A DNA stretch of 64,000 nt, from NCBI GenBank assembly GCA_947085095.1, contig CAMTVD010000014.1, positions 32,001 through 96,000 of the forward strand, written 5' to 3'. Each line of letters opens with the position of its first letter. Positions within the stretch are counted from its first letter, which is position 1. A program made the translations under genes and the position numbers. Below the pieces are notes generated by a model. The model was not told where the DNA came from and did not search any database. It saw only the letters and a list, made by a program, of their open reading frames with translations. Of this stretch, positions 1-64,000 are shown one piece after another. This DNA is from an uncultured Thermus sp. Lineage in GTDB: Bacteria; Deinococcota; Deinococci; Deinococcales; Thermaceae.

Positions 1-2
1 TC

Positions 3-437
3 CTGGACTGCGAGGCCTGCGGGGCGGTCCTCCGTCTCCTTTCCGATGGCACCCTGGAGGTGGTGGAGGTGCCCGAGGGGGCGGAGGAGCCCCTTTGGGG
101 CCTCGAGGCCTATGGGGAAGGGGACGAGGTGGTCCTGCGCTTTTCCGATGGCACCCTGGAGGAGGAGGTGCGCGTCCCTAAGGTGGCGCTTCTGGAGGCC
201 CTGAGGCGGTTAGAGGAAGAGGTGGGCGAGGAGCCTCCCAAGGAGGCGGAGGACGAGCCCAACCTGGAGCCCGACTACCTCACCGTGCACCTGGAAAGCG
301 ACCTGGGCCTTCTGGCCTTGCGGCGCGTCCGCTTTAGGGGTGCCCCCGACATCCTGGAGTTCACCCTGCCCTCGGGTTCCCTCTACGAGTTCTCCTTCCG
401 GGAGGCGGCGCAGATGCTCAGGCCCATCCTCCTTTGA
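3..437 (+). CDS. Hypothetical acidic protein, 5'-truncated by the window edge, with an N-terminal CxxC (zinc-ribbon-like) motif
   Basis: The frame is open from base 3 (LDCEACGAVLRLLSDGTLEVVEVP...). Its TGA stop overlaps the rsmI ATG. Confidence 0.7.
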   Translation: MDCEACGAVLRLLSDGTLEVVEVPEGAEEPLWGLEAYGEGDEVVLRFSDGTLEEEVRVPKVALLEALRRLEEEVGEEPPKEAEDEPNLEPDYLTVHLESDLGLLALRRVRFRGAPDILEFTLPSGSLYEFSFREAAQMLRPILL

Positions 438-1225
438 TGCGCCTGGTCCTGGTCCCCACCCCCATCGGCAACCTGGAGGACATCACCCTGAGGGCCCTTC
501 GGGTGCTGAGGGAGGCGGAGGTGGTGGCCTGCGAGGACACCCGGCGCACGGGGCTTCTCCTCCGCCACTACGGCATCCCCACCCCCACCCTGCGCCTGGA
601 CCAGCACACCCTGGACCGGGCTAAGGAACTCCTCGCCCCCTACGCCTACGTGGCCTACGCCACGGACGCGGGCACCCCCGGCATCTCCGACCCCGGGACG
701 GAGCTGGTGCGCCTGGCCTTAGAATGGGGCTGGCGGGTGGAAGCGCTTCCTGGCCCCACCGCCCTCATCCCCGCCCTGGTGGCCTCGGGGTTGCCCACCC
801 ACCCCTTCACCTTTGAGGGCTTCCTCCCCAAGGGGGGAAAGGAGCGGAAGGAGCGGCTTCAGGCCCTGGCCCGGGAAGGGAGGACCGCGGTGATCTACGA
901 AAGCCCCCATCGGCTCAGGAGGACCCTCCAAGACCTCCTGGAGGTCTACGGGGAGGACCACCCCGTGGCCGTGGCCCGGGAGCTTACCAAGATCCACGAG
1001 GAGGTCTTCCGGGGCAGGTTGCGGGAGGCCCTGGACCGCTTTTCCGAGCCCCGGGGGGAGTTTGTCCTGGTCCTGGGGCCCAAGAAGCCTCCCCCGCCTG
1101 AGGGCCAGAGGCTCCTTCGGGAGCTCAAAGCCCAGGGCCTTTCCGGAAAGGCCCTCTTCCGGGCCCTGGTGGCGGCGGGGGTACCCCGGAACGAGGCCTA
1201 CCGTTTGAGCATGGAGGAAGGATGA
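437..1225 (+). CDS. rsmI: 16S rRNA (cytidine1402-2'-O)-methyltransferase
   Basis: Motifs LVPTPIGNLEDIT, ACEDTRRT, DAGTPGISDPG, YESPHRL and ARELTKIHEE. Confidence 0.95.
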   Translation: MRLVLVPTPIGNLEDITLRALRVLREAEVVACEDTRRTGLLLRHYGIPTPTLRLDQHTLDRAKELLAPYAYVAYATDAGTPGISDPGTELVRLALEWGWRVEALPGPTALIPALVASGLPTHPFTFEGFLPKGGKERKERLQALAREGRTAVIYESPHRLRRTLQDLLEVYGEDHPVAVARELTKIHEEVFRGRLREALDRFSEPRGEFVLVLGPKKPPPPEGQRLLRELKAQGLSGKALFRALVAAGVPRNEAYRLSMEEG

Positions 1226-2190
1226 AGCGGATTGGGGTATTCACCAGCGGGGGGGATGCCCCCGGCATGAACGCGGCCATCCGGGCTGTGGTGCGCCAGG
1301 CCTACGCCCTGGGGATTGAGGTCATCGGCATCCGGCGGGGCTATGCGGGCATGATCCAGGGGGAGATGCTCCCCTTGGGAGTGCGGGACGTGGCCAACAT
1401 CCTGCAACGGGGAGGGACCATTCTCCTCACCGCCCGGAGCCAGGAGTTCTTCACCGAGGAGGGGCGGGCCAAGGCGGTGGCCAAGCTGAAGGCCGCAGGG
1501 ATTGAGGGTCTGGTGGCCATTGGGGGGGACGGCACCTTCCGCGGGGCCATGCGCCTCATTGAGGAGCACAAGGTCCCCGTGGTGGGGGTGCCGGGCACCA
1601 TTGACAACGACCTCTACGGCACCGACCACACCATCGGCTTTGACACGGCGGTGAACACCGCCCTGGAGGCCATAGACCGCATCCGGGACACCGCGGCCAG
1701 CCACGAAAGGGTCTTTTTCATTGAGGTCATGGGGCGGAACGCGGGCTTCATCGCCCTGGACGTGGGCCTGGCGGGGGGGGCGGAGGTGATCGCCCTGCCC
1801 GAGGAGCCCGTGGACCCCAAGGCCATCGCCCAGGGGCTTTTGGAGTCGCAGAAGCGAGGGAAGACCAGCTCCATCGTGGTGGTGGCGGAAGGGGCCTACC
1901 CCGGGGGGGCGGCGGGGCTTTTACTGGCCATCCAGGAGCACGTCAAGGTGGAGGCCCGGGTCACGGTCCTGGGCCACATCCAGCGGGGAGGGAGTCCCAC
2001 CGCCAGGGACCGCATCCTGGCGAGCCGCCTGGGGGCGGTGGCGGTGGAGGCCCTGGCCGGGGGGACGAGCGGGGTGATGGTGGGGGAGGTGGAGGGGGAG
2101 GTGGAGCTCACCCCCCTCAAGGAGGCGGTGGAGCGCAAGAAGGACATCAACCGCACCCTGCTCTCCCTATCGCGGGTGCTGGCCCTCTAG
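1222..2190 (+). CDS. pfkA: ATP-dependent 6-phosphofructokinase
   Basis: Motifs TSGGDAPGMNA, IGGDGT, PGTIDND, EVMGR and LGHIQRGG. Confidence 0.98.
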   Translation: MKRIGVFTSGGDAPGMNAAIRAVVRQAYALGIEVIGIRRGYAGMIQGEMLPLGVRDVANILQRGGTILLTARSQEFFTEEGRAKAVAKLKAAGIEGLVAIGGDGTFRGAMRLIEEHKVPVVGVPGTIDNDLYGTDHTIGFDTAVNTALEAIDRIRDTAASHERVFFIEVMGRNAGFIALDVGLAGGAEVIALPEEPVDPKAIAQGLLESQKRGKTSSIVVVAEGAYPGGAAGLLLAIQEHVKVEARVTVLGHIQRGGSPTARDRILASRLGAVAVEALAGGTSGVMVGEVEGEVELTPLKEAVERKKDINRTLLSLSRVLAL

Positions 2191-2628
2191 GGCAAGGGCC
2201 TTACGGAGCCAGGGGGTCTGCCAGGCCAGGCGGAAGACCTCGCGGGCGAAGGGGCTTTGGCTAACTCCTTGGTAGACGGGGGTGGGGAGGTTCACCGAGG
2301 GGTAGCGAAGGGTGCCCCCCACCGTTTCCCAGGGAAACCCGGTCCAGAGGCTCAAGGAGAGGAAAAGCCCGAGGAGAAAGCCCCCCAGGGTGCCCAGAAG
2401 GGCCTCGAGGCCCTGGGAAAGGGGGGGCAGGGGGAGGCTTTTTCCCAGAAGCCCCAGGAGGAGGCCAAGGCCCAAGCCCCACCAGGGTCCGGAAAGCCCA
2501 AACTGGGCCAGGGGAAGGTAGAGGAGCACCCCAAGCCCGGCGAAGGCCAGGGGAAGCCCCCCTCGGTAGCCCAAGGCGATCCCCAGGGCCAGGCTGAAGA
2601 GGGCCAAAAGGTCCACCCAGGTGAGCAT
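2167..2628 (-). CDS. Hypothetical membrane protein (CvpA-like N-terminus)
   Basis: Hydrophobic helices starting WVDLLALFSLALGIALGYRGG. A TAGACT -10-like box lies 6 nt before the ATG. Confidence 0.7.
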   Translation of the reverse strand: MLTWVDLLALFSLALGIALGYRGGLPLAFAGLGVLLYLPLAQFGLSGPWWGLGLGLLLGLLGKSLPLPPLSQGLEALLGTLGGFLLGLFLSLSLWTGFPWETVGGTLRYPSVNLPTPVYQGVSQSPFAREVFRLAWQTPWLRKALALEGQHPR

Positions 2629-2637
2629 GGCTAGAGT

Positions 2638-6705
<4,068 letters not shown>

Positions 6706-6756
6706 GGCGTCATGGTACGCTCTGGCCACCGGACAGGCCCCCGCCTTGGCGCCCCC

Positions 6757-7806
6757 TTACCTGACCGGGGCCCGAAGAAGGGCCAAAAAGGCCAGGGCCA
6801 TCCCCAGGCCCACGGCCAGGGGAAAGCTGTGGAGGAAGAGGGGGTAGAGGAGGCCCGCCAGGGTGCCCCCCAGGTAGAAGCCCGCCACGTAGGCCCCGCT
6901 CACCCCCGCCCCCCGCCTCCCCGCCGCTCCCGAGGCCAGGCTCTGGGCGGTGAAGAGGGCGGCCATCATGAGGACGAAGCCCAGGACCAGCCCGGGCGGG
7001 GGGAGAAGGAGGAGGGCCATCCCCAGGATGGTCCCCAAAAAGGCCAGGCGGAAGGTGGCCACGGGGCCAAACTTTCGGGAAAGCACCCCGGAGAGGGCGC
7101 TTCCCGGGATGCCGAAGAGGTAGGCCAGGTAAAGGAGGCCCACCTCCCCCGGCCCAAAGCCCATCTCCAGGAGGCGGTAGGGGAGGAGGTTGGCCAAAAA
7201 GAGGTTCAGGAAGAGGAGGATGCCCCCCACCAAATAGAGGGGCCAGGCCCTGAGGTCGTACCGGGGCGGGCCTAAAGGGGGCAGGCGGGAGGGGGTGCGG
7301 AGGAGGAAGAGGCCCAGCAGGAGGGCGGGCAGGGAGAGGAGGAGAAGGGCCCCTCGCGCCCCCACCCCCTCCGCCAAAAGCCCCGCCAACACCCGACCAA
7401 GCCCCCCGCCCAAGACGTTGCCCGCCATGTAGATGCCCGCCATCTCCAAAGCCCTCTGCGGGAAGAGCACGGGCACCAGGGCGATGGCCAAAGCGGGCAC
7501 CAGGGCTGCCCCCACCCCCTGGAGGAGGCGGGAAAAGGTCCAGAGGAAGAGGCTGGGGCTGAGGGCTCCCAAAAGCCCCCCAAGCCCCACCAGGAGGAGC
7601 CCCCCGCCCAGGATGACCCCCGCGGGCAGGGAAAGCCTCGGCACCAGGGGGGAGAGGAGGACCAGGAGGAGGAGGGGGAGGCCCACGCCCGGCCCCGCCG
7701 CCCCCGGGGGTGCGTCAAAGAGCTTCTCTATGAGGGGAAGGAGGGGGACCACGGCGTAAAGGGCGCTGTAGAGGGCCACCCCCGAGAGGAGCACGGCCAG
7801 GCCCAC
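6757..7806 (-). CDS. MFS transporter (YnfM-like)
   Basis: Many TM segments. Motifs RLLQGVG, GIYMAGNVLGGGLGR and YVAGFYLGG. Confidence 0.85.
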   Translation of the reverse strand: MGLAVLLSGVALYSALYAVVPLLPLIEKLFDAPPGAAGPGVGLPLLLLVLLSPLVPRLSLPAGVILGGGLLLVGLGGLLGALSPSLFLWTFSRLLQGVGAALVPALAIALVPVLFPQRALEMAGIYMAGNVLGGGLGRVLAGLLAEGVGARGALLLLSLPALLLGLFLLRTPSRLPPLGPPRYDLRAWPLYLVGGILLFLNLFLANLLPYRLLEMGFGPGEVGLLYLAYLFGIPGSALSGVLSRKFGPVATFRLAFLGTILGMALLLLPPPGLVLGFVLMMAALFTAQSLASGAAGRRGAGVSGAYVAGFYLGGTLAGLLYPLFLHSFPLAVGLGMALAFLALLRAPVR

Positions 7807-7823
7807 CCCCTTATCCTAGGCGT
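7807..7823. promoter_or_regulatory. Bidirectional promoter with overlapping -10 boxes serving two divergent leaderless genes
   Basis: TATCCT (+, 7812-7817) and TAGGAT (-, 7818-7813), each 6 nt from a start codon. Confidence 0.65.
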
Positions 7824-9944
7824 ATGCGGGCGCTGAAGGTGGCCCTTCCCCTGCCCCTTCCCCCCATGAGCTACCTGCCCCCCCTGGGGCAGGAGGGGGA
7901 GGCTCCCTTGGGCCTTCGGGTGGCCGTGCCCTGGCGGGGGGAGGTGCGGGTGGGGGTGGTGGTGGGAGAGGAGGAGGTGAGGCCGGGGCCCGGCCTGCGC
8001 CACGCCATCGCCTACCTGGACCAGAAGCCCTACCTGCGGGAGGAGGAGATCCGCTTTGCCGAGGAGGCCGCCCGCTACCTCTTCGCCCCCCTGGGCCAGG
8101 TCCTTTTGGACTTTCTCCCCCCTTTTCCCGAGCTTTCCCACCGGGTCCGCCTCTACCCCGGGGCCGACCCCAAGGTCCTGCCCCAGGGCCTCGAGGCCCT
8201 TTCCGAATGGCAGGAGGCCAAGGGCTACGACCCCAAGCTTTTGGACCTCTTGCGGGAGGCGGGGGTCCTGGAGGAGGCGGTGGCCTTCAAGGAGGGGAAG
8301 AGGGTCCTCCTCCCCCTCAAGGAGGCCCATCCCGATCCCGACCTGGACCGGGCCTTGCGGCTCCTTTGGGATATGGGCCACGCGGAGAGCCTTTCCGCCC
8401 TGGCCCGGGCCTCGGGGCTTGGGGTGCGGCGGGTGAAGCGCCTTCTGGAAGAGGGGTACGTGGGCTACGGCCACCCCCCGGAAGCCCGGGGAGAGGGGGG
8501 CGGGGTGGAGCCCCTCTTCCTCCCCGAAAGGCCCGAGCGGCTGAACGGGGGGCGGTTTTCCGAGAGGGTGCGCCTTCTCAAAGGGCTTGTGGCCCAGGGA
8601 GACCACCTGGTCCTCTTCCCCGAGGTGAGCCTCCTCCAGCGCTTCCTGGCCTTCTTCCCCGAAGCCCGGGCCTACCACGGGGGGCTTCCCCCAAGGGCGC
8701 GGGAGGCCCTTTTCCGCTTCCCCAGGGGCCTGGTCTTCGCCACCTATGGGGGGCTTCTTCTCCCCTTCACCCCGAGCTCCCTCGTGGTGGTGGAGGAGGG
8801 GAGCGAGAGCTACAAGCTGGCCTCGGGCACCCGGGCCTTCATCCCCCCCCTGGCCGAGCTCAGGGCCAGGCTCCTTGGCATCCCCCTCACCCACCTCTCC
8901 CTGGTGCCTTCGGTGGAGGTCCTGGAGCGGCCCGGCCTCACCTTCCCCGTGCCCAAGCCCAGGGTCATGGTCCTGGACCTGAGGCGGGAGAAGGGCTACC
9001 CCTTTGCGGGCCGGGCCCTGGCCCTTTTGCGGCAGGTGGAGGAAAAGGGCAGGCAGGCGGTGGTCCTGGCCGCCCGCAAGGGGTACAGCGCCCTCCTCCT
9101 ATGCGGCGACTGCGGCTACAAACCCACCTGCCCCAACTGCGCCCTTTCCTTGCGCTACTACCGGGAGGGGAGGGGCCGGCTCCTCTGCCACCAGTGCGGG
9201 CATGAGGAACCCCCACCCCTCCTCTGCCCGGAGTGCGGCTCCCCCCTTTTAGAGCCCAGGGGGCCGGGGCTGGAGTGGCTTTCCGAGGAGCTCAGGAGGC
9301 ACCTTTCCCTTCCCGTCCTCCGCTACGCCAAGGAGGGCAAGGACGACCTGAGTCCCCTTCTGGAGGGGAGGCCCGGGGTGGTGGTGGGCACCACGGCCAT
9401 CCTCAGGGGTCCGAGCCTCCCCGAGCTGGCCCTGGTCCTCCTGCCCTACGCCGACGGCTTCCTCTACGAGAGCGACTTCCGGGCGGCGGAGCGGTACCAC
9501 CGCCTCCTCTGGGCCCTCACGGAGCTCCGGCCCGGGCGAAGGCCCCTGCTCCTCCTCCAGACCTACACCCCCGACCACCCCGCCCACCAGGGGCTTCTGG
9601 AGGGGAGCGTGGAGGCCTTTCCCTGGGTGGAAAAGGCCCTGAGGGAGGCCTTAAACTACCCCCCCAAGGTGCGCATGGTGAAGCTGGAGGTGAGCCACCG
9701 CCGGGAGGAGCGGGCCCTCGAGGCCGCCTTCTTCCTGAGGGATGCCCTGAAGGGGGTGGCCCAGGAGGAGGAGGTCCTGGGGCCCGCCCCTGCCCCCGTG
9801 CCCCGGGTCAAGGGGGTCTTTGTCTACCACCTCCTCCTTCGGGGGAGCACGGGGCGCCTTTTGGAACTCCTCTCCCACCTGGACCGGCGGCGGGTTAAGC
9901 TGGACCCTGACCCCCACCGCTTCGTGGGGCTCCTGGAGGACTAG
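7824..9944 (+). CDS. priA: Primosomal protein N' (degenerate helicase motifs)
   Basis: N-terminal VAVPWRG 3'-binding domain, four CxxC pairs, DFRAAER, LLQTYTPDHP, YPP and GPAPAP. Confidence 0.9.
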   Translation: MRALKVALPLPLPPMSYLPPLGQEGEAPLGLRVAVPWRGEVRVGVVVGEEEVRPGPGLRHAIAYLDQKPYLREEEIRFAEEAARYLFAPLGQVLLDFLPPFPELSHRVRLYPGADPKVLPQGLEALSEWQEAKGYDPKLLDLLREAGVLEEAVAFKEGKRVLLPLKEAHPDPDLDRALRLLWDMGHAESLSALARASGLGVRRVKRLLEEGYVGYGHPPEARGEGGGVEPLFLPERPERLNGGRFSERVRLLKGLVAQGDHLVLFPEVSLLQRFLAFFPEARAYHGGLPPRAREALFRFPRGLVFATYGGLLLPFTPSSLVVVEEGSESYKLASGTRAFIPPLAELRARLLGIPLTHLSLVPSVEVLERPGLTFPVPKPRVMVLDLRREKGYPFAGRALALLRQVEEKGRQAVVLAARKGYSALLLCGDCGYKPTCPNCALSLRYYREGRGRLLCHQCGHEEPPPLLCPECGSPLLEPRGPGLEWLSEELRRHLSLPVLRYAKEGKDDLSPLLEGRPGVVVGTTAILRGPSLPELALVLLPYADGFLYESDFRAAERYHRLLWALTELRPGRRPLLLLQTYTPDHPAHQGLLEGSVEAFPWVEKALREALNYPPKVRMVKLEVSHRREERALEAAFFLRDALKGVAQEEEVLGPAPAPVPRVKGVFVYHLLLRGSTGRLLELLSHLDRRRVKLDPDPHRFVGLLED

Positions 9945-9946
9945 GC

Positions 9947-11029
9947 GTGCGGGACTACCCTTGGCGAGCCTGGATAGAGGTGGACCTGGATGCTCTTTGG
10001 GCCAACTACCTCCTCCTCAAGGCCAGGGCCCAGGGGGAGGTGATCCCTGTCCTCAAGGCGGACGCCTACGGCCACGGGGCCCTCCCCATCGCCCGCTTCC
10101 TGGAGGAAAAGGGGGTGGAGCGGTTCGCGGTGGCTACCCTCGCGGAGGGGAGGGCCCTCCGGGAAGGGGGAGTGAGGGGGGAGGTGCTCCTTTTGGGGAG
10201 CCTCCACCCCCTGGAGGCGGAGGAGGCCCTGAGGTGGGGCCTCACGCCCACCCTCTCCACCCTGGAGGCGGCGGAGGCCCTGGCCCAGAGGGCCCGCGCC
10301 CTGGGCCTCACCCCAAGGGCCCACCTCAAGGTGGACACGGGGATGAACCGGGTGGGCTTCCCGTGGGAGGAGGCCCTTTCCGCCCTGAGGGGCGTGGAGG
10401 CCCTGGGGGTGCGGGTGGAGGGGGTGTACAGCCACCTGGCCACGGCGGGGGAGGACGAGGCCTTCGTGGAGGTGCAACGGGGGCGGTTTCAGAGGGTGCG
10501 GGAGGCCCTGGGGCCAGGGTACTTCTACCACCTGGAAAACTCCTATGGCCTCCTCCTCCACGGGGGGGAAAACGCGCGGGTGGGCCTCGCCCTCTACGGC
10601 CTGGTGCCGGGGTTTGGCCTCAAGCCCATCCTCCGCCTCCTCGCTCGCCCCACCCTGGTGAAGCGCCTGAAGGCGGGGGACCGGGTAGGGTACGGGGGGG
10701 AGTACGTGGCCCAAGGGGGGGAGTGGCTCGCCACCCTGCCCGTGGGCTACGCCGATGGCCTTCCCCGGGGGGCGGTGCGTTTCGTGAGGGGGCCCCGTGG
10801 GGAGCTTTGCCCGGTGGCGGGGCGGATCTCCATGGACCAGACCACCGTGCTGCTAGGGGGGGCTGTGGGCCTCGAGGCGGTCTTTGAGGTCCTATCCCCC
10901 GGCTTCGGCCCCACGGGGCTCCTCGCCTGGGCCGAGGCCCGGGGCACCATCCCCTACGAGGTGGCCGTCCACCTCTCCCGCCGCCTGCCCCGGGTCTACC
11001 TCCTGGAGGGGGGGCGGTGGGGGGGCTAA
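9947..11029 (+). CDS. alr: Alanine racemase
   Basis: PLP motif VLKADAYGHG, plus HLKVDTGMNRVG, GYADG, GRISMDQ and TIPYE. Confidence 0.96.
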   Translation: MRDYPWRAWIEVDLDALWANYLLLKARAQGEVIPVLKADAYGHGALPIARFLEEKGVERFAVATLAEGRALREGGVRGEVLLLGSLHPLEAEEALRWGLTPTLSTLEAAEALAQRARALGLTPRAHLKVDTGMNRVGFPWEEALSALRGVEALGVRVEGVYSHLATAGEDEAFVEVQRGRFQRVREALGPGYFYHLENSYGLLLHGGENARVGLALYGLVPGFGLKPILRLLARPTLVKRLKAGDRVGYGGEYVAQGGEWLATLPVGYADGLPRGAVRFVRGPRGELCPVAGRISMDQTTVLLGGAVGLEAVFEVLSPGFGPTGLLAWAEARGTIPYEVAVHLSRRLPRVYLLEGGRWGG

Positions 11030-11038
11030 AGTGGGGGT

Positions 11039-11359
11039 GTGCAGGCCGTCCGCCTTTTCCAGGGGTATCTCTGGCATCCCAAGGAGGCTTTATTGGACCT
11101 GGCAAACCTCCTTCCCCAGGAGGTCCTAGGGGTGAGGCTCCTCCTGGACCCCGTCTCCCCGCCCACCCCCTTCTTTGAGGACGGCACCCCCACGGCCACC
11201 CAGGCCTTTTACCAGCTCACCCTCCTCCTCCTCACCGAAGAGCCCCCGGAGGCCCTAAAGCCTCTCGCCGCAAGCGTGGCGAAGGCCCTGGAGGCCCGTC
11301 TAAAGGCCCTCCCTCCCGGGGTGGGCTGGCTCCTTTTGGAGGACCTGAGGCCCCTCTAA
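11039..11359 (+). CDS. Conserved hypothetical protein (DUF3208-like)
   Basis: 106-aa ORF (LFQGYLWHP, PFFEDGTPT). TAAAGT box 6 nt before the GTG. Confidence 0.7.
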   Translation: MQAVRLFQGYLWHPKEALLDLANLLPQEVLGVRLLLDPVSPPTPFFEDGTPTATQAFYQLTLLLLTEEPPEALKPLAASVAKALEARLKALPPGVGWLLLEDLRPL

Positions 11360-12054
11360 CGTTTCCGCAGGAGGAAGGCCAGGATGAGGGAAACACCCCC
11401 CAGGGCGAAGGCCAGGAGGCTTTCCCGCCTCAGGTGAGGCCCCTTGGGCCAGAGGGGCCTAAGCACCCCGGTCTCGTAGGCCCGCACCTGATTCAGGGGG
11501 TCCTCCGCCAGGAGGTCCACCAGGGGAGGGCTTCCCGGGGGGGCCATGAGGGTCCAGGGGCCTCCATCGGGGCTCGTGGGGCGCAGGTACCAGGGGGCGA
11601 AGGGGTCAAAGAGGCCCACTCCCCCATAGACCCCGTACCGCCCGGGAGGAAGACCGGTGTCCACGAGGACCCAGTCCCCCTCCCTGGAGGCCTGGACCGG
11701 GCTCCTGTTGCCGCTTGGCTCCCGCCTTTCCGCCCCGAAGCCTGTGAGGACGTAGGCCACCTCCCAACCCTGTCCCTTAGGGGTGGAAAGGCCGGGAACC
11801 AGGGCTTCCTCCCCGCCCTCCGCCGTGTCCAGGAAGAGGGCCACCGTGGCCAGGCTGAAGCCCAAGGGGCCATCTAGGGGGTTGGGGTAACGGGCCAGGC
11901 GCACCTTGAGGACCAAACGCCCTTCCCGGGCCTCCCCGGCCACGGCCAGGAGGTCGGCGAAGCCTTCCCCCGCTTCCTGGTACAGGGCGGCCCGGGGGTA
12001 CTGGTGGGCCAAGCCCTGGTCGTCCCCTAGGGGGTCTTGGAAGAGGAAGAGCAC
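11356..12054 (-). CDS. Glucodextranase DOMON-like domain protein with a C-terminal membrane anchor
   Basis: DPLGDDQG...YP, NPLDGPLGFS and LFLDT resemble DOMON-like domains. Hydrophobic C-terminus ending RKR. Start inferred at GTG 12054. Confidence 0.7.
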   Translation of the reverse strand: MLFLFQDPLGDDQGLAHQYPRAALYQEAGEGFADLLAVAGEAREGRLVLKVRLARYPNPLDGPLGFSLATVALFLDTAEGGEEALVPGLSTPKGQGWEVAYVLTGFGAERREPSGNRSPVQASREGDWVLVDTGLPPGRYGVYGGVGLFDPFAPWYLRPTSPDGGPWTLMAPPGSPPLVDLLAEDPLNQVRAYETGVLRPLWPKGPHLRRESLLAFALGGVSLILAFLLRKR

Positions 12055-12061
12055 CCCACGT

Positions 12062-13288
12062 TTATACCAGCTTGAGGAGGGCCTCCACCACCTTCTTGGG
12101 GTCGTGCTGGGCCAGGGGGCCCTCCTCCCGGAAGTCCCCCTGGACCACCCGCACCCCGTCCACGGCGAAGGGCCGGGGGTCAAAGGCCACGGGGAAGCGC
12201 CCCTCGGCCCGGTAGCGGGCTAGGACCTCCTCGGGGATGGGGGCGGTGTGCACCAGGACCACCTCGGGCCGGCGGCCCAGGTGGTAGGCGATGGCCTTGT
12301 AGTGCTCATAGGCGGTGTAGGCGTCCGTCTCCCCGGGCTCGGTCATGAGGTTCACCACGTAGACCAGGGGGGCCCTGGCCCTCCCGATGGCCTCCTTTAG
12401 GGCCTGAGGAAGGAAGCTGGGGATGACGCTGGTGTAGAGGCTTCCCGGCCCCAGGACCAGGAGGTCCGCCCCCTGGACGGCCTTGAGGGCTTCGGCCATC
12501 ACCTCCTTCGGCTCTGGGACCAGGTAGACCTCCCGGATCTGCCCTCCTTTTTTTCGGATGGCCTCCTCCCCCTCCACCTCCTCCCCGTCCTGGAAGCGGG
12601 CCTTGAGGCGCACGGCCTCGGGGGTGGAAGGGAGGACCTGGCCCCGGAGGTTCAGGATGGCGTTGGCCTGACGGATGGCCTCGGCGAAGTCCCCGGAAAC
12701 CTGATTCAGGGTCACCAGGAAGAGGTTGCCGAAGGTGTGCCCCTTAAGCTCCCCCCGGTCAAAGCGGTAGGCCAGGAGCTTGGGCAGGGCCGGGTGGTCG
12801 GAGAGGGCGGCCAGGCAGTCCACCAAATCCCCCACCGCCGGCAGGCCGAAGGTGAGCCGGAGGCGGCCGGTGGAGCCCCCGTCGTCGGTGACGGCCACAA
12901 TACCCGTGGCGTTGGCGGTGTGCTCCTTGAGTCCCCGAAGCATCCGGGAGAGGCCCGTCCCCCCGCCGAAGGCCACCACCCGGGGGCCCTGCTCCAGCCT
13001 CCGCTTCACGTAGACCCTCTCCGGCACCTCCTCGGGCTCCGTGAGGGCCGAGAGGACGCTTCGGTTCATGGCCCGGATGCCCCCCAAAAGGAGGAGGAGG
13101 CCCAAGAGGGCCAGGGCCGGGCCAAGGGGCCCCTGAGGCAAGGAGGGGAGAAAGGGGGCGAGGCCAAAGGCCAGGAGCAAAACCCCAAGCCCCGCCACCA
13201 GAGCGTAGCGCTTGACCCGCATCCCCGGGTAGAGCCAGCGCAGGGCGGGGAAGTGGCGGAAAAGCCCTTCAGGCTTCCTTCTCCACAT
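12062..13288 (-). CDS. yvcK: YvcK/CofD-related gluconeogenesis factor with N-terminal TM helices
   Basis: Motifs GGGTGLS, VTDDGGSTGRLR, GHTFGNL, GPGSLYTS and NLMTEPGET. Adjacent to rapZ. Confidence 0.92.
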   Translation of the reverse strand: MWRRKPEGLFRHFPALRWLYPGMRVKRYALVAGLGVLLLAFGLAPFLPSLPQGPLGPALALLGLLLLLGGIRAMNRSVLSALTEPEEVPERVYVKRRLEQGPRVVAFGGGTGLSRMLRGLKEHTANATGIVAVTDDGGSTGRLRLTFGLPAVGDLVDCLAALSDHPALPKLLAYRFDRGELKGHTFGNLFLVTLNQVSGDFAEAIRQANAILNLRGQVLPSTPEAVRLKARFQDGEEVEGEEAIRKKGGQIREVYLVPEPKEVMAEALKAVQGADLLVLGPGSLYTSVIPSFLPQALKEAIGRARAPLVYVVNLMTEPGETDAYTAYEHYKAIAYHLGRRPEVVLVHTAPIPEEVLARYRAEGRFPVAFDPRPFAVDGVRVVQGDFREEGPLAQHDPKKVVEALLKLV

Positions 13289-14090
13289 CCCGGTGGCTCA
13301 CCTCCACCCGGAAGCGGCCCGCTAGGTCCTCGGCCAGCCTCTCCGCCACGGCCACGCTCCGGTGCCGCCCCCCCGTGCACCCCACGGCCACGGTGTAGAA
13401 GGCCCGCCCCTCCTTCCTGGCCCCCTCCGCGGAAAGCCCCGCCACCGCCAGGAGGGTCCGGTAGAAGGGCTCCTCCTCCTCCCGGAAGACGTAGGCCCTG
13501 ACTTCGGGATCCAGGCCCGTTTTGGGCTTGAGGAGGGGGTCGTAGTGGGGGTTGGGGAGGGGGCGCACGTCCAGCACCAGATCCGCCTCCTGGGGCGGCC
13601 CCCACTTGAAGCCGAAGGAGAGGAGGCGCAGGGTAAAGCCCTTTTCCTCCCCCAGAAAGCGGGCCAGGGCCTCCTTAAGGGCCCTTGGGGAAAGGTCCGA
13701 GGTGTCCAGGACCAGGTGGGCCTTTTCTCTGAGGACGGAGAGGACCTGCCGCTCTTGGCTGATCTCCCGCATGAGGTTCCCCGCTCCCAAAGGGTGGAGG
13801 CGGCGGGTGAGGTTGTAGCGCCTAAGGAGGACCTCGGGGCGGGCCTCGAGGTAGACCACGGTGGGTTTGAGCACCGCCAGGGCCTCTTCCAGGTCGGCGA
13901 AGAAGGCCAGGGACCGGGCGTCCAGCACCACCCCCGCCCGCTCCACTCCCTTCTTCCCAAGTTCCTCCAGGAGGGGCCCCCAGAGGCCTGGAGGCAGGTT
14001 GTCCACCATGAAGTAGCCCAGGTCCTCCAAGAACCCCTTGGCCGTGGTCTTGCCCGCCCCGGAAAGGCCGCTCAGGACCAGGAAGCGCAT
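13269..14090 (-). CDS. rapZ: RNase adapter / nucleotide-binding protein RapZ (YvcJ)
   Basis: Motifs GLSGAGKT, VDNLP, SFGFKWG, DVRPLPNPH and GCTGGRHRSV. Confidence 0.95.
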   Translation of the reverse strand: MRFLVLSGLSGAGKTTAKGFLEDLGYFMVDNLPPGLWGPLLEELGKKGVERAGVVLDARSLAFFADLEEALAVLKPTVVYLEARPEVLLRRYNLTRRLHPLGAGNLMREISQERQVLSVLREKAHLVLDTSDLSPRALKEALARFLGEEKGFTLRLLSFGFKWGPPQEADLVLDVRPLPNPHYDPLLKPKTGLDPEVRAYVFREEEEPFYRTLLAVAGLSAEGARKEGRAFYTVAVGCTGGRHRSVAVAERLAEDLAGRFRVEVSHRDVEKEA

Positions 14091-14098
14091 CCTCCTGA

Positions 14099-14875
14099 CT
14101 ATACCCGCCTCCTGAGCCAGAGGTTGAAGAGGGCCAGGAGGAAGAGCCCGGGAAGCCCCACCACCCCCACGAGGAGGTCGTGCGGGCGCTCCACCAGAAC
14201 CAGGGAAAGCCCGGCCACCCCGTTCAGGGTGCCGTGGAGGAGGGCGGCGGGCCAGACCGAACCTCCCCTTTCCCGCACGTAGAGGAGGACCGGGGTCAGG
14301 AGGAGGGTGAAGAGGATCATCATGGGCACGCCCAGGAGGCGCTCGTCCGGGTAGTTATGGCCGAAAAGGAGGATCATGGGGGCGTGCCAGAGCCCCCAAT
14401 GGAAGCCGATCTCCAGGGTGGCCGGCCAGAAGCCCCGTTCCCTAAACTTTTCCCAAAGGTACCCCCGCCACATGAGCTCCTCGCCCAGGGCCGCCAGGAG
14501 GTTCACCGTGGCCCCGGCGACGAGCCCCTGGAGGAGGACGAGAACGAGGAGCAGGGGTTCGGGGAGGGGCGGTGGGCCCTCGGGAAAGGTCCAGGCCAGG
14601 CCCCTGTAGACCCCGAAGGGGAGGCTTAGGAGGACGGAGAGGAGGGTGAGGGGAACGGGGAAGAGCCAGGCGAAAAGCCAGTAGCGGTTGGGCCGGAAAC
14701 CCAGGGAAAGCCTTATTCCCTCTCTCCGGGCGAAGGAGAGGGCCACCAGGCCCGGCACCCACATGTAGAGAACCCCCAGGGCCAGGATGGCTGGGGATTC
14801 CGGCCTAACCCCCAAGGCGTAGGCCAGGAGGGCCAAGGCCCAAGAAAGCCCATAGGTCCAGTAAAGTGCCTTCAT
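14099..14875 (-). CDS. CPBP (CAAX/Abi) family intramembrane metalloprotease
   Basis: Motifs GEELMWRGYL, WGLWHAP and LLHGTLN, with multiple TMs. GGAGG lies upstream of ATG 14875. Confidence 0.9.
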   Translation of the reverse strand: MKALYWTYGLSWALALLAYALGVRPESPAILALGVLYMWVPGLVALSFARREGIRLSLGFRPNRYWLFAWLFPVPLTLLSVLLSLPFGVYRGLAWTFPEGPPPLPEPLLLVLVLLQGLVAGATVNLLAALGEELMWRGYLWEKFRERGFWPATLEIGFHWGLWHAPMILLFGHNYPDERLLGVPMMILFTLLLTPVLLYVRERGGSVWPAALLHGTLNGVAGLSLVLVERPHDLLVGVVGLPGLFLLALFNLWLRRRV

Positions 14876-14918
14876 ACCGCCTCCTTCCAGGAGAGGAGGA
14901 GCCTCGGGTCCTCGGGAT

Positions 14919-15116
14919 TCAGGAGGATTCCCGTCCCTCCTCGGTGCTAGCCTCATCCTTCCATCTCCCCGCCTTTTTAACCGCTTCTTTCAGCAAATAT
15001 TCTATCTGGGCGTTCACGCTCCTTAGCTCGTCCTGGGCCCACTTCTCCAGGACCCGGTAGAGCCTAGGGTCCAGCCTGAGGAGAAAGGCCTTTTTCCCCT
15101 CTCGCTTGCCCTTCAC
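14919..15116 (-). CDS. Small ribbon-helix-helix (Arc-like) DNA-binding protein
   Basis: KAFLLRLDP...[17 protein letters not shown]. Confidence 0.85.
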
Positions 15117-15126
15117 TTCCCCCCTT

Positions 15127-15984
15127 TCAGGCGTAAAGGGTGCCCACGTTCACCACGGGCTGGGCCTGGGTTTCCGAGACCAGGGCCACCATGAGGTTGT
15201 TGATCATGGCCGCCTTCCGCTCCTCGTCTAGAGCGAGCCCAGCCGCCTCGAGGCCCTGAAGAGCCTCCTCCACCATCCCCACCGCCGCCTCCACGATGAG
15301 CCTGCGGGCGGCCACCACCGCCAGGGCCTGCTGGCGGCGGAGCATGGCCTGGGCCACCTCGGGAGCGTAGGCCAGATGGGTGAGGCGGGCCTCGAGGACC
15401 TCCACCCCCGCCACCTTCAGCCTCTCCTGCACCTCGGCCTTCAGCTCCTCGGCGATCTCCTCGGGGTTGCCCCGAAGGGACTTGCCCTCGGCGTCGTAAG
15501 GGTAGCGGCTGGCCAGGGCTCTCAGGGCGGTTTCCGACTGGATGGCGACGAAGGTCTTGTAGTCCTCCACGTCAAAGAGAGCCTTGGCCGTGTCCACCAC
15601 CCGCCAGACCACCACGGCGGCGATCTCTATGGGGTTGCCCAGGGCCTCGTTCACCTTGAGGCGGTCGGAGTTGAAGTTGTGGACCTTGAGGGAGATGCGC
15701 TTTTTCACCGCCAGGGGGTTGGCGAAGTGGAAGCCCGGCTCCCCCACCGTGCCCGCATACCGCCCCAGGAAGACCAGGACCCGGGCCTCGTTGGGTTGCA
15801 CCGTGAAGAGGCCCGCTCCTAAGAGACCCGTGGCCAGCAAGGCCGGGATGAGGTGCCAAAGGTAGGTGGGCTCCCGGGTCAGATGGTACCCCGCCCAGAC
15901 CAGCCAGGCCAGGGCCAAGAGGAGCAGGGCGAAGCCCAAAAAGCCGCTCACGCGCCATGCGGGAAACTCCTTGATCTCACGCAT
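15127..15984 (-). CDS. SPFH/band-7 domain membrane protein
   Basis: Two N-terminal TMs. Motifs [20 protein letters not shown] and [17 protein letters not shown]. Confidence 0.92.
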
Positions 15985-15994
15985 ACGGCCTCCT

Positions 15995-17173
15995 TCAGTT
16001 TCGGAAGACCACGTCCTCCCGGGCGAAGACCCGCACCGCCAGGAGGAGAGCCAAAGCCCCGTAGACCAGGGTGGACCCCCAGGTGAGGACCACCTGGAGA
16101 CCCTCTGCCTGCCCCTTCAAGAGGGCGTCCATCAGGAGGGCGGTGTTGAAGAGGGGGATCAGGTGGTGCCAGACCGCCAGCTCAAAGAAGCCCCGGAACT
16201 GGAGGAAAAGCAAAGGGAAGAGGGCGAGGAGCAGGAGGGGGGCCATGTAGCTTTGCGCCTCCTTGAAGCTCCGGGCGTAAAGCCCCAGGGCCACCATGAC
16301 CGCTCCCATGAAGAGGGCCAGGAGAAAGGCGGTGAGGAAGAGGGCCAGGAAGCTTCCCCCGTCCATCTGGATCTGCCCTCCTAAGGAGAGGACCTCACCC
16401 CCTCTGGAAGGGATGTCTCCGCCCAGGCGGGCGCTCAAGGCCCCTCCCAGGGCCAAGCCCACTAGCCCCGCCACCCCGGAGAGGAGGGCCATGGCCACCG
16501 TGGCCAGGGTCTTGCCCAAGGCCAGGTGGAAAAGGGGGATGGGGCTGGAGAGGAGGGCCTCGAGGGTCCCCTTCTCCTTCTCCCCGGCGGTGGCATCCAC
16601 CGCCACCACCTGTCCCCCGGAGAGGATGAAGCTCACCAGGAAGAAGGGGAGGAGGAAGCCCAGTAGCCCCCCCGCCTTTTCCCTAGGGGGCGAGGCGTCC
16701 ACCGTCTCCACCTGGAAAGGATGGAGGAGGTCCAGGGGCACCCCCTTCGCGGCCAGGGCCTCGGCCACCTTCCTCTCCTTGAGGCCCTGGAGGGCGGCCT
16801 GCACTTTGCCCACCGCCACCTGGCTTTCCGAAAGCCCTCCCGTCAGGCGGCCGAAGACCCGGTAGCGGCCCTCCTCGTAGACCACGCCCGCGGGGTACTC
16901 CCCTTCCCGCACCGCCCTTTCCGGGTCTGCCACAGGCTTTGGCGCCAGGTTGGCCTCCAAGAGGGCCTCTAGGGCCTCCTGGGGAAGCCCGGCCACCGCC
17001 ACCTCCTGGACCTTGGCCGAGGTCCCTTCCAAGAGGCGGGAGAGGAAGAGGTGGGGGCCGAACATGAAGACCGGCATGAGGAGGACGGGAAGGACCAGGG
17101 TGGAGAAGACCAGCTTCCGATCCCGGAAAACCTGGACCAACTCCTTCCACGCGATACGCCAGACGGGTTTCAT
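15995..17173 (-). CDS. ABC-2 type permease (NatB-like)
   Basis: Motifs [22 protein letters not shown] and [10 protein letters not shown]. Confidence 0.9.
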
Positions 17174-17889
17174 GCCGCTCCCCTCACCTTTCGGATAAAG
17201 GCTCTCTCCAGGCTTCCTTCCCCCATGGCCAAAGCTTCCTCCTTGCTTCCCTCGTAGATGAGGCGCCCCTGGTGCAAAAAGCCCACCCGGTCGGCCAACT
17301 CCTCGGCTTCAGACATGACGTGGGTGGAGTAGAGGATGGCGTTCCCCAGGTCCCTGTAGCCCTTGACGAAGTCCAGGAGGGCCCGCCTTGCGAAGACGTC
17401 CAGGCCCGCGGTGGCCTCGTCCAGGAAGAGGACGGGGGGGCGGTGGAGGATGGCCCGGGCGATGACCACCTTCTGCCGCATGCCCGTGGACATCTCCATG
17501 ACCCTCTTGTCCAGGGTTTCCTCCATGGAAAGAAGGGCTACCACCCAGTCCAGGGCCTCCCGGAAGGCCTGCCCCTCGAGGCCGTAGAAGGAAGCGAAGA
17601 AGGCCAGGACCTCCCGCCCCGTGAGGCGCTCGTAGACCCGCATCCCCCCGTTCACCAGGCCCAGACGGCGGCGGGCCTCTAAGGGCTCCTTCAGCACGTC
17701 AAACCCCGCCACCTCCGCCCGTCCCGCCGTGGGCCGCACCAGGGTGGAAAGCATCCTGAGGGTGGTGGTCTTGCCCGCCCCGTTGGGGCCCAAAAGGGCG
17801 TAGACCTCTCCCGCCCCCACCAGCAAGGAGAGTCCCTCCACGGCGACTTGTGGACCGTAGCGCTTGCTCAGTCCCTCGGTTAGGACCAC
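17170..17889 (-). CDS. ABC transporter ATP-binding protein (NatA-like)
   Basis: Walker A GPNGAGKTT, signature MSTGMRQK, Walker B FLDEAT. GTG 17889 lies 6 nt after TATAAT. Confidence 0.93.
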   Translation of the reverse strand: MVLTEGLSKRYGPQVAVEGLSLLVGAGEVYALLGPNGAGKTTTLRMLSTLVRPTAGRAEVAGFDVLKEPLEARRRLGLVNGGMRVYERLTGREVLAFFASFYGLEGQAFREALDWVVALLSMEETLDKRVMEMSTGMRQKVVIARAILHRPPVLFLDEATAGLDVFARRALLDFVKGYRDLGNAILYSTHVMSEAEELADRVGFLHQGRLIYEGSKEEALAMGEGSLERAFIRKVRGAA

Positions 17890-17960
17890 GGGGATATTAT
17901 AGCAGAGTGATATCACTATGCAAGAGCCCCTTCCTTTCCCGGGGAGGGGATAATGGAGGT

Positions 17961-18245
17961 GTGAAGGCCATGACCTTCTGGGTCAAGCCCAGAAGCTCCA
18001 TAGAGGCCCTGCCCGAGGCAGGGGACCTGGTGCAGGATCTCCTGGAGCTCTTCTACGAGTACTTCCCCGAGTACGAGGGGTGCCTGGGCTTCTCCCAGTC
18101 TCCCAGGCGGCCCCGGTACCTCTTCCTTTACATGGAAGGCCCCTGCGGGGGGCTTTTGCCCTCCGCCGCCCTCTTTCTGAAGGATCTCTTGGAAAATGCC
18201 TTTCCCGGGGCCGAGGTGCGGGTCTACGGCAAGCCCTGGCCCTAG
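17961..18245 (+). CDS. Hypothetical protein
   Basis: 94-aa ORF with host-like codon usage filling the gap between divergent and convergent genes. Start uncertain (17961 or 17970). Confidence 0.6.
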   Translation: MKAMTFWVKPRSSIEALPEAGDLVQDLLELFYEYFPEYEGCLGFSQSPRRPRYLFLYMEGPCGGLLPSAALFLKDLLENAFPGAEVRVYGKPWP

Positions 18246-18805
18246 CGCCTTTTCTTGACCAGCCAGCCCTCCTCCCTGACCCCTTCCCGGGCGTTCACCA
18301 CCCGGGCCAGGACGAAGAGGAGGTCGGAAAGGCGGTTCAGGTAGCGGATGGCCTCGGGGTTGACGGGCTCCTCCCGGCTCAGGGCCACCACCTTGCGCTC
18401 CGCCCGCCGCACCACGGTGCGGGCCAGATGCAGGGCCGCCGCCGCGGGGTGCCCCCCGGGGAGGATGAAGCCTTGGAAGGGAGGGCTTTCCTCCTGGTAG
18501 CGGTCTATGAGCCTTTCCAGGTTCTCCACGTCCTCGGCGTCCATGCGGGCGATGTTCTTCTCGTAGGGGCTTCCCATGCGGGTGGCCAGGTCCGCCCCCA
18601 GGTCAAAGAGGGCGTTCTGGATGCGCTCCAGGAGATCGTGGAGGTCCAGGTGCTCCTGGGGCATGAGGCTCCGGGCCAGGCCGATGGCGCTGTTGGCCTC
18701 GTCCACGGTGCCGTAGGCCTCCACCCGGGGGTGGGCCTTCACCACCCGTTCGGCCCCATAGAGGCCGGTCTCCCCTGCGTCCCCCGTCTTGGTGTAAATC
18801 CTCAT
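18242..18805 (-). CDS. Cob(I)alamin adenosyltransferase, PduO type
   Basis: Motifs IYTKTGDAGET, YGTVDEANS, FILPGG, RTVVRRAER and YLNRLSD. Confidence 0.95.
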   Translation of the reverse strand: MRIYTKTGDAGETGLYGAERVVKAHPRVEAYGTVDEANSAIGLARSLMPQEHLDLHDLLERIQNALFDLGADLATRMGSPYEKNIARMDAEDVENLERLIDRYQEESPPFQGFILPGGHPAAAALHLARTVVRRAERKVVALSREEPVNPEAIRYLNRLSDLLFVLARVVNAREGVREEGWLVKKRR

Positions 18806-18828
18806 GGCCCCATTGTAGGGCCCTGGGG

Positions 18829-18860
18829 AAAAGAGAGTCCCCCGGGAAGGCTCCCGGGGG
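18829..18860 (-). terminator. Probable intrinsic terminator after tRNA-Arg
   Basis: Minus strand CCCCCGGGA-GCCT-TCCCGGGGG followed by ACTCTCTTTT. Confidence 0.55.
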
Positions 18861-18864
18861 CGTT

Positions 18865-18941
18865 TGGCGGGCCCGAGAGGATTCGAACCCCTGACCTGCT
18901 GATCCGTAGTCAGCCGCTCTATCCAACTGAGCTACGGGCCC
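18865..18941 (-). tRNA. tRNA-Arg(ACG)
   Basis: GGGCCCGTAGCTCAGTTGGATAGAGC, anticodon arm GCTGA-CTACGGA-TCAGC, GGTTCGAATCC, and encoded CCA. Confidence 0.97.
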
Positions 18942-18953
18942 AAGCCGAACCCT

Positions 18954-18983
18954 AACTTAGCATGGGAAAGCCCCTTTTGTCAA
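18954..18983 (-). promoter_or_regulatory. Sigma70-type promoter of tRNA-Arg
   Basis: TTGACA-N18-TAAGTT on the minus strand. Confidence 0.65.
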
Positions 18984-18993
18984 TAATGAGCGC

Positions 18994-19206
18994 GTGCGGC
19001 GAAAGCGCCTCAAGGCCCACCTGCTCGCCCTTTTGCAGGAGCCTCGCTCCCTGGAGGAACTCCACGCCCTTTTGAAGCCTTTTTACCCAGGCCTTTCCAA
19101 GGCCACCCTCTTCGCCCTCTTGGTCCGCCTTCGCCGGGAGGGGCAGGTGCTTTACCAGGGGGAGGGCTTCCTCTTATCGGGGGAAGAGAAAGGTAAGGAC
19201 GCTTAG
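18994..19206 (+). CDS. Small winged-helix-like protein
   Basis: 70 aa with an HTH-like pattern (PRSLEELHALL...SKATLFALLVRLRREGQV). Confidence 0.55.
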   Translation: MRRKRLKAHLLALLQEPRSLEELHALLKPFYPGLSKATLFALLVRLRREGQVLYQGEGFLLSGEEKGKDA

Positions 19207-21039
19207 GCCATCGGCAAGCTGAACCTCAAACCGCCCTTCCCGGGGGAGGCCCTCCGTGGAGAAGCGGGCCTCCCCGCCCCGGTGCCAGAGGCCCAGGGTG
19301 GTGCGGGTCCCGTCCTCCGCCACGTGGACCAAGGAGAGGTAAGGGTAACCCGCCCAGCGTACCCGGAGGAAGCCCCCTTCCTCCCGGAGCTCCACCTTTG
19401 GCTCCGCTCGCGGCCTCAGGCCCGCCGCCACCTCCTCGAGGAGGACCCCATCCCGCCAGAGGCTCACCCGGTTCCACTCCCCCAAGGGGAGCCGGGCCTG
19501 GAAGTGGAGGGTGCCCTCGGAGTCCTCCAGGACGTACACCTCCACTTCAAGATAGCCCTCCCGCTGGCCCACCCCGTGGGCCCGCAGGCGGTAGGGGGAG
19601 GGCCTCCCCTCCGGGGCCACCGCCAGCCTCAGGGGCGGGTTGAAGGCCACCTCGTCCCCCCGGATGCGCCCGGAGAAGAGCAGCCCTTCCTGGGGCAGGG
19701 ACTGGGGCCTGGGCGGGTTCTGCTCCAGGAAGGCCTGGGCGTGCTCGTAGGTGTAGTCGGAGATCCACTGGGGGGCGCAGTAGCTCATGAGGTCGTAGCG
19801 CTCGCTGGGGTTGCGGAGGGTCCTGCTTTCCAGATCGTACCCCCAGGTGCCGATCAGGCCGTTGGGATAGGGGTAGTTGGGGTCCCCGCTGGTGCCGCAA
19901 GGGGCGTGGCCGCGGCCAAAGTTGTGCCCGAGTTCATGGGCCATGACGGTGGGGGCGCTCCCCGCGTGATCCCACCCCGCGGCCACGGGATGGCCGATGT
20001 AGCCGATCCCGGCGATGCCGGAGGTGTAGGTGACCCGCACGAAGCCGTAGTAGTAGCGCCCGCTGCCGTCCGCCTGGCGTAGGAGCCGGATTTCATCCAA
20101 AAGCCGGCTCCAGCTGTTGCCATCGCTGGGACTGAGGGTGCCGGAGAAGGTGTAAGGGGCCCGGGTGGTGGAGGAGATGTTCTGGAGGGGCCAGATGCGC
20201 CAGAGGGTCTGGGCGAAGTTGGGGATGGAGGCGGTCTGCTCCTGGTGCACCACCGGCACCACGGTGAGGTGGAGGACGGTGCCCGCACCCACGGGGGGGC
20301 TCAGGGTGAGGGCGTTGTCGCTTTCGTCGCTTTCGGCCACCTGGTTGTGGGGGTCAGCCCGGACCTCCACCCTGAGGCCGGAGGCCACCCAGTTCCCGGG
20401 TAAGGTGGCGTTGCAGGTGGTGGCCAGGTCGCCCTGGGCGGTGGAGGTGGGGACGGGGTTGGGGCAGGTGAAGCTCAGGTTCCCCTGGAAGGTGCCTCCC
20501 AGGTAGGCCGCTCCTGCGAGGGGCTGGGTTAGGGTGAGGGCGTTTGGGCTAGCCACCAGGTGCACCCGGAGGAGCGCCTCCTTCCCCGCCACCAGGCGGA
20601 GCCCTTCCTTGAGGACGGTCTGGCCCCACTCCGCTTTGAGGATGCGGAGGTTGACCGTGGAGGCCGCCTGGACCTGAAGGGTTAGGGGAACTTCCTTGGT
20701 AAGGCCGCCGCTGGTGCCCCGGACCTTGAGGGCGTAGGTGCCCGGGGCCAGGGAGGGGCTAGCGGAAAGCGCCAGCATGGGGGCGGAGGGTATAGGGGTA
20801 GTGGAAGGGGAGAGGCTGACCGAGGCGAAGGGGGCGTTGTTGCTGTCCACCAGGCGAAGGCTTAGGGTCCCACCGCTTCCCGTCACGGAAAGGCGCACAT
20901 AGGCGGTGCTCCCAGGGACGAGGGTGAGCTGGTTGCTTTCCAGCAACAAGGAGAAAGCGGGAGGTGGAGGGGTGTTGGCGGGGGGGGCGGTGCAAGCCCC
21001 TAGGGACAGGGCCAAGAGAAGGGCCGCTCTAAAGCCCAT
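19174..21039 (-). CDS. Lipoprotein zinc metallopeptidase (metzincin, M66-like) with Ig/CARDB-like domains
   Basis: Lipobox LGAC, zinc motif HELGHNFGRGH, Met-turn LMSYC, and CARDB-like ADPHNQVAESDESDN. Confidence 0.85.
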   Translation of the reverse strand: MGFRAALLLALSLGACTAPPANTPPPPAFSLLLESNQLTLVPGSTAYVRLSVTGSGGTLSLRLVDSNNAPFASVSLSPSTTPIPSAPMLALSASPSLAPGTYALKVRGTSGGLTKEVPLTLQVQAASTVNLRILKAEWGQTVLKEGLRLVAGKEALLRVHLVASPNALTLTQPLAGAAYLGGTFQGNLSFTCPNPVPTSTAQGDLATTCNATLPGNWVASGLRVEVRADPHNQVAESDESDNALTLSPPVGAGTVLHLTVVPVVHQEQTASIPNFAQTLWRIWPLQNISSTTRAPYTFSGTLSPSDGNSWSRLLDEIRLLRQADGSGRYYYGFVRVTYTSGIAGIGYIGHPVAAGWDHAGSAPTVMAHELGHNFGRGHAPCGTSGDPNYPYPNGLIGTWGYDLESRTLRNPSERYDLMSYCAPQWISDYTYEHAQAFLEQNPPRPQSLPQEGLLFSGRIRGDEVAFNPPLRLAVAPEGRPSPYRLRAHGVGQREGYLEVEVYVLEDSEGTLHFQARLPLGEWNRVSLWRDGVLLEEVAAGLRPRAEPKVELREEGGFLRVRWAGYPYLSLVHVAEDGTRTTLGLWHRGGEARFSTEGLPREGRFEVQLADGLSVLTFLFPR

Positions 21040-21098
21040 ACCCTTGACCCTAGCAGGCCCTGGGGGAAAGCGGATGAGAGGTGCTATCCTGGGCCTTA

Positions 21099-22208
21099 AT
21101 GCGGCCTGGGCTTTCCGCGAGGCGCCTGGTGGTGAAGGTGGGGAGCGCCGTCCTGGCCGGGGAAGAGGGTCTGGACCTGGAGGCCATGGGGAAGATCGCC
21201 CACCAGGTGGCCCTCTTGCGCCAGGAGGGGCGGGAGGTGGTCCTGGTCTCCTCGGGGGCGGTGGCGGCGGGCATGGCCCTCATGGGGCTTCCTAGGCCCA
21301 AGGACATGCCCAAGAAGCAGGCTTTGGCGGCCATCGGCCAGCCCCTCCTCATGGCCCTTTGGCGGGAAGCCTTCGCCCCCTTGGGCCTTCGGGTGGCCCA
21401 GGTCCTCCTCACCGCCGAGGACCTCTCCGCCCGGGGGCGCTACCTGAACGCCAAGGCCACTCTGAGGGCCCTTCTGGACCTGGGGGTGGTCCCCATCATC
21501 AACGAGAACGACACCGTGGCCTTCCACGAGATCCGCTTTGGGGACAACGACCAGCTCTCCGCCCGGGTGGCCGCTTTGGTGGAGGCGGGGCTTCTCCTCC
21601 TCCTTTCCGACGTGGACGCTCTCTACGAGGAGGACCCCAAGCAAAACCCCGGGGCCAGGCCCATCCTCGAGGTGGAGTCCGTGGAGGCCGTCTTGGGCCA
21701 CGCCGGGGAGGGCAACCCCTTGGGCAGCGGGGGGATGCGGAGCAAGCTTCTCGCCGCCAGGCTGGCGGGGAGGGTGGGTATCCCCACCCTCCTCCTCCCC
21801 GGCAGGCGGCCCGGGGTCATCCTGCAGGCCCTGAAGGGGGCTGCGATCGGCACTTACTTCCACGCCAAAAGGCGCTACCGGGGGGAGAAGGCCTGGCTCT
21901 ATGGGCTCCTTCGCCCCAAGGGGGAGCTGGTCTTGGACGCGGGGGCGGTTAGGGCCCTGAAGGAGCGGGGGGCGAGCCTCCTTCCCGCGGGCATTAAGGA
22001 GGTGCGGGGGAGGTTTGGCCGGGGAGAAGCGGTCCGCTTACTTTCGGAAAGCGGGGAGGAGATTGGCGTGGGCCTCGTCAACTATGCCGCCGAGGAGGTG
22101 GCCCGCATCAAGGGCAGGAGGAGCTTAGAGATAGAGGAGGTTCTGGGCTACCGCTACACCGAGGAGGTGGTCCACCGGGACCACCTGGCCCTGAAGGAGG
22201 AGGCATGA
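21099..22208 (+). CDS. proB: Glutamate 5-kinase
   Basis: Motifs VVKVGSAVL, VSSGAVAAG, INENDTV, FGDNDQLSA and GGMRSK, plus a C-terminal PUA domain. Confidence 0.97.
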   Translation: MRPGLSARRLVVKVGSAVLAGEEGLDLEAMGKIAHQVALLRQEGREVVLVSSGAVAAGMALMGLPRPKDMPKKQALAAIGQPLLMALWREAFAPLGLRVAQVLLTAEDLSARGRYLNAKATLRALLDLGVVPIINENDTVAFHEIRFGDNDQLSARVAALVEAGLLLLLSDVDALYEEDPKQNPGARPILEVESVEAVLGHAGEGNPLGSGGMRSKLLAARLAGRVGIPTLLLPGRRPGVILQALKGAAIGTYFHAKRRYRGEKAWLYGLLRPKGELVLDAGAVRALKERGASLLPAGIKEVRGRFGRGEAVRLLSESGEEIGVGLVNYAAEEVARIKGRRSLEIEEVLGYRYTEEVVHRDHLALKEEA

Positions 22209-23443
22209 CGGTGAGCCTTTGGGAGCTGGCGGCGAGGGCGAAAAGAAGGCTTCCCGAGATCGCCAAGGGGGGGCGGGACCAGGCGCTTTTGCGCATGGCG
22301 GAGCTTTTGGAAGGGGGCTGGGAGGAGGTCCTTAGGGCGAACCGGGAGGACCTCTTGGAGGCGGAGAAGGCGGGGCTTTCCCAGGCCAAGCTGGACCGGT
22401 TGGCCCTGAAGGAGAAGGACCTCAAGACCCTCACCCAGGGGCTTCGCCAGATCGCTCTTCTCCCCGACCCCCTGGGGCGGATAGAGGGCCTGGCCAAGCG
22501 TCCCAATGGCCTTAGGGTGGGCAGGATGCGGGTGCCCTTGGGCCTCATCGGCTTCGTCTACGAGGCGAGGCCCGGGGCCACGGTGGAGGCGGTGGCCGTG
22601 GCCCTCAAGGCGGGAAACGCCCTGCTCCTGAGGGGCGGCAAGGAGGCCTTCCGCTCCAACCGGGCCCTGGTGGCCCTGTGGCACCAGGCCCTAAAGGAGG
22701 CGGGCCTGCCGGAGGAGGCGGTGACCCTGGTCCCCACCACGGACCGGGAGGCCATTCTGGAGATGTGCCGCCTGGAACTTTTAGACCTCCTCATCCCCCG
22801 GGGTGGGGAGGAGCTCATCCGCCTGGTGCAGAAGGAGGCCCGGGTGCCCGTCCTGGCCCACGCCAAGGGGGTGAACCACCTCTACGTGGACGAGCGGGCG
22901 GACCTGGCCATGGCCCTGCGCCTGGCCCTAAACGGCAAGACCCAGCGGCCCGCGGTGTGCAACGCCCTCGAGGCCCTCCTGGTCCACGAGAAGGTGGCCG
23001 GGGTCTTCCTGCCCCTCCTGGAAAGGGCCATGGGGGAAAAGGGGGTAGAGCTCAGGGCCTGCCCCCGGGCCCTTCCCCTTCTCAAGGAGGCCCGCCCCGC
23101 CTCAGAGGAGGAGTGGGACCGGGAGTACCTGGACCTCATCCTCCGGGTGAAGGTGGTCTCGGGGCTGGAGGAGGCCCTGGAGCACATCGCCCGCTTTGGC
23201 TCCCGCCACACCGAGGCCATCTGCACCGAGGACCCAAGGGCGGCCTGGCGCTTTCTGGAGGAGGTGGACGCCTCCCTGGTCCTCTGGAACGCCTCCACCC
23301 GCTTCAACGACGGCTTTGAGCTGGGCCTGGGGGCGGAGATCGGCATCAGCACCTCCAAGCTCCACGCCTACGGCCCCATGGGGCCCGTGGAGCTCACCAC
23401 CCTGAAGTGGGTGGCCCTGGGGGAGGGGCAGGAGCGGGCGTGA
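22205..23443 (+). CDS. proA: Gamma-glutamyl phosphate reductase
   Basis: Motifs VPLGLIGFVYEARP, LIPRGG, VCNALE, NASTRFNDG and GISTSKLHAYGPMG. Confidence 0.97.
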   Translation: MTVSLWELAARAKRRLPEIAKGGRDQALLRMAELLEGGWEEVLRANREDLLEAEKAGLSQAKLDRLALKEKDLKTLTQGLRQIALLPDPLGRIEGLAKRPNGLRVGRMRVPLGLIGFVYEARPGATVEAVAVALKAGNALLLRGGKEAFRSNRALVALWHQALKEAGLPEEAVTLVPTTDREAILEMCRLELLDLLIPRGGEELIRLVQKEARVPVLAHAKGVNHLYVDERADLAMALRLALNGKTQRPAVCNALEALLVHEKVAGVFLPLLERAMGEKGVELRACPRALPLLKEARPASEEEWDREYLDLILRVKVVSGLEEALEHIARFGSRHTEAICTEDPRAAWRFLEEVDASLVLWNASTRFNDGFELGLGAEIGISTSKLHAYGPMGPVELTTLKWVALGEGQERA

Positions 23444-24000
23444 AGGACCTGGCGGAGGCCTGGCGGCTTATAGAGGCGGGGCGCTACCGGGAGGCCGAGG
23501 CCCTCCTCGCTCAAGACCCTTCCCCTGAGGCCCGCTTCCTCCTGGGGTATGCCCTGGTCTTCCAGGGCAGGTACGAGGAGGCCCTATCCCTTTACCGGGC
23601 CCTCTACCGGGAGTCCGGGAGCCACTGGGCCCTCCACCAAGTGGGGATGGTCCTCCGGATGGCGGGCAGGCTGGAGGAGGCCCTCGCCGTTTTTGAGGAG
23701 GAGGCCCGCCTCCTTCCCCAAGACCCCCTGGCCCGCTCCGTGAACCTCTACGAGCGGGGTTACACCCGGCTCCTCCTAGGGGAGAAAGGGGAAGCCCTGG
23801 CCCTCCTCCGGGCCGCCCTCGCTGAGGCCGAGGCCTCCTTTGACCCCACGGCCCAGGCCTGCGCCCACCGGGGCCTTTTGGAATGGCACCTCCGCTTCGG
23901 CCAAGAGGAGGGGGTCCGGCGGCACAAGGAGGCGGCCATCCGATGCTTCCTCAAGGCCGGGGATCCCAAGGGGGCGGAGGAGGTGGAGGGCCTTGCTTAG
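23440..24000 (+). CDS. Tetratricopeptide repeat protein
   Basis: Repeated TPR-like units (LLGYALVFQGRYEEAL; QVGMVLRMAGRLEEAL). GTGA overlap with proA. Confidence 0.75.
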   Translation: MKDLAEAWRLIEAGRYREAEALLAQDPSPEARFLLGYALVFQGRYEEALSLYRALYRESGSHWALHQVGMVLRMAGRLEEALAVFEEEARLLPQDPLARSVNLYERGYTRLLLGEKGEALALLRAALAEAEASFDPTAQACAHRGLLEWHLRFGQEEGVRRHKEAAIRCFLKAGDPKGAEEVEGLA

Positions 24001-24775
24001 GGACCTCATCCGGATTTACCAGGAGGCCCACGTCCCCTTCTTCGCCGCCGCTTTGGCCTACTACGCCCTCCTTTCCCTCATGCCCCTTCTCCTCCTCCTG
24101 GCGGGCCTCTTCGGCTTCCTCCTCTCGGGGAACCCCGCCCTCCGGGCCGAGGTCTTCCAGGGCCTAGAGGAGCTCACCCTGGCCCTCCTTCCCGCCCGCC
24201 CGGAGCTAGCGGGGGAGGTGCTTTCCTTTCTCACCAAAGGCGCCTTCCCCCTCACCCTGGGAAGCGGCCTCCTCCTCCTTTGGTCTGGGAGCAATTTCTT
24301 CGCCGCCTTGAGCTACGCCCTGGGCCTCGTTTTCGGGCGCCCCTTTGGCTTCCGCCACCGGCTTTTGGGCCTCCTCATGCCCCCCCTGCTGGCCCTCTCC
24401 CTCATCCTCCTTTCCCTCCTGGGCCTCGCCTTGGGCTTTCTCCTGCGCTACCTTCCCCCCGAGTGGCGAAGCCTATTGGGCCCCCTCGAGGCCTTCTTAC
24501 CCCTTCTTGCCGCCTTTCTCCTTTTCCTCCTCACCTACGCCCTCTTCCGGGGTGTGAAGGGCTTCAGGGACCTCCTCCCCGTGAGCGCCGGGGCGGGGGT
24601 GGCCACCCTCCTCTTTGAGGGGGTGCGCCTCCTTTTGCCCAAGCTCCTCCCCCGCTCCCAGTACGAGCTCCTCTACGGCCCCCTGGCGGGCTTCGTCCTG
24701 GCCCTTTTGGGCCTTTACCTGGTCCTCTACGCCCTCCTCCTGGGGGCGGTGGTGGCCCGGAGCCTCGAGGCCTAG
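23993..24775 (+). CDS. YihY/virulence factor BrkB family membrane protein
   Basis: [16 protein letters not shown] and [10 protein letters not shown], with multiple TMs. Confidence 0.85.
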
Positions 24776-24790
24776 GGGTATCATGGACTC

Positions 24791-24817
24791 ATGTGCCCGG
24801 CCAGGCTAGCCCCCTAG
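24791..24817 (+). CDS. Putative leuS leader peptide MCPARLAP
   Basis: ATG TGC CCG GCC AGG CTA GCC CCC TAG, starting 6 nt after TATCAT. The single Leu codon is CTA. Confidence 0.6.
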
Positions 24818-24837
24818 GTGGGGAGGGGCCTGGCCGT

Positions 24838-24866
24838 CCCTTCCCAAAGAGGGGAAGGGTTTTTTT
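24838..24866 (+). terminator. Intrinsic terminator in the leuS 5' leader
   Basis: CCCTTCCC-AAAGAG-GGGAAGGG-TTTTTTT. Confidence 0.85.
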
Positions 24867-24879
24867 GAGGAGGCTGAGG

Positions 24880-27516
24880 ATGGAGAAGTACAACCCGCAC
24901 GCCATAGAGCCCAAGTGGCAGCGCTTCTGGGAGGAGAAGGGCTTCATGAGGGCCAAGGAGGTCCCCGGCAAGAGGGGGAAGCAGTACGTCCTGGTCATGT
25001 TCCCCTACCCCTCTGGGGACCTGCACATGGGCCACCTGAAGAACTACACCATGGGGGACGTCCTGGCCCGCTTCCGCAAGGTCCAGGGCTACGAGGTCCT
25101 CCACCCCATGGGCTGGGATGCCTTCGGGCTCCCCGCGGAGAACGCCGCCCTCAAGTTCGGCCTCCACCCCCGGGACTGGACCTACGAGAACATCCGCCAG
25201 GCCAAGGAGAGCCTTGCGCTCATGGGCATCCTCTACGACTGGGACCGGGAGGTCACCACCTGCGAGCCCGACTACTACCGGTGGAACCAGTGGATCTTCC
25301 TCAAGATGTGGGAGAAGGGCCTCGCTTACCGGGCGGGGGGTCTCGTCAACTGGTGCCCCAAGTGCCAGACGGTCCTGGCTAACGAGCAGGTGGTGGAGGG
25401 GCGGTGCTGGCGGCACGAGGACACCCCGGTGGAGAAGCGGGAACTCACGCAGTGGTACCTGCGGATCACCGCCTACGCCGACCGCCTCCTAGAGGACCTC
25501 GAGGGCCTGGACTGGCCGGAGAAGGTGAAGGCCATGCAAAGGGCCTGGATCGGCCGCTCCGAGGGGGCGGAGATCCTCTTCCCCGTGGAGGGGAAGGAGG
25601 TGAGGATCCCCGTCTTCACCACCCGCCCCGACACCCTCTTTGGGGCCACCTTCCTGGTCCTGGCCCCCGAGCACCCCCTCACCCTGGAGCTTTGCGCCCC
25701 CAATAGGCGGGAGGAGGTCTTAGCCTACGTGGAGGCCGCCAAGCGCAAGACGGAGATGGAGCGCCAGGCGGAGGGCAGGGAAAAGACCGGGGTCTTCCTG
25801 GGGGCCTACGCCCTAAACCCCGCCACCGGGGAAAGGATCCCCATCTGGACCGCGGACTACGTCCTTTACGGCTACGGCACCGGGGCCATCATGGCCGTGC
25901 CCGGCCACGACCAGAGGGACTTTGAGTTCGCCAAAAGGTTCGGCCTTCCCATCCGGAAGGTCATTGAGCGCCCCGGGGAGCCTTTGCCCGAGCCCCTGGA
26001 AGGGGCCTACGAGGAGCCGGGGATCCTGGTGAACTCGGGGCCTTTTGACGGCCTCATGAGCGAGGAGGCCAAGGGGCGGATCACCCTTTGGCTTGCGGAG
26101 CAGGGCTTCGGGAGGGCCCGCGTCACCTACCGCCTCCGGGACTGGCTCATCAGCCGCCAGCGCTACTGGGGCACCCCCATCCCCATGGTCCACTGCGAGG
26201 CCTGCGGGGTGGTGCCCGTGCCCGAGGAGGAGCTTCCCGTCCTCCTTCCCGACCTCAAGGACGTGGAGGACATCCGCCCCAAGGGGAAAAGCCCCTTAGA
26301 GGCCCACCCCGAGTTCTACGAGACCACCTGCCCCAAGTGCGGCGGCCCCGCCAAGCGGGACACGGACACCATGGACACCTTCTTTGACAGTAGCTGGTAC
26401 TACCTCCGCTACACGGATCCCAAAAACGACCGCCTCCCCTTTGACCCCAAGAAGGCGGACTTCTGGATGCCCGTGGACCAGTACATCGGCGGGGTGGAGC
26501 ACGCCGTGCTTCACCTCCTCTACAGCCGCTTCTTCACCAAGTTCCTCCACGACCTGGGGATGGTGAAGGTGGAGGAGCCCTTTAGGGGCCTCTTCACCCA
26601 GGGCATGGTCCTGGCCTGGACGGACTTCGGCGAGGTGGAGGTGGAAGGGGACAGGGTGCGCCTCCCCGAGCCCACCCGCATCCGGCTGGAGATTCAGGAG
26701 AGGGAGCTTTCCCTGGAGGACGTGAGGAAGATGGGGGCCGAGCTAAGGCCCCACGAGGACGGCACCCTGCACCTCTTTAAGCCCGCGGTGATGAGCAAGT
26801 CCAAGGGCAACGGGGTCATGGTGGGGCCCTTCGTGAAGGAGGAGGGGGCGGACATCGCCCGCATCACCATCCTCTTCGCCGCTCCCCCCGAGAACGAGAT
26901 GGTCTGGACCGAGGAGGGGGTGCAGGGGGCCTGGCGCTTCCTGAACCGGATCTTTAGGCGGGTGGCCGAGGACCGCTCCGAGCTGGAGAAGATCTCGGGT
27001 AAGTTCCAGAAAGAGGACCTGGAGGGAGCCGACCAGGAGCTTTACCGGAAGCTCCACGCCACCCTCAAGAAGGTGACGGAGGACCTCGAGCACCTGCGCT
27101 TCAACACCGCCATCGCCGCCCTCATGGAGTTCCTGAACGCCCTCTACGAGTACCGTAAGGTGCGCCCCGTCACCCCCCTCTACCGCACCGCCATCCGCTA
27201 CTACCTGCAGATGCTCTTCCCCTTCGCCCCCCACCTGGCCGAGGAGCTCTGGCACTGGTTCTGGCCCGATAGCCTCTTTGAGGCGGGCTGGCCCGAGCTG
27301 GACCCGGAGGCCCTGGAAAGGGACGTGGTGGAGGTGGCCGTCCAGGTGAACGGGAGGGTGCGGGGCACCATCCAGCTCCCCAAGGACGCCCCCCTGGAGG
27401 TGGCCAAGGCCGAGGCCCTCAAGGTGAAAAACGTCCAGGCCCACCTGGAGGGGAAGGAGATCGTCAAGGAGATCTACGTCCCCGGGAAGATCCTCAACCT
27501 GGTAGTGCGGGGCTAG
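24880..27516 (+). CDS. leuS: Leucine--tRNA ligase
   Basis: HIGH-like motif [13 protein letters not shown], editing motif [17 protein letters not shown] and [18 protein letters not shown]. Confidence 0.98.
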
Positions 27517-28195
27517 GGAGGCTTAGACGGGTGGCCTCGAGGCGGGCCACCTCCCCCTCAAAGGGGGTGAGGAAAAGCCCCTCCCCCCCTCCCCAGGCCA
27601 GGAGCCTCCCGTAAGCCAGAAAGAAGCCCTCGCCGTCCAGGAGGCTGTAAAGCCTTTGTGGCTCCCCGGGGCCCTCCAGGGGGAGGGTTCTGGGCCTTGC
27701 CCCCTGGAAGTGGGCGAGAAGCCTCTCCAGACGGGCCCTCCTCCTCTCGGCGGCCGTCTTCCTCCGGGCCTCGGGGAGGGGCTTGGCCAGGCGCACCTTG
27801 AGGTCCTTGCGCCAGGCTAGGGCCCGGTGGAGGGTCTCCGAGCCCAGGACCAGGACCTCGGCGGGGCTTAGGGCGTCCACCTGGAGGAGGCGGTAGCTGG
27901 GGTCCAGGAGGCCGTCCGTGTCCCCTATGGCCGGGCTTCCCCTGGGGATGAGGCGGGCTAAGCGCAAAGCGGCCACCAGGGCCCTGGCCTCCACCCCGAG
28001 GGGGGAGAGGGCCCCCACCAGGGCCCGGCGCACCGGGGTCAGGCTCCCTTCCCGGTAGCGGAAGAGGGTGAAGGTCCCGGGCAGGGACCCCTGCCCCGGG
28101 TCCAGGTCCAGGAGGTACCCCTCCTTGGCCCGCTCCAGAAGCCTCATGGCCAGGGTGGTCTTGCCCACATCCGTGGGGCCCAGGAGGAGGAGCAT
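27494..28195 (-). CDS. Clp1-like polynucleotide 5'-kinase
   Basis: P-loop [20 protein letters not shown] and a basic lid ERRRAR. Confidence 0.75.
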
Positions 28196-28271
28196 CAGGG
28201 AAGACTCTAGCACGCCCTGTAACCTGACGCATTTTTACTTATCAGCAGGAAAGTGTTATACTAACCCCACC

Positions 28272-29435
28272 ATGGACCTGTGGTTTGAGGAGAGCAGGGA
28301 GGAGCGGGCGGTCTTGGGGCCCTTGCGCGAGTTCCTGAAGGCGGAGGTGGCCCCGGGGGCGGCGGAAAGGGACCGGACAGGGGCCTTCCCCTCTGACCTG
28401 GTGCGGAAGATGGCCCAGCTCGGGGTCTTCGGGGCCACGGTGCCCGAGGCCTACGGGGGGGTGGGGCTTCCCATGCGGCTCTTCGCCCGCATGGTGGAGG
28501 AGATCGCCTACTACGACGGGGCTTTGGCCCTCACCGTGGCCAGCCACAACTCCCTGGCCACGGGCCATATCCTCTTGGCGGGGAACGAGAAGCAGAAGGC
28601 GGAGTTCCTGCCGAGGCTCGCCTCGGGGGAGGCCTTAGGGGCCTGGGGCCTCACGGAGCCGGGTGCGGGCTCGGACGCCGCCGCCCTCAAGACCAAGGCC
28701 TCGGCGGTGCCCGGTGGGTTCCTCCTAAACGGCACCAAGCAGTTCATCACCCAGGGGAGCGTGGCCGGGGTTTACGTGATCGTGGCCCGCACCGACCCAG
28801 CCCCTGGCCCCGAGAAGAAGCACCTGGGGATCTCCGCTTTCGTCTTTTCCCGCCCGGAGAAGGGCCTAAAGGTGGGCAAGAAGGAGGAGAAGCTGGGGCT
28901 TAGCGCCTCGGACACCGCCCAGCTCGTCCTGGAGGACCTCTTCGTCCCCGAGGAGGGGCTTCTGGGGGAACGGGGCAGGGGCTTTTACGATGTCCTCAGG
29001 GTCCTGGACGGGGGAAGGATCGGCATCGCCGCCATGGCCGTGGGCCTGGGCCGGGCCGCCTTGGACTTCGCCCTGCGCTACGCCAAGGAGCGGGAGGCTT
29101 TCGGCAGGCCCATCGCCGAGTTCCAGGGGGTTTCCTTCAAGCTGGCGGAGATGGCCACTGAGCTGGAGGCGGCGAGGCTTCTCTACCTGAAGGCGGCGGA
29201 GCTCAAGGACGCGGGGCGGCCCTTTGCCCTCGAGGCCGCCCAGGCCAAGCTCTTCGCCAGCGAGGCGGCGGTCAGGGCCTGCGACGAGGCCATCCAGATC
29301 CTGGGCGGCTACGGCTACGTGAAGGACTACCCCGTGGAGCGCTACTGGCGGGACGCCCGCCTCACCCGCATCGGGGAGGGGACCAGCGAGATCCTCAAGG
29401 TGGTCATCGCCCGGCGTCTTCTAGAAGGGGTGTGA
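28272..29435 (+). CDS. Acyl-CoA dehydrogenase
   Basis: Motifs [33 protein letters not shown] and RIGEGTSEI. Confidence 0.95.
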
Positions 29436-30453
29436 AGGAGAGGGCCTTGGGGGCCTTGAGGGCCAGCTGGCCGCAGGCGGCCCCCACGTCCTGGCCCCGG
29501 CTCCACCTTATGGAGGTGGGCACCCCCAGGCGCCCAAGCTCCTCGGCGAAGGCCAGGATACCCGCTTTGGGCGTCCCCTCCACCGGGGCGTTCTCCCAGG
29601 GGTTGAAGGGGATCAGGTTCACGTGGGCGCTGATCCCCTTCAGGAGCTTGGCCAGGAGCCGGGCCTGCCAGGGGTGGTCGTTCAGGCCCTTGAGGAGGGT
29701 GTACTCAAAGGTGACCCGCCTTTTGGTCTTTTCGTAGTAGCGGCGCACCGCCTCCATGATCTCGGCGATGGGGTAGCGGTGGGCGGTGGGGATGATCCTC
29801 CGCCGGGTCTCGTCGTCGGGGGCGTGGAGGGAGAGGGCCAGGCGCACCCCCACGTCCTCCTCCGCCAGGCGCAGGATGCCCCGGGGGATGCCCACGGTGG
29901 AGAGGGTGATGCGCCTTGGGCTCATGGCCAGGGCCCTGGGGTGGAGCATGACCCGGATGGCCTTGAGGACGTTGTTAAGGTTCAGGAGGGGCTCCCCCAT
30001 GCCCATGAGGACCACGTTGCGGATCTCCCGGGGGGAGAGGCCTTGGTGGTGGGCGATGGCGAGGAGCTGGGAGAGGATCTCCGCCGCGGTCAGGTTCCGC
30101 CCAAAGCCCAAGGCCCCGGTGGCGCAGAAGGTGCACCCGGCGGGGCAGCCCACCATGCTGGAGAGGCAGACCGTCTTGCGGTTCTGGTAGGGCATGTAGA
30201 CGGCCTCGGTCTTTTGCCCGTCCAGGAGGGTGAAGAGGTACTTCACGCTCCCGTCCTTGCTGGGGTAGGCCTCTATGAGCTGGAACTCGGAGATCCGCCA
30301 TTCCTGGGCCAACGCCTCCCGCAGGGCCTTGGGGAGGTCGGTCATCTCGGCGAAGTCCAGGACCCCCCGGGCGAAGACCCAGTGGGCGATCTGGGCCTTG
30401 CGGTAGCCCTCGCCGGGAAACTCTTCAGGGAACAGCTCTAGAATGGGCTTCAC
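29404..30453 (-). CDS. rlmN: Dual-specificity RNA methyltransferase (23S rRNA A2503 C2)
   Basis: Radical-SAM motif CPAGCTFC, plus MGMGEPL, SLHA, NLIPFN and AACGQL. Confidence 0.96.
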
Positions 30454-30662
30454 GCCACCCCCTCGTAGATGGCGCCTAGAGGCACAGGGCCTTCCAGGCA
30501 GGGCAGGTGGAGGACCTCGTTGGTGACGATGAGGTTGTGGTCCAGGCCGGCCCCGGCCATGGCGTAGGGGATCCCCTCAAGAAGCTCGTGGCGAAGGGGG
30601 CTTTCCCTTTCCAGGGCCAGGTACTCTTCCTCGGTGAGGGGGCGCAGGGCCCGTTCGGTCAT
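30450..30662 (-). pseudogene. Uma2-family endonuclease with a large in-frame internal deletion
   Basis: A Uma2-like N-terminus (EEYLALERESPLRHELLEG..AMAG...HNLI) is joined directly to a Uma2-like C-terminus (LPCL...LGAIYEG). Only 70 aa. Confidence 0.7.
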
Positions 30663-30671
30663 CCTCCCATT

Positions 30672-30896
30672 CTAGCGCAGGCGGCCGTAGCCCAAAAGAA
30701 GGCCCAGAAGGAGGAAGAGGAGCCCCAGGGGTCTGGGCTTGGCCAAAAGGCCCAGGAAGGCCCCGAAGAGGAGGAGGCCCAGGGCTACCCGGCCCCGCCC
30801 CACCCGGTACGCCCTTCCCGAAAGGAAGCCCAGGAGGAGGGGCAGGGCCCAGAGGAAGAGGAGGAGGAGGCCGGCAATGGCGGTGAAGGAGGTCAA
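30672..30896 (-). CDS. Small hypothetical membrane protein
   Basis: 74 aa, hydrophobic, overlapping the moaDE stop. Confidence 0.6.
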   Translation of the reverse strand: MTSFTAIAGLLLLFLWALPLLLGFLSGRAYRVGRGRVALGLLLFGAFLGLLAKPRPLGLLFLLLGLLLGYGRLR

Positions 30897-31564
30897 AGCC
30901 GCCCTTCCTCGGGGGTGAAGCCCTCCACCCAGAAGCTCCCGTCCTTGCGGTGCTCCTTCTTCCAGACGGGGAGGACCTGCTTCACCCGGTCAATGGCGTA
31001 CTGGCAGGCGGCGAAGGCTTCCTTGCGGTGGCGGGCGGAGACCACGATGGCGATGGAGGCCTCCCCCGGGTCCACCCGGCCCAGGCGGTGCCAGAGGGCC
31101 ACCCGGCCCAGGGGCCACCTGGCCCGCATCTCCCCGAGGATCTCCGCCATGACCTTTTCCGCCATCCCCGGGTAGGCCTCGTACTCCAAATAGGCCACCT
31201 CCTCCCCCCGGTTGGGGCTTCGGGTGGTGCCCAGGAAGCTCACCACCGCCCCGTACTCGGGGGCCGTGGCCCAGTCCACCAGGGCCTTCAGGTCCAGGGG
31301 CTCCTGGGTGAGGCCGAAGCTGTCCTGTCCCCCCGAGACCGGGGGCAAAAAGGCCACCTCGTCCCCCTCCCTTAGGGGGGTGTCCCCCTGGGCCAGGGTC
31401 TGGTTCACCGCGGCCATGCCCCCGGTTAGGGATAGCCCGGGAAAGAGGTTCTCCAGGGCTTCCTTGGCCTCCCGGACCCGGGCTCCCTGGGGAAGCTCCA
31501 GGAAGACCCTGTCCCTTCCAGCCTGCTCCCGGTAAAGGGCGAAGAGGCGCACCTCAACCCGCAT
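30893..31564 (-). CDS. moaDE: Molybdopterin synthase MoaD-MoaE fusion
   Basis: MoaD part (LFALYRE...FLPPVSGG) fused to a MoaE part (GAVVSFLGTTR, EYEAY, HRLG, PVWKKE). Confidence 0.92.
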   Translation of the reverse strand: MRVEVRLFALYREQAGRDRVFLELPQGARVREAKEALENLFPGLSLTGGMAAVNQTLAQGDTPLREGDEVAFLPPVSGGQDSFGLTQEPLDLKALVDWATAPEYGAVVSFLGTTRSPNRGEEVAYLEYEAYPGMAEKVMAEILGEMRARWPLGRVALWHRLGRVDPGEASIAIVVSARHRKEAFAACQYAIDRVKQVLPVWKKEHRKDGSFWVEGFTPEEGRL

Positions 31565-32456
31565 GGGTCCCAGTATAGGCCTGACAGAGACCCAAGGCCA
31601 CGGAGAGGGCCTCGAGGTAGCGCATCCGCATGGGGCCCAGGAGGACGATCTCCCCCTGCCACTCCCCCTGGGAGAAGCCCGCCTGCACCTGGGCCAGGCC
31701 CTCCACCTCCCCTACCCGCACGTCCACCCGGCCCGGGGGGGTGAGGAGGTCCTCCTCGCCCCGCTCGTAGAGGCGCACCAGGCGCTCCAGGAAGCCTGGG
31801 TCCTGGGCCTCGGGCTCCTTCAGGACCTGGGAGAGCCCCTCCCGGTAGGTGAGGGAAAGCCCAGCGGAGAGGGCCCGGGAAAGGGCGGCGAAGAGGTCCT
31901 CGAGGCCCTTGGGGGCGGGGGGGAGTTCGGCAAAGGGGCGGGAGAGGGCCTCCTCCGCCTCCCGCATCTTTTCCGGGGGGAGGGCCTGGGAAAGGCGTAC
32001 CTCCCGCACCTTTCCCCCCTCCAGGACCAGGACCGCCAGGGTGCCCTCGGGCAGGGGGGAGAGGTGGGCCTGGAGGACCCTGGGGGTCTTCCTGGGCCGG
32101 AGGCGGAGGAGGGCGGGGTAGCCGGAAAGCCCGGCGGCCATCTTCACCACGAAGGCCTCGGGCTCCCGGGCCCCCACCAGGGCCCTTTGCAGGCTCCTTT
32201 GGGTGGCCTCGGGGAGGGGGGTGGGGGGGAGGAGGGAGAGGGCGTACTGGCGGTAGGCCTGGCGGGTGGGCACCCTACCGGCGGAGGCGTGGGGCTTGCT
32301 GAGGTAGCCCATCTCCTCGAGGGCGATGAGCTCGTACCGGGCCAGGGCGGGGCTAAGGCCCAGGGCCTCGGCGAGCCTGGCCGAGGGCACCGGGGCCTTG
32401 GTCCTTATGTACACCTCCACCAGGTGGTGGAGAATCCGCCGCTGCCTGGCCGTCAC
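31554..32456 (-). CDS. hrcA: Heat-inducible transcription repressor
   Basis: RQRRIL..LVEVYI...PVPS, PHASAGRVPT and GPMRMRY. Confidence 0.88.
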   Translation of the reverse strand: MTARQRRILHHLVEVYIRTKAPVPSARLAEALGLSPALARYELIALEEMGYLSKPHASAGRVPTRQAYRQYALSLLPPTPLPEATQRSLQRALVGAREPEAFVVKMAAGLSGYPALLRLRPRKTPRVLQAHLSPLPEGTLAVLVLEGGKVREVRLSQALPPEKMREAEEALSRPFAELPPAPKGLEDLFAALSRALSAGLSLTYREGLSQVLKEPEAQDPGFLERLVRLYERGEEDLLTPPGRVDVRVGEVEGLAQVQAGFSQGEWQGEIVLLGPMRMRYLEALSVALGLCQAYTGTHAG

Positions 32457-32460
32457 ACCC

Positions 32461-32811
32461 CTATTGTACCGGGGTCACGGCCGCCTCGTCCTCCTCCCCG
32501 GTACGGATGCGGTAGACCTTCTCCACGGGGATGACGAAGACCTTCCCGTCCCCCACCTCCCCGGTGCGGGCCGCCTCTAGGATGGCCTCCACCGTGGGCT
32601 TGACGAAGGGCTCGGAGACCCCGATCTCCAGGCGCACCTTCTCGTGGAGCTCCATCTTCACCGTGGTGCCCCGGTAGGTCTCCACCTTTGCCGTCTCCCC
32701 ACCGTGCCCCTGGACCCGGCTTAGGGTGAGCCCGCGCACCTCCGCCTTGAAAAGGGCCTCCAGCACCTCGTTGAGCTTTTCCGGACGGATGATGGCCACC
32801 ACCAGTTTCAT
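32461..32811 (-). CDS. glnK: P-II family nitrogen regulator
   Basis: AIIRPEKL, ETYRG and ARTGEVGDGKVF. Coupled to amtB. Confidence 0.93.
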   Translation of the reverse strand: MKLVVAIIRPEKLNEVLEALFKAEVRGLTLSRVQGHGGETAKVETYRGTTVKMELHEKVRLEIGVSEPFVKPTVEAILEAARTGEVGDGKVFVIPVEKVYRIRTGEEDEAAVTPVQ

Positions 32812-34145
32812 GCTTTACCTCCCGCAGGCTTGGGGGTGGAGGGCAGGCCTTCCGAGAGCACCAGGATGGCCCCTTCCCCGCTGGCGTAAGCCTCTTCGCC
32901 GTGCTGGGCCACGTCCAGCCCCACACCCTCCTCCTTGGGGGCTGCCCGCAAGGGGGTGAGAAGCCCCACCAGCTTGAGGAGGAGGAAGGTGCCCAGGGCG
33001 GAGTAGAGGATGGCCGCGCCCACCGCCACCGCCTGGACGAAGAGCTGCCCCGGGTTGCCGAAGAGGAGGCCGTCCGCCTCCCCGTTCCAGGCCTTTTCCG
33101 CCAGGAGGCCGGTGAGGAGGGCCCCGGTGATCCCCGCCAGGCCGTGGGCCCCGAAGACGTCCAGGGAGTCGTCCAGCCGGGTCCTGGGGCGGTAGAGGAG
33201 GAAGAAGTAGCTGGGGAAGGCGCTGAGGCCGCCCAGAACCAAGGCCGCAAGCGGGGAGACAAAGCCCGCGGCCGGGGTGATGGCCACCAGGCCTACGATG
33301 ATGGCCGTGGCCGCACCCACCGCCGTGGCCTTGCCGGTGCGCAGGAGGTCCAGGAGGACCCAGACCACCATGGTGGCCACCGGGGCCAGGAGGGTGTTGA
33401 CGAAGGCCAAGGCGGCGATCTCATTGGCGGCCAGGGCGCTCCCCCCGTTGAAGCCAAACCAGCCGAACCAGAGGAGGGCGGCCCCCAGCAGGGTGAAGGG
33501 GACGTTGTGGGGCAGGATGGCCTGGCGGCCGTAGTCCTTCCTGGGGCCCAGGACCAGGGCCGCCACCAGAGCGGCGATGCCGGCGTTGATGTGGACCACT
33601 GTGCCGCCCGCGAAATCCAAGGCCCCCAGCTGGCCCAAGAACCCCCCGCCCCAGACCCAGTGGGCGATGGGGGCGTAGACCAAAAGCCCCCAAAGGGTGA
33701 GGAAGGCCAGGTAGGCGGGGAAGCGCATCCGCTCCGCGATGGCCCCCGAGATCAGGGCGGCGGTGAGAATGGCGAAGGTGCCCTGGAAGGCCATGAAGAG
33801 CAGGTGGGGGATGCTCCCCTTGGCCTCGAGGCCCACGCCCAAAAGCAGGGCGTGGCCCAGCCCCCCCAGCCAGGCGCTCCCCTCGGCGAAGGCCAGGCTG
33901 TACCCCAGAAGGGCCCAGCCCACCCCCACGAAGGCCAGGGCGGAGAAGCTCATCATCATGGCGTTCAAGGCGTTCTTGCCCCGCACCAGCCCCCCGTAGA
34001 AGAAGGCCAGGGCGGGGGTCATGAGGAAGACGAGGGCGGTGGAGACCAGGATCCAAGCGGTATCTGCCCCGTTTATCCCTTCCGCCAAAGCCATACCGGA
34101 GAGTCCTACTGCCGCTATGCCGTTTAGGGTTTTCCGCTGCCGCAT
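32808..34145 (-). CDS. amtB: Ammonium transporter
   Basis: Motifs FFYGG, DFAGGTVVH, WFGWFGFNGGS and DDSLDVFGAHG. Confidence 0.97.
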   Translation of the reverse strand: MRQRKTLNGIAAVGLSGMALAEGINGADTAWILVSTALVFLMTPALAFFYGGLVRGKNALNAMMMSFSALAFVGVGWALLGYSLAFAEGSAWLGGLGHALLLGVGLEAKGSIPHLLFMAFQGTFAILTAALISGAIAERMRFPAYLAFLTLWGLLVYAPIAHWVWGGGFLGQLGALDFAGGTVVHINAGIAALVAALVLGPRKDYGRQAILPHNVPFTLLGAALLWFGWFGFNGGSALAANEIAALAFVNTLLAPVATMVVWVLLDLLRTGKATAVGAATAIIVGLVAITPAAGFVSPLAALVLGGLSAFPSYFFLLYRPRTRLDDSLDVFGAHGLAGITGALLTGLLAEKAWNGEADGLLFGNPGQLFVQAVAVGAAILYSALGTFLLLKLVGLLTPLRAAPKEEGVGLDVAQHGEEAYASGEGAILVLSEGLPSTPKPAGGKA

Positions 34146-34164
34146 AACCACCCCCTTGGGGGAT

Positions 34165-34194
34165 AGGGTAGGGCAGGGGTGTGTAAAATGTCAA
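34165..34194 (-). promoter_or_regulatory. Sigma70-type promoter of amtB-glnK
   Basis: TTGACA-N18-TACCCT on the minus strand. Confidence 0.7.
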
Positions 34195-34196
34195 GT

Positions 34197-34255
34197 ATAA
34201 AATCGCCACTAGGCGAATACTATGCTTACATATAGCTCATAAAGTGGCGTTTTAT
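34197..34255. repeat. Imperfect inverted repeat in the AT-rich amtB upstream region (candidate operator)
   Basis: ATAAAATCGCCACT (34197-34210) and AGTGGCGTTTTAT (34243-34255), differing by one indel. Confidence 0.55.
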
Positions 34256-34361
34256 CTACATGGCGTCAAGCAAAACATTGACATATGACCACCTATATCG
34301 GAACAACACGTTGCCAGATTGGGAGGTCCTGAGGCCTCCGGGTTTCCGTAAACTGGAGGCC

Positions 34362-35900
34362 GTGACGTGGGAGGAGCTGAAGGAACGCTTGGCCCGGGGC
34401 CAGGATGAGCGCACCCTCTTCCTGCCCCCAGACCTTTCCCCCGAGGAACTGGCCCGCCACGCCGCGGGCCTGGCCAACCACCAGGGGGGGACCCTCTTCC
34501 TGGGGGTGAGCCGGGAGGGGAGGGTGCTGGGGGCCTCGGAGATTCATCCCCTGCAGATCACCCACGCCCTCTTCGGGCTCACCCAGGGCCTCCTCCTGCC
34601 CTACGTGGAGGTGGTGGAGGGGCCGGAGGGGCGGGTCATCGCCCTGCACGTGCCCCAAAGCCCGGCGGCCATCGCCGTGGGGGCGGGCCGGGTGCCCTTT
34701 TGGGACGGGAGGCGCCTCACGGAGCTCAAGATGGGCCAGCCCCTGCCCGAGCCCGACTTCACCGCCCAGGTCCTCCCCCCTGCCAGCCTCTCTGACCTGG
34801 ACCCGCTGGAGGTGCTGAGGCTGAGGCGCATTTTGGAGGAACGGGGAAGCAACCTGGCAGCCCTGCCCGACCTGGAACTCCTCTTCGCCCTGGGTCTTCT
34901 GGAGCGGCTGGGCGGGGAGGAGCGGCCCACGGTGGCCGGGCTTCTCCTGGCGGGAACCCCCCTTGCCCTGCGCCGCCTTTTGCCCCAGGCGGAGGTGAGC
35001 TACTACTACCACGAGGGCGAGGAGGGGTACCGCTTCCGCGAGGACATCCTGAGGCCCATCCCCGCCCTCTTGGAGAGGCTTCGGGACCTGATCCAGGCCC
35101 GGAACCGGGTGCGCTACCTCACCGTGGGGCTATTCCGCCTCGAGGTCTGGGACTACGACCAGGAGGTCTACCGGGAGGCCCTCCTGAACGCCCTGGTCCA
35201 CCGGGACTGGCAGAGCCAGGACGCCATCCAGGTGCACCACTACCGGGACCGCCTGGAGGTATCCAACCCTGGGGGCTTCCCTCCGGGCATCACCCCGGAG
35301 AACGTCCTCCGCCACCCCCCTAAGAGGCGGAACCCCCGGCTGGCCGAGGCCCTCTACCGCCTGGGCTACGTGGAGCGGGCGGGGAGCGGGGTGGACAAGA
35401 TGTACCGCCTCCTCCTCAAGCACGGCAAGGAGCCCCCGGAGTACCGCCTCTACCCCGAGGCCCTCACCCTGGTCCTCTACAACCCCGAGCTGGACGAGGC
35501 CTTCGTGCGGGACTTGGCCGAGGCCCAGGAGCGCTTCGGGGCTTTCAGCCTGGACCACCTCATCGCCGTGGCCCACCTGCGACGGGTGGGGGAGGCGGGC
35601 CTGGGGGAGCTCTCCCGGGTCCTCCAGCTCCCCGAGGAGGCCAGCAAAAGGGTGCTCTCCCGCATGGAGCGCATGGGGCTCCTGCGCCGGGAACGGGGGG
35701 TGTACCGCCTGGTGGGGCGGGACCCTCTGGGGGACAAACTTCTTGCCCATCTGGACCGCCCCCTTTCCCGGCGGGAGGTGGAGGCGCTTTTGGGGGTTTC
35801 CTCCAGGTCGGCCTTGGCCCTCCTGAAGCGCTTGCGCCTCGAGGGCCGCCTGGAGCGGGTGGGCCGGGGCTCGGCCACCCGCTACCGCAGGCGGGGGTGA
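34362..35900 (+). CDS. AlbA_2/Schlafen-like + HATPase-like (RecG C-terminal-type) + wHTH protein, putative regulator
   Basis: LANHQGGTLFLGV, REALLNALVHRD, SNPGG, RNPRLA and ERAGSG, with C-terminal HTHs. GTG lies 7 nt after TAAACT. Confidence 0.8.
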   Translation: MTWEELKERLARGQDERTLFLPPDLSPEELARHAAGLANHQGGTLFLGVSREGRVLGASEIHPLQITHALFGLTQGLLLPYVEVVEGPEGRVIALHVPQSPAAIAVGAGRVPFWDGRRLTELKMGQPLPEPDFTAQVLPPASLSDLDPLEVLRLRRILEERGSNLAALPDLELLFALGLLERLGGEERPTVAGLLLAGTPLALRRLLPQAEVSYYYHEGEEGYRFREDILRPIPALLERLRDLIQARNRVRYLTVGLFRLEVWDYDQEVYREALLNALVHRDWQSQDAIQVHHYRDRLEVSNPGGFPPGITPENVLRHPPKRRNPRLAEALYRLGYVERAGSGVDKMYRLLLKHGKEPPEYRLYPEALTLVLYNPELDEAFVRDLAEAQERFGAFSLDHLIAVAHLRRVGEAGLGELSRVLQLPEEASKRVLSRMERMGLLRRERGVYRLVGRDPLGDKLLAHLDRPLSRREVEALLGVSSRSALALLKRLRLEGRLERVGRGSATRYRRRG

Positions 35901-35903
35901 GGG

Positions 35904-36383
35904 GTGGTCCACCTGGCCCTCTACCAGCCGGAGATCCCCCAGAACGCGGGCAACATCGCCCGCACCGCCGCCGCCCTTGGCTACCCCTTGCACCTCATCC
36001 GCCCCCTGGGCTTCCGCCTTTCTCACCCCAGGTTGAAGCGGGCGGGCCTGGACTACTGGCCCCACGTGGACCTGAGGATTCACGACACCTGGGAGGCTTT
36101 CCTGGCGGGGCTTCCCCCGGGGGTACGGGTCTTGGCCTTCAGCGCCAGGGGAGAGAGGAGCCTCTACGACTTCCGCTTCCAGGAGGGGGACTACCTCCTC
36201 TTCGGTCCCGAGACCCGGGGGCTTCCCCCAGAAATCCTCGCCCGCTTCCCCAGCCTCCACATCCCCATGCCCGGGCCCGTGCGCTCCCTAAACCTGGCGG
36301 TGGCCGTGGGGGTGGCCGCCTACGAGGCTTACCGCCAGCTCGGGGCAAGGCCAAGTCTCCCTTTCGGGAACGGGGCATCATAG
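35904..36383 (+). CDS. trmL: tRNA (cytidine34-2'-O)-methyltransferase
   Basis: Motifs PEIPQNAGNI, RAGLDYW, FGPETRGLP and RSLNLA. Confidence 0.93.
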   Translation: MVHLALYQPEIPQNAGNIARTAAALGYPLHLIRPLGFRLSHPRLKRAGLDYWPHVDLRIHDTWEAFLAGLPPGVRVLAFSARGERSLYDFRFQEGDYLLFGPETRGLPPEILARFPSLHIPMPGPVRSLNLAVAVGVAAYEAYRQLGARPSLPFGNGAS

Positions 36384-36387
36384 AAGG

Positions 36388-37269
36388 GTGCGGGCCTACT
36401 CCACCGCCCACCTGGTCTTGGACCTGCCCCCGGGCCACCCCTTCCCCCTCTACAAGTACCAGGGGGTGGCGGAGGCCCTGAAGGGGCTTCTCCCCGTCCT
36501 CCCGGCTCCCGAGGTGCCCAAGGAGGCCCTATTTTTGGCCCACGACGCCCGCTACCTGGAAAGGCTCTTCCGCGAAGGGCTTTCCCGGCAGGAGTCCCTG
36601 AGGCTGGGCCTCCCCTATAGCCCAAGCCTTCTCCGGCGGGCCCTGCATGCGGCGGGGGGGACCCTTTTGGCGGCGGCGGACGCCCTGAGGACGGGCCTGG
36701 GCCTCAACCTGGCCGGGGGGACCCACCACGCCTTCCCTGACCGGGCCGAGGGGTACAGCCTCTTCAACGACGTGGCCGTGGCCGTGGCCTGGCTTAGGAA
36801 GGGAGGGTTTTCCGGAAGGGTCCTGGTGGTGGACCTGGACGCCCACCAGGGGAACGGCACCGCCGTCTTTTTCCAGAACGACCCCACGGTCTACACCCTT
36901 TCCCTCCACGGGGAGCGCAACTATCCCCTGAAGAAGGAAAGGAGCGACCTGGACGTGGGCCTGCCCGATGGGGTGGGGGACGAGGCCTACCTGAGGGCCT
37001 TAGATATGGCCCTGGAGAAGGCCTGGGACTTCCGCCCCACCTTGGTCTTCTACAACGCCGGGGTGGACGTGCTGAAGGGGGACCGCTTTGGGAGGCTGGC
37101 CCTTTCCCTCGAGGGGGTGAGGCGGCGGGACGGGAGGGTCTTCCGTTTCGCCAAGGCCCTGGGGACGCCCCTGGTGGTGGTCATGGGCGGGGGGTACAAC
37201 CGCGACCCCCGCCTCACCGTGGAGGCCCACGCCGCCACCTACCGCCTGGCCCTGAGCTCCTTGGCGTAG
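36388..37269 (+). CDS. Histone deacetylase family protein
   Basis: Motifs GHPFP, GGTHHA, FNDVA, DLDAHQGNGT, AGVD and MGGGY. Confidence 0.93.
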   Translation: MRAYSTAHLVLDLPPGHPFPLYKYQGVAEALKGLLPVLPAPEVPKEALFLAHDARYLERLFREGLSRQESLRLGLPYSPSLLRRALHAAGGTLLAAADALRTGLGLNLAGGTHHAFPDRAEGYSLFNDVAVAVAWLRKGGFSGRVLVVDLDAHQGNGTAVFFQNDPTVYTLSLHGERNYPLKKERSDLDVGLPDGVGDEAYLRALDMALEKAWDFRPTLVFYNAGVDVLKGDRFGRLALSLEGVRRRDGRVFRFAKALGTPLVVVMGGGYNRDPRLTVEAHAATYRLALSSLA

Positions 37270-38093
37270 GTGGCCACCGCCTCCTCCAGGCTGAAGCCCA
37301 GGCTCCGGTAAAGCTCCAGGGCCCCGGTCTCGTGGTCGTGGGCCCGGACCCGGAGGAGCTTGGCCCCTTTCTTCTCCGCGAGCCTGGCCGCCTCGGCCAG
37401 GAGGGCCCGGCCGATGCCCTGGCCCCGGGCCTTGGGAACGACCCCGATGTAGGCCACGCTGGCCTCCCCTTCCTCCAGCTCCACCTCGGCCATGCCCACG
37501 GGCTCCTCCCCCTGGTAGGCCACCAGGAGGTGGACGCTGGGGTGGGCGAAGTGCTCCTCCAGCTCCTCATCCGTCCAGCGGAGCCTGAGGGCCCAAGCCT
37601 CCTCGCTTTCCCGGTAGAGTTCCCGGTAGACCTGGGCCCCGGGGAAGCCCTTCTGGATGAGGATCCCCTTAGGGGGAGGGTAGTCCAACCCCTCTGGGTC
37701 TTTTACGAAGAAGTAGGTGGTGTGGAGGAGGCCGTAACCTCCTTCCTCCAGGACCTGACGCAGGAGGCGGTTCTCCTCCCGGGGAAAGGCGTAAAGCCTT
37801 TCCACGCCAAGCTCCCTGGCCCGGGCCTCGGCGGCCTTGAGGAGGGCGGGGAGGTCCTCCTTCTGGTAGGCCAAGGGCCCCTCCAGGGCCGCCCCATCCC
37901 AGAAGGGGTAGAGGCCCACGTACCCCTCCACCTCTCCTTCCCGCTCCAGCACCAGGCCGTCCTCCAGCTCCTCGGCCAGGCCCTCGAGGTCCCGGGCCTC
38001 CGGGGCCAGGACCCCCCGCTCGGGGCTTGCGTCCATGTGGCGGAGGAGCTTGAGGAGCCCCGGAAGGTCTTTCCTGGCCACGGGCCGAATCAT
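37239..38093 (-). CDS. Tandem-domain GNAT N-acetyltransferase
   Basis: Acetyl-CoA motif GVVPKARGQGIGRALL and ALELYRSLGF. Confidence 0.88.
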   Translation of the reverse strand: MIRPVARKDLPGLLKLLRHMDASPERGVLAPEARDLEGLAEELEDGLVLEREGEVEGYVGLYPFWDGAALEGPLAYQKEDLPALLKAAEARARELGVERLYAFPREENRLLRQVLEEGGYGLLHTTYFFVKDPEGLDYPPPKGILIQKGFPGAQVYRELYRESEEAWALRLRWTDEELEEHFAHPSVHLLVAYQGEEPVGMAEVELEEGEASVAYIGVVPKARGQGIGRALLAEAARLAEKKGAKLLRVRAHDHETGALELYRSLGFSLEEAVATYAKELRARR

Positions 38094-38102
38094 GCCCTCA
38101 GT

Positions 38103-38753
38103 TTACCCCCCTAGCCAGGGACAGGTGTCCAGGTTCAGGGCCTTGACCACCCCCTCCTTCCCGTAAAAGTCCACCACGGAAAGCCGGGCGTAGTCCTGCT
38201 CCAGCCTCAGGCCTTCCTCTTTGGGCAGGGGGAGGGCCAGGCTCAGGGCGGCCCGGTTCACCGTGCAGTTGCCGATGACGAGAAAGGCCTGGCCCTGGTG
38301 CCTCTCCAAGAGCCTCCGTACCGCCTCCTTTCCCCTTTCCCAGGCCTCCTTTAGGCTCTCCCCCCCGGGCGGGGCGAAGCCCGCCTCGTCCTGAAGCCAG
38401 GCCGCCACCCTTTCGGGGAAGAGGGCCTCCACCTGGGCGAAGCTTTTCCCCTCCCAGGCTCCCCAGCTCCGCTCCCTGAGCTCGGGCAGAAGGGTGTGGG
38501 GCACGCCCAGGGCCTCGGCGAGGAGCCCCGCCGCCTCCCTTTCCGCCAGGCTGTCCGCTGCGTAGACCCAGGCCACGGGGTAGCGCCTTAGGAGGGGAAG
38601 GAGGCGCAGTAGAGCCTCTTTCCCTTCCCGGGCCAAGGGCAGGCCGGGGTGGCTGTAGAGGAGGTGGTGGGGGTTTTCCACCGGTCCCGCCCGGGTGAGG
38701 AGGAGGGTGGTCTTGGGGTGGGGTCCTTGGAGGAAGTGCGCGAGGAGGCCCAT
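38103..38753 (-). CDS. Histidine phosphatase (PGM) family protein with degenerate catalytic motifs
   Basis: LRERSWGAWEG and PPGGES are retained. The RHG motif appears as RAG. Confidence 0.8.
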   Translation of the reverse strand: MGLLAHFLQGPHPKTTLLLTRAGPVENPHHLLYSHPGLPLAREGKEALLRLLPLLRRYPVAWVYAADSLAEREAAGLLAEALGVPHTLLPELRERSWGAWEGKSFAQVEALFPERVAAWLQDEAGFAPPGGESLKEAWERGKEAVRRLLERHQGQAFLVIGNCTVNRAALSLALPLPKEEGLRLEQDYARLSVVDFYGKEGVVKALNLDTCPWLGG

Positions 38754-38770
38754 ACCCCTAGAATAGGGGG
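38754..38770. promoter_or_regulatory. Bidirectional promoter with overlapping -10 boxes
   Basis: TAGAAT (+, 38759-38764) and TATTCT (-, 38765-38760), each 6 nt from a start codon. Confidence 0.65.
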
Positions 38771-39688
38771 GTGGAAAGATGGGTCATCGTCAACCCCGCG
38801 GCGGGCCGGGGCAAGGTGGGCAGGCTCTCCGGGGCCATCCTGCAGGCGGCCCGGGAAAGGGGGGCAAGAGCCTTCCTCACCGAAGGCCCAGGCCACGCCA
38901 CGGAACTGGCCCGCCTGGCTCCCGAGGGGGCCCGGGTGGTGGCCGTGGGAGGGGACGGCACGGTGCACGAGGTCCTAAAGGGGCTTGCCGGGACGGGGAA
39001 GGTCCTGGGGGTGGTGCCCATCGGCAGCGGCAACGACTTCGCCCGCATGCTGGGGCTAAGGGGTCTTCCCTGGCGGGAGGCTCTGGAGCACGCCCTCTTG
39101 GCCCCTGAGGAGGCCATAGATCTGGGTCTGGTGAACGAGGAGGCCTTCGGGGCCTCCCTGGGGATCGGGTTTGACGCCCTGGTGGCCAAAAAGGCCTTTT
39201 CCGCTCCCCCCTTCCTCCGGGGGATGCCCCGCTACCTCTACGCCCTCTTCGGCGTCCTCAAGGACCTGCGCCTGCCCCAAGGCCGGGTTCTCCTGGACAG
39301 GAAGGAGGTCCACCGAGGAAAGATGCTCCTCCTCGCCGCCATGAACGGGCCCGCCTACGGCGGGGGCATCCCCATCGCCCCCATGGCCGACCCCAGGGAC
39401 GGCCTCCTCTCCCTGGTCCTGGCCCGGGAACTTTCCCGCCTGGGGGTGGTCCTCATCCTGCCCCGGCTCCTTTTGGGCAGGCACCTGGGCCACCCCCAGG
39501 TCCTGGCCCTGGCTGGGCGGGAGGTGGTGGTGGAGTTCGCCCACCCGGTGCCCGCCCATGCGGACGGGGAGCTATTGCCGGAGTCCGCCATCTATCGGGC
39601 GGAGGTGCGGCCCCTGGGGCTTAGGGTGGTGGGAAGGCGGGCCCTGGCCAGGGAGGAAAGGCCCGCCGCAAAGCCCGCGCCCGCCTAA
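38771..39688 (+). CDS. Diacylglycerol/lipid kinase family protein
   Basis: Motifs VNPAAG, GGDGTVHEV, PIGSGNDFAR, YGGG and DGE. Confidence 0.92.
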   Translation: MERWVIVNPAAGRGKVGRLSGAILQAARERGARAFLTEGPGHATELARLAPEGARVVAVGGDGTVHEVLKGLAGTGKVLGVVPIGSGNDFARMLGLRGLPWREALEHALLAPEEAIDLGLVNEEAFGASLGIGFDALVAKKAFSAPPFLRGMPRYLYALFGVLKDLRLPQGRVLLDRKEVHRGKMLLLAAMNGPAYGGGIPIAPMADPRDGLLSLVLARELSRLGVVLILPRLLLGRHLGHPQVLALAGREVVVEFAHPVPAHADGELLPESAIYRAEVRPLGLRVVGRRALAREERPAAKPAPA

Positions 39689-39700
39689 GGGGCCGGGGGA

Positions 39701-40447
39701 TCACGGCCTCGTGGGGAGGGGTAGGTCTTGGGCGCCACCCTCCCGCAACAGGACCAGGTGGTCCTTGAGCCTCACCTCCCCCAGGCCGTGCTTGGCCACC
39801 AGGGCCTCGAGGTCCCGCCTGCGCTCCTCCAGGTTGGCCCCGTAACTCTGGTTCTCCCCGTGGACCCGCACCCCCACGTTGGGCCCGGGGAGGTAATGGA
39901 AGGAAAGCCCCACCCGGTAGGCCCTGAGCCACAGGTCCCAGTCCCAGTAATGCCCCATGCCGGGGTCCAGCCCTCCCAGGTCGGCCAGGGCCTTCCGGGG
40001 GAGGGCTGTGCCCGAGGCCAGGAGGCGGTTGTCCCTGAAAAGCCAGGGCCCCACGGGGCCCGGCTCGTAGGGGATGGCCTCCTCGGGGGTAAAGAAGAGG
40101 CCCCCGGAGTAGGCCACGCCCCCTTTCCCCTTGAGGGCCCGGGCCACCCGGTAGAGGTAGGCGGGGTCCAGGAGGAGGTCGTCGTCGTCCAAAAAGAGGA
40201 CGAGATCCCCCTGGGCCACCTCCAGAGCCCGTAGCCTGGCCGCCACCTGCCCCCTTCCCCCGGACCAGACCCCCTTGAGGCGGGGATCTCCCAGGGCTTC
40301 CACCACCCCAAGACCCTCCCCCTCCCCGTCCTCGGCCACCACCGCCTCAAACCCCGGGTAGGTCTGGCGGAGGAGGCTTAGGAGGGCTGCCCTGAGAAAG
40401 AGGGGACGGCCTCGGGTGGGGAGGATCACGCTAACGGTGGGCCACAT
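39701..40447 (-). CDS. Glycosyltransferase family 2
   Basis: VSVILPT, FLDDDD and DWDLWLR. Confidence 0.88.
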
Positions 40448-41165
40448 CCCGGTAGCTGGGGGAAAGCCGGCCCTCGTCCGTGAGGTCCAGGCGCAGGGGG
40501 GTGAGGCTCACGAAGCCCCGCTCCACCGCCCAGCGGTCCGTGCCCTCCTCGGCGCCGGTGAGGGGCCTGGCGGCGAACCAGTAGACCTTCCGCCCCATGG
40601 GGTCCTCCTCGGGGACCACCAGCCCCTCGTAGTGGCGGACGGACTGCCGGGTCCAGAGCATCCCCTTGGGGCTTAGGGGGAGGTTCACGTTGACCAGGAA
40701 GGGGGCCTCGAGGCTGAGGAGGACCTCCAGCACATCCTCAATCCAGGGGATCAGGGCTGGGAAGTCGGGCTCCGCCCCGTTCATGGGCACGCTGAAGGCG
40801 GCGGCGGAGGTCCCCAGGAGGAAGCCCTGCTTGGCGGCGGCCACCGTCCCCGAGTGCCAGATCTCGTTCCCCAGGTTGCTTCCCAGGTTGACCCCCGAGA
40901 GGACCAGGTCCACGGGGCCCAGGAGGTGGAGGCCCAGGGCCACGCAGTCCGCCGGGGTGCCCCGCACCCGGTAGGCGGGAAAGGGGGCGGGGTGGGGGTG
41001 GGCCCTTAGGGGATGGGCGATGGAGATGGCGTGCCCGGCCCCGCTCTGCTCCGCGTCGGGGGCGCTCACCACCACCTCGCCGAAGCGGCTCGCCGCCTCC
41101 GCCAGGGCCCAAAGGCCCGGGCTGTAGATGCCGTCGTCGTTGCTGACCAGGATTCTTAGCCCCAT
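40431..41165 (-). CDS. surE: 5'/3'-nucleotidase SurE
   Basis: Motifs [24 protein letters not shown] and SGTVAAA. Confidence 0.95.
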
Positions 41166-41258
41166 ACCCCCAGGCTATGGGGCCTTGGTCAGAGCCCGGT
41201 CAAGAAAGGCCTCCAGCCAGCGGAGGGAGGGGCTGGGGTCCCCCCTCAGCTCCAGGAG

Positions 41259-41483
41259 GTGAGAAACCCCAACCTCACCACCGCCATCCAGCAGCTCGCC
41301 ACCTCCAAGGTGAACACGGTCTCCGCGGGGTGCCTCATGGGAAGCTTCCCGGAGATCCGCCAGTACGTGGCCGCCGCCTGGGAGCAGGTCCTCCAGGGCA
41401 GGCCTGCCAGGGAGGCCCTGGCCGAGGCCAAGGCCCGGGCGGACCAGGCCCTGGCCCGCTACAACGCCAGCGTGGGGCGTTAG
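41259..41483 (+). pseudogene. C-terminal remnant of an ABC solute-binding protein (UgpB-like)
   Basis: NPNLTTAIQQL...FPEIRQYV..AWEQVLQG..A.EAL..A...A..AL.RYN resembles SBP family-1 C-termini. No signal peptide or partner genes are present. Confidence 0.55.
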
Positions 41484-41536
41484 CCCCCTGGGCCTGGGGT
41501 CCCGGGAAGGCCCCCGGGGCCCCGTATACTTAGGCC

Positions 41537-42688
41537 ATGCGCGGCCTTTCCCAAAGGGTGAAGTCCATGAAGCCCTCGGCCACGGTGGCGGTGAACGCCC
41601 GCGCCCTGGAACTCAGGCGCCAGGGGGTGGACCTGGTGGCCCTCACCGCCGGGGAGCCCGACTTTGACACCCCCGAGCACGTCAAGGAGGCGGCCAGGCG
41701 GGCCATGGCCCAGGGCAAGACCAAGTACGCCCCCCCGGCGGGCATCCCCGAGCTGCGGGAGGCTTTAGCGGAGAAGTTCCGCCGGGAAAACGGCCTCGGG
41801 GTCTCCCCCGAGGAAACCATCGTCACCGTGGGGGGGAAGCAGGTCCTCTTCAACCTCTTCCAGGCCATCCTGGACCCGGGGGACGAGGTCATCGTCCTCG
41901 CCCCCTACTGGGTCAGCTACCCGGAGATGGTGCGCTTCGCCGGGGGGGTGGTGGTGGAGGTCCCCACCCTTCCCGAGGAGGGCTTCGTCCCCGACCCGGA
42001 GAGGGTGCGCCGGGCCGTCACGGGAAGGACCAAGGCCCTGGTGGTGAACTCCCCCAACAACCCCACGGGGGCCGTCTACCCCGAGGAGGTGCTGAAGGCT
42101 CTGGCGGAATTGGCCATGGAGCACGACTTCTACCTGGTCTCCGACGAGATCTACGAGCACCTCATCTACGAGGGGGTCCACTTCTCCCCGGGAACCCTGG
42201 CCCCCGAGCACACCCTCACCGTGAACGGCGCCGCCAAGGCCTTCGCCATGACGGGCTGGCGCATCGGCTACGCCTGCGGTCCCAAGGCGGTCATCAAGGC
42301 CATGGCCGACGTGTCCAGCCAGTCCACCACCAGCCCCGACACCATCGCCCAGTGGGCCACCCTCGAGGCCCTCACCAACCAGGAGGCCTCCCAGGCCTTC
42401 ATCGCCATGGCCAGGGAAGCTTACAGGAGGCGGCGGGACCTCCTCCTGGAGGGGCTTAGCCGGCTTGGCCTCAGGGCGGTCCGCCCCAGCGGGGCCTTCT
42501 ACGTCCTCCTGGACACCTCCCCCTTCGCCCCGGACGAGGTGCAGGCGGCGGAGAGGCTCCTTATGGCGGGGGTGGCGGTGGTCCCGGGGACGGACTTCGC
42601 CGCCTTTGGCCACGTGCGCCTCTCCTACGCCACCAGCGAGGAGAACCTAAAGAAGGCCCTGGATCGCTTCGCCCAGGCCCTTCAGTAG
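41537..42688 (+). CDS. aspC: Aspartate (prephenate) aminotransferase, class I
   Basis: Motifs GEPDFDTP, NSPNNPTG, SDEIY, AKAFAMTGWRIG and VRLSYA. Confidence 0.93.
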   Translation: MRGLSQRVKSMKPSATVAVNARALELRRQGVDLVALTAGEPDFDTPEHVKEAARRAMAQGKTKYAPPAGIPELREALAEKFRRENGLGVSPEETIVTVGGKQVLFNLFQAILDPGDEVIVLAPYWVSYPEMVRFAGGVVVEVPTLPEEGFVPDPERVRRAVTGRTKALVVNSPNNPTGAVYPEEVLKALAELAMEHDFYLVSDEIYEHLIYEGVHFSPGTLAPEHTLTVNGAAKAFAMTGWRIGYACGPKAVIKAMADVSSQSTTSPDTIAQWATLEALTNQEASQAFIAMAREAYRRRRDLLLEGLSRLGLRAVRPSGAFYVLLDTSPFAPDEVQAAERLLMAGVAVVPGTDFAAFGHVRLSYATSEENLKKALDRFAQALQ

Positions 42689-43131
42689 CGCTTGCTTTTC
42701 CTGGGAGCGAAGAGGAGGAGGACTGCCCCCAGGGTCACGCACACGTCCGCCAGGTTGAAGACGGGGAACTGGGCGATGAGGGGGATGGAGGTCCCCAGGT
42801 CCAGGTAGTCCACCACCCACCCCCGGCCCAGGCGGTCAATCCCGTTGCCCAAGGCCCCCGCCGCCACCAGGGTGAGGCCCAGGGTCCAGCCAAAGGGGTA
42901 GCGGCGGGAGGCGAGGAGGTAGAGGAGGAAGCCCCCCACGAGAAGGCTCAGCCAGCCTAGGAGTAGGGCCTGGCCCTGAAGGAGGCCGAATCCCGCCCCC
43001 GTGTTCTTGACCAGGGTGAGGTAGAGGAGGTCCCCCAGGAGGGGCCTGGGGATGGGGGAGAGGCTCTCCAGAGCCCGGAGCTTCAGGATCTGGTCAAAGG
43101 CGATCAAGAGGGGGATGAGCACCGTGGGCAT
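42682..43131 (-). CDS. lspA: Lipoprotein signal peptidase II
   Basis: [25 protein letters not shown] and FNLAD. Confidence 0.94.
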
Positions 43132-43192
43132 CTCTAAGAGTCTAACCTGTGCTATACTCCTTAGGGTTTGCCTTCGGGCACGGGAGGGTGCG

Positions 43193-43489
43193 ATGTCCAA
43201 GGTGTGCGAGATCAGCGGCAAGCGGCCCATCGTGGCCAACAGCATAGAGAGGCGGGGTAAGGCCAAGCGGGAAGGGGGTGTGGGCCGGAAGACCACGGGG
43301 ATTTCCAAGCGCCGCCAACACCCCAACCTGCAGAAGGTGCGCGTGAAGGTGGCGGGCCAGGAGGTCACCTTCCGGGTGGCAGCAAGCCACATCCCCAAGG
43401 TCTACGAGCTTCTGGAAAGGGCCAAGGGGCTTAGGCTGGAAGGCCTTTCCGCCAAGGAGATCAAGAAGGAGCTCCTGAAGCTTCTTTAG
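43193..43489 (+). CDS. rpmB: 50S ribosomal protein L28
   Basis: [17 protein letters not shown]...[16 protein letters not shown]. Confidence 0.95.
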
Positions 43490-43503
43490 CCTTAGGGGGA
43501 AGA

Positions 43504-43534
43504 GGGCTCAGGGGATCTCCCCCTGGGCTTTTTT
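43504..43534 (+). terminator. Intrinsic terminator after rpmB
   Basis: GGCTCAGGGG-ATCTC-CCCCTGGGCT followed by a T run. Confidence 0.75.
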
Positions 43535-43548
43535 CTTACACTAGGGGC

Positions 43549-44244
43549 ATGAACCTGAAGCCGGGGCACTACCTCCTCCTGGCCCTTTTCCTCTACGCCT
43601 CGGTGGTGACCCTGGGCTTTTCCCTTAGGGGCCGGCAGCTCGCCGCTTTGCGGCAGGAGGTGGGCCGGCTTTCCCAAGAGGCTCTCCTGGCCCCCGAAGG
43701 CTACCGCCTCCCCCTGCCCGGGGCCTGCCTCCCCTCCCGTGCGGAGAACCTTCCCAACGCCCCCCGCCCCTACCGCAAAGGGGTCAGCGCGGGGTTTGTC
43801 TTCCTGAACGGGGATGCCTGCGTGCCCGTGGTGCGGGGGATGGGGGTGGTGGCGGCCCAGGGTGGGGAAGTGGTGAAGGTGGAAGCGGCCCACGAGGAAC
43901 CCAGCCCCGAGGCCTGGCGGGCCCTTCTGGAGCGGGTGAAGGAGGGGGCTTCCCCGGAGGACATGGACCTCCTGCGGGGCCTCGAGGTCTGGGTCCGCCA
44001 CCCCGACGGGCGCACCACGGTCTACGCCCACCTCCAGGCCCCCTACCCCGGTCTAAAAGTGGGGGATAGGGTGTCCCGGGGCGATGCCCTCGGCTACCTG
44101 GGGAACACCGGCCTCCAGGGCGGAGCCCCCAGGCTCCTCTTTGAGGTCTGGGAGGGGGAGCCAGGCCGGAGCCCCTTTCTCTTCCAGGGCCTAAAAGGGG
44201 AGGACCTTCTCCGCCAAGCCAAGGCCTTTTTCCGGCTAGAATAG
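43549..44244 (+). CDS. M23/LytM-domain membrane-anchored protein with degenerate zinc ligands
   Basis: VVAAQGGEV, TVYAHL, GDRVSRGD.LG..GNTG. The HxH motif appears as RLL. Confidence 0.82.
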   Translation: MNLKPGHYLLLALFLYASVVTLGFSLRGRQLAALRQEVGRLSQEALLAPEGYRLPLPGACLPSRAENLPNAPRPYRKGVSAGFVFLNGDACVPVVRGMGVVAAQGGEVVKVEAAHEEPSPEAWRALLERVKEGASPEDMDLLRGLEVWVRHPDGRTTVYAHLQAPYPGLKVGDRVSRGDALGYLGNTGLQGGAPRLLFEVWEGEPGRSPFLFQGLKGEDLLRQAKAFFRLE

Positions 44245-44248
44245 CCCC

Positions 44249-45346
44249 ATGCTCGAGGCCTTCCGGCAGGTCTGGGCCAACCCCTACGTGCGGGTCTTGG
44301 TCTACCTCCTCCTCTTTTACCTGGCCTTTCGCTTGTTGCAGAAGGCCTGGCCTGCCTTGCAGGTCCTCCTCACCGCCTTCGCCTTCGCCTACCTCACCCA
44401 TCCCCTGGTGAGGTTTTTTGAGGCCCGGAGGCTTCCCCGGGTCCTGGGGGTGGTCTTGGTTTACCTGGGGCTTGGCCTTTTCCTAGGCCTGACCTCTTTC
44501 CTTACGGCGCAAACCGTGGTGGAACTCTCCCGCCTAGCCCAAGAGCTTCCCCGTCTCCTGGACCCCCTTTGGGCCTGGCTCCTGGGCCTTCCCGACCGCA
44601 TCCAGGCCGTTCCGGTGCCGGAAAGCCTGAAGCCGGTCCTGGCCGAGGCCAGCCGCAACCTGCAGGGTCTCCTGCAAGGTTTTCTGGAAACCCTGGTGCG
44701 CTTCGTCCAGGGGCTTCTCGGCCAGGGAGGAAACCTCCTGGGCTTCTTCGCCTCCTTGGTGGGCGGCATCTTCCAGCTCCTCGCCGCCCTCACCCTCTCG
44801 GTTTACTTCCTCTACGACCTGCCCCGCCTAGGGCGGGCGGCCCTCCTGGTCTTCCCCGATCCCTACCAGCCCTTGGTGACTGACCTGGCCCGCAAGCTGG
44901 ACCGGAGCGTGGGGGGGTTCGTGCGGGGGCAGCTTCTGGTGGCTTTCCTGGTGGGCCTCATCGTGGGAATCGGGCTCTGGCTTGTAGGCGTGCCCCTGGC
45001 GGCCAGCCTCGGCTTTCTGGCGGGGGTCTTCAATCTCATTCCCTTTGTGGGGGTGATCGTCTCCGGGGTGCCTGCCCTGCTCCTGGCGGCCACGGGGGGC
45101 TGGCTGAAGGTGCTCCTGGCCCTTCTGGTCCTCTGGCTGGCCAACCAGCTGGAGGGAAACCTCCTCGGCCCCCTGATCGTGGGCCGGGCCACCCGGCTTC
45201 ACCCCGTGACCGCCATCGCCGCCATCCTGGTGGGGGCAAGCCTCTTCGGCCTCTGGGGGGCCCTCCTGGGGGTGCCCACGGCGGCTTTTCTCAAGGTGCT
45301 CCTCTTGGACTACTACCAGCGAAGCCGCCTGTACCGGGAGGGCTAG
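44249..45346 (+). CDS. AI-2E family transporter
   Basis: [25 protein letters not shown] and [11 protein letters not shown]. Confidence 0.92.
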
Positions 45347-46578
45347 GGGATCCGCTCCTCTTCTAGGGTCAGCTCCTCCGGCTCCAGCTGCCTGGGAAGG
45401 AGAAGGTTCAGTACTACCCCTGCCAGGGCCGCCAGGGCCATGCCGCTCACCTTGAGGGGGAGGGCGGCCCCGGCCACCTGGATGGTGCCCAGGTTGGCCA
45501 CCGCCCCGCCCAGGCCCAGGACCAGAATGGCGGAAACCACGATTAGATTGCGGCTTTTGGTGAAATCAATCTCCGCTTCCGCCAAGGTGCGGATGCCGAT
45601 GGAAGCGATCATGCCAAAAAGGAGCATGGCGATGCCTCCCAGGACCCCTTGGGGTAGGGTCTGGAGAAGGGCGGCCAGCTTGGGGGAGAAGGAGAGGAGG
45701 ATGGCGAAAAGGGCGGCGATGCGCAGGACCGAGGGGTCGTAAACCCGGGTTACAGCCAGGACCCCGGTGTTCTCCGAGTAGGTGGTGTTGGCGGGACCGC
45801 CCAGGAAGCCCGCCAGGCTGGTGGCGAGCCCGTCCCCCAGAAGGGTGCGCTGGAGGCCCGGCCTTAGGAAAAAGTCCTTTCCCACCACCCGGCCGTTGGT
45901 GAGGATGTCCCCGATGTGTTCCATCACCGTTACCAAGGCCACGGGGGCGATAAGGAGGACAGCCCCCCACTCCAGGGTGGCCGCGGTGAACTGGGGCATG
46001 CCGAACCAGGGGGCCTCGTAAAGGGGCTTGAGGTCTACCCGACCCAAGAGGAGGGCCAGGAGGTAGCCCGCCCCTACCCCGATGAGGACGGGGATCATCT
46101 GGAAGAGTCCCCGGAAAAACACTGCGCTCACCACCGCGCTGGCGAAGGTGAAAAGGGCCAGAAGCCAGTCCTTACTGGCCATCTGCACCGCCACCGGGGC
46201 CAGGGTGAGGCCGATGACCACGATGACCGGTCCCGTCACCACCGGCGGGAAGACCCGGCGGACCTTTTCGGAGCCGATGAGGAGGACGAGAAGGGCGAAG
46301 AGGGCGTAGACCAGCCCCGCTGCCAAGATGCCCCCACCCACGGCGCTCAAGGAGAAGCCCGCCTCCTTGGCCGCCAGGATGGGGGCGATGAAGGCGAAGC
46401 TGGAGCCTAAAAAGACGGGCACCATCCTTCCCGTGACCAGGTGGAAGACCAGGGTGCCAAGTCCGGCGGTGAAGAGGGCCACCGAGGGGTTGAGACCGGT
46501 GAGGAGGGGGACCAGGACCGTGGCCCCAAACATGGCCACCGTATGCTGGAGGCCCAGGATAAGGTGTCTTGGCTTCAT
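45343..46578 (-). CDS. uraA: Uracil/xanthine permease (NCS2)
   Basis: [26 protein letters not shown] and PANTTYSEN. Confidence 0.9.
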
Positions 46579-46590
46579 ACCAGGGGCATT

Positions 46591-47748
46591 CTACCAGTGC
46601 CCTCCGGCGGCCATGGCCTCCCGGAACCAGGCGGGGACCTCCTTGCCAAAGCGCCTTTCCGCAAAGTCCCGGGCGAAGTTTCCGTACTGGCCTTCCCGGA
46701 TGGCTCTTCTGGCCCCTTCCGTGAGGCGGTGCAGGAAGCGAAGGTTGTGCAGGGAAAGCAAAATGGCCCCCAGCATCTCCCCGGAGCGCACCAGGTGGGC
46801 CAGGTAGGCCCGGCTGAAGTTCTGGCAGGCGTAGCAGTCGCACCCCTCCTCCAGGGGTCCCTTCTCCTCCAGGTGGCGGGCGTTTTTCAGGTTGAGGCGC
46901 CCCTCCGGCACCAGGGCGCTCCCGAAGCGGCCCGTGCGGGTGGGGTAGACGCAGTCAAAGAGGTCCACCCCCAGGCCCATGGCCGCCACCAGGTCCTCGG
47001 GGTGGCCCACCCCCATGAGGTAGCGGGGGCGGTCCTCGGGGAGGAGGGCGGTGGAGAGCTCCACCATGGGGAACATCTCCCCCTTGGACTCCCCCACGGC
47101 CAGCCCCCCGATGGCGTACCCGGGCAGGTCAAAGCGGAGGGTCTCCAGGGTGGAAAGCCGCCTGAGCTCGGGGTCTGTTCCCCCCTGGGCGATGCCGAAG
47201 AGGGCCTGGTCGGGCCGGGTCTTGGCCTTCAGGCTCCTTTCCAGCCAGCGCAGGGTGCGGTCCAGGGAGGCCTTCAGGTACTCCCGGGAAGAGGGGTAGG
47301 GGGGGCACTCGTCAAAGGCCATGATGAGGTCCGCTCCCAGGGCCTCCTGGACGGCGATGCTCCTTTCGGGGGTGAGCTCCACCAGCTCCCCGTTTAGGTG
47401 GCTTTGGAAGACCACGCCCTTCTCGTCAATGCGGCGCAGGTGGCCCAGGCTCATCACCTGGAAGCCCCCGGAGTCCGTGAGCCAGGGGCCCTTCCAGCCG
47501 GCGAAGCCGTGGAGCCCCCCCAGGGCCCGCACCCGCTCGGGTCCCGGGCGCAGGAGGAGGTGGTAGGTGTTGGCCAGGAGGACCTGGCTTCCGATCTCCT
47601 TCAGGTCCTTGGGAAGGAGGCCCTTGACCGCGCCCTGGGTGCCCACGGGCATGAAGAGGGGGGTTTCCACGGGGCCGTGGGGGGTGGTGAGGAGCCCCAC
47701 CCTGGCCCGGCCAGAGCGGGCCGTGATCTGGAACTGGAAGGGGTTCAT
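46591..47748 (-). CDS. tgt: Queuine tRNA-ribosyltransferase
   Basis: [33 protein letters not shown] and the zinc motif CDCYAC. Confidence 0.97.
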
Positions 47749-48968
47749 GCCTCCCGTGGGGCGTAGTGGGTTTTGACGTAGTCCTCCAGCAGCTTGAGAA
47801 AGTCCTCGGCGATGGTTTCCCCCTTGAGGATGGTGAGGAGCTTGCCATCGGCGTAGACGGGGGCCTTGGGCTCCTCGCCGCTTCCGGGCAGGGAGATGCC
47901 GATGTGGGCGTGCTTGCTCTCCCCGGGGCCGTTGACCACGCAGCCCATCACCGCCACCTTGAGGCCCTCCACCCCGGGGTAGCGCCTCTGCCACTCGGGG
48001 AGCCTGGCCCTAAGGTGGCGGTTCACCTCCTCCGCCAGCTCCTGGAAGAAGGTGCTGGTGGTGCGGCCGCACCCGGGGCAGCTGGTCACCTCGGGGGCGA
48101 AGGTGCGGAGGCCCAGGGCCTGGAGGATCTCCTGGGCCACCTCCACCTCCTTGGTGCGGGGTTCCCCCGGGGCCGGGGTGAGGGAGACCCGGATGGTGTC
48201 CCCGATGCCTTCTAGGAGAAGGGGGGCTAGGGCGGCGGCCGAGGCCACGATTCCCTTCACCCCCATGCCCGCCTCGGTGAGGCCCAGGTGAAGGGGGGCT
48301 CTGGTGCGCCGGGCCAGCTCCCGGTAGACCCAGATCAGGTCCCGGGCCTTGGAAACCTTGGCGGAGAGGACAAGCTTGTCCTCCCCAAGGCCCATCTCCA
48401 AGGCGGCCTGGTAGGAGCGCACGGCGCTTTCCACCAGGGCCTCGAGGACCACCGCATGGGCCTCCTTGGGCTCGGGCCGCTTGGCGTTTTGGTCCATGAG
48501 CTCGGTGAGGAGGGCGGGGTCCAGGCTTCCCCAGTTGGCCCCGATGCGCACGGGCTTCCCCAGGTCCATGGCGATGCGGATCATCTCGCGGAAGTTCTCG
48601 TCCTTGTGGGTGCCCCGGCCCATGGTCCCCGGGTTGATGCGGAACTTGTCCAGGGCCTCGGCCATCCTGGGGTGCTTGCGGAGAAGGAGGTGGCCGTTGA
48701 AGTGGAAGTCCCCCACCAGGGGCACCTCCACCCCTTGGGCCAGAAGGCGGGCCTTGATCTCGGGCACCGCCCTGGCCGCCTCCTCGTCGTTCACCGTGAG
48801 GCGGACGATCTCGCTCCCCGCCCGGTGGAGGGAGAGGACCTGGGCGGTGGTGGCCTCCACGTCCTGGGTGGGGGTGTTGGTCATGGACTGAATGGCGATG
48901 GGGTGGGCGCTTCCCAGGGGAACGCGGCCAACCCAGACCGTAGGAGTAGGACGCCTCATCCTTCCCAT
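47745..48968 (-). CDS. ispG: (E)-4-hydroxy-3-methylbut-2-enyl-diphosphate synthase
   Basis: [27 protein letters not shown] and [10 protein letters not shown]. The true start may be ATG 48959. Confidence 0.97.
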
Positions 48969-49026
48969 GGTAGCCCATGGGAAGGGGGAAACCCCTGGGC
49001 GGGCTACGTTCCCGCCCGCAGGCGGT

Positions 49027-49944
49027 TCAGCTGGCTTTCCCGGGGAGGCGGATGGGGGGGAGGGCGGCCTCTATGGCCGGGCGCTTCCCCTCAAGCCAAG
49101 GGGGAAGGACGAGGCGCTCCCCCAGGTCCTCTGGGTCCTCGTCCACGGCGAAGCCGGGCCCGTCCGTGGCCAGCTCTAAGAGCATCCCCCCGGGTTCCAG
49201 GAAGTAAACGGAACGGAACCAGAAGCGGTCTATGAGGGGGGTGGGCCGTAGCCCCCGGGCCAAAACCCTTTCCCGGAGGGTGAGGGCGTGGGCCTCGTCC
49301 CGCACCCGGAAGGCCAGGTGGTGGACCCCTCCCACCCCCAAGGCCCCCCGGCGCCCTTCGGGGAGGGCCTGGACCTCCAGGAAAGATCCCCCCTGCTCTA
49401 GGACAGAGCCTTTCCCCTGGCGGTAGCCCAGGACCTCTTGGAAGAAGGCCAGGGTCGGCCCCACCTCCCGCTCCAGGATCCGGGCCCCCAGAAGGCCCCG
49501 CACCTGGTGCTCTGGGGGGACGGGGCTGTCCTCCCAAGGGAGGCCCGGGCCCTGGGCGGCCGCTAGGGCCAGGGGCAGGCCGTGGGGGTCGGGGAAGAGG
49601 AGGGCGGGAAAGCCAAAGCGCTCCCCCTTTGCCAGGGGCCTGCCGTAGCGGGCCAGGCGGGCTTCCCAGAAGCCGAGGCTTTCTTGGGGCACGGCCAGGG
49701 CTACCTCCACCGCCTGCCCCACCCCAAAGCGGTTGGGGGGGAGGTGGGGCCAGGAGAAGAAGGTGAGGGCGGTGCCCGGGGTGCCCAGCTGGTCGGCGTA
49801 GAAGAAGTGGTAGGCGGTGGGGTCGTCCTGGTTCACGCTCCGCTTGACCAGGCGCAGACCCAACACCCCCAGGTAGAAGTCCAGGTTCTCCTGAGGGTCG
49901 CCGGCCACGCAGGTGATGTGGTGGAGCCCGAGGACGCCCTCCAT
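49027..49944 (-). CDS. Ring-cleaving dioxygenase / glyoxalase (VOC, MhqO-like)
   Basis: [33 protein letters not shown] and ELATDGPGF. Confidence 0.92.
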
Positions 49945-50035
49945 GGGGCCATGGTACGCCCCCAGGGGTGCGGCGAATGTGAGGGCGAAGAAAAGCCCCG
50001 TCGCGATCCAGGCCTTAGCCCGGTATACTCACGGT

Positions 50036-50425
50036 GTGGACCCCAAAGACCTCGAGGCCCTGGCCCGGGTTTTCGCCCGCTTTCCCCAGGTCCAGGCCGC
50101 CTTCCTCTTTGGCTCCCGGGCCCGGGGGGAGGCTGGGCCTCGTAGCGATTGGGATTTCGCCCTTCTCCTAGACCCTCCGGAGCCTGATCCCCGGCCGGAG
50201 ATCCTGGGCGCCCTGGTGGAGGCGGGCTACGAGCCCTTGGACCTCCTCCTTCTAAACGAGGCACCCCCTGCCCTGGCCCTGGAAGCGGCCCAGGGCCGCC
50301 TCCTGTACGCCCGGGAGGGCTTCAGCCTGGGGGAACACGTCTCCCGGCTGGCCCGGGAGGTCTGGGACCTGGAGCCCTTCTTCCGCCTTCAGCGGGAGGC
50401 CTTGAAGCGAAGGTGGTCCCCATGA
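50036..50425 (+). CDS. Minimal nucleotidyltransferase (MNT) antitoxin, MntA-like
   Basis: GS-x10-DxD motif LFGSRARGEAGPRSDWD. GTG lies 6 nt after TATACT. Confidence 0.88.
   Translation: MDPKDLEALARVFARFPQVQAAFLFGSRARGEAGPRSDWDFALLLDPPEPDPRPEILGALVEAGYEPLDLLLLNEAPPALALEAAQGRLLYAREGFSLGEHVSRLAREVWDLEPFFRLQREALKRRWSP
50048..50084 (+). repeat. 37-bp direct repeat, copy 1
   Basis: GACCTCGAGGCCCTGGCCCGGGTTTTCGCCCGCTTTC, identical to 50794-50830. Confidence 0.95.
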
Positions 50426-50859
50426 CCCGGCCGGAGGTGTTGCGCCGGAGGCTGGCCCGTCTCGAGGAATACCTCGGCATCCTGAGAAGGCTTTCCGCAT
50501 ATTCTCTGGAGGAGTTCCTGGCCAGTCCTGAGCGCTACGGGGCCACGGAGCGTTTTCTTCAGCTTTCCATTGAGGCCATCAACGACATGGCGGCCCATGT
50601 GGCCGCCGAAGAGGGGTGGGGTCCCTTTGAGCGGGCCCGGGACCTGGTGGACCTCTTCCTGGCCCAGGGCTTGCTGGAAGAGGAGCTGGCGAAGAAGTGG
50701 CGGCAGATGATCGGGTTCCGCAACCTCCTGGTGCACGACTACCTGGACGTGGACCGCAAGCTGGTCCACCGCTTCCTTCGGGAGGGCCTTCAGGACCTCG
50801 AGGCCCTGGCCCGGGTTTTCGCCCGCTTTCTCTTAACCTCCATCCCCATGATGTGGTAG
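50422..50859 (+). CDS. HEPN (DUF86/HepT-like) ribonuclease toxin
   Basis: Rx4H(x)Y motif FRNLLVHDY, ERFLQLSIE. ATGA coupling to the MNT gene. Confidence 0.9.
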   Translation: MTRPEVLRRRLARLEEYLGILRRLSAYSLEEFLASPERYGATERFLQLSIEAINDMAAHVAAEEGWGPFERARDLVDLFLAQGLLEEELAKKWRQMIGFRNLLVHDYLDVDRKLVHRFLREGLQDLEALARVFARFLLTSIPMMW

Positions 50860-51611
50860 CCCGCATCCACGTAGATGACCTCCCCGGTGATGCCGCTGGC
50901 TAGGGGGGATAGGAGGAAAAGCCCCAGGTTCCCCACCTCCTCCTGGGTGACGTTGCGCCCTAGGGGGGCCACCTGGGCCACCCGGTCGTACATCTTCATG
51001 AAGCCGGGGATGCTCCGGGCGGCCACGGTGCGCACCGGCCCCGCGGAGATGGCGTTCACCCGCACCCCCTTGGGGCCAAGCTCATAGGCCAGGTAGCGGA
51101 CGCTGGCCTCGAGGGCCGCCTTGGCGATGGCCATCACGTTGTACTTGGGCACCACCTTCTCGCTGGCGTAGTAGGTGAGGGTGACCATCCCACCCCCTTC
51201 CCGGAAGAGGGGCTCGGCCCGCTGGGCCACGGCCACCAGGGAGTAGGCGGAGACCTCCAGGGCCAGAAGCCAGTCCCCCCGCTTGGTGTCCACATACCGC
51301 CCCTCCATGGCCTCCCGGGGGGCGAAGGCGATGGCGTGCACCAGGTAGTCCAGGTGTCCCCAGGCCTCCTTGACCCCTAGGAAGAGGGCGTCCAGCTCCT
51401 CGTCCTTGGTGACGTCCGCCTGGAAGAGGAGGGCCCCGCCCAGGGCCTCGGCCAGCTTCTCCGCCTCAGGGCGGATCCTTTCCCCCTGGTAGCTTAGGGC
51501 CACCTCCGCCCCCGCCTCCTTGAGCTTCTCGGCGATGGCGAAGCCCAGGCTCCGCTGGTTGGTGACCCCCATGATGAGGGCCTTCTTGCCCGCAAGGTCC
51601 ACGCTGAGCAT
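50790..51611 (-). CDS. fabI: Enoyl-ACP reductase (NADH)
   Basis: GVTNQRSLG, SAYSL, YNVMAIAKAALE, NAISAGPVRT and ITGEVIYVDAG. Confidence 0.97.
   Translation of the reverse strand: MLSVDLAGKKALIMGVTNQRSLGFAIAEKLKEAGAEVALSYQGERIRPEAEKLAEALGGALLFQADVTKDEELDALFLGVKEAWGHLDYLVHAIAFAPREAMEGRYVDTKRGDWLLALEVSAYSLVAVAQRAEPLFREGGGMVTLTYYASEKVVPKYNVMAIAKAALEASVRYLAYELGPKGVRVNAISAGPVRTVAARSIPGFMKMYDRVAQVAPLGRNVTQEEVGNLGLFLLSPLASGITGEVIYVDAGYHIMGMEVKRKRAKTRARASRS
50794..50830 (+). repeat. 37-bp direct repeat, copy 2
   Basis: Identical to 50048-50084. Confidence 0.95.
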
Positions 51612-51684
51612 GGGGGGATTATACCCGGGCTAAGCACCCCGCCGTGGCCCTTGCCACGGCGGGGGCCCCTTAGAATGGGGCATC

Positions 51685-52179
51685 ATGGCGAACCTGGAAG
51701 CCTACGGGAGCAAAGAGGAGGTCTTGGCGCGCCTATTTCAAAGCCGCGAGGCCCTTTTGGCCCGCCTAAGGGAAGCGGAGGCCTCCTGGCTTGCCACCCC
51801 CCTCCGCCCCGGGGCCTGGACCCCCCTCATGGTGGCGGAGCACGTGGCCCTGGTGGAGGAGTCCACCGCCCGGGTCCTGAGGCGGCTCAGGCGGGTGGCC
51901 GCGGGGGAGAACCTTCCCCCCGTCCCCTTCGTCCCCGGGGAGTTCAAGGAGGGGAAGCCCCAGGCCCCCGAGCCCGTCCAGCCCAGGGGTGGGCTCTCCC
52001 TGGAGGAGGTCCTGGCCCTCTTGACGAAGGCCCGGGCCTTCCTGCTGGAGGAGGCCGAAAGGGCCGACCCCCACAACCCCGCCACCTTCCCCCATCCCTT
52101 CTTTGGCCCCCTCACCGCCCTGGGCTGGCTCCGGGCCGCCCTTTACCACGAGGAGCACCATTTAAAGGCCCTGGGCTAG
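51685..52179 (+). CDS. DinB/YfiT family protein
   Basis: WTP..VAEHV, HPFFGPLT and HEEHHL. Confidence 0.85.
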   Translation: MANLEAYGSKEEVLARLFQSREALLARLREAEASWLATPLRPGAWTPLMVAEHVALVEESTARVLRRLRRVAAGENLPPVPFVPGEFKEGKPQAPEPVQPRGGLSLEEVLALLTKARAFLLEEAERADPHNPATFPHPFFGPLTALGWLRAALYHEEHHLKALG

Positions 52180-52427
52180 GCGCCTTCCTGGTAACGGGCG
52201 AGCCAGGCATTCAGGCTTTGCGGGGATACCCCCCGGATGGCCTCGAGGCGGCCACCCCACTCCAGCACCACCCCGGCGGTGGGGCTTCCCACCAGCTCAG
52301 CGATCTTTTTGGCCGCCTCGGGGTCCTTCCTGGCGTTGACGAACTCGTAGGGGACCCCCTTTTGTTCCAAAAACATCTTCACGATCTCGCAGGGGCCGCA
52401 TCCCGGGATGCCGTAAAGCCGCACCAT
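52176..52427 (-). CDS. Glutaredoxin/NrdH-like redoxin
   Basis: 83 aa, LYGIPGCGPC..VK.FL...GVPY. Confidence 0.85.
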   Translation of the reverse strand: MVRLYGIPGCGPCEIVKMFLEQKGVPYEFVNARKDPEAAKKIAELVGSPTAGVVLEWGGRLEAIRGVSPQSLNAWLARYQEGA

Positions 52428-52486
52428 ACCCCCTCAGGGTAGCATAAGGGGCTCTTTGCCGGGGCGTTGGGCTAACCTAGGGGACG

Positions 52487-53458
52487 ATGCGCCTCACGGA
52501 GCGCCACCCCGAGATCAACCTGGAAAAACTTCTGGATAGCTTCATCCCTCCGCCCCGCTTCCTCGGGGCCACCTTCGCCACCTACCGCCCTGACCCCCGC
52601 TACCCCTCCCAGGCCCTGGCCAAGGAGCGCCTGCGAAGTTGGGTCAAGGACCGCCCCCGGGGCCTCCTCCGCCCCAGGATGCCGGGTCCCCAGGGGATTT
52701 ACCTGGACGGAGGGTTCGGGGTGGGGAAGACCCACCTCCTGGTGGCCGCCTACTGGGAGGCCCCCGGGCCCAAGGCCTTTCTCACCTTTGAGGAGCTCAC
52801 CTACACCCTGGGGCTCATGGGCTTGAGGGAGGGGGCCAAGCGCTTTTCCTCGCTTCGCTACCTCTTTCTGGACGAGTTTGAGCTGGACGATCCCGGGAAC
52901 GCCCAGATGGCCACCCACTTCCTGGCCCTCACCATGGAGAAGGGCCTCAGGGTGGCCACCACCTCCAACACCCCGCCCGGGGCCCTGGGGGAGGGGCGGT
53001 TCAACGCCGAGCAGTTTAGGCACCAGATCCAGAACCTCGCCCGCCGCTTCGCCGTGGAACGGATAGAGGGAGAGGACTTCCGCCACCGCGACCCAAAGCA
53101 CCTCCCCGACCCTCTGGTGGACCAGGAACTCCTAGAGCGCTTCCATCAGGATCCCCGCTCCAAGACCCTGGATGCCTTTCCTGAGCTCCTGGCCCATCTC
53201 CGCACCCTCCACCCCATCCGCTACCGCTACCTCTTCTCCGGGGTGGAGGTGGTCTATCTGCGGGGCATGGAGCCTATCCCCGACCAGAACGACGCCCTGC
53301 GCTTCGTGCATTTCGTGGACCAACTCTATAACCTTGGCCTGGAGTTACGGGTTTCGGGGGTGCCCTTGAGGGCCCTCTTTCCGGAGAGCTACCGCCACGG
53401 GGCCTTCGCCAAGAAGTACGGGCGGGCCCTTTCCCGCCTGGCGGAGCTTTTGGGGTAG
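52487..53458 (+). CDS. zapE: AFG1/ZapE family ATPase
   Basis: GIYLDGGFGVGKT, LDEFE, TSNT.P and RFVHFVDQLY. Confidence 0.88.
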   Translation: MRLTERHPEINLEKLLDSFIPPPRFLGATFATYRPDPRYPSQALAKERLRSWVKDRPRGLLRPRMPGPQGIYLDGGFGVGKTHLLVAAYWEAPGPKAFLTFEELTYTLGLMGLREGAKRFSSLRYLFLDEFELDDPGNAQMATHFLALTMEKGLRVATTSNTPPGALGEGRFNAEQFRHQIQNLARRFAVERIEGEDFRHRDPKHLPDPLVDQELLERFHQDPRSKTLDAFPELLAHLRTLHPIRYRYLFSGVEVVYLRGMEPIPDQNDALRFVHFVDQLYNLGLELRVSGVPLRALFPESYRHGAFAKKYGRALSRLAELLG

Positions 53459-53467
53459 CATGGGGGC

Positions 53468-53719
53468 ATGGACCTGGCGGACAGGCTTTCCGAGCTGGCC
53501 CAGGCCCTCTCCCAGGCCAGCGCCGCGGTGGGGATCCTCGAGGCCATAGAGGAGGTTTTGGAGGAGTACGGGGAGGGGGAGCTTTCCCTGGAGGAGGCCA
53601 TGGAGGAAATCCAGGGTCTGGTGGAGGAGTTCCAGGCGGTCCGGGCTCTCTCCGAGATGTCCCCCGAGGAGATCATGGCCCTGGCGGAAGAGGAGGACGA
53701 AGGAGGGCTCCGCTCCTAG
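53468..53719 (+). CDS. Small acidic hypothetical protein
   Basis: 83 aa, Glu-rich. TAGCAT lies 6 nt before the ATG, and the gene abuts deoB. Confidence 0.7.
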   Translation: MDLADRLSELAQALSQASAAVGILEAIEEVLEEYGEGELSLEEAMEEIQGLVEEFQAVRALSEMSPEEIMALAEEEDEGGLRS

Positions 53720-54865
53720 ATGAAGGTGGTGGCCCTGGTCCTGGACTCGGTGGGGCTTGGGTACCTGCCGGACGCCCCCCTCTTCGGGGACGAGGGGGCG
53801 GACACCCTGGACCACACCCTCCTCAAGACGGGTATCGCCCTGCCCCACCTGGCGGCCCTGGGTCTGGGCTGGGTTCCCGGTGTTCACACCCTGCCCCGTC
53901 CCAAGGAGCCCAAAGGGGCTTTCGGCCGCATGCGGGAGGTGAACCCAGGCAAGGACACCACCACCGGGCACTGGGAGTTCGTGGGCGTCTTTCTGGATAG
54001 ACCCTTCCGCACCTACCCCGAGGGCTTCCCCGAGGAGCTCCTTCGTGCCTGGGCCGAGCGCATCGGGGTAGGGGGGTGGCTCCTGAACCGCCCCTACTCC
54101 GGCACCGAGGCCATCCGGGACTACGGGGAGGCCCACCTGAAGACGGGCTACCCCATCGTCTACACCTCGGCGGACTCCGTCTTCCAGGTGGCCGCCCACG
54201 TGGACGTGCTCCCCTTGGAGGAGCTTTACCGCTTCTGCCAGGTGGCCCGGGAGATGCTAAAGGGCGAACACCAGGTGGCCCGGGTCATCGCCCGGCCCTT
54301 CGCCGGGGAGCCGGGGGCCTTTTACCGCCTGGAGCATCTGAGGAAGGACTTCGCCCTAGAACCACCCAGGAACGTCCTGGACCTGCTCAAGGAGGGGGGC
54401 CTCGAGGTGGTGGGGGTGGGGAAGATCCCAGATATTTACGCCGGGCGGGGCTTCACCCGGGAGGTGAAGACCAATGACAACAAGGACGGCCTGGAGAAGA
54501 CCCTGGCCCTCCTGGGAGAGGAGTTCTCCGGCCTCGTCTTCGCCAACCTGGTGGACTTTGACGCCAGGTACGGCCACCGCCGGGACCCGGAGGGGTACGG
54601 CCGGGCCCTTTTGGAGGTGGATGCCTTCCTTCCCCGGCTCCTTTCCGCCCTGGGCCCGGGGGACCACCTTTTCCTGGTTTCCGACCACGGCAACGACCCC
54701 ACCTTCTTCGGCACCGACCACACCCGGGAGTACGGCATGCTCCTCTGGGTGGGGCCGGGGGTGAAGGGGGATTTGGGCACCCGGGAGAGCTTCGCCGACC
54801 TGGGGGCCACCTGGGCCAGGCTCTTGGGGCTTTCCTGGGAGGGGCCCGGGAGGAGCTTGGTGTAG
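53720..54865 (+). CDS. deoB: Phosphopentomutase
   Basis: [43 protein letters not shown] and HTREY. Confidence 0.97.
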
Positions 54866-54868
54866 GCC

Positions 54869-55582
54869 ATGCCCGTTACCTGGCGCGACCTCTTAGACAT
54901 CTTCCTGGTAACCATTCTCTTCTACTACCTCTGGCGCCTCATCGTGGGCACCCGGGCCCTCAACCTGGTGCGGGGGGTCCTGGTCTACCTCCTGGTCTGG
55001 TTCCTCTCCACCCTCCTGGGGCTTTCCACCCTTTCCTGGCTTCTCGGCAACGCCGCCACGTTGGGGGCCTTCGCCCTGATCGTGGTCTTCCAGCCGGAGC
55101 TCAGGGGGCTCTTGGAGCGCTTAGGCCGGCCCCAGGGCCCCAGGGCCCCCTCCCTGGCCTTGGAGGAGCTCCTCCTCGGCCTCTCCCGCCTCTCGGAGAG
55201 GCGCTGTGGGGCCCTCCTCGCCCTGGAGCGGCGCACCCCCTTGGGGGAGTATGCGGCCACGGGGGAGGTGCTGGACGCCCGGCTCTCCGCCCGCCTTCTG
55301 GTGACCCTGTTCCACCCCGGGACCCCCCTGCACGACGGGGGGGCCATCCTGCGGGGAGGTCGGCTTTTCGCCGCAGGCTGCGTCTTCCCCCTCTCCGAGG
55401 GCCACGTGGGCATGGGCACCCGGCACCGGGCGGCCATCGGGCTTTCCGAGGTTTCCGATGCCCTGGTCCTGGTGGTGAGCGAGGAGACGGGGGCCATCCG
55501 GGTGGCGGAGGGAGGGCGGCTTTCCCCGCCCCTTCCCCTCGAGGCCCTGCGGGAACGGCTCAAGGAGGTGGTCCATGCGTGA
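54869..55582 (+). CDS. cdaA: Diadenylate cyclase CdaA (DacA)
   Basis: Three TMs, VVFQPELR, PLHDG, GTRHRAA and VSEETG. Confidence 0.92.
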   Translation: MPVTWRDLLDIFLVTILFYYLWRLIVGTRALNLVRGVLVYLLVWFLSTLLGLSTLSWLLGNAATLGAFALIVVFQPELRGLLERLGRPQGPRAPSLALEELLLGLSRLSERRCGALLALERRTPLGEYAATGEVLDARLSARLLVTLFHPGTPLHDGGAILRGGRLFAAGCVFPLSEGHVGMGTRHRAAIGLSEVSDALVLVVSEETGAIRVAEGGRLSPPLPLEALRERLKEVVHA

Positions 55583-56387
55583 CTGGCCTGCCCTCCTCCT
55601 CTCCCTGCTGGCCGCCCTCGCCGTCTGGTACTCCCTAAGGGAACGGGCTCCCGTGGTGGAGCGGGCTTTGAGCGTCCCCCTGCAGGTGGTGGGCCTGGAG
55701 AAGGACCGGGTGGCGGAAGGGGTGCCCAAGGAGGTCTTCCTGCGCCTTAGGGGCCCCGCCCACCTGGTGGAGGGGACCCCTCCGGTTTCCGCCTACCTGG
55801 ACCTCTCCGGGGCCGAGGGGGCCTTTGGCCGGGAGGTCCGGGTGGCCGCCCCCCAGGGGGTGGAGGTCCTGGAGGTGCGCCCCGCCAAGGTGGAGGGGCG
55901 GGTGGAGGCCCTCCTCACCCGCACCCTGCCGGTGGAGGTCCTGGCCCAGGGGGCCTGGGTGCGCACCGAGCCCGCCTTTGTGGAGGCCAGGGGCCCCAGG
56001 AGCCAGGTGGAGCTGGCGGTGGTGGCCCTGGGCCTGGACCTGGGGGAGGAGGTGGCCCTCACCGCCTTCGGGCTGGAAGGCCCCCTTCCTGGGGTGGGGC
56101 TCTCTCCCGCTCGGGTGCGGGTGGTGGCCCGGGAGGAGGTCCTTTTCCGCAAGGAGGTGCCCCTGGTCCTGAGGCCCCCGGGGGGGCTAAGGGTGGTGGA
56201 CTACGCTCCGAAGAGCGTGGAGGTGGTGGGGCCCAGGGGGCTCCTCGAGGGCCTGGAGGAGGTGGAGGCCAGCCCCCAAGGGGGGTTCCGCCCGGGGGAG
56301 GTGGTGGGCCCCTTCCTCCTCACCCTTCCCCCCGGGGTGCGGCCCTTGGGCCAGGTTTTGGGAAGGGCGCGGTTTGCGCTAGAATAA
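55575..56387 (+). CDS. cdaR: CdaR/YbbR-like domain protein
   Basis: N-terminal TM (SLLAALAVW), repeated V.LRGP/V.VVGP units, directly after cdaA. Confidence 0.75.
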   Translation: MRDWPALLLSLLAALAVWYSLRERAPVVERALSVPLQVVGLEKDRVAEGVPKEVFLRLRGPAHLVEGTPPVSAYLDLSGAEGAFGREVRVAAPQGVEVLEVRPAKVEGRVEALLTRTLPVEVLAQGAWVRTEPAFVEARGPRSQVELAVVALGLDLGEEVALTAFGLEGPLPGVGLSPARVRVVAREEVLFRKEVPLVLRPPGGLRVVDYAPKSVEVVGPRGLLEGLEEVEASPQGGFRPGEVVGPFLLTLPPGVRPLGQVLGRARFALE

Positions 56388-56392
56388 GCGGG

Positions 56393-56965
56393 ATGATCTA
56401 CCCCATCCGCCTCTACGGGGACCCGGTCCTTAGAAAAAAGGCCCGCCCCGTTCAGGACTTCTCCGGCCTAAAAAAGCTCGCCGAGGAGATGCTGGAAACC
56501 ATGTTTGAGGCCCGGGGGGTGGGGCTGGCCGCCCCGCAGATCGGCCTTTCCCAGAGATTTTTCGTGGCGGTGGAGTACGCCGACGAGCCCGACGAGGAAG
56601 AAAGGCCCCTCCGCGACCTGGTGCGCCGGGTCTACGTGGTGGCCAACCCCGTCATCACCCACCGGGAGGGCCTGGTGGAGGGGTTAGAGGGGTGCCTTTC
56701 CCTTCCCGGCCTCTACTCCGAGGAGGTGCCCCGCGCCGAGCGCATCCGGGTCCGCTTCCAGGACGAGGAGGGGCGCATGAGGACCCTGGAGCTGGAGGGG
56801 TATATGGCCCGGGTCTTCCAGCACGAGATAGACCACCTGGACGGCATCCTCTTCTTTGAGCGCCTGCCTGGGCCCAAGCGGGAGGCCTTCCTGGAAGAGC
56901 ACCGGGCCGAGCTCGCCCGCTTCCAAAAGGAGGCCCGGGCCCTCTTGAAGGAGCTTTCCCCATGA
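56393..56965 (+). CDS. def: Peptide deformylase
   Basis: GVGLAAPQIG, EGCLSLP and QHEIDHLDG. Confidence 0.97.
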   Translation: MIYPIRLYGDPVLRKKARPVQDFSGLKKLAEEMLETMFEARGVGLAAPQIGLSQRFFVAVEYADEPDEEERPLRDLVRRVYVVANPVITHREGLVEGLEGCLSLPGLYSEEVPRAERIRVRFQDEEGRMRTLELEGYMARVFQHEIDHLDGILFFERLPGPKREAFLEEHRAELARFQKEARALLKELSP

Positions 56966-57876
56966 GGGTGGCCTTCTTCGGCACCCCCTCCTGGGCGGTG
57001 CCGGTTCTGGATGCCCTCCACCGCCACCACCAGGTGGTCCTGGTGGTCACCCAGCCCGACAAGCCCAAAGGCAGGGGCCTGAAGCCCGCCCCAAGCCCCG
57101 TGGCCCAGTACGCCCTGGAGCGCGGCCTGCCCCTCCTCAGGCCTCCCCGCCTCAAGGGGAACGAGGGGTTCCTGGAGGCCTTCCGGGCCGCAAATCCAGA
57201 GGTGGCCGTCACCGCCGCCTACGGCAAGATCCTGCCCAAGGAGGTGCTGGAGGTTCCTCCATTTGGCTTCCTCAACCTCCACCCCTCCCTTCTCCCCCAG
57301 TACCGGGGCCCGGCCCCCGTGCCCTGGGCCCTGATCCGGGGGGAGAGGGAAACCGGGGTGGCCATCATGAAGACCGAGGAGGGGCTGGACACCGGCCCCC
57401 TCTACGCCCTCTGGCGCACGGAGATCCTGCCGGAGGAGGACGCGGTGGCCCTCGCCGAGCGCCTAAGGGATAAGGGCATAGAGCTCCTCCTCCAGGTTCT
57501 AGAGGACCTTCCCCACCTCACGCCCACGCCCCAGGAGGGCGAGGCCAGCTACGCCCCCCTCCTCACCAAGGAGGAGGGGAGGGTCCGCTTCGGCGAAAGC
57601 GCCGAGGCCATCTATAACCGCCACCGAGGGGTTCAGCCCTGGCCGGGGAGCTACTTCTTCCACCAGGGTAGGCGGGTGAAGGTGCTCAGGATGCGCCCGG
57701 AGCCGGGGGAGGGGGAGCCCGGGGTGGTCCAGGCGGTGGAGCCGGAGGGGGTCCTGGTGGGGACGGGGAAGGGGCTTATCCGCCTCCTCGAGGTCCAGCC
57801 GGAGGGCAAGCGCCCCATGCCCGCCCCGGACTGGGCCCGGGGGTATGGGGTGGGGCCGGGAACCCGCTTGGAGTAG
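56962..57876 (+). CDS. fmt: Methionyl-tRNA formyltransferase
   Basis: FFGTP, VVTQPD, NLHPSLLP.YRG.AP and GLDTG. Confidence 0.97.
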   Translation: MRVAFFGTPSWAVPVLDALHRHHQVVLVVTQPDKPKGRGLKPAPSPVAQYALERGLPLLRPPRLKGNEGFLEAFRAANPEVAVTAAYGKILPKEVLEVPPFGFLNLHPSLLPQYRGPAPVPWALIRGERETGVAIMKTEEGLDTGPLYALWRTEILPEEDAVALAERLRDKGIELLLQVLEDLPHLTPTPQEGEASYAPLLTKEEGRVRFGESAEAIYNRHRGVQPWPGSYFFHQGRRVKVLRMRPEPGEGEPGVVQAVEPEGVLVGTGKGLIRLLEVQPEGKRPMPAPDWARGYGVGPGTRLE

Positions 57877-57935
57877 CCCCCGCGGCGCAGTCAAGGCAAA
57901 GGGAAGCCGCGGGAAGGTAGTTGCCGGGGTCCCCA

Positions 57936-59633
57936 TTAGAACTCCTCGTCCCACTCCACGATGGTCTCGCTGGTGAGGGTGGTGGCGGGCTTGCTCTCTA
58001 TCCCGCTGGCCGTCACCTCCGCCCCCCGCTCCTTCAGGAGGCCGAACTGGGCGGCGATGCCCCTGAGGCCCGCCCCCGCCAGGGCCACCACCAGGAAGAC
58101 GGTGAGGCCCCAGGCGAGGTAAGGGAAGAGACCCTGGCCGATGGAGAGGTTGGCCAGGGCGGCCATCCAGGGAAGGCCCCCGTGCTCGGCCATGACCGAG
58201 CCGAAGTAGGAAAGCCCCTCCGCCAGGATGGGCAGAAAGAGGAAAAGGAAGGCCAGGCCCAGGAGGTTCCAGTAGATGTTGCGCCCGCCGAAGGTGAGGC
58301 GAATCAGGTAGAGGGGGAAGAAGGCCAGGGCGGCGGCCAGGAGGAAGAAGACCGCCCGGGGAATGCCCAATAGCAGCAAGCCCAACTGCACTTGGAGGGC
58401 GTGCCAAGGACCCAGGGTAGATCCAAACAAGCGTTCCTCTATCTCCTGAATTTCACCCAAGAGTAGGGCGAAGTCTACGGTGCGTAGCCCGGCGGCGTTC
58501 TGCATTTTTAGAAAAAAGTTATCTGTGCGCTGGGCTAGATCCGGGGCGTAGGCCCCCACCACGGGATATACGGCAAGGCGAAAGCGAGAGTGGGCATAAA
58601 CCAGGTGATCCCTGGCCAGGGCATGCTGGCCACTAGCTGTGTAGAGCTGGGCTCGGGCTAGGCTACCACGCACCTCATCCAAGAGAGCTAGCCAATCTAA
58701 TAAGCTGGGGTAGGCTAGGCGGTGCAGAGCCTCTCCTACCTGCAAGGAAACCTCTGGGCTAAAGGGAAGGAAGCTGATTTCTTCTAGAAGATTTTCGGGA
58801 AGCGCAGGCTTGCTGGGAGGAGGAGCAGCCGGAGAAGTTTTTGGGGATGGGGTTGGGGTAGATGGAGCAGCTGTTGGGGACAGGGGCGGAGTGGGATGGG
58901 GAGGTGTAGAGGCGGTGCTCCCAGGAGAGGGAAGGGGGGCTTGGGATAAGAGGGCTTGCCGCCAGGCGGCCACCTTTTTCTGGAGTTCCTGCACCTCGGG
59001 GCGGAAGGCTTCCCCGCCGGAGACTTTGGTCAAGGCTTGGATGAAGTCTTGGGCCCTCAGGGTGTTTTGGGGGCTGTCCTGGATGACCAGGAAGCGGGCG
59101 TAGGCCCTGGCCAGGGCCAGGTAGGCCTGGGGGCGGGAGGTGGCGGTGAGGGCTTGAGCGAGGTCCTCGGCCATGAGCTGGAGGTAGCGCCCCTCGAGGC
59201 GCCCCCTGGCCGCTTCCGGAGGGAGACCCGCGGCCTCCTGCACCACCCCCTGGCCCAGACCCGTGGCCCGGGCCAAGCGGGTAAGGTAGGCGGTCTTTTC
59301 CCCTTGAGGGGCGGTGAAAAAGCCGTCGTAAAGGGCTTTGCCCAGGAGGTGGCGCACCAGGAGGAGGCGGGCCTCGAGGTCCCAGGGGCTCTTCCCCAGC
59401 ACCGCCTGGCGCGCCTCCTGGAGGTTGGCCAGGGCCGCATCCCGGAGAACGGGGGGCAGGCCTTCCGCCTCTTGACGCAAGAGGCTCTGGGCCTGGTCCA
59501 AGGCGGCCAGGGCCTGGCTGGGGTTATCCCCCCGCACCTGGGCTAGGACTCGCTCCAGGCGGTCGTAGGTTTGAGGAAGGGGGGCGGCCAAGGCCAAGCC
59601 GGTAAGCGCCATCAGGAAAAGCCACCTTTTCAT
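57936..59633 (-). CDS. Hypothetical exported protein with a Pro/Thr linker and C-terminal TM helices
   Basis: Signal peptide (ALA-A), helical domains, a PTP-rich linker, about 3 TMs and an acidic tail (EWDEEF). Confidence 0.8.
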   Translation of the reverse strand: MKRWLFLMALTGLALAAPLPQTYDRLERVLAQVRGDNPSQALAALDQAQSLLRQEAEGLPPVLRDAALANLQEARQAVLGKSPWDLEARLLLVRHLLGKALYDGFFTAPQGEKTAYLTRLARATGLGQGVVQEAAGLPPEAARGRLEGRYLQLMAEDLAQALTATSRPQAYLALARAYARFLVIQDSPQNTLRAQDFIQALTKVSGGEAFRPEVQELQKKVAAWRQALLSQAPLPSPGSTASTPPHPTPPLSPTAAPSTPTPSPKTSPAAPPPSKPALPENLLEEISFLPFSPEVSLQVGEALHRLAYPSLLDWLALLDEVRGSLARAQLYTASGQHALARDHLVYAHSRFRLAVYPVVGAYAPDLAQRTDNFFLKMQNAAGLRTVDFALLLGEIQEIEERLFGSTLGPWHALQVQLGLLLLGIPRAVFFLLAAALAFFPLYLIRLTFGGRNIYWNLLGLAFLFLFLPILAEGLSYFGSVMAEHGGLPWMAALANLSIGQGLFPYLAWGLTVFLVVALAGAGLRGIAAQFGLLKERGAEVTASGIESKPATTLTSETIVEWDEEF

Positions 59634-60223
59634 CCCTCTACCTCCACTATGCTGACTAAACGCCTCAGCCCGTGCAAGAGGCGGCCCACGTTGGTTTCCT
59701 TGCGGGCCAGGATCCCCACGTACCCCTGGCCTAGAGCGCGAAGGGCCACCAGGTTGTCCCCTAGCACCGCATAAAAGGTGCGGTAGCCCTGCCGTTTTAG
59801 GAGAAGGTGGCCGGGTTCCAAGAAAACCGGTTCTCCGGAGAAGAGCTCCTCTTTTCCGCTCTCCCCGGCCACCACCACCCCCGCCACGCCCTCGAGGCGG
59901 GCCAGGCGCTGGGCCAGCTGGGCCCGGGCCGTGGGGTCCTCTAGGTCCACGGCCTCGAGGCGGCCCTCTTCCTCTTCTTCGCCTTCCTCTTCGGGCTCCA
60001 AAGCTGCCAGGTCCCTAAGTTCCCGCAACCAGGCCTTGAGCTCTGGGGGCATCTCCTTGAAGGGGAGGAGCCGCTTGAGCTCCGGCCAGAGGGTCCCTTC
60101 CACCAGCCTGGCCCAGTCCTCGGGCCGGGAAGGCACCCCCTGGGCCGTGGCCCGGCGCACCAGGCTTTCTGCGGCCCGGGGGGAAACATACCGGCTTAGG
60201 ATCTGCAAAAGGCTTTCCTCCAT
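59630..60223 (-). CDS. Hypothetical protein, possibly with a C-terminal roadblock/LC7-like domain
   Basis: LEGVAGVVVAG...YVGILA...NVGRLL. ATGA overlap with the downstream gene. Start inferred. Confidence 0.65.
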   Translation of the reverse strand: MEESLLQILSRYVSPRAAESLVRRATAQGVPSRPEDWARLVEGTLWPELKRLLPFKEMPPELKAWLRELRDLAALEPEEEGEEEEEGRLEAVDLEDPTARAQLAQRLARLEGVAGVVVAGESGKEELFSGEPVFLEPGHLLLKRQGYRTFYAVLGDNLVALRALGQGYVGILARKETNVGRLLHGLRRLVSIVEVEG

Positions 60224-60239
60224 AAAGGACCCAAGGGGC

Positions 60240-60268
60240 TTGCCAATCTGCCCCTCAGAGTGTACCAT
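60240..60268 (+). promoter_or_regulatory. Sigma70-type promoter of the tRNA operon
   Basis: TTGCCA-N17-TACCAT. Confidence 0.75.
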
Positions 60269-60300
60269 AACCTCTGCCCGAGGGATCGGGCATGCCTCGC

Positions 60301-60374
60301 TGGGGTGTCGTCTAACGGCAGGACAGCGGACTCTGGATCCGCCGGTCGTGGTTCGAGTCCACGCACCCCAGCCA
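60301..60374 (+). tRNA. tRNA-Gln(CTG)
   Basis: Anticodon arm GCGGA-CTCTGGA-TCCGC, GGTTCGAGTCC and a CCA end. Confidence 0.97.
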
Positions 60375-60380
60375 AAGTTT

Positions 60381-60455
60381 GGCCCCATCGACTAGCGGTT
60401 AGGTCACCGCCCTTTCAAGGCGGCGGCGGGGGTTCGAATCCCCCTGGGGTCACCA
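60381..60455 (+). tRNA. tRNA-Glu(TTC)
   Basis: Anticodon arm CCGCC-CTTTCAA-GGCGG, GGTTCGAATCC and CCA. Confidence 0.97.
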
Positions 60456-60474
60456 AAGCGCCGAGCCGCACCGC

Positions 60475-60550
60475 GGCCCCATCGTCTAGAGGCCTAGGAC
60501 ACGGCCCTCTCAAGGCCGAGACGGGGGTTCGAATCCCCCTGGGGTCACCA
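60475..60550 (+). tRNA. tRNA-Glu(CTC)
   Basis: Anticodon arm CGGCC-CTCTCAA-GGCCG, GGTTCGAATCC and CCA. Confidence 0.97.
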
Positions 60551-60570
60551 AAGCGGCTCGGCCGCTTTTT
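60551..60570 (+). terminator. Intrinsic terminator of the tRNA operon
   Basis: AAGCGGC-TCG-GCCGCTTTTT. Confidence 0.75.
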
Positions 60571-60612
60571 CCCTTGACGTAGCCCATCCCTTCCGGCAAA
60601 CTGGGTGCGGCA

Positions 60613-60631
60613 TATACCCCCACCCCGTATA
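60613..60631. promoter_or_regulatory. Candidate CsoR/RcnR/CstR-family operator upstream of trxB
   Basis: TATAC-CCCCACCCC-GTATA. Confidence 0.45.
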
Positions 60632-60665
60632 GGTGGGGTGTAAAGTGGCTTCAAGGGAGGATGTC

Positions 60666-61643
60666 ATGGAGTTCACCTTGACGGGACTGGGCACCAGCGG
60701 AAGCCAGGAAGAGGCCTACGATGTGGTCATCATCGGTGGGGGGCCCGCGGGCCTCACCGCGGGGATCTACGCGGGCCGGGGCGGCCTGAAGACGGTGATC
60801 GTGGAAAAAGGCCTCCCCGGGGGGCAGATCGCCCAGACGGAGGAGGTGGAGAACTACCCGGGCTTCCCCGAGGGCATCTCTGGGGCGGAGCTGGCGGGCC
60901 GCATGGTCCAGCAGGCGGAGAAGTTCGGGGCCCGCCTCGTCATGGACGAGGTCCTGGGGATAGAGAGGACGGAGGAGGGCTTCCTGGTGCGGGGGTTTGA
61001 GCGGAGCTACCCCGCACGGGCCGTCATCATCGCCACCGGGGCCAACCCCAAGAAGCTGGGGGTTCCCGGCGAGGAGAAGTTTTACGGCCGGGGGGTTTCC
61101 ACCTGCGCCACCTGCGACGCCTTCTTCTACCGGGACAAGGAGGTGGTGGTGGTGGGCGGGGGGGACGCCGCCGTGGAGGAGGGGCTTTTCCTCACCAAGT
61201 TCGCCCGCAAGGTGACCCTGGTCCACCGCCGGGACGAGCTTCGCGCCAACAAGGTGGCCCAGGCCCGGGCCTTCCAGAACCCCAAGATGCACTTCCTCTT
61301 CTCCCATGTGGTCACGGAGATCCTGGGGGAGGAGGGGGTGACGGGGGTGCGGCTCAAGAACCTGAAGACTGGGGAGGAGTACGTCTACCCCACGGACGGG
61401 GTTTTTGTCTTCATCGGCCACGAGCCCAACACCGGCTTCCTCCGGGGGGTGGTGGAGCTGAGGCCGGACGGCTACGTCGCCGTTCGCGACGAGGTCTTCA
61501 CCTCGGTCCCTGGCATCTTCGCCGCCGGGGACGTGGCCGACCCCATCTACCGCCAGCTCACCACCAGCGTGGGGGCCGGGACCCGGGCGGCCATGATGGC
61601 GGAGAAGTACCTGGCGGAGAAGGGGGAAGCGGTCAGGGGTTGA
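60666..61643 (+). CDS. trxB: Thioredoxin-disulfide reductase
   Basis: [31 protein letters not shown] and YRQ. GGAGG RBS. Confidence 0.97.
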
Positions 61644-62851
61644 GGCTTCCCTTCCTTCTCCCCTTTTTGGCCCTGGCCCTGGGCCAGACCCTCTACCTGC
61701 CCTTAGACGACCGCCCCCCGAACCTTGGGCCTTGCGCCTGGGGGCTTGTCCTTTGCCCGCCCGAGGCGGTCTACCGGGGGCCCGAGGGGGCGGACCTCGA
61801 GGGCCTCTTGTCCTGGCTCATGGCCACCCCGGGGGAGGGGTTGGTGGCCAGCCTGGACGCCCTGGCCTATGGGGGGCTCCTCCAAAGCCGCCACCTTCCC
61901 CTTTCCCCCGAAGAAGCCCTGGCACGGCTGGACCCCCTCCTTTCCTGGAGAGGGCGCTACGGGGGGGCGCTTTACCTTTTTGGCGTCGTCCCGCGGTGGG
62001 ATGCCAGCAGGCGGGAGCGGAACCTCGAGGTCCTAAAGGCCCTCGCCCCCTGGGCGGGGCTTGGGGGGATCTATCGGGAGGTTGTCTGGGACGATGCCAT
62101 CCGGGGCTCTCCCGCTCCCAGGGAGGCCGCCACCCTCCCCTACCCTTCCCGTCCCGGGGCCGACGAGGCGGGGCAGGTTCTCCTCCTCAGGGCCTTGAGG
62201 CCTGGGCTTCGGGTGGCCACAGTCTACGAGGACCCTTCGCTGGCAGAGCGGGTGACCCCCTACGAGGGCCTTCCCCTGGGGGAGACCGTGGCCCGCCTCC
62301 TGAAGAGCGCCGCTGCCAGGTCCGTGGCCCTAGGGGAGAGGGCGGACCTCGTCCTCTACGTTTATGCTGGGGAAAACCCCCGTCAGGCCGTCCTGGACCT
62401 TCTCCGCCTCATGCCCCGCCACCCCGTGGCCTTGGCCGACATCTCCCGGGTCAACCGGGGGGACCCGGGGCTCATGGCCTACCTCCAGGGCCTGGGCCTC
62501 TACGCCCGCCTTTTCGCCTACGCCTCTTGGGGAACCCCCGCCAACAACCTGGGGAGCGCTCTGGCCCAGGGGGGGCTTTTCCTGGAGGACTGGGAGGGGC
62601 GGCTTCTGCGGCTCGCCGAGGCCTATTTCCACTACTGGTGGGGGGAGGTGGGAAGGCCCTACGTGCGGGCCCGCTTTTCCGAGCCCCTGCGGGAGGAAGC
62701 CCAGGAGGTGGCCGCCCTTTGGCCCTATGCCGAGCTCGGGGGCAGGCGGCTGGACCTCCTGGGGTTGCGCTTCCCCTGGGGGCGTGCCTTTGAGGCTGCG
62801 CCCGCCTGGGCCTGGGTTCCCCTGGCCCGGGGTCTGGGCCTGGTAGAATAG
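61640..62851 (+). CDS. DUF4127-like exported hypothetical protein
   Basis: Signal peptide, then [22 protein letters not shown] and YASWGT..N..G. Confidence 0.7.
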
Positions 62852-62858
62852 CCCGAGC

Positions 62859-64000
62859 ATGGTTTCCCGAGCCCTGGAGCTGAAGCGCCTCGAGGCCCTG
62901 GCCCAGGCCTTCCGTCTCCTCGCTCCCCTCATGAGCAGGGAAGAGGTCTACAAAAAGACCGTCCAGGCCCTCAAGGAGAACACCCGGGCGGTTTCCGCCC
63001 TCCTTTGGCTTTACCGGCCGGAGGAGGACCAGCTGGAGCTGGTGGCGGCGGCGGGGCTTTCCGCCTCTCGGGTGGGTTTTCGCGTTCCCCGGGGACAGGG
63101 GGTTTCCTGGGAGGTGCTGGAAAAGGGGGAGGCCCTCTTTCTCCCCGATGTCTCCCGGGACCCACGGGTGGTCTTTCTCTCGGGGAAGCGGCAGGCCGGG
63201 GCCTACCTGGGGGTGCCCCTGAGGAGCCCGGAGGGGCAGGTTTTGGGGGTGCTCTCCCTGGACACCGCCGGGGGCGTGGGGGAGATTCTGCCCGAGGAGC
63301 GCTTCCTGGCCCAGGCCCTGGCGGAGGCGGCGGGGGTGGTCCTCTCCCGGATTGGGGCCTTGGAGAGGGCCAGGCTCGAGGCGGAGCGCCACAAGGCCCT
63401 CCTGGACCTCTCCTTGAGCCTGGAGGCTTCCCGGGAGCCCCTGGCCATGGCCCAGGAGGCCCTGGAGACCCTCCTCCGCCTCACCCCCTACCACGGGGGG
63501 GCCCTCTACCTCTTCCAGGAGGGGGTGGTGCGGCCTGCGGTGTACACCGGCCGCTACCCCCCGGGTTTTCCCCGCCTCTACGAGGTCCACCCCATCCGCT
63601 TCGGGGAGGGGCTTCTGGGCCATCCCCGGCTTTGGGAGGGGCCGGTCTACGTGGAGGACTACGCCCGCTTTCCCGGAAGCCTGAAGCCCTTCGCCGAAAG
63701 CGGCCTGCGCTCCGCCCTTCTGGTGCCCCTCAAGCCCGAGGGGCGGCGCTACGGGGTCCTGGCCCTGGGGAGCTTCGGGGAGGCCATCCCCTTCCGCCCG
63801 GAGGACGAGGCCGTCCTGAGGGTGGTGGGCCGGAGGCTGGAGGAGGCCCTGGAGCGCCTCTTCCAGCTGGAAACCCTTCGCCTCACCCGCGAGGCCGCCC
63901 TCAAGGCCCTCTCCCGGGTGCTGGAGTACCGGGACCTGGAAACCCAGGGGCACACGGAGCGGGTGGCCGAGCTTTCCGTGCGCTTGGGGCAGGCCCTGGG
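62859..64000 (+). CDS. GAF + HD-GYP domain phosphodiesterase, 3'-truncated by the window edge
   Basis: Not in the ORF track because it has no stop in the window. Two GAF-like units (YLGVPL...VLGVLSL; SALLVPL...YGVL), then LEYRDLETQGHTERV. Confidence 0.88.
   Translation, partial: MVSRALELKRLEALAQAFRLLAPLMSREEVYKKTVQALKENTRAVSALLWLYRPEEDQLELVAAAGLSASRVGFRVPRGQGVSWEVLEKGEALFLPDVSRDPRVVFLSGKRQAGAYLGVPLRSPEGQVLGVLSLDTAGGVGEILPEERFLAQALAEAAGVVLSRIGALERARLEAERHKALLDLSLSLEASREPLAMAQEALETLLRLTPYHGGALYLFQEGVVRPAVYTGRYPPGFPRLYEVHPIRFGEGLLGHPRLWEGPVYVEDYARFPGSLKPFAESGLRSALLVPLKPEGRRYGVLALGSFGEAIPFRPEDEAVLRVVGRRLEEALERLFQLETLRLTREAALKALSRVLEYRDLETQGHTERVAELSVRLGQAL

Follow-up and report, generated by a model that had tools for sequence, protein, structure and literature searches.

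In Escherichia coli, the synthetase gene pheST is under classical attenuation through the pheM leader, a leadered open reading frame (ORF) with a run of Phe codons, while the ORF of the enterobacterial leu leader has its own Shine-Dalgarno sequence, carries four adjacent Leu codons, and is longer than the Thermus ORF described below. In Thermus itself, a lysine leader is reportedly the subject of work by Tsubouchi et al. in 2005. The pheST/pheM pair represents the gamma-proteobacterial precedent for the arrangement considered here (Seliverstov et al. 2005, PMC1262725), and CUA codons, which a sequence-only reading of the present locus had already noted for the enterobacterial leu leader, occur there three times (Carter et al. 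1986, discussed by Elf & Ehrenberg 2005, PMC1183508). In the Firmicutes, T-box riboswitches are placed before leuS in the survey of Wels et al. (2008, PMC2494555).

Leaderless leaders have also been described for leuS. In Streptomyces, the leuL2 leader lies directly before leuS, with a hairpin and a U stretch downstream of its peptide, according to Seliverstov et al. (2005, PMC1262725) and Droste et al. (2021, PMC8079986). In Deinococcus deserti, Deide_14169 is listed among the leaderless leader peptides as that of leuS, its transcription start site (TSS) was assigned by dRNA-seq to the A of its ATG, and a role in transcription attenuation was proposed for it (de Groot et al. 2014, PMC4007540); the available portions of that report contain no structural analysis of the peptide's leader and do not treat Thermus.

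The leuS leader found in the window, i.e., the whole 64,000-nt stretch of DNA from an uncultured Thermus sp. that was analysed, is a real, well-supported member of this already described kind. The sequence-only reading knew of no description of the element for Thermus leuS, and a literature search likewise found none of a leuS leader attenuator in this genus, but the kind itself is not undescribed, given that leaderless leuS leader peptides appear in print for D. deserti (PMC4007540) and Streptomyces (PMC1262725, PMC8079986). It is likely, from the predicted folds and the comparisons set out here, that leuS is controlled by a ribosome-mediated (leader-peptide) transcription attenuator, in which the leader peptide would be translated from a leaderless transcript, and this attenuator would very probably raise the output of leucyl-tRNA synthetase (LeuRS) when charged leucine tRNA is low.

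The closest counterpart, Deide_14169, comes from the same order, precedes the same gene, and has Leu at codon 6, and the peptide type that it represents was found in all 20 leuS upstream regions sampled from the sister family (f3), one of which (L102) encodes a peptide identical to the published one. It differs in having 13 codons, with two Leu encoded by CTT/CTC and not by CTA, and in lying farther from leuS, its TSS being reported at -112; in the folds computed here, the naked RNA of D. deserti-type leaders also adopts the antiterminator, without a 1:2 anti-antiterminator. The leaders of another family (f4), which open M-I-W-A-G-L or M-I-R-A-E-L, bridge the M-I-R-S-A-L and M-x-x-A-R-L types by eye, in peptides too short for statistics. 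When the peptides are compared, the reported leuL2 opening, M-R-A-V-R-L, is near the M-R-x-A-R-L of Thermus and also has Leu at codon 6, but leuL2 belongs to another phylum and has 12 codons with three consecutive Leu. The enterobacterial leu leader also relies on the rare CUA for its regulatory Leu codons and follows the same four-segment logic of terminator and antiterminator, although its target is a biosynthetic operon, whereas that of the Thermus leader is a synthetase. The leuS T-box of the Firmicutes likewise yields more LeuRS in the presence of uncharged tRNA-Leu, through a choice between terminator and antiterminator, but it is an RNA of approximately 200-300 nt which reads the tRNA directly, unlike the 76-nt leader RNA of Thermus, where the proposed sensor is the translating ribosome.

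Table 1. Features of the leuS leader region (positions in the window)
Feature	Position	Strand	Remarks
BrkB/YihY family gene	23840..24775	+	last in the proB-proA-yihY row; Pfam PF03631, 3.9e-28
-10 hexamer TATCAT of the putative leader promoter	24779..24784	+	read from the sequence
Putative leaderless leader ORF	24791..24817	+	8 codons + TAG, MCPARLAP*
Candidate regulatory Leu codon CTA	24806..24808	+	codon 6; sole Leu codon of the leader ORF
Segment 1, CGGCCAGGC	24798..24806	+	5' arm of the 1:2 anti-antiterminator; minimum free energy (MFE) fold
Segment 2	24820..24836	+	2a, antiterminator half; 2b, partner of segment 1
Segment 2a, GGGGAGGGGC	24820..24829	+	pairs with segment 3
Segment 2b, GCCTGGCCG	24828..24836	+	pairs with segment 1
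Segment 3, GTCCCTTCCC	24836..24845	+	common to antiterminator (with 2a) and terminator (with segment 4)
Intrinsic terminator	24838..24866	+	8-bp stem, 6-nt loop, T7; terminator scan
leuS ribosome-binding region	24867..24879	+	GAGGAGG...; 13 nt from T-tract to ATG
leuS, leucyl-tRNA synthetase	24880..27516	+	878 aa; Pfam tRNA-synt_1_2, Leucyl-specific, Anticodon_1

The stop codon of the BrkB/YihY gene (TAG, 24773-24775) lies 3 nt upstream of the -10 hexamer, and 6 nt separate this hexamer from the leader ATG at 24791, with every element at the coordinates that had been claimed for it. The leader promoter has no recognisable -35, and it was not flagged by a sigma-70 two-hexamer scan of positions 20000-29000, which gave a sole match at 28234. 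The spacing is indeed that of leaderless genes, as had been proposed, given that TANNNT motifs before 6251 candidate starts of this genome are most frequent at spacings of 6 and 7 nt, with 198 and 151 cases, respectively, versus 4-52 at other spacings, and leaderless genes are common in the genome at the spacing of the leader. Because of the position of the hexamer and this genome-wide peak, the TSS of the leader is probably at or next to 24791. An alternative ORF, which starts from the ATG inside the -10 hexamer (24783), was rejected, as it is open in some relatives and closed or absent in others.

The leader ORF reads ATG TGC CCG GCC AGG CTA GCC CCC TAG, and the CTA had been recognised as its only Leu codon in the sequence-only reading, which had also located the three stems correctly, i.e., 1:2, the antiterminator 2a:3 with its 10 pairs, two of them G-U, and the terminator 3:4. 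The terminator stem is formed by CCCTTCCC/GGGAAGGG (24838-24859), which is followed by T7 at 24860-24866, with an energy of -14.6 kcal/mol, and the GAGGAGG which comes directly after the T-tract confirms its claimed position immediately before the ribosome-binding site of leuS (ATG at 24880-24882). The genome has only one strong match to leuS, and the leader, when searched for in the same genome, matched only itself.

The leader is conserved well beyond the window. A -10 hexamer, a spacing of 6-7 nt, an ATG or GTG, and a short ORF with CTA are found together in 63 of the 66 leuS upstream regions of the Thermaceae, whereas among 20000 random 312-nt windows drawn from the genome of the analysed Thermus, the pattern turns up in only 6; when the requirement for CTA is dropped, only two extra candidate ORFs appear, both in regions which already have an ORF with CTA. 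Within Thermus, all 32 loci have a TANNNT exactly 6 nt upstream of the start, retain the start, the CTA codon and the position of the stop, and have an ORF of 7-8 codons, with Leu as codon 6 in 29 of them, and codons 2, 3 and 7 vary. The stop codon itself changes among these loci (TAG in 12, TAA in 14, TGA in 6), and in the diverged loci L023, L025 and L032, the stems have other sequences and the start is GTG, with the CTA, the stop and the switch kept. Other genera of the Thermaceae have two or three CTA per leader. The sequence of the hairpin does not persist from genus to genus, but the spacing of 6-7 nt between the -10 and the start does, as do the CTA and a stop that immediately precedes the G-rich segment. 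The regions of other families which have both a leader and a terminator place Leu at codon 6 in every case (13/13 in f4, 17/17 in f3, 10/10 in f5). In the comparison that the earlier reading had proposed, Thermus and the greater part of the Thermaceae retain the start, a CTA, the position of the stop and the stems.

The choice of codon is equally constant, given that CTA occurs in all 63 of the Thermaceae leaders found, where it makes up 83 of the 101 Leu codons (82%), versus 2.9% of the Leu codons genome-wide (795 long ORFs), and the genome has one tRNA-Leu(tag) gene. The terminator is present in 61 of the 63 leader-bearing regions, and in 32 of 32 Thermus loci it ends 11-16 nt from the leuS ATG, so that read-through into leuS is obligatory and there is no room for the promoter downstream of 24866 that had been named as a possible objection.

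The MFE fold of the naked leader combines 1:2b with 3:4 (-48.4 kcal/mol, z = -2.2). The stems had been described as mutually exclusive, which stands, with the refinement that 1:2b and 2a:3 have only three bases in common (24828, 24829 and 24836), and their exclusion is probably mainly topological, since the formation of both together would need a pseudoknot without a linker. When the footprint of the ribosome is blocked in the fold, in states with no ribosome, with the ribosome at CTA, or with the ribosome at the stop, the bases of the 5' arm of the terminator in the window leader are sequestered in 8 of 8 positions with the ribosome at CTA, and in 0 of 8 in the other two states, with a probability of the terminator pairing of 0.92, 0.07 and 0.82 for no ribosome, CTA and stop, respectively. 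Across 61 leaders folded at 70 C, a mean fraction of 0.72 of the terminator 5' arm is sequestered when the ribosome is at the first CTA, against 0.24 when no ribosome is present and 0.15 when it is at the stop. The switch holds in silico in 28 of the 32 Thermus leaders (70 C, 12-nt footprint), and it is robust to footprints of 11-16 nt, over which 21-31 of the 32 retain it. The masked folds thus return terminator, antiterminator and terminator for these three states, as the earlier reading had predicted for the two with a ribosome, and the geometry of a classical attenuator is found in silico, with a leader ORF that has a cognate codon, a terminator, an antiterminator and an anti-antiterminator. 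This last element is formed by the naked RNA in Thermus and in one other genus (g6), and in other families the naked RNA folds as the antiterminator, without termination based on 1:2.

In the 32-row Thermus alignment, the leader helices are paired in 88-96% of the cells, with within-genus changes that are only one-sided or G-U; the 1:2 pairs are kept in 88.5% of the cells, and in the main group these change only in the same two ways. Shuffles of these 32 rows reach the observed covariation scores, and slid controls do not single out compensatory changes.

In the proposed mechanism, transcription would start at or next to the A of the ATG at 24791, and a 70S ribosome would load on the 5' AUG, possibly while the 1:2 hairpin pauses the polymerase so that the ribosome catches up. 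With ample Leu-tRNA(UAG), the ribosome would reach the stop, where its footprint would lie over segment 2a and leave segment 3 free, so that the 3:4 terminator would form and the polymerase would halt at the T-tract, 13 nt upstream of leuS. With scarce charged tRNA, the ribosome would come to a halt, its A site occupied by the rare CTA. It would then cover segment 1, and, as its footprint would end just before 2a, the 2a:3 antiterminator would form first, allowing read-through into leuS. Without a ribosome, 1:2b and 3:4 would both form and lead to termination. The net effect would be more LeuRS whenever the minor tRNA substrate is poorly charged. The terminator hairpin probably also ends the transcripts that arrive from proBA-yihY, considering that tblastn finds a yihY-like gene upstream of leuS in 26 of 30 Thermus loci.

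This mechanism carries costs of its own. As leuS is essential and single-copy, a strong terminator ahead of it demands that read-through be substantial even at the basal level. There is also little time for a ribosome to load and to translate five codons before the polymerase leaves a leader of 76 nt, which requires the putative pause. Given a single regulatory codon in a short ORF, the specificity for leucine would rest on CTA as the slow step.

This last point opens the way to a different reading, in which the leader is a general attenuator of translation status and leuS follows the overall translational capacity, so that any delay of the first ribosome, through slow leaderless initiation or through a shortage of Cys, Pro, Ala or Arg, the residues of codons 2-5, would result in read-through. 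The leader ORF is so short that segment 1 (transcript nt 8-16) would be masked by a ribosome that is initiating or at any codon up to the sixth, and there is only one Leu codon in the leader, which fits this reading as well. However, apart from the codons that the stem locks, CTA is the only sense codon that does not change, codons 2, 3 and 7 being free to vary; its excess over the genomic frequency and its two or three copies in the other Thermaceae genera also speak for leucine, as do the sister leaders of the genome, which carry CTA before a leuC-like gene and cognate codons before trpE-like and metG genes, so that a general attenuator appears unlikely. The ORF may, on the other hand, be incidental to a translation-independent RNA switch, in which the GGCCAGGCUA...GCCUGGCC hairpin binds a protein, such as LeuRS, or tRNA-Leu. 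This gains from the autoregulation of aminoacyl-tRNA synthetases by leader binding and the T-box control of leuS, both of which are known in other bacteria, and from the nucleotides of segments 1 and 2b, which are more conserved within Thermus than the peptide requires. Nevertheless, between genera it is the hairpin sequence that disappears, and the spacing of the start, the CTA and the stop ahead of the G-rich segment that persist, with the stop codon alternating among its three forms; positions 24300-25300, scanned against Rfam at E up to 10, gave no T-box and no amino-acid leader family, only unrelated matches at chance level, and in the material of Wels et al. (2008, PMC2494555), the T-boxes of the phylum are given only for the ile and gly ligases of D. 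radiodurans. A switch of this type is accordingly quite improbable.

The sequence-only reading had also considered that the hairpin only terminates the proBA-yihY transcript, in which case the upstream ORF and the alternative stems would have arisen by chance, and leuS would owe its expression to leaky read-through. The presence of a same-strand yihY-like gene in most of the Thermus loci and the lack of another terminator between the yihY stop and leuS in the window are consistent with a role in ending that transcript, but an exclusive role is disfavoured by the retention of the element in the 4 of 30 loci that have a different upstream gene, as well as in other genera and families. In two such loci (L029 and L030), a C-run/G-run with T6 is visible by eye about 20 nt before the -10, and may be the upstream gene's own terminator. 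Together with the conserved three-state behaviour of the folds and the chance rate of 6/20000 for the ORF pattern, this renders a purely fortuitous leader very improbable. The conservation and probable translation of the mini-ORF could also reflect a functional micropeptide, but the 32 Thermus genomes encode 18 distinct peptides of 7-8 residues, in which the only constant residues are Pro and the Ala-Arg-Leu that the RNA stem locks, so that such a function is hardly to be credited.

Leucine-responsive attenuation of leuS, the preferred reading, would not be isolated in this genome. Sister leaders precede a trpE-like gene (TGG TGG), a leuC-like gene (CTG CTA..CTA) and metG (an internal ATG); a strict genome scan for elements of this type gave 2 matches, and a loose one 17 rows, of which 5 were judged meaningful and the rest noise. 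The public RNA found comprises 24 runs, all as assembled Logan contigs, and the four examined derive from a relative of approximately 95% identity. In three of these four runs, a single assembled contig, which cannot show transcript ends, spans yihY, the leader and leuS, and in the fourth the assembled contigs end at 24845 and resume at 24877, although contigs of this type show neither transcript ends nor levels.

As for origins, the rare CUA that Thermus and the enterobacterial leu leader have in common is apparently convergent. A bolder and tentative proposal, which we hold to be possible but not probable, is that the leuS leader is of ancient origin, a leaderless attenuator common to the whole order, and possibly related to Streptomyces leuL2, with a one-codon sensor at position 6 that is set by the 70S footprint on the 5'-terminal AUG. 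As the codon of the Thermaceae is always the rare CUA, the device would monitor the charging of one minor isoacceptor, tRNA-Leu(UAG), and not leucine generally.

If true, the leader, with 7-8 codons and 76 nt, would rank with the smallest ribosome-mediated attenuators in nature. It would also offer a compact, thermostable natural test case for the coupling of transcription and translation on leaderless mRNA. The ribosome and the RNA polymerase of Thermus are standards of structural biology, which would open a natural attenuation complex to direct structural study. For genome annotation, gene finders miss ORFs of this type, with 7-15 codons. The leaderless leader peptides of D. deserti would be extended to Thermus, Meiothermus and allied genera, and the leuS leader, together with the metG, trpE-like and leuC-like leaders, suggests that in the thermophiles of this group, ribosome-mediated attenuation takes the place that T-boxes have in the Firmicutes. 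The attenuator would account for the position of an essential synthetase gene 13 nt behind a strong terminator, and Thermus would thereby gain a feedback loop from the charging of tRNA-Leu to the supply of LeuRS.

The sequence from 24400 to 25100 bears out the coordinates that the sequence-only reading had assigned to every part of the element, and its three pairings, i.e., the anti-antiterminator (1:2), the antiterminator (2:3), and the intrinsic terminator (3:4), are present as described. For the 93-nt leader, the fold of lowest energy combines stem 1:2 with the terminator (-48.4 kcal/mol, z = -2.2), the neighbours identified by Pfam are proB-like (AA_kinase + PUA), proA-like (Aldedh), a BrkB/YihY-family protein, and LeuRS, and an Rfam scan of the leader matched neither a T-box nor any leader family. 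As modelled, the element is likely to attenuate leuS through a leader peptide that is leaderless and has a single CUA codon, within a leader of 76 nt.

Features of the leuS leader and of similar leaders elsewhere in the same genome (C2, C10, C14, and C24 are its contigs; the window is C14:32001-96000)
Feature	Position	Strand	Basis or remark
Upstream ORF stop, TAG	24773-24775	+	sequence reading of 24400-25100
-10 hexamer, TATCAT	24779-24784	+	sequence reading
Leader ORF, ATG TGC CCG GCC AGG CTA GCC CCC TAG	24791-24817	+	start 6 nt after TATCAT
Terminator hairpin and T7	24838-24859, T7 to 24866	+	sequence reading; also listed by terminator scan
GAGGAGG	between T7 and leuS ATG	+	sequence reading
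leuS ATG	24880	+	sequence reading
metG leader, 7 codons with internal ATG	C2, ~23896-24000	+	outside window; genome scan
trpE-like leader, leaderless 11-codon ORF with tandem TGG TGG, and terminator	C14, from 257337	+	outside window
leuC-like leader, leaderless 15-codon ORF with CTG CTA GAC CTA, and terminator	C24, start 381 on reverse-complemented contig	-	outside window
Homocitrate-synthase-like leader, 9-codon ORF and terminator	C10, start 6135 on reverse-complemented contig	-	outside window

Using a LeuRS N-terminal query, leuS loci were located in 32/32 genomes of the genus and 66/68 of the family, and the DNA upstream of all 66 Thermaceae loci was examined with a parser that requires a TANNNT hexamer, a start codon (ATG or GTG) 5-8 nt after it, and a reading frame of 4-20 codons in which CTA occurs one or more times. 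The element was detected in 63 of these 66 regions, and the chance rate of the parser with a spacing of 6-7 nt was 6 in 20000 random 312-nt windows of the genome that contains the window. When the CTA condition was dropped, 65 candidate ORFs were found across the 66 regions, 63 of them containing CTA, and the result was therefore not created by the filter. The three regions without the element by the parser all belong to one Thermaceae genus (g5), and a tRNA-Leu(taa) gene (L039:124-209) occupies the place of the leader directly upstream of leuS in one of them. In g5 and a further genus (g2), the terminator is followed, after some 100 nt, by a conserved TACAAT/TAGAAT-like hexamer approximately 30-40 nt before the leuS start, which may be a second, unattenuated promoter, and which the three g5 genomes lacking the leader retain.

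Among the 32 Thermus loci, the -10-to-start spacing is always 6 nt, the start is ATG (29) or GTG (3), the ORF has eight codons (28) or seven (4), Leu stands at codon 6 (29) or codon 5 (3), and the stop is TAG (12), TAA (14), or TGA (6), with 18 distinct peptides in all. The comparison proposed in the sequence-only reading finds the start, the CTA Leu codon, and the stop position conserved in Thermus and most of Thermaceae. A constant stop position, swappable stop codons, and freely varying codons 2, 3, and 7 are what would be predicted for a peptide that is translated and non-functional. The remark on the spacing of leaderless genes also holds genome-wide, given the sharp TANNNT peak upstream of 6251 candidate starts of long ORFs (198 at 6 nt, 151 at 7 nt, and 4-52 elsewhere).

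Over 795 long ORFs of this genome, where tRNA-Leu(tag) is encoded by one gene, CTA has a 2.9% share of the Leu codons, and it accounts for 83 of the 101 Leu codons across the 63 leaders. The regulatory Leu codon varies with lineage, being CTA in Thermaceae (Thermus loci L001-L032) and in two other families of the order (f4 and f5), and CTT/CTC in the Deinococcus-like family f3 (L086-L105), and Leu remains at codon 6. Elf and Ehrenberg 2005 (PMC1183508) consider how rare CUA codons render the Salmonella leu attenuator sensitive.

The leaders were folded up to the 5' arm of the terminator in three states, i.e., naked, with the ribosome at CTA, and with the ribosome at the stop, the ribosome being represented by the removal of all sequence up to 12 nt beyond the A-site codon's first base; the results are thermodynamic models rather than measurements. 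At 70 C, the share of the terminator arm engaged in upstream pairs averaged 0.24 in the naked state, 0.72 at the first CTA, and 0.15 at the stop across 61 leaders. In Thermus at the same temperature, no arm bases were paired in 28/32 naked leaders (exceptions L002, L020, L031, and L032) or in 29/32 with the ribosome at the stop (exceptions L020, L022, and L031), and at CTA at least five were paired in 32/32 and at least eight in 27/32. The three loci that start with GTG have diverged and carry stems of other sequence, and they show the same pattern. With the footprint set anywhere from 11 to 16 nt, the switch was kept in 21-31 of the 32 leaders. For the full leader in the window, the equilibrium probability of a central terminator pair at 70 C was 0.92 naked, 0.07 at CTA, and 0.82 at the stop. 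Covariation counts within the genus lend no further support: 88-96% of cells retain their pairs, variation is one-sided (G-U), and shuffled controls reach the observed values. Covariation aside, the computational tests all favour the interpretation that the position of the ribosome decides between terminator and antiterminator.

The hairpin could also be read as the end of the upstream transcription unit, and it probably does terminate proBA-yihY transcription as well, a yihY-like gene lying upstream of the element in 26/30 Thermus loci. The other four (L023, L025, L029, and L030) have a different upstream gene and retain the element, and two of these (L029 and L030) present, by eye, a C-run/G-run and T6 stretch approximately 20 nt before the -10, which may be a terminator belonging to the upstream gene itself. 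In 32/32 Thermus loci, 11-16 nt separate the end of the T-tract from the leuS ATG, and leuS is single-copy; all leuS transcription must therefore cross the terminator. Ending the proBA-yihY transcript cannot be the sole role of the hairpin.

A genome scan for the architecture of the leuS attenuator returned four further cases, before metG, trpE-like, leuC-like, and homocitrate-synthase-like genes. The metG leader (TACAAT, 7 nt, ATG AAG GGT ATG CCC CCG GGC TAG) precedes alternative stems rich in G/C and a hairpin ending in T8, after which GAGGAGG stands immediately upstream of a gene resembling that for methionyl-tRNA synthetase; in design it resembles the leuS element and may be a leaderless attenuator that senses Met. 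The trpE-like case would amount to a leaderless version of the classical trp leader, the Leu codons of the leuC-like leader again include the rare CTA, and the homocitrate-synthase-like leader has a GTG start and a single AAA (Lys) codon (GTG AGA AAA AAC ...). A leader peptide of the lysine cluster was reportedly described in T. thermophilus by Tsubouchi in 2005, and this last leader may correspond to it. Cognate codons at cognate genes, together with CTA in a leucine biosynthetic leader, constitute independent support for the attenuator reading.

In the sample of the order, the regions before leuS were scored for a leader that has Leu as its sixth codon and is accompanied by a terminator; such elements were found in 13/19 regions of f4 (CTA), 17/20 of f3 (CTT/CTC instead of CTA), and 10/10 of f5 (CTA as the first Leu), and in just 2/10, both doubtful, of a fourth family, f2; the leader peptide type itself is present in 20/20 f3 regions. 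In these families, the antiterminator is already formed by the naked RNA in folding, and the extra 1:2 stem, which yields the full four-segment attenuator, seems to be specific to Thermus and one other genus (g6).

A full-text literature search, to which Lopatovskaya et al. 2010 and the Cohen et al. 2016 TSS tables, with a possible bearing on priority, did not belong, found no leuS leader described for Thermus or Meiothermus. To this extent the element is, as first thought, without a known description in Thermus. On the other hand, de Groot et al. 2014 (PMC4007540) catalogue 14 leader peptides of D. deserti as putative and leaderless, their TSSs having been mapped to the first base of the ATG. 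The set includes a peptide before leuS, and one f3 locus encodes a peptide identical to that one. Classical attenuators before leuS were predicted in Streptomyces by Seliverstov et al. 2005 (PMC1262725), and the LeuL2 peptide given by Droste et al. 2021 (PMC8079986) has Leu at codon 6, in which it resembles the Thermus leader peptide. The putative leuS attenuator is conserved throughout Thermaceae and is probably related to the leader already published for Deinococcus.

Follow-up and report, generated by a model that had tools for sequence, protein, structure and literature searches.

The window analyzed here (the whole stretch of DNA, 64,000 nucleotides of the genome of an uncultured hot-spring Thermus sp., G000) contains a small toxin-antitoxin (TA) cassette located between a glyoxalase-family gene and fabI. 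A 37-bp sequence, R, is found in both genes of the cassette, as R1 in the first and R2 in the second. The features of the locus are the following:

49027-49944, minus strand: glyoxalase/VOC-family gene, the left neighbor (Pfam Glyoxalase, 1e-11)
50024-50029, plus strand: TATACT hexamer that may be the -10 box of a leaderless transcript, located 6 nt before the mntA GTG
50036-50425, plus strand: mntA, antitoxin (minimal nucleotidyltransferase), 129 aa, GTG start (Pfam, motif and PDB match)
50048-50084, plus strand: R1, codons of mntA helix α1, copy of the hepT 3' end (paralog comparison and model)
50422-50859, plus strand: hepT, HEPN RNase toxin, 145 aa as in the window (Pfam, motif and PDB matches)
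50790-51611, minus strand: fabI (enoyl-ACP reductase), convergent with hepT, 273 aa as in the window (Pfam adh_short_C2, 1.3e-88)
50794-50830, plus strand: R2, native hepT 3' end, C-terminal half of the last helix (paralog hepT ends)
50834, single base, no strand: T, with which neither hepT (TAA to TTA) nor fabI (TAG to AAG) retains its stop

The identification of the two genes as an MNT-HEPN module, made in a preliminary description of the sequence, is borne out by Pfam and PDB matches, by the motifs of both proteins and by the overlap of their genes. MntA matches the Pfam families Polbeta (PF18765, 3.5e-14) and NTP_transf_2 (PF01909, 4.9e-08) as well as the MNT antitoxin of Aphanizomenon flos-aquae (7AE2_B, 5.1e-08), and carries a GSX10DXD motif at residue 26 (GSRARGEAGPRSDWD). 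HepT matches the HepT-like family PF01934 over residues 14-131 with an E-value of 1.7e-30 (105.6 bits, against a cut-off of 23.5) and the HEPN toxins 7AE9_A (1.8e-10) and 5YEP_B (5.5e-08); its RX4HXY motif at residue 100, RNLLVHDY, is aligned with the same motif in 7AE9_A. The combination of GSX10DXD and RX4HXY is the signature of HepT/MntA pairs, in which MntA AMPylates the tyrosine of RX4HXY, as set out in the relevant passages of PMC7641770. The genes are co-oriented, with the antitoxin first, and overlap by ATGA at 50422-50425. Judged from sequence, the pair is a canonical chromosomal type VII MntA/HepT TA system, with MntA predicted to be a nucleotidyltransferase antitoxin that AMPylates HepT, and HepT predicted to be a HEPN RNase toxin. 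Within Thermus, a single clade has this cassette placed tail-to-tail with fabI.

The cassette shares its domains, gene order, overlap and motifs with SO_3166/SO_3165 of Shewanella oneidensis and with the A. flos-aquae HEPN/MNT pair (PDB 5YEP, 6M6U, 7AE2-7AE9), in contrast to the similarity of the Thermus proteins to the solved ones, which amounts to just 36-44 bits. AlphaFold models of both proteins were built on 19-sequence alignments. In the HepT model (pLDDT 93.8), R2 corresponds to the C-terminal half of the last helix (residues 112-134), while in the MntA model (pLDDT 93.6), R1 corresponds to helix α1 (residues 3-14). The MntA model also displays a long C-terminal helix (residues 98-127), a predicted feature in common with known HepT/MntA systems. 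Unlike in those systems, the codons of the N-terminal helix of the Thermus antitoxin are a DNA copy of the codons of the toxin C-terminal helix. Both genes are under purifying selection among intact alleles, with dN/dS values of 0.11-0.20 for mntA and 0.03-0.20 for hepT (dS ≤0.5).

A scan for the sigma-70 consensus revealed no full promoter upstream of mntA. The TATACT hexamer, conserved as TATACT or CATACT in the relatives G018 and G020 and in the metagenome contigs L115-L126, may act as a promoter element. The neighborhood further comprises ispG, a DinB_2 protein, a glutaredoxin and an AFG1-like ATPase in addition to the glyoxalase-family gene and fabI; these are housekeeping genes, and no recombinase gene lies within about 2.5 kb of the cassette.

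R1 and R2 form an exact direct repeat with a period of 746 bp. Recounting in the window and in the genome confirmed this repeat as it had been described: the 37-mer (GACCTC...CGCTTTC) has no further copy in the window, and R1 and R2 are its sole copies in the whole 2.08-Mb genome (41 contigs). Two matches of the 37-mer occurred in 0 of 100 dinucleotide-preserving shuffles of the window, and a repeat search found the pair to be the sole exact long direct repeat within 49000-52000. Both copies start at codon phase 0 and encode DLEALARVFARF, which corresponds to MntA residues 5-16 (R1) and HepT residues 125-136 (R2). The palindrome CCTCGAGG that opens the repeat is over-abundant, as had been claimed, with 49 sites in the window against 5.3 expected and 11 in the largest shuffle; 50050, 50796 and 51107 are examples of its sites. 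Folds of R with its flanks were no better than those of shuffles (z 0.46, -0.50 and -0.39), and the search for terminators found one weak terminator-like hairpin against 0.9 expected. The preliminary description had also calculated the products of recombination between the copies, and its arithmetic is right: deletion gives a 25-codon open reading frame, and the reciprocal junction a 249-codon HepT-MntA fusion.

The 25-aa length of the stub and the 145-aa length of HepT hinge on the T at 50834. One Logan contig from each of the runs X1, X2 and X4 (study P1; depths 629, 599 and 765) has an A at this position, as does the metagenome contig L123. With A, hepT encodes 137 aa and ends in ARFL-TAA (stop at 50833-50835), fabI encodes 259 aa (50832-51611) and ends in MGMEV-TAG, the two stops overlap and the stub has 17 aa; with T, HepT is extended by 8 aa and FabI by 14 aa. 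The gene ends of the A variant resemble the hepT ends of relatives and the fabI ends of other Thermus, and the T is either a rare variant or a consensus error. The commoner junction type, TCTAG-CTCC, is found in L004/L005 and in contigs L115, L116, L118-L121 and L124-L126. A 2-nt difference in this type costs fabI its usual stop, and the gene continues for 9 codons, antisense to the HepT helix codons, up to a stop within R (CTA of sites 13-15). Because the fabI stop TAG is formed there, this junction type always has A at site 15 of R.

Paralogous cassettes indicate which of the two copies is the original. A cassette of 73% identity is located downstream of fni in G017, G003, G031 and the megaplasmid of T. 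thermophilus JL-18; full copies of this cassette, linked to fni (type 2 IPP isomerase), are L033, L034, L035 and L130. The paralog hepT genes end in DLRALARVFARFL-stop or QDLEALGRVFARFL-stop, which differ from the 37 bases of R at 4-6 positions, and more distant HepT homologues end in D[LIF]xxLxxVFAxFL-stop. The paralog mntA genes begin with VEEEKRLGQILARF or VRAPEESLREVLARF and have only about 12 nt, at the ARF codons, in common with the hepT tail. Accordingly, the G000 peptide agrees with the paralog HepT tails in 11 of 12 residues, versus 4-6 of 12 for the paralog MntA heads. Because the paralogs have the sequence solely at the hepT end, R2 is the native hepT 3' end, and R1 is a copy that replaced the usual head of mntA. 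None of 26 other MntA/HepT pairs has a head that is a DNA copy of its tail, the best reaching 25 of 36 nt.

We then scanned metagenome contigs by an exact pattern of the repeat, degenerate at three sites, and obtained 12 contigs. Both copies are present in five of them (L115, L117, L118, L122 and L123), at a spacing of 746 bp in four and of 546 bp in L115, which has a 199-bp deletion within hepT and an untouched mntA. Two others, L120 and L125, contain the hepT-R2-fabI side alone; in L120, hepT is interrupted behind the codons for EEYLGIL by a relatively AT-rich insertion of 121 bp that may be a small mobile element. The cassettes are 88.9 (L117), 88.8 (L122), 92.0 (L118) and 94.6% (L123) identical to that of G000, and the truncated allele of L115 is 90.5% identical over 603 shared bases. 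The differences between R1 and R2 within an allele number 0 (in G000), 1, 2, 3 and 4; no difference is fixed, and both copies vary at sites 15 and 22. Exact identity, with no synonymous difference, might suggest a recent event. As alleles up to 11% diverged hold the same pair with 1-4 differences, the exact identity in G000 is no sign of a fresh event, and by these allele comparisons the repeat pair is old and shared, neither recent nor confined to G000.

The preliminary description had also predicted an empty site with exactly one copy of the repeat, and such sites exist. Among the fabI loci of 29 relatives, two display the deletion product, G018 and the closest relative G020: between TATACT with GTG on one side and fabI on the other, they have three codons, one R that deviates at 2 positions, and TCTAG. 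Nothing resembling R is present in the remaining 27, in which fabI stops 2-4 residues past MGME. Four of the 12 metagenome contigs (L116, L121, L124 and L126) are empty with the same structure, while L119 begins inside the junction and its R context is unreadable. The cassette interior was not found elsewhere in G018 or G020. Every empty-site allele retains the TATACT/CATACT box. Comparison of the interval between the glyoxalase gene and fabI across Thermus, as had been proposed, thus revealed both filled and empty alleles, and they occur on two left flanks:

Left flank with the glyoxalase gene, GTGGACCCCAAA: filled in G000 and L123; empty in G020, L121 and L124
Left flank with ispG directly upstream, GTGGAGCCC: filled in L115, L117, L118 and L122; empty in G018, L116 and L126

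The glyoxalase gene is itself variable between ispG and the cassette, being absent in G018, L115-L118, L122 and L126. G000 and G020 share 98% identity over 49000-50094, an interval that takes in the glyoxalase gene and the spacer downstream of it, but about 89-90% across the 16 kb around it, which suggests that this segment was exchanged recently.

In a fabI tree of 24 rows (L126 was omitted as too short, and 10 of the 27 relatives without R were taken in), one clade with support of 99/97 and less than 1% divergence mixes filled (L118, L123 and L125), broken (L115 and L120) and empty alleles (L116, L124, G020 and L121). The empty alleles are not monophyletic, and there is little resolution inside this tight clade. 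Their distribution within it fits recurrent loss, and precise loss of the whole pair is probably recurrent in natural Thermus populations. The fni locus served as a control. Its cassette has no long repeat, head and tail being alike at just 19-23 of 36 nt, and two species, G021 and G014, have each lost it through a different imprecise deletion, after which 120-128 nt of the hepT 3' end remain. The remnants are L127 (G021:C7:8700-10900) and L128 (G014:C65:21900-24100). These ragged losses at a locus lacking the repeat support the notion that the long repeat makes loss at the fabI locus precise and repeatable.

Logan contigs from runs X1-X4 and X5 are made of 31-letter words and break at the 37-bp repeat, so that no word can span an empty site. 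The depths of the left flank, interior and right flank were 680/145/765 in run X4, with 50460-50779 uncovered, and 1182/575/629 in run X1, where the contig of the 37-nt repeat has a depth of 693 that matches neither reading; these values are unreliable but give a hint of empty alleles whose flanks are identical. Run X5 belongs to a different study and contains the cassette at 96% identity in a 760-nt contig, as well as a 118-nt contig that consists of just 16 letters of the left flank, R and the right flank, too few on that side to count as bridging the site.

Starting from what was observed directly (the repeat, the gene identities, deletion alleles on two backgrounds, broken alleles and selection), we consider it rather likely that an old duplication inside the cassette now drives recurrent precise loss of a decaying, still selected TA cassette. 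In the ancestor of the locus, mntA would have received, in frame at its 5' end, a copy of the final 37 bp of helix codons of hepT in place of its own usual N-terminal helix codons, and the short prior similarity at the ARF codons probably seeded the copying. This may have proceeded through ectopic conversion or template switching at ARF, through tandem duplication followed by deletion, or through a circle entering a remnant. Recombination or slippage between R1 and R2 would then remove both genes at once and leave the promoter-like box, GTG, three codons, one R and the hepT stop. Intact, toxin-broken and precisely deleted alleles coexist, as would follow if R1 and R2 make the cassette prone to precise loss. 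This proneness is the effect that we ascribe to the repeat. The loss may be tolerated given that, by the mechanism outlined in those same passages of PMC7641770, HepT would be silenced by covalent modification and not through the binding of a labile antitoxin.

Deletion between short direct repeats, by RecA-dependent recombination or by replication slippage, is a general bacterial process. The Thermus locus resembles it in that the product keeps exactly one copy of the repeat and the same end points recur. Unlike in the usual case, the repeat lies inside both TA genes and in frame, toxin and antitoxin are lost together, and a 17-codon open reading frame is left behind the original start. TA cassettes are usually called hard to lose. 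Here, a natural population displays a route by which one may be shed, with an in-frame internal duplication allowing toxin and antitoxin to leave in one precise event. We regard this as a clear natural example of cassette shedding, not as a new kind of element: what is unusual is an in-frame terminal duplication on a canonical HepT/MntA pair, and the accepted view of how such systems work is unchanged. Searches of full-text literature found no description of a repeat-bracketed HepT/MntA cassette, or of its deletion, in Thermus. The locus also offers a case of protein evolution, where twelve residues of the last HEPN helix appear to serve as helix α1 of a nucleotidyltransferase, under purifying selection and in alleles 11% apart. 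Both aspects may be of use to studies of TA turnover and of Thermus population genomics.

The number and the direction of the events can be read in more than one way. Since resolution within the fabI clade is low and the empty alleles do not differ in R variant or in fabI junction type (TCTAG-CTCC throughout), the data leave room for a single deletion spread by recombination instead of several independent deletions. Deletion, rather than insertion, is the direction that we infer; a 746-bp circle integrated into a pre-existing stub would give the same alleles, which counts against regarding this direction as proven. The suggestion that the repeat is the scar of integration of a small circle stands to the same extent: it is compatible with the alleles, and nothing in them requires it. 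The polymorphic sites 15 and 22, shared by R1 and R2, could stem from ongoing exchange between the copies or from cycles of loss and regain, but a test of concerted evolution in five alleles found no significant difference between within-allele and between-allele distances (44 of 120 permutations).

A reversible mini-cassette, in which the 746-bp unit is excised as a circle and re-enters the promoter-bearing stub by homologous recombination, so that the TA pair is switched or moved, seems to us unlikely. It would account for the TATACT box, GTG and intact R in six of six empty alleles, for the in-frame HepT-MntA fusion of 249 aa on the circle, for polymorphisms common to R1 and R2 without fixed differences, and for filled and empty alleles on near-identical fabI backgrounds. 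However, the circle or tandem junction expected of an excisable or amplifiable cassette was not encountered. We read 21 instances of R (17 in the metagenome contigs, two in G000 and one each in G018 and G020), of which six had the context left flank-R-mntA, eight hepT-R-fabI and six that of an empty site, with one unreadable; the junction hepT-R-mntA occurred in 0 of the 20 readable contexts. R is present just twice in its own genome, and no copy of the cassette interior was found in the 60 other genomes searched. The search for HepT-first fusions returned two long proteins, P0001 and P0002, both MNT-first, which is weak evidence. Fused MNT-HEPN TA proteins, the subject of PMC13000451, likewise have both domains in one polypeptide. 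Known fusions are MNT-first, as opposed to the hypothetical Thermus junction product, which would be HepT-first.

The surroundings of the cassette argue against mobility as well. Homology of 37 bp is a poor substrate for integration. No recombinase gene lies nearby, R folds no better than shuffles and no circular junction was seen, so the locus lacks the marks of a site-specific mobile cassette. The first 35 bases of the degenerate repeat pattern had no exact counterpart in viral contigs. The 31 plasmid records with a match are all Thermus plasmids at 60-80% identity, and the sole full-length match among them is the fni-linked paralog on pTTJL1801; with regard to the same cassette at another site, the plasmid hits are paralogs of 73% identity or less. 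Integron gene cassettes, which include the TA cassettes of chromosomal integrons, are comparable in being small promoter-dependent units, present or absent at one site and circularizable in principle; the Thermus cassette differs from them in that R has no attC-like structure, no integrase is nearby and no circular junction was seen. We hold it to be slightly less probable again that R makes the cassette a minimal mobile unit that works without a recombinase, and that the TA pair is a reversible on/off switch at the level of the population. Were this so, the circle would encode the HepT-MntA fusion and re-enter a stub that keeps promoter and start codon, and many rounds of excision and re-entry would have left their mark in the polymorphisms common to R1 and R2. 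Thermus is polyploid and naturally competent.

The preliminary description had further suggested that the toxin tail mimics an antitoxin helix. Selection for the same peptide in both helices, for instance for binding to one groove, with the DNA identity as a by-product, is improbable in our view. Of 27 MntA/HepT pairs found, 17 were used; G000, L044 and L045 (near-copies of L042), L048 (head out of register) and six pairs with a different tail type (L059, L060 and L064-L067) were dropped. Across these 17 distant pairs, the two helices have the same consensus residue at 9 of 12 positions; some distant pairs are similar (L041, for example, with 8 of 12 aa), and the last HEPN helix of A. flos-aquae helps to dock the MNT C-terminal helix, according to the portion of PMC11586414 that deals with it. 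Against this, head-tail identity averaged 3.82 of 12 within pairs and 3.57 of 12 between pairs (p 0.17 for aa, 0.12 for nt). A column-wise scan of 16 pairs (L057 was lost by the pattern) placed the head-tail combination 14th of 17,280 window pairs, and its similarity of 3.34 of 12 was the fifth among distinct diagonals (top 3.79). Comparison of the MntA head with the HepT tail by hhalign gave no match, the best hit lying elsewhere with a probability of 0.3%. Mimicry or concerted evolution across the family was rejected, with partners no more alike than non-partners and head-tail only the fifth-best pairing. Furthermore, selection on the peptide leaves the identity at synonymous sites unexplained, and the closest paralogs carry different MntA heads.

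Finally, a fresh duplication or integration in G000 alone, or an assembly artefact, is scarcely credible: the 37 of 37 identity without a synonymous difference and the 41-contig, 93%-complete assembly would agree with it, but the pair is not an artefact of assembly because both copies recur, 746 bp apart, in four independent metagenome contigs (L117, L118, L122 and L123) whose cassettes are only 88.8-94.6% identical to that of G000, and the zero differences of G000 are the low end of a range that reaches 1-4 sites in other alleles.

On the far side of fabI, a stretch of about 40 bp at approximately 51629-51669, between the fabI start and the DinB_2 gene, recurs at 86-97% identity in G000 (C33, C4 and C14:225768), at three places in G020, and in G018 and G051, and looks like a short dispersed intergenic repeat.
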